A stretch of DNA of 64,000 nt from Eledone cirrhosa (Eukaryota): the NCBI GenBank assembly GCA_964016885.1, contig OZ024743.1, positions 377,208,001 to 377,272,000 of the forward strand, written 5' to 3'. The notes under the pieces are model-generated. The model saw only the letters and a list, made by a program, of their open reading frames with translations. It was not told the origin of the DNA and ran no database searches. Below, piece by piece: positions 1 to 64,000 of this stretch; position 1 is the stretch's first letter, and the number at the start of each line of letters is the position of its first letter. Made by a program: the position numbers and the translations under genes.

Positions 1-2185
1 CCGAGTTGCAGACCGATCGACTTGTCCCGGTTCAGCTTAGCCCCTGTAAACCTTTCGTACTCCTCCAGTAAGGTGCCGATCGCCCCGATTTCCGAGGCTG
101 TCGACACCATTACTGTTACGTCATCGGCGTAGGCTGACACTGCTTTCCGCAATCCCGGTTCCAACGGGATGCCCTGCAACAACTCCAACTTCCGCAGCAG
201 TGACTCTAGAGTCATTACATACAGAAGGGAGGAGAGAGGGCACCCCTGTCGGATGGACCGCGCGATTTCGAACGGCTCCGAGAGGTAGCCGTTCACCTTG
301 ACCCTAGAGCAGATGTGGCTGCTGTGCATGGCATTGATCCAGCCCCTGAAAACGGGTCCGAAGCCTGCCGCCGCTAGCACCGCATCCAGGTAACCATGGT
401 CGACCCTATCGAATGCCTTAGATTGATCCAAGTTGATCAGGGCCCCACCAAAGCCGGGTTCGTTCCCAACCCTCTCTATGATGTATCGCATGCGGTGGAG
501 GTTATCGTGGATGGACCTGCACGGGATAGCACATGTCTGCGCATCTCCCACCAGGTTGCCCACGACAAGCGCCAATCTCTTTGCTAGCACCTTGGCCAAA
601 ATCTGTAACTCTGTATTTAGCAGAGTTATGAGCCTGAAATTATTTATATCGTCCACCTTGTTCTCGTCCTTCCTCACTAGCATGACTACGCCCTTGGTCA
701 CAGCACAGGGAATTCTCCCGTTCTGTTGCCAGTTGCAGTAGACCGCCTCGAGGAGTTCGGGGAACAAGTCCGGCATAGCTAGATATAGTTCGTATGGAAG
801 ACCATCGAGACCCGGGGATTTGCGTTTGCCGCATTGGCTCAGCACGTCCTCTATCTCAGCGGCTGAAATCGGCTCCTCGCAGGACTTCGCCTCCCTGTCC
901 GAGAGACGCGGCAGGCCTTCGAGGTATGGACCGAAGTCCACGTCCCCAACAGGCCCCTCGCTCCTTCCGAACAATCCGGCAAAGTGCTTTTGAAAAGCCT
1001 CGCACATCTGCTTAGGTTCAAGGATCACCCGTCCATCCTGGTCTCGCAAAGACCGGATAGTGGATCTGCTCCCTCTTTTGGCTTCTGTCACGCGGGCCCA
1101 GCTAACAGCTTTGGTCCCTCGTTTCCCAGAGCACGTATTTTGCTTCGGACGATGCAGCCTTCGTGTTTCGCGTCGAAGAACTGGCCCAGGGCCGTTCTCG
1201 ACGCTAGCACTCTGGCCACGTCGCCGCTTCTAATTGCCTCTTCTACACTATCTACCAACTCCCTTTCCTTCCTATTTCTATTGGAGGCTAACTCCTTACT
1301 AAATTCTATAGAGACTACTCTAATCTCTCTTTTGAGAGATCCCCACCACCTGCTGTTGACGATGGCGCCCGTCAACCGCTCCTTAACTAAAGTGCTAATC
1401 CGGTCCCTGTAAGCCTTACTTGCCGGTAAGGACAAGTTGAGCTTCCAGTAACCGGGTCCCTGTCTATGAGTTCTGTCAAGGTTGATCATGCAGGTCACTA
1501 ACTTGTGGTCTGAATAGCCAACCATGCGCATTTTTGGACAACTTAAAAAGTCCTTATCCTTAATTCTAACTAAGAACCTATCTAGGTACGACCTAGATGA
1601 TCCGCTACGATTTGCCCAAGTCCAGGTTGGCGCAGTCGAAAAATCTAGTCGATATCTATCGGCCAGGTCAAATCGACCGATTAACCCTTTGAGGCTATTA
1701 CACCCCTCTCTATCGGGACAGGCCCCTACGTAGTCCCAGCGTGCATCTAGGATACCATTCCAGTCCCCCACTAATAGCAAGGAGCGGGACGTCCCTAGAA
1801 AAGTCTCCAGACGATGGAAGAAGTCCGGCCGCATTGACCCGAAAGGGCCGTAGGCGGCTACCAACCTAAACGCTCCGCCTTTACCACTGCCAAGGTCCAG
1901 AACCACTAGTCGACCCTCCGGGTCCAAATGTACCATCTGTGTTGCGAGACCCAGATGTTTTTGCAGCAGAACGACAACTCCACCCCCACCTCCGGGCTGA
2001 CAGAGAGATGCGTGCATCTCAAAGTCATCAAAGGTGGGGGCCAGCTGTCGCACGTTGCTGATCCGGGCCTCGCAAATAACCATCACATCTATACGTTGTG
2101 ACCTGAGGTCATTTAGAAGCATTGCTTGCTTCCAAGTTGAGCCCAGGCCACGCGCATTTAAACAGCCTACTCTTAGCATAGCCAT
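1..2185 (-). pseudogene. ORF2 (APE endonuclease-reverse transcriptase) of copy 1, frameshifted, partial
   Basis: Starts MAMLRVGCLNARGL and contains LVGDWN, SYLDRF, SDH and GPGYWKLN. A 1-nt deletion at ~1115-1117 (ggtccctcg vs ggtcccctcg in copy 2) shifts the frame. The new frame carries RT motifs including YADD at 131-120. Confidence 0.9.
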
Positions 2186-2209
2186 GTTGGTGGTGAAGAG
2201 AAAAGGCAC

Positions 2210-4006
2210 TTACCTCTCTGCGTCCCGGGTATCGGGCTGCACAATTTCCATTAGGGTGGGGGATGGGTTGTTGGGTGGGGTGGTGGTTTGTGGAAGTGTA
2301 GGGGCATCAGTGTGTTGTGTGGTTGGGGAGCTTGGAGTTGTGTGGGTGTTTGGGGAGGGGGTGGGATAGTTTTTTAGGAGGACGCGGTTAATGGGCCCGA
2401 CACAGGGGGGACCCACGTCCTCTTTAAAATTGTTTTTTAAAGTTTTATAGGTGTCCTGTGGGGCCTTAATCATTTTGAGGTGGGGGAAATCCCCTGCCTG
2501 GGTGAAGTTAGGCCCTTGTGTTTTTATTAGATTGTTGTTGTACACAATGTTTAACAGTTTTTTGTTTCTTGTGTTTATGTATGTGTATGCATGTTTTTGT
2601 TTTTGTGTGGTGTTTTTTGTTTGCTGTTGTTGTGAGCTCTTTTGTGTTGGTGTCAGTGTTATGTTTTAGGGAGGGGTTGTTTTCATTTGTGTGTCTGAGG
2701 TGTGTTTTCTTTTTTTTCTTTTGATTGTGTGGAAGTGCTCCTCCTCGTCTGACGACGAACTAGGGTCATCTTCCGCGTTGGAGGGGAGGGGTATATTTTC
2801 GGGTTGTGTTTGCGGTGCGGGTGTTTTGGAAATTGTTTTTGTTTTTTGAGTGGAGGGGATGGGTTGGACATTGTTTTGTTTTGGTTTGAGCTGTGGTGGT
2901 TGTTTTTGTAGTGGTAGTTGTGGTGATTGTGTTGGTTGTGCAGTTGTTGGTGGTGTAGGCAGGATTGGGGTTTTCTTATTAAGTTGGGGAGACAGCCCTC
3001 AGGTGACCTCTGGTTCCGCAGAGGTAACATGAGGGCCGTCTACCCTCAACGGTAATGTTGATGAAGGTTAGATCATCCAGTATGACGCGTTCAGGGATCT
3101 GGGCGATCCTTTCGGGCCTCATTTGAACTACAAGTTCGAGGCTCGTTCCACTGAACGCGTCACCCGATGCCTTTCCCATGGACACCAGCATGTCATCCTC
3201 CAGGTCCAGGAAACCTGTCAAAACCCACCATATGTCCATAATCGGCAGGATGGTGTGGATTTTTATTTTTTGTGTTCTTCTACCCATGTACGTAGGGTAG
3301 AAGGTGTATGCGGTGGATGTGATTGGTTTGATGGACAGTTTCACTGCTGTGTCCCTGTCCTTCATGAGAATGGATAGACTCCCGTAGAGTCTATCCTTCT
3401 GAATGAAGGTGATGTCCTTCATGACGTCTTTTAAAACCAGCTCTATCTCGCTCTGTGATGGTTGAGCTGGTTTTTTACTTTTGTTCGAGATTGTCCTAAA
3501 CATGACCGTGTTTAGGAGTCTCTGACTTTTTAGTTCCGGGGGGGAATGGATTGTGAATGAACCATTTTCTCCGTACACTATATATTTTTTCGCATCTGCC
3601 AGTAGCTCCTTCGCTTTGGTTATATCTACTGGCAGATAGTCGAGGGTTTTCCTTGTCGTCTCGGCGAAGGAGAAATTTTGTTTGTTTGTGTTGTTGTTGT
3701 CGTTGGTGGTGTTGTTGTTATCATTGTTGTTGTTGTCACCGTTATTGGTCTTGTTGTTGTTGGTGTTGTTTTGTTATTGGTGTTGTTTTCGTCCGTCGCA
3801 TTGTTGTTGTTGTTGCTGTTGCTGGTGCCGCTGGTTCTTTGGGTTGTTGCCATGGCAACGTCAAGTTGTCGGTTAACAGGTGGAGAGAATTCTTCCTCTG
3901 GCTGACCTTTCTTCTTGACCTCTGCTACTGTGACAGTGGCAGGGGGAAGCTGTAAGTTTATCTTCCCCTTTCCTCCTTCGAATTTTGGTGAAGAAGCTTC
4001 GGCCAT
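2210..4006 (-). pseudogene. ORF1 (gag-like nucleic-acid-binding protein) of copy 1, broken by several frameshifts
   Basis: Track fragments 4006-3626, 3578-2979 and 2545-2210 are homologous to copy 2 ORF1 (KDRLYGS, YMGRRTQ, QMRPERIAQIP, EGRRPSCYLCGTRGH, HLKMIK). The last Cys of the CCHC knuckle is lost. Confidence 0.85.
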
Positions 4007-4227
4007 TTAAAAAAATATTGACTTTTCAACAAGAAAAAACTTTTTTTTTTTGTTTAACTATTTCGCCTAAAGGCGTAGACTATTTTGAGAGACTGACCAG
4101 ATTAAAGTTTGACCTGGCAGTCCCTCTACAAAATGGTACAAAAATGAAAGTTCACAGTTTACAATTTCCGGATGAATTTAAACAAAACTTACCGAGCGAG
4201 CTCAGCACATATGTCCATCGTAAAGAG

Positions 4228-4228
<1 letters not shown>

Positions 4229-4312
<84 letters not shown>
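4229..4312. repeat. (GATA)21 microsatellite between the two Tx1 copies
   Basis: Perfect GATA tandem read directly. Confidence 0.98.
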
Positions 4313-4313
<1 letters not shown>

Positions 4314-4320
4314 ATTTCTA

Positions 4321-4326
4321 TTTATT
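4321..4326 (-). promoter_or_regulatory. Polyadenylation signal AATAAA of copy 2
   Basis: AATAAA on the minus strand 8 nt before the element/microsatellite junction. Confidence 0.55.
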
Positions 4327-4456
4327 TGCCACGAGGGCACAACAGAAGGGGACATTTACACAGTGGGGGAGTTTACATAAATCGAGTAAAGAAAAAGGAA
4401 TAACAATAATAATATAACAATAAAAAGTCCTCAAAAGGGAGGGGGCGTGTTGGGGA

Positions 4457-4492
4457 TTGCACATACCCCCGAAAAGTGTGCAACTCTTTTCG
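4457..4492 (-). other. Predicted H-type RNA pseudoknot in the 3'UTR of copy 2
   Basis: Sense RNA CGAAAAG-AG-UUGCACA-CUUUUCG-GGGGUA-UGUGCAA forms two interleaved perfect 7-bp helices. Confidence 0.6.
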
Positions 4493-4543
4493 CAGGGGAA
4501 GCCCAGAGAGGAGGCGCTCCCCCTTTCGTCTTCACTTCTTCAC

Positions 4544-7500
4544 CTACAGAACAATGTAGAGAGAAGGCCCATTTACACGGACCATTCTCGCTTCTTTCAC
4601 CCACCTTTCATAAAACTGTCTGGGGCCAAGCACTTCTCTCTCCATCCTGATTCTTCTTCCGAAGTGGTATCGGAAGAAGTAAACCAGGTGATGGCCGGAG
4701 AGAAAGTCACCCGACCTCAGACCTTTCAGGCGCGTCCACCACACAACCTCTTTCATCATGGCTATTACGCACAGAAAGACCGCCTCTGCTTCATTTCTGA
4801 AGGGAGGAGGCGGCTTGATGTTCACCACAGACTCGGCGGTTAATCGAATCGGCGCCACACGCGACAGCAGTCGTTCGACGTAGCCCCACAGATCGGCAAC
4901 GCCCGGGCAGTGTACCAGTGCATGCGCAACGGTTTCCTCGTCGCGCACGCATCTGGGACAGATCTTTTTCGCGGGATCCCTGCCCGGGCGCCCGTGTCTG
5001 TAGAGCTTTTCTCGAACGGGCAGAGCCCCCCGGTAACACTGCCAGGCTAGGGACCTCTGGAAGTTGTCCATGGGTCCCGGGCCGAAAGTTCTACCGAACA
5101 GGCTGGCCAGTTCGTCCTCCTCCATGCCTAGCGACTCTCCAAGGGTGTCGTCGCCCCTGCTAGCCACCAACCCTCTATAGAATGTCGAGGTGGATTCTCC
5201 ACTGACAGTCGGGTCCGTTTGCCAGATAGCCGTGAGCGCCTGGGCACACTCGGTGTGCCAGTTGCCCAGTTTTCTCGGTCTTTGCTTCACCCAGGATTGC
5301 AGTTCGGTGAGCGAGACGAGCTGTGGGAAGGCTCGCCTCACAAACGGGGCCCACACCGGCTGACCGTTGAGGAATACCTGTAGATGCCGTAGCCTCAATG
5401 CGTGCCTACGCATCAACAGCCACGGCATACCCAGCCCTCCTTTCGAAGGGTGCTGGCAGCAGATGGATCTCCTCACCATGGGAGGCCGCTTCTTCCAGAG
5501 GAACTGGAAGAGCATGCGTTCCATGATGGTGAACTTTTCCTTGGGGCAAGGCACGACGGTCAGGCGGTAGTAGATGACGGACGCTATGTAAGCGTTCGTC
5601 ACCTCCGCCCGACCTTTCAGTGATAGTTTGCACTTGGCCCACTTCTGGGTCAGCGCAAACACCCTGCTCGTCACCTCGCCCCAATTCTTCTCCACCTGGA
5701 GGTCCGGTCCGAACCAGACCCCGAGCAGCTTCACCGGGCCCTCCGTCCACCGCCTGACGACACCGTCTAACGGCATCGGTTTGCCCCTCCACGTTCCGAG
5801 TTGCAAACCGACTGACTTGTCCTGGTTCAGCCTAGCCCCCGTCAGCCTTTCGTATTCCTCCAGTAGGGTGGCGATCGCCCCGATTTCCGAGGCGTCCGCC
5901 ACCATTACTGTTACGTCGTCGGCATAGGCCGAGACCGCTTTGTGCAATCCCGGTTCCAGGGGTATGCCCCACAGCAACTCCAACTTCCGCAGCAGTGGCT
6001 CGAGAGTCAATACGTACAGAAGGGAGGAGAGGGGGCACCCCTGTCTGATGGATCGGGTGATTTGAAACGGCTCCGAGAGGTAGCCGTTTACTTTAATCCT
6101 AGAGTAGATGTTGCCACTGTGCATGGCAGAAATCCAACCCCTGAAAACGGGTCCGAAGCCCGCCGCCGCTAGCACCGCATCCAGGTAACCATGGTCGACC
6201 CTATCGAACGCCTTAGATTGATCCAAGTTGATCAGGGCCCCACCAAAGCCGGGTTCGTTGCCAACCCTCTCTATGATGTATCGCATGAGGTGGAGGTTGT
6301 GAATGGACCTGGACGGGATAGCGCATGTCTGCGCGTCTCCCACCAAACCACCCACCACAAGCGCCAACCTCTTCGCCAACACCTTGGCCAAAATCTGTAA
6401 CTCTGCATTCAGCAGAGTTATGGGCCTAAAGTTACTTAAGTCGTCCCCCTTGCTCTCGTCCTTCCTCACTAGCGTGACCACGCCCTTGGTCACAGAACAG
6501 GGAATTCTCCCGTTCTGTTGCCAGTTGCAATAGACAGCCTCGAGGAGTTCGGAGAACAAGACCGGCATAGCTAAATAAAATTCGTATGGTAGACCATCGA
6601 GACCCGGGGATTTGCGTCTGCTGCATTGGCTGAGCGCTTCCCCGATTTCAGTGGCTGTGATTGGCCTTTCGCAGCAGTCCGCTTCGCCGCTCGAAAGACG
6701 CGGTAGACCGTCGAGGTATGGACCGAAGTCCACATCCCCGACCGGCCCCCCGCCCCCTCCGAACAGTCGAGCAAAGTGCCTTTGAAAGGCCTCGCACATC
6801 CGCTCAGGTTCAAGGATCACCCGTCCATCCTGGTCTCGCAAAGACCGAATGGTGGATTTAATCCCACTCTTGGCTTCTGTCACGCGGGCCCAGCTAACAG
6901 CTTTGGTCCCCTCGTTTCCTAAAGCACGTATTTTACTTCGGACAACGCAGCCTTCGTGCTTCGCGTCAAAGAACTGACTCAACGCCGTTCTCGCCGCTAA
7001 CACTCTGGCTACGTCTCCGCTCCTAATCGCCTCTTCTAGTTTATCTGTTAACTCCCTTTCCTTCCTATTTCTATTCGCCGCTAGTTCCTTACTGTAACCT
7101 ATCGAACTTACTCTAATCTCTCTCTTTAGAGATACCCACCACCTACTGTTGACGATCGCTCCCGTCAACCGCATCTTAACTAAGCTACTAATCCGGTTCC
7201 TGTAATCTTTCTTTGCCGGCAAGGACAAGTTCATCTTCCAGTAACCGGGACCCTGTCTATGCGTTCTATCAAGGTTGACCACGCAGGTCACTAATTTGTG
7301 ATCTGAATAGCCAACCATGATCAATACTGGACAACTAAATACGTCCCTATCCTTACTCCTAACCAAAAACCTATCTAGGTACGATCTAGATTGTCCACTG
7401 CGGTTTGCCCAGGTCCAGGTTGGTGCAGTTGGACAATCTAGTCGAAATCTATCGACCAGGTCGAATCGATCGAGTAACCCCTTGAGGCTGCTACACCCCC

Positions 7501-7975
7501 CTCTATCGGGACATGCCCCTGCATAGTCCCAACGCGCATCTAGGATTCCATTCCAGTCCCCCACTAAAAGCAGGGAACGCGACGTTCCTAGAAAAGTCTC
7601 CAGACGCTGGAAGAAGTCGGCTCTTTCCGCCCCGAAGGGGGCATAAAGACCGACCAGTCTGAAAGCCCCGCCTTCACCGCCTCCGACGTCCAGCACCAGT
7701 AATCGACCCCCCGGGTCCGAGTGAACAATCTGTACGTCGAGAGCCAGACGTTTATCCAGCAGTACGGCACCCCCCCCCCCCCCACCGCCTCCGGGTTGAC
7801 AGAGAGATGCGTGCATCTTAAAGTCATCGAAGGCGGGCGCCAGCTGTCTCACGCTGCTGATCCGACTCTCGCAAACAACCATCACATCTATACTTTGTGA
7901 CCTGAGGTCATTTAGAAGCTTTGCTTGCTTCCAAGCTGAGCCCAGGCCACGCGCGTTCAAACAGCCAACTCTCAA
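4544..7975 (-). CDS. ORF2: APE endonuclease, reverse transcriptase and C-terminal cysteine knuckle (1143 aa; no AUG at the homologous start)
   Basis: APE motifs LNARGL, GDWN, SYLDRF, SDH. RT motifs SPGLDG, NFRPITLLN, DQSKAFD, QGCPLS, YADD, LLGV. C-terminal CPRC...HALVHC. Frame is uninterrupted. Confidence 0.95.
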   Translation of the reverse strand: MRVGCLNARGLGSAWKQAKLLNDLRSQSIDVMVVCESRISSVRQLAPAFDDFKMHASLCQPGGGGGGGGAVLLDKRLALDVQIVHSDPGGRLLVLDVGGGEGGAFRLVGLYAPFGAERADFFQRLETFLGTSRSLLLVGDWNGILDARWDYAGACPDRGGCSSLKGLLDRFDLVDRFRLDCPTAPTWTWANRSGQSRSYLDRFLVRSKDRDVFSCPVLIMVGYSDHKLVTCVVNLDRTHRQGPGYWKMNLSLPAKKDYRNRISSLVKMRLTGAIVNSRWWVSLKREIRVSSIGYSKELAANRNRKERELTDKLEEAIRSGDVARVLAARTALSQFFDAKHEGCVVRSKIRALGNEGTKAVSWARVTEAKSGIKSTIRSLRDQDGRVILEPERMCEAFQRHFARLFGGGGGPVGDVDFGPYLDGLPRLSSGEADCCERPITATEIGEALSQCSRRKSPGLDGLPYEFYLAMPVLFSELLEAVYCNWQQNGRIPCSVTKGVVTLVRKDESKGDDLSNFRPITLLNAELQILAKVLAKRLALVVGGLVGDAQTCAIPSRSIHNLHLMRYIIERVGNEPGFGGALINLDQSKAFDRVDHGYLDAVLAAAGFGPVFRGWISAMHSGNIYSRIKVNGYLSEPFQITRSIRQGCPLSSLLYVLTLEPLLRKLELLWGIPLEPGLHKAVSAYADDVTVMVADASEIGAIATLLEEYERLTGARLNQDKSVGLQLGTWRGKPMPLDGVVRRWTEGPVKLLGVWFGPDLQVEKNWGEVTSRVFALTQKWAKCKLSLKGRAEVTNAYIASVIYYRLTVVPCPKEKFTIMERMLFQFLWKKRPPMVRRSICCQHPSKGGLGMPWLLMRRHALRLRHLQVFLNGQPVWAPFVRRAFPQLVSLTELQSWVKQRPRKLGNWHTECAQALTAIWQTDPTVSGESTSTFYRGLVASRGDDTLGESLGMEEDELASLFGRTFGPGPMDNFQRSLAWQCYRGALPVREKLYRHGRPGRDPAKKICPRCVRDEETVAHALVHCPGVADLWGYVERLLSRVAPIRLTAESVVNIKPPPPFRNEAEAVFLCVIAMMKEVVWWTRLKGLRSGDFLSGHHLVYFFRYHFGRRIRMEREVLGPRQFYERWVKEARMVRVNGPSLYIVL

Positions 7976-7980
7976 TTGAT

Positions 7981-9813
7981 CTATTTTGGTGTTGAAAGTG
8001 AAGAAAGAAAAGCACCTACCTCTCCGGGTTGTGTAATTTCCATGGCATCAGGTGTGTTGGGTGGAGGGATGTTTTGTGGTGGTGTGGGGGTATCCGTGTG
8101 TGGTGGGGTTGGGGTATTTGGAGTTGTGTCAGGGAGAGGGGCGGTTATGGGGAAATCTTTCAAGAGGACGCGATTTAACGGTTTTAAACAGGGGGGGCTC
8201 ACGTCCCGTCTAAATTGTTCTTTTAAGGAACGATAAAGGTCCAGAGGGACCTTTATCATTTTTAAATGGGTGAAGTTCTCTGTTGAGATAAAGTTTGGCC
8301 CTTCGGTCTGCACCATAGGGTTATTGTTTATTAATTTAACCAGTTTTTTGTTTTCTTTATTTATATATGTGTATTGCAACGTCTTTTTTTGTGATGCTGT
8401 CAATGTTTCGGAGAGGGGAGGCGCAGATTTATTTTTGTTTGTTGAGGGTGGGGTGTTTTTGATTGGAGTTGGTGTTTGTGTGTGGGTTATTTGTGGTGTG
8501 CTGGGTGTGTGTTTTCTTTTTTTTCTTTTAACTTGTCTGAAGGCTTCTCCTCCTTCTTCTTCAGAAGTTGGGGGAAACTCTTCAGCGCTAGGTGGGAGGG
8601 ACGTGTTGTGTGGTTGTTTTTTTTTTGCGGGAGGGGTAGATTTGTTACTGTTTTTTTTATTATTTGTTTGGAATGGGTTTTGTGGTGGTGGTGGTGGTGG
8701 TAATGTTTGTGTCGTGCTTGTGGTTGGTGATGGTGATGTTTGTGTTGTGGTTGGTGGTGGTGATTTTTGTGTCGTGCTTGTGTTTGGTGCTGGTGGTGGT
8801 GATGTTTGTGTTGTGTTTGTGGTTGGTGGTGTCTGTATTTTGTTTGCTGTGTGTGGTATTAGTGTATTTTTGGAGGTGGGTGGTGTTGGTGTACTGTTTG
8901 TGGTGGGTGTGGGCAATAGTCCTTTTTGGGGGATACGTTTCGGGCAGTTAGCCTTAACGTGTCCCCTTCCCATGCATAAATAGCATGCTGGTCTTCTCCC
9001 CTCTACAATTATGTCTATTGGGGTAAGGTCATCCAGCCAGATGCGATCCGGGATTTGTGCTATTCTTTCGGGCCTCATTTGGACTAGTATGTCGAGGCCC
9101 ATTCCCAGGAACGCATCTCCAGTTGCCTTCCCCATTGACAGCATTGTGTCTTCGCCCATGTCTATGAAGCCAGCAATAGCCCACCAGAAGTCCATTGTGG
9201 GCAGCATTGTTTTTACTTTTACTCTCTGTGTTCTTCTACCCATGTAGGAGGGATAGAAGCTGTATGTTGTCGATGAGAGTGGGCTTAGGGAAAGCTTCTC
9301 CACCGTTTCCTTGTCTTTTGTTAAGACCGAAATGCTGCCATAGAGTCGGTCCTTTCGTATGAAGAGAATATTCTTCATATAGTCTTTTAGGACCAACTCT
9401 ATTTCCATTTGGCTGGGCTGTGCTGGCTTTCTTGTCTGGTTCAGTATAGTTCTGAAGAGAACTGTGTTCTCTGTTCTTTCTTTCTTGAATTCTGGGGGGG
9501 AGTTAATGGAAAACATTCCGTTCTCCCCCAAAACAATGTGTTTCTTTGCTTCGGCCAGTTTTTCTCTGGCGGAAGTTAGGTCAATTGGTGTGTATGTAAT
9601 GGATTGTTTTGTTTTCTGGGCGAAAGTTGCCCTGTTGTTATTTGTATTATTTTCTGTTTGTTTGTTTTCCGTTTGCTCATTTTCCTTAACATTTGTTTTT
9701 TCATTTTCTTTGTTTGTTTCATTGTCTAATTTTGTTGTAATTATTTTTTGTTCTTCAGACTTGGGGGGCGTGGCAGAGCTAATGGCAGACATGTCTGCCA
9801 TCTTTTCCGCCAT
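7981..9813 (-). CDS. ORF1: gag-like protein with CCHC zinc knuckle and Pro/Thr-rich linker
   Basis: Open frame with first ATG at 9813 (the track starts at TTG 9840). Contains CYLCMGRGHVKANC knuckle and basic KRKKRK patch; homologous to copy 1 ORF1 fragments. Confidence 0.88.
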   Translation of the reverse strand: MAEKMADMSAISSATPPKSEEQKIITTKLDNETNKENEKTNVKENEQTENKQTENNTNNNRATFAQKTKQSITYTPIDLTSAREKLAEAKKHIVLGENGMFSINSPPEFKKERTENTVLFRTILNQTRKPAQPSQMEIELVLKDYMKNILFIRKDRLYGSISVLTKDKETVEKLSLSPLSSTTYSFYPSYMGRRTQRVKVKTMLPTMDFWWAIAGFIDMGEDTMLSMGKATGDAFLGMGLDILVQMRPERIAQIPDRIWLDDLTPIDIIVEGRRPACYLCMGRGHVKANCPKRIPQKGLLPTPTTNSTPTPPTSKNTLIPHTANKIQTPPTTNTTQTSPPPAPNTSTTQKSPPPTTTQTSPSPTTSTTQTLPPPPPPQNPFQTNNKKNSNKSTPPAKKKQPHNTSLPPSAEEFPPTSEEEGGEAFRQVKRKKRKHTPSTPQITHTQTPTPIKNTPPSTNKNKSAPPLSETLTASQKKTLQYTYINKENKKLVKLINNNPMVQTEGPNFISTENFTHLKMIKVPLDLYRSLKEQFRRDVSPPCLKPLNRVLLKDFPITAPLPDTTPNTPTPPHTDTPTPPQNIPPPNTPDAMEITQPGEVGAFLSSLSTPK

Positions 9814-10014
9814 GCTGCCAAGAAAGAAATTTTTCGGCAAAAATAGATATTTATTTTACCCCCTAAAAAGGGGGTAAATGCAAAAATGTTTCCCTAAATA
9901 ACAGGGGTTAGTGTTCCAAATGTGTTGGACTGAAAAATTTATCCGGTACTTACAATAGTAAGGGTAAATCCCGATGGAATAGCGGAGCCGATGTGAAACG
10001 TGTCTTACTCTATC

Positions 10015-10016
<2 letters not shown>

Positions 10017-10095
<79 letters not shown>

Positions 10096-10096
10096 C

Positions 10097-10159
<63 letters not shown>
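10017..10159. repeat. (GATA)~35 microsatellite at the 5' end of copy 2
   Basis: GATA tandem with one GATC interruption near 10096. Confidence 0.98.
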
Positions 10160-10827
10160 GAGTGAAAGAGATAGAAAGAGACATGCAGACAGACAGAAGG
10201 GTCAAAATGAGCGAAACGTCAACTAGAAGTCATAATAGATGATGGTAGAAATTCGTTGAAGATTGCCAAAGAGAATTTATAATATCTGTGTTATTTTGTC
10301 TAGATGGACCATTAAATAGACTTTAGCCAAGCAAAAATTGCACTAAACTCTTCAGTTATATTCCAGTAATTGCTGAACCGTAAAATTATAAATTAACTCT
10401 TTCCTTGGAGTGTCATGGCAGCAATAATTAGAATATATCCCTCCTCGCCCACACGAAGCGCCGTAAAATAACTCATAGCTTTTGACAGAATGTTCATTAA
10501 CTTGTAGCTAGATATGAGAGAGAGAAAAGGAGATAAAGATAGATAGTTAGAAAGAGAGAAAGAGAAAGAGAAAATGGCAGCCATGTTTACTCCTATGTCC
10601 ATTTAATCCAGTCATGAATCTAATAAAGAAACGGCTTTCTGAGGCCAGTCGTCTTGATCTGCTGCAGATCAGTAAATATTTAATGGCATGAGAGAAGATT
10701 GCTCCGACACTCTTCAGCAGAAGCAGTTATGGCGGCCATTTTACTGGAGCTACTAGCTGTATACAAACAGTCACACAGCTTAAAACAGCCATTGCATGCA
10801 TATTGCTAACATTTTACTAATTTCATT

Positions 10828-10835
<8 letters not shown>

Positions 10836-10904
<69 letters not shown>

Positions 10905-11054
10905 AACAAAGACTGACAAACGATGCACCAAAAACATCAGCTTGCATCGGGAGTACCTACGATGTTATATGACAAACTCCGAGTACCTACGATGTTATAT
11001 GCCAGTTTCCCATGTGTTTTACATAATATATATGTATGTAAGTATGTATATATA

Positions 11055-11115
<61 letters not shown>

Positions 11116-11204
11116 AGTGTGTGTGCGTGCGTGTGTGTGTGCGTGCGTGTGTGTGCGTGCGTGTGTGTGCGTGCGTGTGTGTGTGCGTGCGTGTGTGTGT
11201 GTGT
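10836..11204. repeat. (TA)n tract 10836-10902 and (TG)n/(TGCG)n tract ~11064-11204
   Basis: Read directly. Confidence 0.95.
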
Positions 11205-11231
11205 AATTTATGTTAAGCTGTTTACTAATGG

Positions 11232-12025
11232 GGAAAATATATACAGTCCTTCCTCTTTCTAGTCCGTAGAAATCAACCACATAAATAATCAATTAAACGA
11301 GGCTATAAGTTTTAAATGTAACTATGAAGAAATAATAGACAAATTCTCCGCGAAGAACAGTCAGATAAAATTTATCAGATAAAATTTATCAAGTCTTTCC
11401 TTTTAGCCCGTACAAATTAACTAGACAAATAATCAACTAAACGGAGCTAGGTCTAAAATATAAGTTAGAGGAAAAAGTGCATATAAACTTTACCAAAATT
11501 CCTCTAGTCCCGACTGTCGACAGTTTCGCTCGTTCTTTGTGGATATATCCGATCCTGGAATTATCCATGAGGCTTGGGGCACACCCCGAGTTTGAACTAA
11601 AATTTCTACAGTGATCACCGCCAGAAATGAATTCAAAAATGGCTAAGAATCATCACGTGGCTAGTGGTCAAGTTAGAAGGTTGTGATTGGTGGCCAGGCG
11701 GCGAGTAGGCTTGTTGCTAGAAAGCGCAGCCAGATACTGCTTAAAGTGTTACTCTATCTTACGGGAGTATATATTAAATTCATAGGGATATATGTATATA
11801 TTTAGACATATATTTAGACATAGTCACAGAGTGTGGCTACCTTTCACGGTGTGGCTCAATGAAAAAATTATTTAAACAAATAATTATTAATCAGAGGTAT
11901 ATATAAAATTGCAAGTTTGAAGAATTATTAGATAAAATATATACAGTCCTTCCTCTCCGGACTAGGGAGAGGAAGGACTGTATATATTTTATCTAATAAT
12001 TCTTCAAACTTGCAATTTTATATAT

Positions 12026-12026
<1 letters not shown>
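11232..12026. mobile_element. Probable Penelope-like pseudo-LTR remnant(s) with a degenerate hammerhead 3' half and a terminal fold-back
   Basis: Motif aaaatatatacagtccttcctct occurs at ~11233 and ~11934. Minus strand at 11527-11504 reads GAAA-CTGTCGACAG-TC-GGGACTAG. Perfect inverted repeat at 11898-12026. Confidence 0.45.
11898..12026. repeat. Perfect inverted repeat, 61-bp arms, 7-nt loop
   Basis: 11898-11958 is the reverse complement of 11966-12026; loop ggactag. Confidence 0.95.

Positions 12027-12034
<8 letters not shown>

Positions 12035-12116
<82 letters not shown>
12035..12116. repeat. (AG)n microsatellite
   Basis: Read directly. Confidence 0.97.
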
Positions 12117-12119
<3 letters not shown>

Positions 12120-12308
12120 ATATATATATATATATATATTTATTTATTTAGGTTTGATAGTTCACCACTTGATAGAAATGGTCATTCCGTATGGTCAACC
12201 TCGATGTAATATTATGGAGAGCACTCAACGTAATGCAACTCACCCGTCTTCGTTTGTGCAGTTGGTGGTGCGAGAATGGAGTTAAATATTATAAAATAAA
12301 TATACACG

Positions 12309-12360
<52 letters not shown>

Positions 12361-12365
<5 letters not shown>

Positions 12366-12536
12366 ATATTAAATAAATGGAAACTATATTTATAAAACCA
12401 TATTTATTTTATTATATATATTTCATTGATTTTATCTGATGAAAGTGTACCAATGTTGTCTTGGTTGCTCTTGAAATATATATAATAAAATAAATATGGT
12501 TTTATAAATATAGTTTCCATTTATTTAATATCATTG
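12361..12536. repeat. Perfect inverted repeat, 65-bp arms, 46-nt spacer (Penelope-like inverted pseudo-LTR)
   Basis: 12361-12425 is the reverse complement of 12472-12536; the spacer holds a hammerhead core. Confidence 0.92.
12429..12491 (+). ncRNA. Minimal type-I hammerhead ribozyme
   Basis: Stem I AUUUUAU/AUAAAAU; CUGAUGA 12436-12442; imperfect ~10-bp stem II; GAAA 12473-12476; palindromic stem III AUAUAUAU; predicted cleavage after AUA (12484). Confidence 0.72.
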
Positions 12537-12635
12537 AATATTTACTCCAGTAACTTGTTAAGTGCTATAAATCAGTTATAAACATTTATGTTTGTCGGAC
12601 TTCCAACAAATTAAATACAACTTCTACTTATATAT

Positions 12636-13290
12636 ATGTATGTAGAGAATGTTGAGAAGCCAGAGGGGATCACTAATGTAGGCGGGAAGCCGTTAGAATT
12701 GGTTGAGGCCTTCCTGTATTTGGGAGCAAAGATTGGGAATACGGAAGATGATGTGGTTGAGAGGAAGAGCAAAGCCTGGGCGGCGTGCCACAGCTTGAGA
12801 TCGGTGTGGAAGTCGGACCTTCGTAAAGACCTGAAAATCCGCCTCTTCATTGCTGTAGTGGAGTCTGTGCTGCTGTACGGGTCTGACACTTGGACACTGA
12901 CCAAGAAACTCACTCAGATGGTGGATGGGTGCTACACTAGAATGCTGAGGATGGCTCTGAACATTAATCAGTATACACTGAGGGTGAAAAACTCAGAGCT
13001 GTATGGGAGCATCCCAAAAGTCAGCTCAAAAGTGACACAGAGGAGACTGAGGTTAGCTGGACATGCTCACCGACATCCAGAGTTGACATTGCACTTAGTG
13101 CTCCTGTGGGAGCCCCTACATGGACACACTGGAAGAGGAAGACCAAGGTTTACGTATGTTGACGCCCTAAGGGCAGACACTGGTCTCTGGGAGACGCAGG
13201 ACATGGCAGCGATAATGAGGGACAGAGACCGCTGGAGAGAACTCGTCCATGGATCTCGGGAATGTTACCCGCTCTAGAGATGTATGTATG
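12636..13290 (+). mobile_element. 5'-truncated RTE-clade LINE fragment (RT thumb/C-terminal region, open frame to TAG 13277) with short (ATGT)n tail
   Basis: FLYLG, VESVLLYGSDTW, RRLRLAGH, GRGRP and DRDRWR motifs typical of RTE ORF C-termini. A short tandem tail directly follows the stop. Confidence 0.85.
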
Positions 13291-13352
13291 AACGCATGTA
13301 TTCGCCGCTGTCTTGTGGTCATGGTATAGGAGGCTGTATACTTATCGAAATA

Positions 13353-13486
13353 GGCGACCAATTGGCAGAGTCGTTAGTACGTTGGATAGAATATTTTGCA
13401 ATATTTGTTTCGGTTCTCTGTTCTCTCAGTTCAAATCCCGCCGTGATCAGTTATTTTTTCGAGGTCCATAATATAAAGTAGCAGTC
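13353..13486 (+). mobile_element. Degenerate tRNA-derived SINE
   Basis: A-box-like TGGCAGAGTCG 13363-13373 and B-box GTTCAAATCC 13429-13438. Resembles, from memory, the abundant octopus SINE (GGCGGCGAGCTGGCAGAATCGTTAG...GAGTTCAAATTCCGCCG); not verified by search. Confidence 0.7.
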
Positions 13487-13496
13487 CAGGTTTATA

Positions 13497-14093
<597 letters not shown>

Positions 14094-14364
14094 TATTGTT
14101 GATTATGTTATTGTTGTTTATGTTATTGTTGCAATGGCGGTCACAAGGAACAAGAAATGAAAAAAAAATGAACGCCAAAAAAAATCAGGAAAAAAAAGTA
14201 TGTCTGCCATCGCAATGTTGATACATGATAGCAATTACAAAAACAAAAAAAAACAGACGTCTTTAGAGAATAACAAAAAATAAAGAATAAAGAATATATC
14301 TATATATATATACATAAATTGATAAATAGTAAGTAAATAAATAGGTAAATAGATAATAGCTATG

Positions 14365-14420
<56 letters not shown>

Positions 14421-14429
14421 TATATATAG

Positions 14430-14484
<55 letters not shown>

Positions 14485-14663
14485 GTTATATATATAGTTA
14501 TATATATATATATATACATATATATATAAACGTTTAAATATATATATATATATATATATAGTTATATATATATGTGTGTGTGTAGATATATGTATATTTT
14601 TTATATATATATATTATAAGTATATATATATTATATTTATATATATATATATATGCCCCTCCC

Positions 14664-14698
<35 letters not shown>

Positions 14699-14703
<5 letters not shown>

Positions 14704-14840
14704 CAAAGGAATTGTGGTAAGGAACCAAATGGACCATAAAGCACCAGAGTACTCAATACTTAGGGTAGTAGAGTGGGAAATAGGAAAAAGTATGACCCCG
14801 ACGGCAGAGCTCAAGCCGTTTCGACGGCTATTTCTGTCCA
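14699..14840 (-). mobile_element. Penelope-like pseudo-LTR fragment with hammerhead 3' half, embedded in (TA)n
   Basis: Close inverted paralogue of 16245-16385. Minus strand reads GCCGTC-GAAA-CGGC-TTGAGCTCT-GCCG-TC-GGGGTC. Confidence 0.65.
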
Positions 14841-14886
14841 GATATATATATATATATATATAATCCCCCCTCCCATATATATGTAT

Positions 14887-14969
<83 letters not shown>

Positions 14970-15014
14970 TAGATAGATATATATAGATATATATAGATAT
15001 ATATAGATATATAG

Positions 15015-15085
<71 letters not shown>

Positions 15086-15686
15086 GGGGGGGGGGTAAAA
15101 TACAGAGATGTACGAAACATTTTCATATATGTAAAGGTTCATAAATATGGAAGACGAAGTTGAAGGAAAAAAAAAAGCTTTTTAATATAAATCACATTTG
15201 GAGTCAATCAAAAATAACATGGACATTATAGCAAAGTGGCAAGAGTGGGTGTTGTTGTTTGGTGTGAGCCTGCGTGATCAGGGAATCTATTTGTAATAGA
15301 TCATCTGTCATAATAACTCCATGATAGTAAGTTCAATATAGAGTAACACACCACTCCCCTTCAGCATCACCTGAATCACTGCTACATCGCTTTCTCCTCT
15401 TAGATCTCATTCCTGTTTTGTATTATGGTTTATCACTTGTCACCTTCAACTTTACATTCCCTATCATTTTATATATATATAGATATATATACACACACAA
15501 ACACACACACACACATACTCACACATGCACACACATATATATATATATATATATACATATATATATTTACACACACACATATATATATGCATGTATACAC
15601 GCACACACATACATATATATGCATATACACACACACACATATGTATATATATATACACACACACACGCATATATATATATATATAT

Positions 15687-15776
<90 letters not shown>

Positions 15777-15989
15777 TATGTGTAGAAGTAAACACAGTAA
15801 ACCCGTGTCTAAAATTACGAGGGTAGATTACACCACAAATGTTATATATCATTCAACCTGAATGATATGGGATGTTACATGATTTCTTACTAGATATCTC
15901 ATACATACCATATGTATCTATATCTGCAGGGTATCGATATGAGTGAATAACTCTATATTTTATTTGTATTTATATATATATATATATTC

Positions 15990-16385
<396 letters not shown>

Positions 16386-16485
16386 ATATATATATATATA
16401 TATTCATTTATTTATATATATATATATATATTCATTTATTTATGTATATATATATATATATTCATTTATATATATATATATATTC

Positions 16486-16557
<72 letters not shown>

Positions 16558-16597
16558 TATATATATATATATATATATAAACGGAAAAAATGAAACG

Positions 16598-16632
<35 letters not shown>

Positions 16633-16886
16633 TATGCATGTATACGTACTTACATATATGTATACAGACGTACAGTAGCATGCACATATATATATATATA
16701 TACATATATATATACATATGCATACAGGTACACATACATATATGCACGTATCAGTTTAGCGGCGCTTATTATAACGTCGCTTTGTTCGTTTGTAAACAAA
16801 CTGAACAGCCTGAATTTATGCTCAGCCGTAAATTTTCATAAGGAAAGTATATACTTTCGAACGTTCAACTATCTGGCAGATGGGTA

Positions 16887-16931
16887 AACGGTGCTGATGA
16901 TAGCTAACAAGCTTGAAACTAGTACATCGTT
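16887..16931 (+). ncRNA. Minimal type-I hammerhead ribozyme, unit 1
   Basis: Stem I AACGGUG/CAUCGUU; CUGAUGA 16894-16900; stem II (U)AGCU-AACA-AGCU(U); GAAA 16915-16918; palindromic stem III ACUAGU; predicted cleavage after GUA (16924). Confidence 0.82.
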
Positions 16932-17346
16932 CCTGTGTCAGTGTTGAACAAAAAGGTGACGTGGTTGCCTTAACACCGTATGGCATAAATTCAGGCTGTT
17001 CAGTTTGTTTACAAACGAACAAAGCGACGTTATAATAAGCGCCGCTAAACTGATACGTGCATATATGTATGTGTACCTGTATGCATATGTATATATATAT
17101 ATATATGTGCATGCTACTGTACGTCTGTATACATATATGTATGTACGTATACATGCATACTTACATTTAAGTAAGTGCCATACTAAGAGTGAGAAATGAA
17201 ATTTCGTTTTCATTTTGTTTCAATTTATCGTTTTCGGTATGCCTGACCGATTTAACTCACTCAATATGCAAATTAGGCTGCTCAGCCGTTAATTTTCATA
17301 AGGAAAGTATATACTTTCGAACGTTCAACTATCTGGCAGATGGGTA

Positions 17347-17391
17347 AACGGTGCTGATGATAGCTAACAAGCTTGAAACTAGTACATCGTT
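17347..17391 (+). ncRNA. Minimal type-I hammerhead ribozyme, unit 2 (identical to unit 1)
   Basis: Same sequence at +460 nt; predicted cleavage after 17384. Confidence 0.82.
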
Positions 17392-17690
17392 CCTGTGTCA
17401 GTGTTGAACAAAAAGGTGACGTGGTTGCCTTAACACCGTATGGCATAAATTCAGGCTGTTCAGTTTGTTTACAAACGAACAAAGCGACGTTATAATAAGC
17501 GCCGCTAAACTGATACGTGCATATATGTATGTGTACCTGTATGCATATGTATATATATATGTATATATATATATGTGCATGCTACTGTACGTCTGTATAC
17601 ATATATGTATGTACGTATACATGAATACTTACATTTAAGTAAGTGCCATACTAAGAGTGAGAAATGAAATTTCGTTTTCATTTTGTTTCA

Positions 17691-17739
<49 letters not shown>

Positions 17740-17976
17740 CATATATACATATATACATATATACATCTACACAAACTCACACACACTCACACACACAAGT
17801 GTCTCTTCTCTTTCTTCCCAGATCTTCCTCGAACTTTCTCTTCTCTTTTCTTTTCTTTCTTTATCTCTATCTTACTTTCCTTCCAATACTTTCATCTTTA
17901 CCAAAACTAATCAACTAACAAAGATTTTTAGTAACCTGTACTCACATAAAGTACATTTCACAGGGCTATTTAATAT

Positions 17977-18059
<83 letters not shown>

Positions 18060-18231
18060 CTTTCGTTCAGCCTCTCTTATTCTTTGTCTCGGACACTTAG
18101 TCCTTCTATCTCTACTTCTTAACCACTTTATGTCTGTTTTCTCTCTCTCTCTATATATATATATATAAATATATATATCCCTTTGCCTTTCTCACCCCTT
18201 CTTTCAGCCCGTGCCTCTTTCCCTTTCTTTA

Positions 18232-18339
<108 letters not shown>

Positions 18340-18884
18340 TATATATATATACATATATACATATACATGTATATATACATATATATACATATGTATATAT
18401 ATATGTCTATATATATATATATAAGTACATATATACATATATATATATATACATATATGTATATATATATATAAATGTGGGTGTGTGTGCATGTATATAT
18501 ATGTATGTATATTTATGTATGTATGTATGTATGTATGTATGTATGTATGTATGAATGTATATATGTTTACATATATATACTTTTCCCACTCTTTTAATGT
18601 CTTTCTTTATCTTTTTCTCTTTCTTGATCTCTCTCTCTCAGTTTCTCCTCTCTCCTCTTTCTCTTTCTCTATTTCTTTCTCTCTCTCTCCCATCTATTTA
18701 TCTGACTTCCTCGCTTAACCCACCCACCATCACTAACAACTGCACTGACCAACTACCCCCTCACCTATCTGAACCCTATCACCACACCACCACCACCACC
18801 ACTACCACTACTAGCACCACAGCCGCCATTTTCCAATTGTCTTATCTATTTTCCATTTCGTCGACATCCACTGCTGTTATATTT

Positions 18885-21800
18885 CCACCGCCAACACCAA
18901 CGCCATCACCACCACCATCAACACCAACACCACCACCATCAACACCAACTCTATCACCACCACCATCAACACCACCACCATCAACACCATCAACACTAAC
19001 ACCATCACCACCACCATCAACACCAACACCACCATCATCACCAACACCATCACCACCACCATCAACACCAACACCATCATCACCAACACCATCACCACCA
19101 CCATCAACACCAACACCAACACCATTAACACCAACACCATCACCACCACCAACAACACCAGCACATTCACCAGCACCGCCAACGCCAACACCATCACCAC
19201 CACCATCAACACCAATACCATCATCACCACCATCAACACCAACACCACCACAACCACCATCAACACCAACACTACCACCGCCAACACCAACACCATCACC
19301 ACCACCATCAACACCAACACTATCACCACCACTGCCAACACCAATACCATCACCACCACCATCAACACCAATACCATCACCACTACCATCAAGACCAACA
19401 CCATCACCACCACCATCAAGACCAAAACTATCACCACCACCGCCAACACAACACCATCACCAACACCATCACCACCACCGCCAACACCAATACCATCACC
19501 ACCACCATCAACAGCAATACCATCACTACCACCATCAACACCAACACCATCACCACCACCATCAACACCAATACCATCACCACCACCATCAACACCAATA
19601 CCATCACCACCACCATCAAGACCAACACCATCACCACCACCACCAACACCAGTACCATCACGACCACCATCAACACCAACACCATCACCACCACCGCCAA
19701 CACCAATACCATCACAACCACCATCAACACCAATACCATCACCACCACCATCAAGAACAACACCATCACCACCACCATCAACACCAATACCATCACGACC
19801 ACTATCAACACCAACACCATCACCACCACCATCAACACCAATACCATCACCACCACCATCAACACCAATACCATCACTACCACCATCAACACCAACACCA
19901 TCTCCACCGCCATCAACACCAATACCATCACCACCACCATCAACACCAACACCATCACCACCACCATCAACACCAACGCTATCACCACAACCATCAACAC
20001 CAACACCATCACCACCACCATCAACAACAATACCATCACTACCACCATCAACACCAACGCTATCACCACCACCATCAACACCAACCCCATCACTACCACC
20101 ATCAACACCAATACCATCACAACCACCATCAACACCAACACCATCACCACCACCATCAACGCCAATACCATCACGACCACCATCAATACCATCACCACCA
20201 CCATCAACACCAATACCATCACTACCACCATCAACACCATCACCACCACCATCAACACCAACACCATCACCAGCACTGCCAACACCAATACCATCACCAC
20301 CACCATCAACATCAACACCTACACCATCACCACCACCATCAACACCAATAGAATCACTAACACTATCAACACCAACACCATCACCACCACCATCAACACA
20401 AACACCATCACCACCACCATCAACACCAACACCATCACCACCACCATCAACACCAACACCATCACCACCACCATCAACACCAACACCATCACCACCACCA
20501 TCAACACCAACACCATCACCACCACCATCAACACCAACACCATCACCACCACCATCAACACCAACACCATCAGCACCACCATCAACACCAATACCATCAC
20601 GACCACCATCAACACCAATACCATCACCATCAACGCCATCACCATCAACACCACCATCAACACCAATACCATCACTACCACCATCAACACCAATACCATC
20701 ACCACCACCACCATCAACACCAACACCATCACCACCACCATCAACACCAACACTATCACCACCACCATCAACACCAACACCAATACCATCATCACCACCA
20801 CCATCAACACCAATACCATCACCACCACCATCAACACCATCACCATCACCACCACCATCAACACCAATACCATCACTACCACCATCAACACCAATACCAT
20901 CACCACCACCACCATCAACACCAACACCATCACCACCACCATCAACAGCGACACTATCACCACCACCATCAACACCAACACCATCACCATCACCATCAAC
21001 ACCAACACCATCACCACCACCATCAACACCAACACCATCACCACCACCATCAACACTAGCACCATCAGCATCACCACCAGCGCCAACACCACCACCATCA
21101 ACACCAATACCATCACCACCACCATCAACACCAGCGCCATCACGACCACCATCAACACCAATACCATCACCACCACCATCAACACCAATACCATCACTAC
21201 CACCATCAACACCAACACCATCACCACCACCATCAACACCAATACCATCACCACCACCATCAACACCAATACCATCACCACCACCATCAACACCAACACC
21301 ATCACCACCACTATCAACACCAATACCATCACCACCACCATCAACACCAATACCATCACCACCACCATCAACACCAACACCATCACCACCACCGTCAACA
21401 CCAATACCATCACCACCACCATCAACACCAATACCATCACTACCACCATCAACACCAACACCATCACCACCGCCATCAAAACCAATACCATCACCACCAC
21501 CATCAACACCAATACCATCACCACCACCATCAACACCAATACCATCACTACCACCATCAACACCAACACCATCAACACCACCATCAACACCAACACCATC
21601 TCCACCACCGCCAACACCAATACCATCACCACCACCATCAACACCAATACCATCACCACCACCATCAACACCAATACCATCACCACCAGCATCAACACCA
21701 ATATCATCACCACCACCATCAACACCAACACCATCACCACCACCGCCAACACCAACACCATCACCACCACCATCAACACCAATACCATCAATACCACCAT

Positions 21801-24800
21801 TAACACCAACACCATCACTACCACCATTAACACCAACACCATCACCACCACCGCCAACACCAACACCATCACCACCACCGCCAACACCAATTCCATCACC
21901 ACCACCATCAACACCAACACCATCATCACCAACACCATCACCACCACCATCAACACCAACACCAACACCATTAACACCAACACCATCACCACCACCAACA
22001 ACACCAGCACATTCACCAGCACCGCCAACACCAACACCATCACCACCACCATCAACACCAATACCATCATCACCACCATCAACACCAACACCACCACAAC
22101 CACCATCAACACAAACACTACCACCGCCAACACCAACACCATCACCACCACCATCAACACCAACACTATCACCACCACTGCCAACACCAATACCATCACC
22201 ACCACCATCAACACCAATACCATCACCACTACCATCAAGACCAACACCATCACCACCACCATCAAGACCAAAACTATCACCACCACCGCCAACACAACAC
22301 CATCACCAACACCATCACCACCACCGCCAACACCAATACCATCACCACCACCATCAACAGCAATACCATCACTACCACCATCAACACCAACACCATCACC
22401 ACCACCATCAACACCAATACCATCACCACCACCATCAACACCAATACCATCACCACCACCATCAACACCAATACCATCACCACCACCATCAAGACCAACA
22501 CCATCACCACCACCACCAACACCAGTACCATCACGACCACCATCAACACCAACACCATCACCACCACCGCCAACACCAATACCATCACCACCACCATCAA
22601 CACCAATACCATCACCACCACCATCAAGAACAACACCATCACCACCACCATCAACACCAATACCATCACGACCACTATCAACACCAACACCATCACCACC
22701 ACCATCAACACCAATACCATCACCACCACCATCAACACCAATACCATCACCACCACCATCAACACCAACACCATCACCACCACCATCAACACCAATACCA
22801 TCACTACCACCATCAACACCAACACCATCTCCACCGCCATCAACACCAATACCATCACCACCACCATCAACACCAACACCATCACCACCACCATCAACAC
22901 CAACGCTATCACCACAACCATCAACACCAACACCATCACCACCACCATCAACACCAATACCATCACTACCACCATCAACACCAACGCTATCACCACCACC
23001 ATCAACACCAACCCCATCACTACCACCATCAACACCAATACCATCACAACCACCATCAACACCAACACCATCACCACCACCATCAACGCCAATACCATCA
23101 CGACCACCATCAATACCATCACCACCACCATCAACACCAATACCATCACTACCACCATCAACACCATCACCACCACCATCAACACCAACACCATCACCAG
23201 CACTGCCAACACCAATATCATCACCACCACCATCAACATCAACACCTACACCATCACCACCACCATCAACACCAATAGAATCACTAACACTATCAACACC
23301 AACACCATCACCACCACCATCAACACAAACACCATCACCACCACCATCAACACCAACACCATCACCACCACCATCAACACCAATACCATCACTACCACCA
23401 TTAACACCAACACCATCACTACCACCATTAACACCAACACCATCACCACCACCGCCAACACCAACACCATCACCACCACCGCCAACACCAATTCCATCAC
23501 CACCACCATCAACACCAATAACATCATCACCACCATCAACACCAATACCATCACTACCACCATCAACACCAATACCATCACCACCACCATCAACACCAAC
23601 AGCATCACCACCACCGCCAACACCAATACCATCACCACCACTATCAACACCAATACCATCACCACCACCATCAACACCAATACCATCACCACCACCATCA
23701 ACACCAACACCATCACCACCGCCGTCAACACCAATACCATCACCACCACCATCAACACCAATACCATCACTAACACCATCAACACCAACACCATCACAAC
23801 CACCATCAACATCAACACCAGCACCATCAACACCAACACCATCACCACCACCGCCAATACCAATACCATCACAACCACCATCAACACCAACACCATCACC
23901 ACCACCATCAACGCCAATACCATCACGATCACCATCAATACCATCACCACCACCATCAACACCAATACCATCACTACCACCATCAAAACCATCACCACCA
24001 CCATCAACACCAATACCATCACCACCACCGCCAACACCAACACCATCACCACCATCATCAACACCTACACCATCACCACCACCATCAACACCAATAGAAT
24101 CACTAACACTATCAACACCAACACCATCACCACCACCATCAACACAAACACCATCACCACCACCATCAACACCAACACCATCACCACCACCATCAACACC
24201 AACACCATCACCACCACCATCAACACCAATACCATCACCACCACCATCAACACCAACACCATCACCACCGCCATCAACACCGACACCATCACCACCACCA
24301 TCAACACCAATACCATCACCACCACCATCAACACCAATAGAATCACTAACACTATCAACACCAACACCATCACCACCACCATCAACACAAACACCATCAC
24401 CACCACCATCAACACCAACACCATCACCACCACCATCAACACCATCACCACCACCATCAACACCAATACCATCACCACCACCATCAACACCAACACCATC
24501 ACCACCACCATCAACACCAACACCATCACCACCACCATCAACACCAACACCATCACCACCACCATCAACACCAATACCATCACCACCACCATCAACACCA
24601 ACACCATCACCACCACCATCAACACCAACACCATCACGACCACCATCAACACCAACACCATCACCACCACCATCAACACCAATACCATCACCACCACCAT
24701 CAACACCAATACCATCACCACCACCATCAACACCAATACCATCACCACCACCATCAACACCAACACCATCACCACCACCATCAACACCAACACCATCACT

Positions 24801-27800
24801 ACCACCATCAACACCAACACCGTCACCACCACCATCAACACCAATAAAATCACCACCACCATCAGCACCATCACCATCACCACCACCATCAACACCAATA
24901 CCATCATTACCACCATCAACACCAATACCATCACCACCACCACCATCAACACCAACACCATCACCACCACCATCAACACCAACACTATCACCGCCACCAT
25001 CAACACGAACACCAATACCATCACCACCACCACCATCAACACCAATACCATCACGAACACCATCAACACCAACACCATCACCACCACCATCAACACCAAC
25101 ACTATCACCACCACCATCAACACCAACACCAATACCATCACCACCACCATCAACAACAATACCATCACCACCACCATCAACACCAACACTATCACCACCA
25201 CCATCAACACCAACACCAATACCATCACCACCACCACCATCAACAACAATACCATCACCACCACCATCAACTCCAACACCAATACCATCACCACCACCAT
25301 CAACACCAATACCATCACCACCACCATCAACACCAACACCATCACAACCACCGTCAACACCAATACCATCACCACCACCATCAACACCAACACCATCACC
25401 ACCACCATCAACACCAACACCATCACCACCACAATCAACACCAATACCATCACCACCACCATCAACACCATCACCATCACCACCACCATCAACACCAATA
25501 CCATCACTACCACCATCAACACCAATACCATCACCAACACCACCATCAACACCAACACCATCACCATCAACAGCAACACTATCACCACCACCATCAACAC
25601 CAACACCATCACCATAACCACCACCACCATCAACACCAACACCATCACCACCACCATCAACACCAACACCATCACCACCACCATCAACACTAGCACCATC
25701 AGCATCACCACCAGCGCCAACACCACCACCATCAACACCAATACCATCACCACCACCATCAACACCAACACCATAACCACCACCATCAACACCAACACCA
25801 TCACCACCACCATCAACACTAGCACCATCAGCATCACCACCAGCGCCAACACCGCCACCATCAACACCAGCGCCATCACGACCACCATCAACACCAATAC
25901 CATCACCACCACCATCAACACCAACGCTATCACCACCACCATCAACACCAACCCCATCACTACCACCATCAACACCAACACCATCACCACCACCATCAAC
26001 ACCAGTACCATCACCACCACCATCAACACCAATACCATCACCACCACCATCAACACCAACACCATCACCACCACTATCAACACCAATACCATCACCACCA
26101 CCATCACCACCACCATCAACACCAATACCATCACCACCACCATCAACAACAACACCATCACCACCACCGTCAACACCAATACCATCACCACCACCATCAA
26201 CAGCAATACCATCACCACCACCATCAACACCAATACCATCACTACCACCATCAACACCAACACCATCACCACCACCATCAACACCAATACCATCACCACT
26301 ACCATCAACACCAATACCATCACCACCACCATCAACACCAATACCATCACTCCCACCATCAACACCAACACCATCAACACCACCATCAACACCAACACCA
26401 TCTCCACCACCGCCAACACCAGTACCATCACCACCACCATCAACACCAATACTATCACCACCACCATCAACACCAATACCATCACCACCACCATCAACAC
26501 CAATAACATCACCACCAGCATCAACACCAATATCATCACCACCACCATCAACACCAACACCATCACCACCACCGCCAACACCAACACCATCACCACCACC
26601 ATCAACACCAATACCATCACTACCACCATTAACACCAACACCATCACTACCACCATTAACACCAACACCATCACCACCACCGCCAACACCAACACCATCA
26701 CCACCACCGCCAACACCAATACCATCACCACCACCATCAACACCAATACCATCATCACCACCATCAACACCAATACCATCACTACCACCATCAACACCAA
26801 TACCATCACCACCACCATCAACACCATCACCACCACCGCCAACACCAATACCATCACCACCACCATCAACACCAATACCATCACCACCACCATCAACACC
26901 AATACCATCACCACCACCATCAACACCAATACCATCACCACCACCATCAACACCAATACCATCATCACCACCATCAACACCAATACCATCACTACCACCA
27001 TCAACACCAATACCATCACCACCACCATCAAACCAACACCATCACCACCACCGCCAACACCAGTACCATCACCACCACCATCAACACCAATACCATCACC
27101 ACCACCATCAACACCAATACCATCACCACCACCATCAACACCAATACCATCACCACCACCATCAACACCAACACCATCACCACCACCGCCAACACCAATA
27201 CCATCACCACCACTATCAACACCAATACCATCACCACCACCATCAACACCAATACCATCACCACCACCATCAACACCAACACCATCACCACCACCGTCAA
27301 CACCAATACCATCACCACCACCGTCAACACCAATACCATCACCACCACGATCAACAGCAATACCATCATCACCACCATCAACACCAACACCATCACCACC
27401 ACCGCCAACACCAATACCATCACCACCACCATCAACACCAATACCATCACCACCACCATCAACACCAATACCATCATTACCACCATCGACACCAATACCA
27501 TCACCACCACCACCATCAACACCAACACCATCACCACCACCATCAACACCAACACTATCGCCACCACCATCAACACGAACACCAATACCATCACCACCAC
27601 CACCATCAACACCAATACCATCACGAACACCATCAACACCAACACCATCACAACCACCATCAACACCAATACCATCACCACCACCATCAACACCAACACC
27701 ATCACCACCACCATCAACACCAACACCATCACCACCACAATCAACACCAATACCATCACCACCACCATCAACACCATCACCATCACCACCACCATCAACA

Positions 27801-30800
27801 CCAATACCATCACTACCACCATCAACACCAATACCATCACCACCACCACCATCAACACCAACACCATCACCACCACCATCAACAGCAACACTATCACCAC
27901 CACCATCAACACCAACACCATCACCATCACCACCACCACCATCAACACCAACACCATCACCACCACCATCAACACCAACACCATCACCACCACCATCAAC
28001 ACTAGCACCATCAGCATCACCACCAGCGCCAACACCACCACCATCAACACCAATACCATCACCACCACCATCAACACCAACACCATCACCACCACCATCA
28101 ACACCAACACCATCACCACCACCATCAACACTAGCACCATCAGCATCACCACCAGCACCAACACCACCACCATCAACACCAGCGCCATCACGACCACCAT
28201 CAACTCCAATACCATCACCACCACCATCAACACCAATACCATCACTACCACCATCAACACCAACACCATCACCACCACCATCAACACCAATACAATCACC
28301 ACCACCATCAACACCAATACCATCACCACCACCATCAACACCAACACCATCACCACGACTATCAACACCAATACCATCACCACCACCATCACCACCACCA
28401 TCAACACCAATACCATCACCACCACCATCAACACCAACACCATCACCACCACCGTCAACACCAATACCATCACCACCACCATCAACAGCAATACCATCAC
28501 CACCACCATCAACACCAATACCATCACTACCACCATCAACACCAACACCATCACCACCACCATCAACACCAATACCATCACCACCACCATCAACACCAAT
28601 ACCATCACCACCACCATCAACACCAATACCATCACTCCCACCATCAACACCAACACCATCAACACCACCATCAACACCAACACCATCTCCACCACCGCCA
28701 ACACCAGTACCATCACCACCACCATCAACACCAATACTGTCACCACCACCATCAACACCAACACCATCACCACCACCATCAACACAAACACCATCACCAC
28801 CACCATCAACACCAACACCATCACCACCACCATCAACACCAACACCATCACCACCACCATCAACACCAATACCATCACCACCACCATCAACACCAACACC
28901 ATCACCACCACCATCAACACCAACACCATCACCACCACCATCAACACCAATACCATCACCACCACCATCAACACCAATAGAATCACTAACACTATCAACA
29001 CCAACACCATCACCACCACCATCAACACAAACACCATCACCACCACCATCAACACCAACACCATCACCACCACCATCAACACCAACACCATCACCACCAC
29101 CATCAACACCAACACCATCACCACCACCATCAACACCAATACCATCACCACCACCATCAACACCAACACCATCACCACCACCATCAACACCAACACCATC
29201 ACCACCACCATCAACACCAACACCATCACCACCACCATCAACACCAATGGAATCACTAACACTATCAACACCAACACCATCACCACCACCATCAACACAA
29301 ACACCATCACCACCACCATCAACACCAACACCATCACCACCACCACCATCAACACCATCACCACCACCATCAACACCAATACCATCACCACCACCATCAA
29401 CACCAACACCATCACCACCACCATCAACACCAACACCATCACCACCACCATCAACACCAACACCATCACCACCACCATCAACACCAATACCATCACCACC
29501 ACCATCAACACCAACACCATCACCACCACCATCAACACCAACACCATCACCACCACCATCAACACCAACACCATCACCACCACCATCAACACCAATACCA
29601 TCACCACCACCATCAACACCAATACCATCACCACCACCATCAACACCAATACCATCACCACCACCATCAACACCAACACCATCACCACCACCATCAACAC
29701 CAACACCATCACAACCACCATCAACACCAATACCATCACCACCACCATCAACACCAACACCATCAACACCACCATCAACACCAACACCATCTCCACCACC
29801 GCCAACACCAGTACCATCACCACCACCATCAACACCAATACCATCACCACCACCATCAACACCAACACCATCACCACCACCATCAACACCAACACCATCA
29901 ACACCACCATCAACACCAACACCATCACCACCACCGCCAACACCAACACCAACACCAATACCATCACCACCACCAACAACACCAATAACATCACCACCAG
30001 CATCAACACCAATATCATCACCACCACCATCAACACCAACACCATCACCACCACCGCCAACACCAACACCATCACCACCACCATCAACACCAATACCATC
30101 ACTACCACCATTAACACCAACACCATCACTACCACCATTAACACCAACACCATCACCACCACCGCCAACACCAACAACATCACCGCCAACACCAACACCA
30201 ATACCATCACCACCACCATCAACACCAATACCATCATCACCACCATCAACACCAATACCATCACTACCACCATCAACACCAATACCATCACCACCACCAT
30301 CAACACCAACACCATCACCACCACCGTCAACACCAATACCATCACCACCACCATCAACACCAATACCATCACCACCACCATCAACACCAATACCATCATC
30401 ACCACCATCAACACCAATACCATCACTACCACCATCAACACCAATACCATCACCACCACCATCAACACCAACACCATCACCACCACCGCCAACACCAATA
30501 CCATCACCACCACCATCAACACCAATACCATCACCACCACCATCAACACCAATACCATCACCATCAACACCAACACCATCACCACCACCTTCAACACTAA
30601 TACCATCACCACCACCATCAACACCAATACCATCACTAACACCATCAACACCAACACCATCACCACCACCATCAACACCAATACCATCACCACCACCATC
30701 AACACCAACACCATCACCACCACGATCAACAGCAATACCATCATCACCACCATCAACACCAATACCATCACTACCACCATCAACACCAACACCATCACCA

Positions 30801-33800
30801 CCCCCGCCAAAACCAATACCATCACCACCACCATCAACACCAATACCATCACCACCACCATCAACACCAACACCATCACCACCACCGCCAACACCAACAC
30901 CATCGCCACCACCATCAACACCAATACCATCACCACCACCATCAACACCAACAACATCACCACCACCATCAACACCAATACCATCACTACCACCATTAAC
31001 ACCAACACCATCACTACCACCATTAACACCAACACCATCACCACCACCGCCAACACCAACACCAGCACCATCAACACCTACACCATCACCACCACCATCA
31101 ACACCAATAGAAATCCTAACACTATCAACACCAACACCATCACCACCACCATCAACACAAACACCATCACCACCACCATCAACACCAACACCATCACCAC
31201 CACCATCAACACCAACACCATCACCACCACCATCAACACCAATACCATCACCACCACCATCAACACCAACACCATCACCACCACCATCAACACCAACACC
31301 ATCACCACCACCATCAACACCAATACCATCACCACCACCATCAACACCAATAGAATCACTAACACTATCAACACCAACACCATCACCACCACCATCAACA
31401 CAAACACCATCACCACCACCATCAACACCAACACCATCACCACCACCATCAACACCAACACCATCACCACCACCATCAACACCAATAGAATCACTAACAC
31501 TATCAACACAAACACCATCACCACCACCATCAACACAAACACCATCACCACCACCATCAACACCAACACCATCACCACCACCATCAACACCAACACCATC
31601 ACCACCACCATCAACACCAACACCATCACCACCACCATCAACACCAATACCATCACTACCACCATCAACACCAACACCATCACCACCACCATCAACACCA
31701 ACACCATCACCACCACCATCAACACCAACACCATCACCACCACCATCAACACCAATGGAATCACTAACACTATCAACACCAACACCATCACCACCACCAT
31801 CAACACAAACACCATCACCACCACCATCAACACCAACACCATCACCACCACCACCATCAACACCATCACCACCACCATCAACACCAATACCATCACCACC
31901 ACCATCAACACCAACACCATCACCACCACCATCAACACCAACACCATCACCACCACCATCAACACCAACACCATCACCACCACCATCAACACCAATACCA
32001 TCACCACCACCATCAACACCAACACCATCACCACCACCATCAACACCAACACCATCACCACCACCATCAACACCAACAACATCACCACCACCATCAACAC
32101 CAATACCATCACCACTACCATCAACACCAATACCATCACCACCACCATCAACACCAATACCATCACCACCACCATCAACACCAACACCATCACCACCACC
32201 ATCAACATCAACACCATCACAACCACCATCAACACCAATACCATCACCACCACCATCAACACCAACACCATCACTACCACCATCAACACCAACACCATCA
32301 CCACCACCATCAACACCAATAAAATCACAACCACCATCAACACCATCACCATCACCACCACCATCAACACCAATACAATAATTACCACCATCAACACCAA
32401 TACCATCACCACCACCACCATCAACACCAACACCATCACCACCACCATCAACACCAACACTATCACCACCACCATCAACACGAACACCAATACCATCACC
32501 ACCACCACCATCAACACCAATACCATCACGAACACCATCAACACCAACACCATCACCACCACCATCAACACCAACACCAATACCATCACCACCACCATCA
32601 ACAACAATACCATCACGAACACCATCAACACCAATACAATCACCACCACCATCAACACCAACACCATCACCACCACCATCAACACCAACACCATCACAAC
32701 CACCATCAACACCAATACCATCACCACCACCATCAACACCAACACCATCACCACCACCATCAACACCAACACCATCACCACCACAATCAACACCAATACC
32801 ATCACCACCACCATCAACACCATCACCATCACCACCACCATCAACACCAATACCATCACTACCACCATCAATACCAATACCATCACCACCACCACCATCA
32901 ACACCAACACCATCACCACCACCATCAACAGCAACACTATCACCACCACCATCAACACCAACACCATCACCATCACCACCACCACCATCAACACCAACAC
33001 CATCACCACCATCATCAACACCAACACCATCACCACCACCATCAACACTAGCACCATCAGCATCACCACCAGCGCCAACACCACCACCATCAACACCAAT
33101 ACCATCACCACCACCATCAACACCAACACCATCACCACCACCATCAACACCAACACCATCACCACCACCATCAACACTAGCACCATCAGCATCACCACCA
33201 GCGCCAACACCACCACCATCAACACCAGCGCCATCACGACCACCATCAACACCAATACCATCACCACCACCATCAATACCAATACCATCACTACCACCAT
33301 CAACACCAACACCATCACCACCACCATCAACACCAATACCATCACCACCACCATCAACACCAATACCATCACCACCACCATCAACACCAACACCATCACC
33401 ACCACTATCAACACCAATACCATCACCACCACCATCACCACCACCATCAACACCAATACCATCACCACCACCATCAACACCAACACCATCAACACCACCG
33501 TCAACACCAATACCATCACCAACACCATCAACAGCAATACCATCACCACCACCATCAACACCAATACCATCACTACCACCATCAACACCAACACCATCAC
33601 CACCACCATCAACACCAATACCATCACCACCACCATCAACACCAATACCATCACCACCACCATCAACACCAATACCATCACTCCCACCATCAACACCAAC
33701 ACCATCAACACCACCATCAACACCAACACCATCTCCACCACCGCCAACACCAGTACCATCACCACCACCATCAACACCAATACTATCACCACCACCATCA

Positions 33801-36800
33801 ACACCAATACCATCACCACCACCATCAACACCAATATCATCACCACCAGCATCAACACCAATATCATCACCACCACCATCAACACCAAAACCATCACCAC
33901 CACCGCCAACACCAACACCATCTCCACCACCATTAACACCAACACCATCACTACCACCATTAACACCAACACCATCACCACCACCGCCAACACCAACACC
34001 ATCACCACCACCGCCAACACCAATACCATCACCACCACCATCAACACCAACACCATCACCACCACCGCCAACACCAATACCATCACCACCACCATCAACA
34101 CCAATACCATCACCACCACCATCAACACCAATACCATCACCACCACCATCAACACCAATACCATCACCACCACCATCAACACCAATACCATCATCACCAC
34201 CATCAACACCAATACCATCACTACCACCATCAACACCAACACCATCACCACCACCGCCAACACCAATACCATCACCACCACCATCAACACCAATACCATC
34301 ACCACCACCATTAACACCAATACCATCACCACCACCATCAACACCAATACCATCACCACCACCATCAACACCAACACCATCACCACCACCATCAACACCA
34401 ACACCATCACCACCACCATCAACACCAATACCATCACCACCACCATCAACACCAATAGAATCACTAACACTATCAACACCAACACCATCACCACCACCAT
34501 CAACACAAACACCATCACCACCACCATCAACACCAACACCATCACCACCACCATCAACACCAATACCATCACCACCACCATCAACACCAATAGAATCACT
34601 AACACTATCAACACCAACACCATCACCACCACCATCAACACAAACACCATCACCACCACCATCAACACCAACACCATCACCACCACCATCAACACCAACA
34701 CCATCACCACCACCATCAACACCAACACCATCACCACCACCATCAACACCAATACCATCACCACCACCATCAACACCAACACCATCACCACCACCATCAA
34801 CACCAACACCATCACCACCACCATCAACTCCAACACCATCACCACCACCATCAACACCAATGGAATCACTAACACTATCAACACCAACACCATCACCACC
34901 ACCGCCAACACCAATACCATCACCACCACCATCAACACCAATACCATCACTACCACCATCAACACCAACACCATCACCACCACCGCCAACACCAATACCA
35001 TCACTACCACCATCAACACCAACACCATCACCACCATCATCAACACCAACACCATCACCACCACCATCAACACTAGCACCATCAGCATCACCACCAGCGC
35101 CAACACCACCACCATCAACACCAATACCATCACCACCACCATCAACACCAACACCATCACCACCACCATCAACACCAACACCATCACCACCACCATCAAC
35201 ACTAGCACCATCAGCATCACCACCAGCGCCAACACCACCACCATCAACACCAGCGCCATCACGACCACCATCAACACCAATACCATCACCACCACCATCA
35301 ATACCAATACCATCACTACCACCATCAACACCAACACCATCACCACCACCATCAACACCAATACCATCACCACCACCATCAACACCAACACCATCAACAC
35401 CACCATCAACACCAACACCATCTCCACCACCGCCAACACCAGTACCATCACCACCACCATCAACACCAATACTATCACCACCACCATCAACACCAATACC
35501 ATCACCACCACCATCAACACCAATATCATCACCACCAGCATCAACACCAATATCATCACCACCACCATCAACACCAACACCATCACCACCACCGCCAACA
35601 CCAACACCATCTCCACCACCATTAACACCAACACCATCACTACCACCATCAACACCAACACCATCACCGCCACTATCAACACCAATACCATCACCACCAC
35701 CATCACCACCACCATCAACACCAATACTATCACCACCACCATCAACACCAATACCATCACCACCACCATCAACACCAATATCATCACCACCACCATTAAC
35801 ACCAACACCATCACCACCACCGCCAACACCAACACCATCACCACCACCGCCAACACCAATACCATCACCACCACCATCAACACCAATACCATCACCACCA
35901 CCATCAACACCAATACCATCACCACCACCATCAACACCAATACCATCACTACCACCATCAACACCAACACCATCACCACCACCGCCAACACCAATACCAT
36001 CACTACCACCATCAACACCAACACCATCACCACCACCATCAACACCAATACCATCACCACCACCATCAACACCAATACCATCACCACCACCATCAACACC
36101 AACACCATCACCACCACCATCAACACCAATACCATCACCACCACCATCAACACCACCGCCAACACCAACACCATCACCACCACGATCAACAGCAATACCA
36201 TCATCACCACCATCAACACCAATACCATCACTACCACCATCAACACCAATACCATCACCACCACCATCAACACCATCACCACCACCGCCAACACCAATAC
36301 CATCACCACCACCATCAACACCAATACCATCACCACCACCATCAACACCAATACCATCACCACCACCATCAACACCAACACCATCACCACCACGATCAAC
36401 AGCAATACCATCATCACCACCATCAACACCAATACCATCACCACCACCATCAACACCAATACCATCACCACCACCATCAACACCAACACCATCACCACCA
36501 CCATCAACACCAATACCATCACCACCACCATCAACACCAATACCATCACCACCACCATCAACACCACCGCCAACACCAACACCATCACCACCACGATCAA
36601 CACCAATACCATCATCACCACCATCAACACCAATACCATCACTACCACCATCAACACCAATACCATCACCACCACCATCAACACCATCACCACCACCGCC
36701 AACACCAATACCATCACCACCACCATCAACACCAATACCATCATCACTACCATCAACACCAATACCATCACTACCACCATCAACACCAATACCATCACCA

Positions 36801-39800
36801 CCACCATCAACACCAACACCATCACCACCACCGCCAACACCAATACCATCACCACCACCATCAACACCAATACCATCACCACCACCATCAACACCAACAC
36901 CATCTCCACCACCATTAACACCAACACCATCACTACCACCATCAACACCAACACCATCACCACCACTATCAACACCAATACCATCACCACCACCATCACC
37001 ACCACCATCAACACCAATACTATCACCACCACCATCAACACCAATACCATCACCACCACCATCAACACCAATATCATCACCACCACCATTAACACCAACA
37101 CCATCACCACCACCGCCAACACCAACACCATCACCACCACCGCCAACACCAATACCATCACCACCACCATCAACACCAATACCATCATCACTACCATCAA
37201 CACCAATACCATCACTACCACCATCAACACCAATACCATCACCACCACCATCAACACCAACACCATCACCACCACCGCCAACACCAATACCATCACCACC
37301 ACCATCAACACCAATACCATCACCACCACCATCAACACCAATACCATCACCACCACCATCAACACCAATACCATCACCACCACCATCAACACCAATACCA
37401 TCATCACCACCATCAACACCAATACCATCACTACCACCATCAACACCAACACCATCACCACCACCGCCAACACCAATACCATCACCACCACCATCAACAC
37501 CAATACCATCACCACCACCATCAACACCAATACCATCACCACCACCATCAACACCAATACCATCACCACCACCATCAACACCAATACCATCATCACCACC
37601 ATCAACACCAATACCATCACTACCACCATCAACACCAACACCATCACCACCACCGCCAACACCAATACCATCACTACCACCATCAACACCAACACCATCA
37701 CCACCACCGCCAACACCAATACCATCACCACCACCATCAACACCAATACCATCACCACCACCATCAACACCAATACCATCACCACCACCATCAACACCAA
37801 TACCATCACCACCACCATCAACACCAATACCATCACCACCACCATCAACACCAATACCATCACCACCACCATCAACACCAATACCATCACCACCACCATC
37901 AACACCAATACCATCACCACCACCATCAACACCAATACCATCACCACCACCATCAACACCAATACCATCACCACCACCATCAACACCAATACCATCACCA
38001 CCACCGCCAACACCAACACCATCACCACCACCATCAACACCAATACCATCACCACCACCATCAACACCAATACCATCACCACCACCATCAACACCAATAC
38101 CATCACCACCACCGCCAACACCAACACCATCACCACCACCATCAACACCAACACCATCACCACCACCATCAACACCAATACCATCACCACCACCATCAAC
38201 ACCAATACCATCACCACCACCGCCAACACCAACACCATCACCACCACCATCAACACCAATACCATCACCACCACCATCAACACCAATACCATCACCACCA
38301 CCATCAACACCAATACCATCACCACCACCATCAACACCAATACCATCACCACCACCGCCAACACCAATACCATCACTACCACCATCAACACCAACACCAT
38401 CACCACCACCGCCAACACCAATACCATCACCACCACCATCAACACCAATACCATCACCACCACCATCAACACCAATACCATCACCACCACCATCAACACC
38501 AATACCATCACCACCACCATCAACACCAATACCATCACCACCACCATCAACACCAATACCATCACCACCACCATCAACACCAATACCATCACCACCACCA
38601 TCAACACCAATACCATCACCACCACCATCAACACCAATACCATCACCACCACCATCAACACCAATACCATCATCACCACCATCAACACCAATACCATCAC
38701 TACCACCATCAACACCAACACCATCACCACCACCGCCAACACCAATACCATCACTACCACCATCAACACCAACACCATCACCACCACCGCCAACACCAAT
38801 ACCATCACCACCACCATCAACACCAATACCATCACCACCACCATCAACACCAATACCATCACCACCACCATCAACACCAACACCATCACCACCACCATCA
38901 ACACCAATACCATCACCACCACCATCAACACCAATACCATCACCACCACCATCAACACCAATACCATCACCACCACCATCAACACCAATACCATCACCAC
39001 CACCATCAACACCAATACCATCATCACCACCATCAACACCAATACCATCACTACCACCATCAACACCAATACCATCACCACCACCATCAACACCAATACC
39101 ATCACCACCACCATCAACACCAATACCATCACCACCACCATCAACACCAATACCATCACCACCACCATCAACACCAACACCATCACCACCACCATCAACA
39201 CCAATACCATCACCACCACCATCAACACCAATACCATCACAACCACCATCAACACCAATACCATCACCACCACCATCAACACCAATACCATCACCACCAC
39301 CATCAACACCAATACCATCATCACCACCATCAACACCAATACCATCACTACCACCATCAACACCAATACCATCACCACCACCATCAACACCAATACCATC
39401 ACCACCACCATCAACACCAATACCATCACCACCACCATCAACACCAATACCATCACTACCACCATCAACACCAACACCATCACCACCACCGCCAACACCA
39501 ATACCATCACCACCACCATCAACACCAATACCATCACCACCACCATCAACACCAATACCATCATCACCACCATCAACACCAATACCATCACTACCACCAT
39601 CAACACCAACACCATCACCACCACCGCCAACACCAATACCATCACCACCACCATCAACACCAATACCATCACCACCACCATCAACACCAACACCATCACC
39701 ACCACCATCAACACCACCGCCAACACCAATACCATCACCACCACCATCAACACCACCGCCAACACCAATACCATCACCACCACCATCAACACCAACACCA

Positions 39801-42800
39801 TCACCACCACCGCCAACACCAATACCATCACCACCACCATCAACACCAACACCATCACCACCACCATCAACACCAACACCATCACCACCACCATCAACAC
39901 CAACACCATCACCACCACCATCAACACCAATACCATCACTACCACCATCAACACCAACACCATCACCACCACCATCAACACCAACACCATCACCACCACC
40001 ATCAACACCAACACCATCACCACCACCATCAACACCAATGGAATCACTAACACTATCAACACCAACACCATCACCACCACCATCAACACAAACACCATCA
40101 CCACCACCATCAACACCAACACCATCACCACCACCACCATCAACACCATCACCACCACCATCAACACCAATACCATCACCACCACCATCAACACCAACAC
40201 CATCACCACCACCATCAACACCAACACCATCACCACCACCATCAACACCAACACCATCACCACCACCATCAACACCAATACCATCACCACCACCATCAAC
40301 ACCAACACCATCACCACCACCATCAACACCAACACCATCACCACCACCATCAACACCAACAACATCACCACCACCATCAACACCAATACCATCACCACTA
40401 CCATCAACACCAATACCATCACCACCACCATCAACACCAATACCATCACCACCACCATCAACACCAACACCATCACCACCACCATCAACATCAACACCAT
40501 CACAACCACCATCAACACCAATACCATCACCACCACCATCAACACCAACACCATCACTACCACCATCAACACCAACACCATCACCACCACCATCAACACC
40601 AATAAAATCACAACCACCATCAACACCATCACCATCACCACCACCATCAACACCAATACAATAATTACCACCATCAACACCAATACCATCACCACCACCA
40701 CCATCAACACCAACACCATCACCACCACCATCAACACCAACACTATCACCACCACCATCAACACGAACACCAATACCATCACCACCACCACCATCAACAC
40801 CAATACCATCACGAACACCATCAACACCAACACCATCACCACCACCATCAACACCAACACCAATACCATCACCACCACCATCAACAACAATACCATCACG
40901 AACACCATCAACACCAATACAATCACCACCACCATCAACACCAACACCATCACCACCACCATCAACACCAACACCATCACAACCACCATCAACACCAATA
41001 CCATCACCACCACCATCAACACCAACACCATCACCACCACCATCAACACCAACACCATCACCACCACAATCAACACCAATACCATCACCACCACCATCAA
41101 CACCATCACCATCACCACCACCATCAACACCAATACCATCACTACCACCATCAATACCAATACCATCACCACCACCACCATCAACACCAACACCATCACC
41201 ACCACCATCAACAGCAACACTATCACCACCACCATCAACACCAACACCATCACCATCACCACCACCACCATCAACACCAACACCATCACCACCATCATCA
41301 ACACCAACACCATCACCACCACCATCAACACTAGCACCATCAGCATCACCACCAGCGCCAACACCACCACCATCAACACCAATACCATCACCACCACCAT
41401 CAACACCAACACCATCACCACCACCATCAACACCAACACCATCACCACCACCATCAACACTAGCACCATCAGCATCACCACCAGCGCCAACACCACCACC
41501 ATCAACACCAGCGCCATCACGACCACCATCAACACCAATACCATCACCACCACCATCAATACCAATACCATCACTACCACCATCAACACCAACACCATCA
41601 CCACCACCATCAACACCAATACCATCACCACCACCATCAACACCAATACCATCACCACCACCATCAACACCAACACCATCACCACCACTATCAACACCAA
41701 TACCATCACCACCACCATCACCACCACCATCAACACCAATACCATCACCACCACCATCACCAACACCATCAACAGCAATACCATCACCACCACCATCAAC
41801 ACCAATACCATCACTACCACCATCAACACCAACACCATCACCACCACCATCAACACCAATACCATCACCACCACCATCAACACCAATACCATCACCACCA
41901 CCATCAACACCAATACCATCACTCCCACCATCAACACCAACACCATCAACACCACCATCAACACCAACACCATCTCCACCACCGCCAACACCAGTACCAT
42001 CACCACCACCATCAACACCAATACTATCACCACCACCATCAACACCAATACCATCACCACCACCATCAACACCAATATCATCACCACCAGCATCAACACC
42101 AATATCATCACCACCACCATCAACACCAAACCATCACCACCACCGCCAACACCAACACCATCTCCACCACCATTAACACCAACACCATCACTACCACCAT
42201 TAACACCAACACCATCACCACCACCGCCAACACCAACACCATCACCACCACCGCCAACACCAACACCACCACCATCACCACCAACACCATCACCACCACC
42301 GCCAACACCAATACCATCACCACCACCATCAACACCAATACCATCACCACCACCATCAACACCAATACCATCACCACCACCATCAACACCAATACCATCA
42401 CCACCACCATCAACACCAATACCATCATCACCACCATCAACACCAATACCATCACTACCACCATCAACACCAACACCATCACCACCACCGCCAACACCAA
42501 TACCATCACCACCACCATCAACACCAATACCATCACCACCACCATTAACACCAATACCATCACCACCACCATCAACACCAATACCATCACCACCACCATC
42601 AACACCAACACCATCACCACCACCATCAACACCAACACCATCACCACCACCATCAACACCAATACCATCACCACCACCATCAACACCAATAGAATCACTA
42701 ACACTATCAACACCAACACCATCACCACCACCATCAACACAAACACCATCACCACCACCATCAACACCAACACCATCACCACCACCATCAACACCAATAC

Positions 42801-45800
42801 CATCACCACCACCATCAACACCAATAGAATCACTAACACTATCAACACCAACACATCACCACCACCATCAACACAAACACCATCACCACCACCATCAACA
42901 CCAACACCATCACCACCACCATCAACACCAACACCATCACCACCACCATCAACACCAACACCATCACCACCACCATCAACACCAATACCATCACCACCAC
43001 CATCAACACCAACACCATCACCACCACCATCAACACCAACACCATCACCACCACCATCAACTCCAACACCATCACCACCACCATCAACACCAATGGAATC
43101 ACTAACACTATCAACACCAACACCATCACCACCACCGCCAACACCAATACCATCACCACCACCATCAACACCAATACCATCACTACCACCATCAACACCA
43201 ACACCATCACCACCACCGCCAACACCAATACCATCACTACCACCATCAACACCAACACCATCACCACCATCATCAACACCAACACCATCACCACCACCAT
43301 CAACACTAGCACCATCAGCATCACCACCAGCGCCAACACCACCACCATCAACACCAATACCATCACCACCACCATCAACACCAACACCATCACCACCACC
43401 ATCAACACCAACACCATCACCACCACCATCAACACTAGCACCATCAGCATCACCACCAGCGCCAACACCACCACCATCAACACCAGCGCCATCACGACCA
43501 CCATCAACACCAATACCATCACCACCACCATCAATACCAATACCATCACTACCACCATCAACACCAACACCATCACCACCACCATCAACACCAATACCAT
43601 CACCACCACCATCAACACCAACACCATCAACACCACCATCAACACCAACACCATCTCCACCACCGCCAACACCAGTACCATCACCACCACCATCAACACC
43701 AATACTATCACCACCACCATCAACACCCCATCACCACCACCATCAACACCAATACTATCACCACCACCATCAACACCAATACCATCACCACCACCATCAA
43801 CACCAATATCATCACCACCAGCATCAACACCAATATCATCACCACCACCATCAACACCAACACCATCACCACCACCGCCAACACCAACACCATCTCCACC
43901 ACCATTAACACCAACACCATCACTACCACCATCAACACCAACACCATCACCGCCACTATCAACACCAATACCATCACCACCACCATCACCACCACCATCA
44001 ACACCAATACTATCACCACCACCATCAACACCAATACCATCACCACCACCATCAACACCAATATCATCACCACCACCATTAACACCAACACCATCACCAC
44101 CACCGCCAACACCAACACCATCACCACCACCGCCAACACCAATACCATCACCACCACCATCAACACCAATACCATCACCACCACCATCAACACCAATACC
44201 ATCACCACCACCATCAACACCAATACCATCACTACCACCATCAACACCAACACCATCACCACCACCGCCAACACCAATACCATCACTACCACCATCAACA
44301 CCAACACCATCACCACCACCATCAACACCAATACCATCACCACCACCATCAACACCAATACCATCACCACCACCATCAACACCAACACCATCACCACCAC
44401 CATCAACACCAATACCATCACCACCACCATCAACACCACCGCCAACACCAACACCATCACCACCACGATCAACAGCAATACCATCATCACCACCATCAAC
44501 ACCAATACCATCACTACCACCATCAACACCAATACCATCACCACCACCATCAACACCATCACCACCACCGCCAACACCAATACCATCACCACCACCATCA
44601 ACACCAATACCATCACCACCACCATCAACACCAATACCATCACCACCACCATCAACACCAACACCATCACCACCACGATCAACAGCAATACCATCATCAC
44701 CACCATCAACACCAATACCATCACCACCACCATCAACACCAATACCATCACCACCACCATCAACACCAACACCATCACCACCACCATCAACACCAATACC
44801 ATCACCACCACCATCAACACCAATACCATCACCACCACCATCAACACCACCGCCAACACCAACACCATCACCACCACGATCAACACCAATACCATCATCA
44901 CCACCATCAACACCAATACCATCACTACCACCATCAACACCAATACCATCACCACCACCATCAACACCATCACCACCACCGCCAACACCAATACCATCAC
45001 CACCACCATCAACACCAATACCATCATCACTACCATCAACACCAATACCATCACTACCACCATCAACACCAATACCATCACCACCACCATCAACACCAAC
45101 ACCATCACCACCACCGCCAACACCAATACCATCACCACCACCATCAACACCAATACCATCACCACCACCATCAACACCAACACCATCTCCACCACCATTA
45201 ACACCAACACCATCACTACCACCATCAACACCAACACCATCACCACCACTATCAACACCAATACCATCACCACCACCATCACCACCACCATCAACACCAA
45301 TACTATCACCACCACCATCAACACCAATACCATCACCACCACCATCAACACCAATATCATCACCACCACCATTAACACCAACACCATCACCACCACCGCC
45401 AACACCAACACCATCACCACCACCGCCAACACCAATACCATCACCACCACCATCAACACCAATACCATCATCACTACCATCAACACCAATACCATCACTA
45501 CCACCATCAACACCAATACCATCACCACCACCATCAACACCAACACCATCACCACCACCGCCAACACCAATACCATCACCACCACCATCAACACCAATAC
45601 CATCACCACCACCATCAACACCAATACCATCACCACCACCATCAACACCAATACCATCACCACCACCATCAACACCAATACCATCATCACCACCATCAAC
45701 ACCAATACCATCACTACCACCATCAACACCAACACCATCACCACCACCGCCAACACCAATACCATCACCACCACCATCAACACCAATACCATCACCACCA

Positions 45801-48800
45801 CCATCAACACCAATACCATCACCACCACCATCAACACCAATACCATCACCACCACCATCAACACCAATACCATCATCACCACCATCAACACCAATACCAT
45901 CACTACCACCATCAACACCAACACCATCACCACCACCGCCAACACCAATACCATCACTACCACCATCAACACCAACACCATCACCACCACCGCCAACACC
46001 AATACCATCACCACCACCATCAACACCAATACCATCACCACCACCATCAACACCAATACCATCACCACCACCATCAACACCAATACCATCACCACCACCA
46101 TCAACACCAATACCATCACCACCACCATCAACACCAATACCATCACCACCACCATCAACACCAATACCATCACCACCACCATCAACACCAATACCATCAC
46201 CACCACCATCAACACCAATACCATCACCACCACCATCAACACCAATACCATCACCACCACCATCAACACCAATACCATCACCACCACCGCCAACACCAAC
46301 ACCATCACCACCACCATCAACACCAATACCATCACCACCACCATCAACACCAATACCATCACCACCACCATCAACACCAATACCATCACCACCACCGCCA
46401 ACACCAACACCATCACCACCACCATCAACACCAACACCATCACCACCACCATCAACACCAATACCATCACCACCACCATCAACACCAATACCATCACCAC
46501 CACCGCCAACACCAACACCATCACCACCACCATCAACACCAATACCATCACCACCACCATCAACACCAATACCATCACCACCACCATCAACACCAATACC
46601 ATCACCACCACCATCAACACCAATACCATCACCACCACCGCCAACACCAATACCATCACTACCACCATCAACACCAACACCATCACCACCACCGCCAACA
46701 CCAATACCATCACCACCACCATCAACACCAATACCATCACCACCACCATCAACACCAATACCATCACCACCACCATCAACACCAATACCATCACCACCAC
46801 CATCAACACCAATACCATCACCACCACCATCAACACCAATACCATCACCACCACCATCAACACCAATACCATCACCACCACCATCAACACCAATACCATC
46901 ACCACCACCATCAACACCAATACCATCACCACCACCATCAACACCAATACCATCATCACCACCATCAACACCAATACCATCACTACCACCATCAACACCA
47001 ACACCATCACCACCACCGCCAACACCAATACCATCACTACCACCATCAACACCAACACCATCACCACCACCGCCAACACCAATACCATCACCACCACCAT
47101 CAACACCAATACCATCACCACCACCATCAACACCAATACCATCACCACCACCATCAACACCAACACCATCACCACCACCATCAACACCAATACCATCACC
47201 ACCACCATCAACACCAATACCATCACCACCACCATCAACACCAATACCATCACCACCACCATCAACACCAATACCATCACCACCACCATCAACACCAATA
47301 CCATCATCACCACCATCAACACCAATACCATCACTACCACCATCAACACCAATACCATCACCACCACCATCAACACCAATACCATCACCACCACCATCAA
47401 CACCAATACCATCACCACCACCATCAACACCAATACCATCACCACCACCATCAACACCAACACCATCACCACCACCATCAACACCAATACCATCACCACC
47501 ACCATCAACACCAATACCATCACAACCACCATCAACACCAATACCATCACCACCACCATCAACACCAATACCATCACCACCACCATCAACACCAATACCA
47601 TCATCACCACCATCAACACCAATACCATCACTACCACCATCAACACCAATACCATCACCACCACCATCAACACCAATACCATCACCACCACCATCAACAC
47701 CAATACCATCACCACCACCATCAACACCAATACCATCACTACCACCATCAACACCAACACCATCACCACCACCGCCAACACCAATACCATCACCACCACC
47801 ATCAACACCAATACCATCACCACCACCATCAACACCAATACCATCATCACCACCATCAACACCAATACCATCACTACCACCATCAACACCAACACCATCA
47901 CCACCACCGCCAACACCAATACCATCACCACCACCATCAACACCAATACCATCACCACCACCATCAACACCAACACCATCACCACCACCATCAACACCAC
48001 CGCCAACACCAATACCATCACCACCACCATCAACACCACCGCCAACACCAATACCATCACCACCACCATCAACACCAACACCATCACCACCACCGCCAAC
48101 ACCAATACCATCACCACCACCATCAACACCAACACCATCACCACCACCGCCAACACCAATACCATCACCACCACCATCAACACCAATACCATCACCACCA
48201 CCATCAACACCAATACCATCACCACCACCATCAACACCACCGCCAACACCAATACCATCACCACCACCATCAACACCAATACCATCACTACCACCATCAA
48301 CACCAACACCATCACCACCACCGCCAACACCAATACCATCACTACCACCATCAACACCAACACCATCACCACCACCATCAACACCAATACCATCACCACC
48401 ACCATCAACACCAATACCATCACCACCACCATCAACACCAATACCATCACTACCACCATCAACACCAACACCATCACCACCACCGCCAACACCAATACCA
48501 TCACTACCACCATCAACACCAACACCATCACCACCACCATCAACACCAATACCATCACCACCACCATCAACACCAATACCATCACCACCACCATCAACAC
48601 CAACACCATCACCACCACCATCAACACCAATACCATCACCACCACCATCAACACCACCGCCAACACCAACACCATCACCACCACGATCAACAGCAATACC
48701 ATCATCACCACCATCAACACCAATACCATCACTACCACCATCAACACCAATACCATCACCACCACCATCAACACCATCACCACCACCGCCAACACCAATA

Positions 48801-51800
48801 CCATCACCACCACCATCAACACCAATACCATCACCACCACCATCAACACCAATACCATCACCACCACCATCAACACCAACACCATCACCACCACGATCAA
48901 CAGCAATACCATCATCACCACCATCAACACCAATACCATCACCACCACCATCAACACCAATACCATCACCACCACCATCAACACCAACACCATCACCACC
49001 ACCATCAACACCAATACCATCACCACCACCATCAACACCAATACCATCACCACCACCATCAACACCACCGCCAACACCAACACCATCACCACCACGATCA
49101 ACACCAATACCATCATCACCACCATCAACACCAATACCATCACTACCACCATCAACACCAATACCATCACCACCACCATCAACACCATCACCACCACCGC
49201 CAACACCAATACCATCACCACCACCATCAACACCAATACCATCACCACCACCATCAACACCAACACCATCACCACCACCATCAACACCAATACCATCACC
49301 ACCACCATCAACACCAATACCATCACCACCACCATCAACACCACCGCCAACACCAACACCATCACCACCACGATCAACACCAATACCATCATCACCACCA
49401 TCAACACCAATACCATCACCACCACCATCAACACCATCACCACCACCGCCAACACCAATACCATCACCACCACCATCAACACCAATACCATCACCACCAC
49501 CATCAACACCAATACCATCACCACCACCATCAACACCATCACCACCACCGCCAACACCAATACCATCACCACCACCATCAACACCAATACCATCACCACC
49601 ACCATCAACACCAATACCATCATCACCACCATCAACACCAATACCATCACTACCACCATCAACACCAATACCATCACCACCACCATCAACACCATCACCA
49701 CCACCGCCAACACCAATACCATCACCACCACCATCAACACCAATACCATCACCACCACCATCAACACCAATACCATCACCACCACCATCAACACCACCGC
49801 CAACACCAACACCATCACCACCACGATCAACACCAATACCATCATCACCACCATCAACACCAATACCATCACTACCACCATCAACACCAATACCATCACC
49901 ACCACCATCAACACCATCACCACCACCGCCAACACCAATACCATCACCACCACCATCAACACCAATACCATCACCACCACCATCAACACCAATACCATCA
50001 CCACCACCATCAACACCAATACCATCATCACCACCATCAACACCAATACCATCACTACCACCATCAACACCAATACCATCACCACCACCATCAACACCAT
50101 CACCACCACCGCCAACACCAATACCATCACCACCACCATCAACACCAATACCATCACCACCACCATCAACACCAATACCATCACCACCACCATCAACACC
50201 AATACCATCATCACCACCATCAACACCAATACCATCACTACCACCATCAACACCAATACCATCACCACCACCATCAACACCATCACCACCACCGCCAACA
50301 CCAATACCATCACCACCACCATCAACACCAATACCATCACCACCACCATCAACACCAATACCATCACCACCACCATCAACACCACCGCCAACACCAACAC
50401 CATCACCACCACGATCAACACCAATACCATCATCACCACCATCAACACCAACACCATCACCACCACCATCAACACCAATACCATCACCACCACCATCAAC
50501 ACCACCGCCAACACCAACACCATCACCACCACGATCAACAGCAATACCATCATCACCACCATCAACACCAATACCATCACTACCACCATCAACACCAATA
50601 CCATCACCACCACCATCAACACCATCACCACCACCGCCAACACCAATACCATCACCACCACCATCAACACCAATACCATCACCACCACCATCAACACCAA
50701 TACCATCACCACCACCATCAACACCAACACCATCACCACCACGATCAACAGCAATACCATCATCACCACCATCAACACCAATACCATCACCACCACCATC
50801 AACACCAATACCATCACCACCACCATCAACACCAACACCATCACCACCACCATCAACACCAATACCATCACCACCACCATCAACACCAATACCATCACCA
50901 CCACCATCAACACCACCGCCAACACCAACACCATCACCACCACGATCAACACCAATACCATCATCACCACCATCAACACCAATACCATCACTACCACCAT
51001 CAACACCAATACCATCACCACCACCATCAACACCATCACCACCACCGCCAACACCAATACCATCACCACCACCATCAACACCAATACCATCATCACTACC
51101 ATCAACACCAATACCATCACTACCACCATCAACACCAATACCATCACCACCACCATCAACACCAACACCATCACCACCACCGCCAACACCAATACCATCA
51201 CCACCACCATCAACACCAATACCATCACCACCACCATCAACACCAACACCATCTCCACCACCATTAACACCAACACCATCACTACCACCATCAACACCAA
51301 CACCATCACCACCACTATCAACACCAATACCATCACCACCACCATCACCACCACCATCAACACCAATACTATCACCACCACCATCAACACCAATACCATC
51401 ACCACCACCATCAACACCAATATCATCACCACCACCATTAACACCAACACCATCACCACCACCGCCAACACCAACACCATCACCACCACCGCCAACACCA
51501 ATACCATCACCACCACCATCAACACCAATACCATCATCACTACCATCAACACCAATACCATCACTACCACCATCAACACCAATACCATCACCACCACCAT
51601 CAACACCAACACCATCACCACCACCGCCAACACCAATACCATCACCACCACCATCAACACCAATACCATCACCACCACCATCAACACCAATACCATCACC
51701 ACCACCATCAACACCAATACCATCACCACCACCATCAACACCAATACCATCATCACCACCATCAACACCAATACCATCACTACCACCATCAACACCAACA

Positions 51801-54800
51801 CCATCACCACCACCGCCAACACCAATACCATCACCACCACCATCAACACCAATACCATCACCACCACCATCAACACCAATACCATCACCACCACCATCAA
51901 CACCAATACCATCACCACCACCATCAACACCAATACCATCATCACCACCATCAACACCAATACCATCACTACCACCATCAACACCAACACCATCACCACC
52001 ACCGCCAACACCAATACCATCACTACCACCATCAACACCAACACCATCACCACCACCGCCAACACCAATACCATCACCACCACCATCAACACCAATACCA
52101 TCACCACCACCATCAACACCAATACCATCACCACCACCATCAACACCAATACCATCACCACCACCATCAACACCAATACCATCACCACCACCATCAACAC
52201 CAATACCATCACCACCACCATCAACACCAATACCATCACCACCACCATCAACACCAATACCATCACCACCACCATCAACACCAATACCATCACCACCACC
52301 ATCAACACCAATACCATCACCACCACCATCAACACCAATACCATCACCACCACCGCCAACACCAACACCATCACCACCACCATCAACACCAATACCATCA
52401 CCACCACCATCAACACCAATACCATCACCACCACCATCAACACCAATACCATCACCACCACCGCCAACACCAACACCATCACCACCACCATCAACACCAA
52501 CACCATCACCACCACCATCAACACCAATACCATCACCACCACCATCAACACCAATACCATCACCACCACCGCCAACACCAACACCATCACCACCACCATC
52601 AACACCAATACCATCACCACCACCATCAACACCAATACCATCACCACCACCATCAACACCAATACCATCACCACCACCATCAACACCAATACCATCACCA
52701 CCACCGCCAACACCAATACCATCACTACCACCATCAACACCAACACCATCACCACCACCGCCAACACCAATACCATCACCACCACCATCAACACCAATAC
52801 CATCACCACCACCATCAACACCAATACCATCACCACCACCATCAACACCAATACCATCACCACCACCATCAACACCAATACCATCACCACCACCATCAAC
52901 ACCAATACCATCACCACCACCATCAACACCAATACCATCACCACCACCATCAACACCAATACCATCACCACCACCATCAACACCAATACCATCACCACCA
53001 CCATCAACACCAATACCATCATCACCACCATCAACACCAATACCATCACTACCACCATCAACACCAACACCATCACCACCACCGCCAACACCAATACCAT
53101 CACTACCACCATCAACACCAACACCATCACCACCACCGCCAACACCAATACCATCACCACCACCATCAACACCAATACCATCACCACCACCATCAACACC
53201 AATACCATCACCACCACCATCAACACCAACACCATCACCACCACCATCAACACCAATACCATCACCACCACCATCAACACCAATACCATCACCACCACCA
53301 TCAACACCAATACCATCACCACCACCATCAACACCAATACCATCACCACCACCATCAACACCAATACCATCATCACCACCATCAACACCAATACCATCAC
53401 TACCACCATCAACACCAATACCATCACCACCACCATCAACACCAATACCATCACCACCACCATCAACACCAATACCATCACCACCACCATCAACACCAAT
53501 ACCATCACCACCACCATCAACACCAACACCATCACCACCACCATCAACACCAATACCATCACCACCACCATCAACACCAATACCATCACAACCACCATCA
53601 ACACCAATACCATCACCACCACCATCAACACCAATACCATCACCACCACCATCAACACCAATACCATCATCACCACCATCAACACCAATACCATCACTAC
53701 CACCATCAACACCAATACCATCACCACCACCATCAACACCAATACCATCACCACCACCATCAACACCAATACCATCACCACCACCATCAACACCAATACC
53801 ATCACTACCACCATCAACACCAACACCATCACCACCACCGCCAACACCAATACCATCACCACCACCATCAACACCAATACCATCACCACCACCATCAACA
53901 CCAATACCATCATCACCACCATCAACACCAATACCATCACTACCACCATCAACACCAACACCATCACCACCACCGCCAACACCAATACCATCACCACCAC
54001 CATCAACACCAATACCATCACCACCACCATCAACACCAACACCATCACCACCACCATCAACACCACCGCCAACACCAATACCATCACCACCACCATCAAC
54101 ACCACCGCCAACACCAATACCATCACCACCACCATCAACACCAACACCATCACCACCACCGCCAACACCAATACCATCACCACCACCATCAACACCAACA
54201 CCATCACCACCACCGCCAACACCAATACCATCACCACCACCATCAACACCAATACCATCACCACCACCATCAACACCAATACCATCACCACCACCATCAA
54301 CACCACCGCCAACACCAATACCATCACCACCACCATCAACACCAATACCATCACTACCACCATCAACACCAACACCATCACCACCACCGCCAACACCAAT
54401 ACCATCACTACCACCATCAACACCAACACCATCACCACCACCATCAACACCAATACCATCACCACCACCATCAACACCAATACCATCACCACCACCATCA
54501 ACACCAATACCATCACTACCACCATCAACACCAACACCATCACCACCACCGCCAACACCAATACCATCACTACCACCATCAACACCAACACCATCACCAC
54601 CACCATCAACACCAATACCATCACCACCACCATCAACACCAATACCATCACCACCACCATCAACACCAACACCATCACCACCACCATCAACACCAATACC
54701 ATCACCACCACCATCAACACCACCGCCAACACCAACACCATCACCACCACGATCAACAGCAATACCATCATCACCACCATCAACACCAATACCATCACTA

Positions 54801-57800
54801 CCACCATCAACACCAATACCATCACCACCACCATCAACACCATCACCACCACCGCCAACACCAATACCATCACCACCACCATCAACACCAATACCATCAC
54901 CACCACCATCAACACCAATACCATCACCACCACCATCAACACCAACACCATCACCACCACGATCAACAGCAATACCATCATCACCACCATCAACACCAAT
55001 ACCATCACCACCACCATCAACACCAATACCATCACCACCACCATCAACACCAACACCATCACCACCACCATCAACACCAATACCATCACCACCACCATCA
55101 ACACCAATACCATCACCACCACCATCAACACCACCGCCAACACCAACACCATCACCACCACGATCAACACCAATACCATCATCACCACCATCAACACCAA
55201 TACCATCACTACCACCATCAACACCAATACCATCACCACCACCATCAACACCATCACCACCACCGCCAACACCAATACCATCACCACCACCATCAACACC
55301 AATACCATCACCACCACCATCAACACCAACACCATCACCACCACCATCAACACCAATACCATCACCACCACCATCAACACCAATACCATCACCACCACCA
55401 TCAACACCACCGCCAACACCAACACCATCACCACCACGATCAACACCAATACCATCATCACCACCATCAACACCAATACCATCACCACCACCATCAACAC
55501 CATCACCACCACCGCCAACACCAATACCATCACCACCACCATCAACACCAATACCATCACCACCACCATCAACACCAATACCATCACCACCACCATCAAC
55601 ACCATCACCACCACCGCCAACACCAATACCATCACCACCACCATCAACACCAATACCATCACCACCACCATCAACACCAATACCATCATCACCACCATCA
55701 ACACCAATACCATCACTACCACCATCAACACCAATACCATCACCACCACCATCAACACCATCACCACCACCGCCAACACCAATACCATCACCACCACCAT
55801 CAACACCAATACCATCACCACCACCATCAACACCAATACCATCACCACCACCATCAACACCACCGCCAACACCAACACCATCACCACCACGATCAACACC
55901 AATACCATCATCACCACCATCAACACCAATACCATCACTACCACCATCAACACCAATACCATCACCACCACCATCAACACCATCACCACCACCGCCAACA
56001 CCAATACCATCACCACCACCATCAACACCAATACCATCACCACCACCATCAACACCAATACCATCACCACCACCATCAACACCAATACCATCATCACCAC
56101 CATCAACACCAATACCATCACTACCACCATCAACACCAATACCATCACCACCACCATCAACACCATCACCACCACCGCCAACACCAATACCATCACCACC
56201 ACCATCAACACCAATACCATCACCACCACCATCAACACCAATACCATCACCACCACCATCAACACCAATACCATCATCACCACCATCAACACCAATACCA
56301 TCACTACCACCATCAACACCAATACCATCACCACCACCATCAACACCATCACCACCACCGCCAACACCAATACCATCACCACCACCATCAACACCAATAC
56401 CATCACCACCACCATCAACACCAATACCATCACCACCACCATCAACACCACCGCCAACACCAACACCATCACCACCACGATCAACACCAATACCATCATC
56501 ACCACCATCAACACCAATACCATCACTACCACCATCAACACCAATACCATCACCACCACCATCAACACCATCACCACCACCGCCAACACCAATACCATCA
56601 CCACCACCATCAACACCAATACCATCACCACCACCATCAACACCAATACCATCACCACCACCATCAACACCAACACCATCACCACCACCATCAACACCAA
56701 TACCATTACCACCACCATCAACACCAATACCATCACCACCACGATCAACACCAATACCATCACCACCACCATCAACACCATCACCACCACCGCCAACACC
56801 AATACCATCACCACCACGATCAACAGCAATACCTTCACCACCACCATCAACACCAACACCATCACCACCACCATCAACACCAATACCATCACCACCACCA
56901 TCAACACCAATACCATCACCACCACGATCAACACCAATACCATCACCACCACCATCAACACCAATACCATCACCACCACCATCAACACCAACACCATCAC
57001 CACCACCATCAACACCAATACCATCACCACCACCATCAACACCAATACCATCACCACCACCATCAACACCAACACCATCACCACCACCATCAACACCAAT
57101 ACCATCACCACCACCATCAACACCAACACCATCACCACCACGATCAACAGCAATACCATCACCACCACCATCAACACCAATACCATCACCACCACCATCA
57201 ACACCAACACCATCACCACCACGATCAACAGCAATACCATCACCACCACCATCAACACCAATACCATCACCACCACCATCAACACCAACACCATCACCAC
57301 CACGATCAACAGCAATACCATCACCACCACCATCAACACCAACACCATCACCACCACGATCAACAGCAATACCATCACCACCACCATCAACACCAATACC
57401 ATCACCACCACCATCAACACCAACACCATCACCACCACGATCAACAGCAATACCATCACCACCACCATCAACACCAATACCATCACCACCACGATCAACA
57501 GCAATACCATCACCACCACCATCAACACCAATACCATCACCACCACCATCAACACCAACACCATCACCACCACGATCAACAGCAATACCATCACCACCAC
57601 CATCAACACCAATACCATCACCACCACCATCAACACCAACACCATCACCACCACGATCAACAGCAATACCATCACCACCACCATCAACACCAATACCATC
57701 ACCACCACCATCAACACCAACACCATCACCACCACCATCAACACCAATACCATCACCACCACCATCAACACCAATACCATCACCACCACCATCAACACCA

Positions 57801-60800
57801 ACACCATCACCACCACGATCAACAGCAATACCATCACCACCACCATCAACACCAATACCATCACCACCACCATCAACACCAATACCATCACCACCACCAT
57901 CAACACCAATACCATCACCAGCACCATCAACACCAATACCATCACCACCACCATCAACACCAATACCATCACCACCACCATCAACACCAACACCATCACC
58001 ACCACCATCAACACCATCACCACCACCGCCAACACCAACACCATCACCACCACCATCAACACCAACACCATCACCACCACCATCAACACCAACACCATCA
58101 CCACCACGATCAACAGCAATACCATCACCACCACCATCAACACCAATACCATCACCACCACCATCAACACCAACACCATCACCACCACGATCAACACCAA
58201 TACCATCACCACCACCATCAACACCAATACCATCACCACCACCATCAACACCAATACCATCACCACCACCATCAACACCAACACCATCACCACCACGATC
58301 AACAGCAATACCATCACCACCACCATCAACACCAATACCATCACCACCACCATCAACACCAACACCATCACCACCACGATCAACAGCAATACCATCACCA
58401 CCACCATCAACACCAACACCATCACCACCACCATCAACACCAACACCATCACCACCACGATCAACAGCAATACCATCACCACCACCATCAAAACCAATAC
58501 CATCACCACCACCATCAACACCAACACCATCACCACCACGATCAACAGCAATACCATCACCACCACCATCAACACCAATACCATCACCACCACCATCAAC
58601 ACCAACACCATCACCACCACGATCAACAGCAATACCATCACCACCACCATCAACACCAATACCATCACCACCACCATCAACACCAACACCATCACCACCA
58701 CCATCAACACCAACACCATCACCACCACCATCAACACCAATACCATCACCACCACCATCAACACCAACACCATCACCACCACGATCAACACCAATACCAT
58801 CACCACCACCATCAACACCAATACCATCACCACCACCATCAACACCAATACCATCACCACCACCATCAACACCAACACCATCACCACCACGATCAACAGC
58901 AATACCATCACCACCACCATCAACACCAATACCATCACCACCACGATCAACAGCAATACCATCACCACCACCATCAACACCAATACCATCACCACCACCA
59001 TCAACACAAACACCATCACCACCACCATCAACACCAATACCATCACCACCACCATCAACACCACCGCCAACACCAACACCATCACCACCACGATCAACAG
59101 CAATACCATCACCACCACCATCAACACCAATACCATCACCACCACCATCAACACCAACACCATCACCACCACGATCAACAGCAATACCATCACCACCACC
59201 ATCAACACCAATACCATCACCACCACCATCAACACCAATACCATCACCACCACGATCAACAGCAATACCATCACCACCACCATCAACACCAATACCATCA
59301 CCACCACCATCAACACCAACACCATCACCACCACGATCAACAGCAATACCATCACCACCACCATCAACACCAATACCATCACCACCACCATCAACACCAA
59401 CACCATCACCACCACGATCAACAGCAATACCATCACCACCACCATCAACACCAATACCATCACCACCACCATCAACACCAATACCATCACCACCACGATC
59501 AACAGCAATACCATCACCACCACCATCAACACCAATACCATCACCACCACCATCAACACAAACACCATCACCACCACCATCAACACCAATACCATCACCA
59601 CCACCATCAACACCACCGCCAACACCAACACCATCACCACCACGATCAACAGCAATACCATCACCACCACCATCAACACCAACACCATCACCACCACGAT
59701 CAACAGCAATACCATCACCACCACCATCAACACCAATACCATCACCACCACCATCAACACCAACACCATCACCACCACGATCAACACCAATACCATCACC
59801 ACCACCATCAACACCAATACCATCACCACCAACACCAATACCATCACCACCACCATCAACACAAACACCATCACCACCACGATCAACAGCAATACCATCA
59901 CCACCACGATCAACAGCAATACCATCACCACCACGATCAACAGCAATACCATCACCACCACCATCAACACCAACACCATCACCACCACCATCAACACCAA
60001 TACCATCACCACCACCATCAACACCAACACCATCACCACCACCATCAACACCAACACCATCACCACCACCATCAACACAAACACCATCACCACCACGATC
60101 AACAGCAATACCATCACCACCACCATCAACACCAACACCATCACCACCACCATCAACACCAATACCATCACCACCACCATCAACACCAACACCATCACCA
60201 CCACCATCAACACCAATACCATCACCACCACCATCAACACAAACACCATCACCACCACGATCAACAGCAATACCATCACCACCACCATCAACACCAACAC
60301 CATCACCACCACGATCAACAGCAATACCATCACCACCACCATCAACACCAACACCATCACCACCACCATCAACACCAATACCATCACCACCACCATCAAC
60401 ACCAACACCATCACCACCACCATCAACACCAATACCATCACCACCACCATCAACACAAACACCATCACCACCACGATCAACAGCAATACCATCACCACCA
60501 CCATCAACACCAACACCATCACCACCACCATCAACACCAATACCATCACCACCACCATCAACACAAACACCATCACCACCACCATCAACACCAACACCAT
60601 CACCACCACCATCAACACCAATACCATCACCACCACCATCAACACCAACACCATCACCACCACCATCAACACCAACACCATCACCACCACCATCAACACA
60701 AACACCATCACCACCATCATCAACACCAATACCATCACCACCACCATCAACACAAACACCATCACCACCACGATCAACAGCAATACCATCACCACCACCA

Positions 60801-63800
60801 TCAACACCAACACCATCACCACCACCATCAACAGCAATACCATCACCACCACCATCAACACCAACACCATCACCACCACCATCAACACCAATACCATCAC
60901 CACCACCATCAACACAAACACCATCACCACCACCGCCAACACCAACACCATCACCACCACCATCAACACCAATACCATCACCACCACCATCAACACCAAC
61001 ACCATCACGACCACCATCAACACCAATACCATCACCACCACCATCAACACCAACACCATCACGACCACCATCAACACCAACACCATCACGACCACCATCA
61101 ACACCAACACCATCACCACCACCATCAACACCAATACCATCACCACCACCATCAACACCAATACCATCACCACCACCATCAACACCAACACCATCACCAC
61201 CACCGCCAACACCAACACCATCAACACCACCATCAACACCAACACCATAGCCACCACCATCAACACCAACACCATCACCACCACCATCAACACCAATACC
61301 ATCACCACCACCATCAACACCAACACCATCACTACCACCATCAACACCAACAACATCACCACCACCATCAACACCTATACCATCACCACCACCATCAACA
61401 CCAACACCATTACCACCACCGCCAACACCAACATCATCACGACCACCATCAACACCAACAACATCAGCACCACCATCAACACCAACACTATCACCCCCAC
61501 CGGCAACACCAACACCATCACCACCCCCATCAACAACTCCACGACCATCAACAGCAACACCATCGTCACCACTAGACCTCTTCCACAATCAATACCACCA
61601 ACAACAACACCACCATCAACAGCACCATCACCACTACCATCATTACCAATACCACCACTATCACCACCACCACCACCACCACCAACACCACCAACACCAC
61701 CACCATCAACACAACCATCAACAATACTACAATCAACACCACCAACAACACCAACAACACCATCACTACCAACACCAGCACCAACAACACCACCACCACC
61801 AAGACTACCACCATCAACACCACCATCAACAATACTACAATCACCACCACCATCAACACCAACACCATCACCACCACCATGTACACCAATACCATCACCA
61901 CCACCGCCAACACCAACACCATCACCACCACCGTCAACACCATCACCACCACCGCCAACACCAACACCATCACCACCACCGCCAACACCAACACCATCAC
62001 CACCACCGTCAACACCAACACCATCACCACCACCGCCAACACAAATACCATCACCACCATCATCAACACCAACAACATCACCACCACCATCAACACCAAT
62101 ACCATCACTACCACCATTAACACCAATACCATCACCACCACCGTCAACACCAACATCATCACCACCACCGCCAACACCAACATCATCACCACCACCATCA
62201 ACACCAACATCATCACCACCACCATCAACACCAATACCATCACTACCACCATTAACACCAATACCATCACCACCACCGTCAACACCAACATCATCACCAC
62301 CACCGCCAACACCAACATCATCACCACCACCATCAACACCAACAACATCACCACAACCATCAACACCAATACCATCACTACCACCATTAACACCAATACC
62401 ATCACCACCACCGTCAACACCAACATCATCACCACCACCGCCAACACCAACACCATCACCACCACCATCAACACCAACATCATCACCACCACCATCAACA
62501 CCAATACCATCACCACCACCATCAACACCAATACCATCAACACCACCATCAACACCAACACCATCACCATCACCATCAACACCAATACCATCACCACCAC
62601 CATCAACACCAATACCATCACCACCACCATCAACACCAATACCATCACCACCACCATCAACACCAATACCATCACCACCACCATCAACACCAATACCATC
62701 ACCACCACCATCAACACCAACACCATCACCACCACCATCAACACCAATACCATCACCACCACCATCAACACCAACACCATCACCACCACCATCAACACCA
62801 ATACCATCACCACCACCGCCAACACCAACACCATCACCACCACCATCAACAGTAATACCATCACCACCACCATCAACACCAACACCATCAACACCACCGC
62901 CAACACCAACACCATCACCACCACCATCAACACCAACACCATCACGACCACCATCAACACCAATACCATCACCACCACCATCAACACCAATACCATCACC
63001 ACCACCATCAACACCAATACCATCACCACCACCATCAACACCAATACCATCACCACCACCATCAACACCAACACCATCACCACCACCGCCAACACCAACA
63101 CCATCACCACCACCGCCAACACCAACACCATCACCATCAACACCAATACCATCACCACCACCATCAACACCAACACCATCACTACCACCATCAACACCAA
63201 CAACATCACCACCACCATCAACACCAACAACATCACCACCACCATCAACACCAATACCATCACCACCACCATCAACACCAACACCATCACCACCACCATC
63301 AACACCAATACCATCATCACCACCATCAACACCTATACCATCACCACCACCATCAACACCAATACTATCACTACCACCATCAACACCAACACCATCACCA
63401 CCACCGCCAACACCAACATCATCACGGTCACGACCACCATCAACACCAACAACATCAGCACCACCATCAACACCAACAACATCACCACCACCACCACCAC
63501 CATCAACACCAACACTATCACCCCCACCGGCAACACCAACACCATCACCACCCCCAACAACAACACCACGACCATCAACAGCAAGACCATCGTCACCACT
63601 AGACCTCTTCCACAATCAATACCACCAACAACAACACCACCATCAATAGCACCATCACTACTACCATCATTACCAATACCACCACTATCACCACCACCAC
63701 CACCACCACCACCACCACCACCACCATCAACACCACCATCAACAATACCACAATCAACACCACAAACAACACCAACAACACCACCACCACCAACACCACC

Positions 63801-64000
63801 AACACCACCACCATCAACACAACCATCAACAATACTACAATCAACACCACCAACAACACCAACAACACCACCATCACCACCAACACCATCACCAGCAACA
63901 CCAGCACTATCAACACCACCATCAACAACACCACCAATACCATCAACACCAACAACACCATCACTACCAACACCAGCACCAACAACACCACCACCACCAA
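18885..64000. repeat. Giant (CCA)-derived tandem array, 27-bp consensus CCATCACCACCACCATCAACACCAAYA, >45 kb, continues beyond the window
   Basis: Built from NCA triplets; the plus strand is almost G-free. Homogeneous core (about 37.7-39, 46-47.4 and 52-53.5 kb) with degenerate edges. Internal block duplications offset by 8283 and 6066 bp. Confidence 0.96.

Follow-up and report, generated by a model that had tools for sequence, protein, structure and literature searches.

The genome of the octopod Eledone cirrhosa harbours a lineage of two-ORF LINEs of the L1 group, likely of Tx1 type, that insert at one phase and in one orientation of TATC repeats, and the probable reason is that the GATA strand is nicked by their APE endonuclease at the predicted position 5′-AGATA^GATAG-3′. 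The insertions have a fixed phase and orientation, TATCT of host origin on their 3′ side, target site duplications, 5′ truncations and head-to-tail arrays, and two targets, (TATC)n and (ATT)n, occur within the lineage. Two copies lie in the 64,000-nucleotide stretch of DNA analysed here (the window), from which an initial annotation had proposed a retrotransposon lineage specific for (GATA)n.

Two LINE copies and their GATA tracts in the window

Copy 2 is a full-length LINE of 5704 bp on the minus strand (4313..10016) that belongs to family A and has both ORFs open. It starts TATC|TTGATAG, the fixed 5′ end of the family, and ends AATAAATAGAAATT|TATC. Its 5′ UTR (9814..10016, minus strand) is followed on the same strand by ORF1 of 610 aa (7981..9813), by ORF2 of 1142 aa, numbered from the first endonuclease residue (4544..7972), and by a 3′ UTR (4313..4543) that ends AATAAA-TAGAAATT and joins TATC directly. 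The middle tract, a (GATA)21 spacer on the plus strand (4229..4312), is the target tract that separates the 3′ end of this copy from the 5′ end of copy 1, a family B copy that begins directly after it on the minus strand. Copy 1 measures 5617 bp overall and has broken frames; its 5′ part fills positions 1..4228 and the rest extends to the left beyond the window. The two copies are 81% identical over most of ORF2 and differ in their 5′ UTRs. At the 5′ end of copy 2 lies a (GATA)19-GATC-(GATA)15 tract (10017..10159, plus strand), so that the perfect GATA runs are 4229-4312 (21 units), 10017-10092 (19 units) and 10097-10156 (15 units). As had been noted initially, all three visible ends (copy 1 5′, copy 2 3′ and copy 2 5′) meet (TATC)n in one orientation and lack poly(A). 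The reading of the 10017-10159 tract as a host microsatellite holds as well: non-LINE sequence follows past 10159, and the tract is mostly host-derived, a typical family A 5′ TATC run being about 5 units long.

Copies 2 and 1 open a head-to-tail array of about 20 kb with seven related pieces. Beyond the left edge of the window, the array continues for about 9.5 kb through the remainder of copy 1, a pair of truncated copies, two short fragments and one full-length copy of family C, all linked by (TATC)n and followed by unrelated flank. A different kind of repeat occupies positions 18891-64000 of the window, namely a 45-kb satellite with a CA-rich 27-bp unit in about 1670 copies (88% matches); the long open frames inside it most likely just result from the repeat structure.

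ORF2 of copy 2 combines an APE-type endonuclease domain (7265..7972, minus strand), with intact GDWN, YLDR and SDH motifs and the hairpin loop WANRSGQSR, a reverse transcriptase (RT; residues 510-753, YADD at 683) and a C-terminal zinc finger (residues 1005-1022). Together with the two-ORF layout, this is the architecture of an APE-type non-LTR retrotransposon. In a comparison with solved retroelement proteins, ORF2 matched human L1 ORF2p with 168 bits (residues 4-852) and R2 proteins with at most 79 bits, and the endonuclease domain by itself matched L1-scaffold endonucleases only, albeit weakly. Judged by these matches, the element is an L1-group LINE. The Atlas search with ORF2 returned only unnamed RT/endonuclease clusters, and a single-sequence fold of the endonuclease was uninformative (pLDDT 39). 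ORF1 contains a CX2CX4HX4C knuckle, CYLCMGRGHVKANC, at residues 277-290 (about 8944-8985, minus strand), for which the Pfam zf-CCHC model gave an E-value of 0.096, under the cut-off. Its N-terminal part resembles CCHC/ZCCHC3-type RNA-binding proteins, a lead that comes from Atlas look-alikes with zf-CCHC or ZCCHC3 domains. ORF1 proteins of the Tx1 clade carry a zinc knuckle of the CCHC type, which distinguishes them from ORF1 of vertebrate L1.

Insertion flanks and the origin of the repeat

We searched the 3.0-Gb genome for the termini of family A. The exact 3′ terminus matched 618 times and was followed by N and TATCT in 599 cases (97%); the head pattern matched 562 times and was preceded by TATC in one phase in 100/100 of the matches listed. 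Both values exceed a published threshold for target preference, one sequence type in >20% of flanks (PMC4494074), and the tabulated copies thus bear out the GATA targeting proposed from the window. Targeting is not absolute, as the other 19/618 3′ ends lack TATCT. Across the TATC-class subfamilies in the fetched loci, 239/257 distinct ends begin with TATCT, 192 of them with TATCTATC. The association is far above chance: a background sample of 200 kb, taken arbitrarily from the genome, has TATCT next at 0.27% of positions and TATCTATC within 30 nt upstream at 0.23%. By-eye counting showed that, of the 40 TATC-class ends among the first 100 matches listed for a shared terminal motif, 10 run into TA-, TC- or degenerate repeats. 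TATC-class ends that continue as (TA)n or (TC)n were also seen at L438, L439, L440 and L441; we take them for probable off-target insertions or decayed tracts rather than distinct families, as L440 falls with family G in the RT tree.

Tandem duplication, recombination, growth of the repeat after insertion or assembly errors might imitate such a pattern, and rearrangement does occur in these loci. The two flanks of L130 do not match each other, and family A forms head-to-tail A-A tandems (L093, L103, L116 and L127), some of which (L093, L103 and L116) have an identical interrupted spacer; shared interrupted spacers on both sides suggest later tandem duplication. We nevertheless regard a secondary effect or artefact as extremely improbable. 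The insertions are dispersed over hundreds of loci on many contigs with differing flanks, and true duplications are found at independent truncation points. An assembly artefact is moreover ruled out by raw reads from a separate study (run X16), 1017 of which cross from the end of family B into (TATC)n and so show the same junction; at this end, the Hi-C run X13 contributed just 9 reads of poor quality. The family A 5′ region is partly contained in 12 runs from 8 studies, with shares <0.2 left unused.

A (TATC)n stretch encoded at both ends of the RNA, combined with random insertion as in microsatellite-tailed LINEs, would likewise place the repeat on either side of full-length copies. Truncated copies are decisive here because they cannot carry a 5′ repeat of their own. 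We collected 15 truncated family A copies, 14 (cut within 1.5 kb) among 60 loci picked by their 3′ end and 1 among 38 loci read at both ends, and set aside 4 that adjoin further element sequence. In 10 of the 11 informative copies, TATCTATC lies no more than 30 nt upstream, in two cases behind the tail of another copy; a (TA)n 5′ flank was found at the truncated copy L092. Since TATC is also present upstream of truncated copies, the repeat is the host target. In addition, copies pile into each other's tracts, and 36/99 full-length 5′ ends lie directly behind another copy's tail.

Target site duplications that start at TATCT were found at L208 (10 bp), L209 (9 bp), L250 (12 bp), L143 (15 bp) and L131 (16 bp). 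L131, a family B copy, interrupts the endonuclease region of a different multicopy LINE, for which the empty form of the site is known. In 18/19 other copies of this host LINE, the empty site reads CTAAC TATCTGTAACACTAAC TTCAAA and contains a single TATCT; the nineteenth copy, L401, carries an independent truncated insertion of the lineage at the same base. Genome-wide, 20 ends of the lineage fall on exactly this base. Twelve loci with an insertion at the host-LINE site could be compared: 7 have a duplication, with 7 different truncation points, and in the other 5 the insertion is longer than the locus. Together with L401 this gives 8 independent events, all with duplications of 13-17 bp and no TATC added at either end. 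When the longer insertions were probed for their 5′ ends with 11 probes of 900 bp, one junction was caught (L460). Eight truncation points, one nick and no tail mean that the 3′ TATCT is host DNA, that the nick position is fixed and that a near match (CTAAC|TATCT compared with CTATC|TATCT) suffices. Variable 5′ truncation, a fixed 3′ end and target site duplications of 9-17 bp are the marks of target-primed reverse transcription (TPRT). The initial proposal would have fallen if most copies had unique 5′ flanks and TATC just as a self-made 3′ tail. We found the opposite in 10/11 truncated copies, and no 3′ unit was added at the site with the known empty form. GATA-specific insertion therefore stands, but the need for a long tract does not, since a single TATCT in a look-alike context is enough.

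Duplications are visible in 0/14 informative full-length family A copies and credible in only 4/10 family B copies. A strict search of the fetched loci recovered no empty site for family A; it gave a clean one for L131 and less exact ones for L130, L151 and L159. When the L119 insertion was compared with four contig sets, no joint that skips the element was present among the 15 matches listed (131 more exist).

On the 5′ side, the origin of the repeat is mixed. L131 has two TATC units between the duplication and the element that are missing from the empty site, and L130 and L143, also family B copies, resemble it in having extra 5′ units beyond the duplication. In family A, 5′ runs comprise 3-7 units in 43/58 copies compared with 28/58 on the 3′ side (Levene p 0.0015), and their length is unrelated to the 3′ run. 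In full-length copies, some of the 5′ TATC can thus be element-derived. This addition is not general, because L460, a full-length family C copy at the host-LINE site, has no added TATC. The view of the tract as a host target holds for the 3′ side and needs refinement on the 5′ side. The added units in L131, L130 and L143 and the narrow run lengths of family A are what a self-encoded repeat would produce. The truncated copies, the site with the known empty form and the piling of copies into each other's tracts oppose it, and we judge random insertion with (TATC)n at both RNA ends to be very improbable; like the artefact explanation, it is nearly excluded.

Sister families on (ATT)n and the proposed mechanism

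The lineage is wider than the GATA-specific group that had been suggested: the specificity holds for the TATC families, whereas sister families sit on (ATT)n. L257, a 70%-identical relative from the control sample, ends in (ATT)n, and its closest copies have an ATT run at 30/30 3′ ends, in L297 after a short stretch starting ATT. The shared terminal motif has 19,516 matches in the genome; by-eye counting of the first 100 listed gave 58 followed by ATT, 30 by TATCT, 10 by other TATC-class TA, TC or degenerate repeats and 2 by other sequence. Full-length ATT copies whose ORF2 matched over the whole length at 66-67% are L402, L405, L406, L408, L414, L415 and L420. All 10 TATC rows of a 53-row RT tree, one TA-flanked copy included, fall into a single clade (SH-aLRT 99) that is nested among ATT rows and an Argonauta protein. 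In this tree, the lineage is placed with Argonauta hians P0264 and with proteins that are about 50% identical in the RT; its closest named homologs are Argonauta hians proteins (65-67%). L436 and P0036 were dropped from the tree as too short. The tree contains no labelled Repbase references, and its sole TX1-named row (P0032) is a long branch.

Two further observations concern these repeats. A different RT-bearing LINE (L403:560-3300), with motifs that we take to be R4/Dong-like, often adjoins the (ATT)n tracts of the sister families in the opposite orientation, and two unrelated LINEs may thus share the (ATT)n repeat. In run X6 (organism C), 35 aligned letters of one contig match L131:6696-6730; there, (TCA)n comes after a 3′ end resembling those of the lineage, which is a weak lead to a third target in a related species. 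The 80 metagenome loci retrieved as relatives from outside the genome are mostly distant (best segments 21-53%), with no telling microsatellite at their ends.

We aligned the endonuclease domains of 12 TATC and 15 ATT rows. The catalytic motifs are intact, and 15 positions show near-fixed differences between the groups. One of these, S192/I, lies in the beta-hairpin corresponding to L1 T192-S202 in the alignment, with the loop defined as in the accessible part of PMC1950540, and is the only fixed difference in the loop. This near-identity of the hairpin loop in TATC and ATT families speaks against specificity carried by the endonuclease, as does the published result that loop grafts between distant enzymes do not simply transfer specificity (PMC1950540).

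For the TATC families we propose the following course of insertion. The nick in the GATA strand would leave a free AGATA-3′ end, which would prime reverse transcription at the exact 3′ end of the element. Priming would likely be aided by a read-through UAUCU in the RNA that pairs with the target, and such pairing and priming would explain why there is no poly(A). Cleavage of the second strand 9-17 bp downstream gives rise to the duplications observed at targets other than pure repeats. In at least some families, transcription of the full-length RNA likely begins within the upstream tract, so that the RNA would include a few of its units; the cDNA, ending in (GATA)n, would anneal to the target, and additional TATC units could remain at the 5′ junction. 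If it anneals near the nick, the lack of duplications in the 14 full-length family A copies would be expected. With TATC left on both sides, later copies land beside earlier ones and build the head-to-tail arrays that we observe. The TATC families themselves likely switched target, descending from relatives that insert into (ATT)n; we propose this direction only tentatively because the tree comes from a quick, unfinished search with a midpoint root and no bootstrap.

The main rival to this reading assigns target choice to the RNA: a lax endonuclease would nick AT-rich or repeat DNA broadly, only an AGATA-3′ end would pair with the read-through (UAUC)n RNA, and the ATT and TATC families would each copy their own tract. 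The absence of poly(A), the exact 3′ junction and the sufficiency of a single TATCT at the host-LINE site are compatible with such pairing, as are the close endonucleases of the TATC and ATT groups with their nearly identical hairpin loop. However, pairing would read only the downstream side of the site, and TATCT follows 0.27% of all positions, yet 20 insertions share one site whose upstream CTAAC mimics the repeat. The 15 near-fixed endonuclease differences between the groups also argue against a lax enzyme, as do the published endonucleases of Tx1L, TRAS1 and R1Bm, which are themselves specific according to the accessible text of PMC1919474 and PMC1950540. In those texts, endonuclease swaps between TRAS1 and SART1 determined the insertion site (PMC1919474), and the Tx1L endonuclease nicks almost exclusively its own target (PMC1950540). 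We therefore consider RNA-guided selection with a lax enzyme unlikely and retain the nick by a GATA-specific APE endonuclease as the preferred explanation.

A more far-reaching scenario, which we offer as a speculation with somewhat less than even chances, would describe the lineage as a so far undescribed radiation of octopod LINEs, about 20,000 copies or more in size, whose target changed recently from (ATT)n to (TATC)n. The youngest family of the lineage would be transcribed from inside the repeat, would add about 5 fresh TATC units with each full-length insertion and would thereby seed its own landing sites, 20-kb arrays and GATA microsatellites, with intact enzymes of both specificities persisting. 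Our data suggest that part of the GATA/ATT microsatellite landscape of this 3-Gb genome is tied to retrotransposon arrays.

Known microsatellite-specific elements and coding capacity

According to the accessible parts of PMC4494074, Tx1 targets include those of Tx1L and Keno, (TC)n for Kibi, (TTC)n for Koshi and (TTCC)n/(TTTC)n in crocodilians. This agrees with the microsatellite-specific Tx1 families named in the initial annotation (Kibi at TC, Koshi at TTC). The same source, citing Kojima and Fujiwara 2004, describes Kibi and Koshi as teleost Tx1-clade elements, and reports that crocodilian Tx1-1_Crp, Tx1-5_Crp, Tx1-2_AMi and others prefer (TTCC)n/(TTTC)n at the threshold of >20% of flanks. 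In the passages available from PMC4640811, the target-specific APE clades are Tx1 and R1, and Togen inserts at (TG)n. Kibi and Koshi are likewise APE-encoding L1-group LINEs specific to a microsatellite, and the present element works like them; it has a Tx1-like ORF1 knuckle and is a candidate member of the Tx1 clade in the strict sense. Going by their published descriptions, Kibi and Koshi differ from the TATC lineage, which uses (TATC)n, has sisters on (ATT)n and resides in an octopod instead of a teleost. The preference for a tetranucleotide microsatellite is common to the crocodilian families and to family A (97% of 3′ ends, compared with the threshold of >20%), but the crocodilian targets are pure pyrimidine strands whereas TATC and ATT are mixed, and here two targets co-exist in one genome, in families with ORF2s about 67% identical. 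The target of the present families is TATC, and few ends run into (TC)n.

TRAS1 and SART1 (R1 clade, telomeric TTAGG) and Tx1L (Tx1D site) also use an APE endonuclease with a beta-hairpin on a site of about 10 bp or a short repeat, followed by TPRT, as far as the accessible portions of PMC1919474, PMC1950540 and PMC7265360 describe them. The clade and target of TRAS/SART differ from those of the TATC lineage, and in the same sources SART1 requires at least 3 repeats and a poly(A) tail, whereas the TATC lineage needs one look-alike TATCT and keeps no poly(A). In Octopus vulgaris, L1-Tx1 elements comprise 80 families, 56 Mb and 13 active families according to the passages of PMC13282606 at hand, so that recently active families are likewise found in an octopus, and the present families may be among the consensus sequences of that study. 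Those passages and the supplement name no target preference, and the supplement does not contain the terms GATA, TATC, target or microsatellite; the accessible text of PMC11203168, PMC9004415 and PMC8869645 holds nothing on a TATC target. No TATC/GATA- or ATT-specific Tx1 family was found in the accessible literature, a body that leaves most subscription journals and the Repbase/Dfam entries outside. TATC and ATT are two added targets for microsatellite-specific L1/Tx1 elements.

How LINE APE endonucleases gain or change sequence specificity is still poorly explained. The TATC and ATT families would provide a natural pair for studying such a change of target: both groups are young, have open ORF2s that are about 67% identical and reside in one genome, and since only 15 endonuclease positions separate them in the aligned copies, domain swaps and point changes are tractable. 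For tools of targeted insertion, an integrating enzyme specific for a repeat is likewise of interest.

Median identity among copies is 98.1% in family A and 96.1% in family B, and both ORFs are open in 6/58 and 1/29 copies, respectively. About nine in ten family A copies are full length (562 heads compared with 618 tails; 37/38 copies picked by their 3′ end share the 5′ end); a full-length share of about 90% is unusual for LINEs. In copy 2, ORF2 has no AUG ahead of the endonuclease domain. In the overlap of ORF1 and ORF2 (window 7972-8047), 58/58 family A copies have ATA (Ile) and 19/21 family B copies have the ORF2 ATG. Family A, the youngest family, likely makes ORF2 via a non-AUG start, re-initiation or a frameshift. 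Finally, the otherwise differing 5′ UTRs share the splice-donor-like motif GAC...TCGC...GTAAG(T) 30-50 nt from the 5′ end, seen at window 4040-4228 and in the heads of L423, L426, L427, L432 and L433, and families C and G have AGAAGT as a variant. The motif may serve as a promoter element or as a U1 site.
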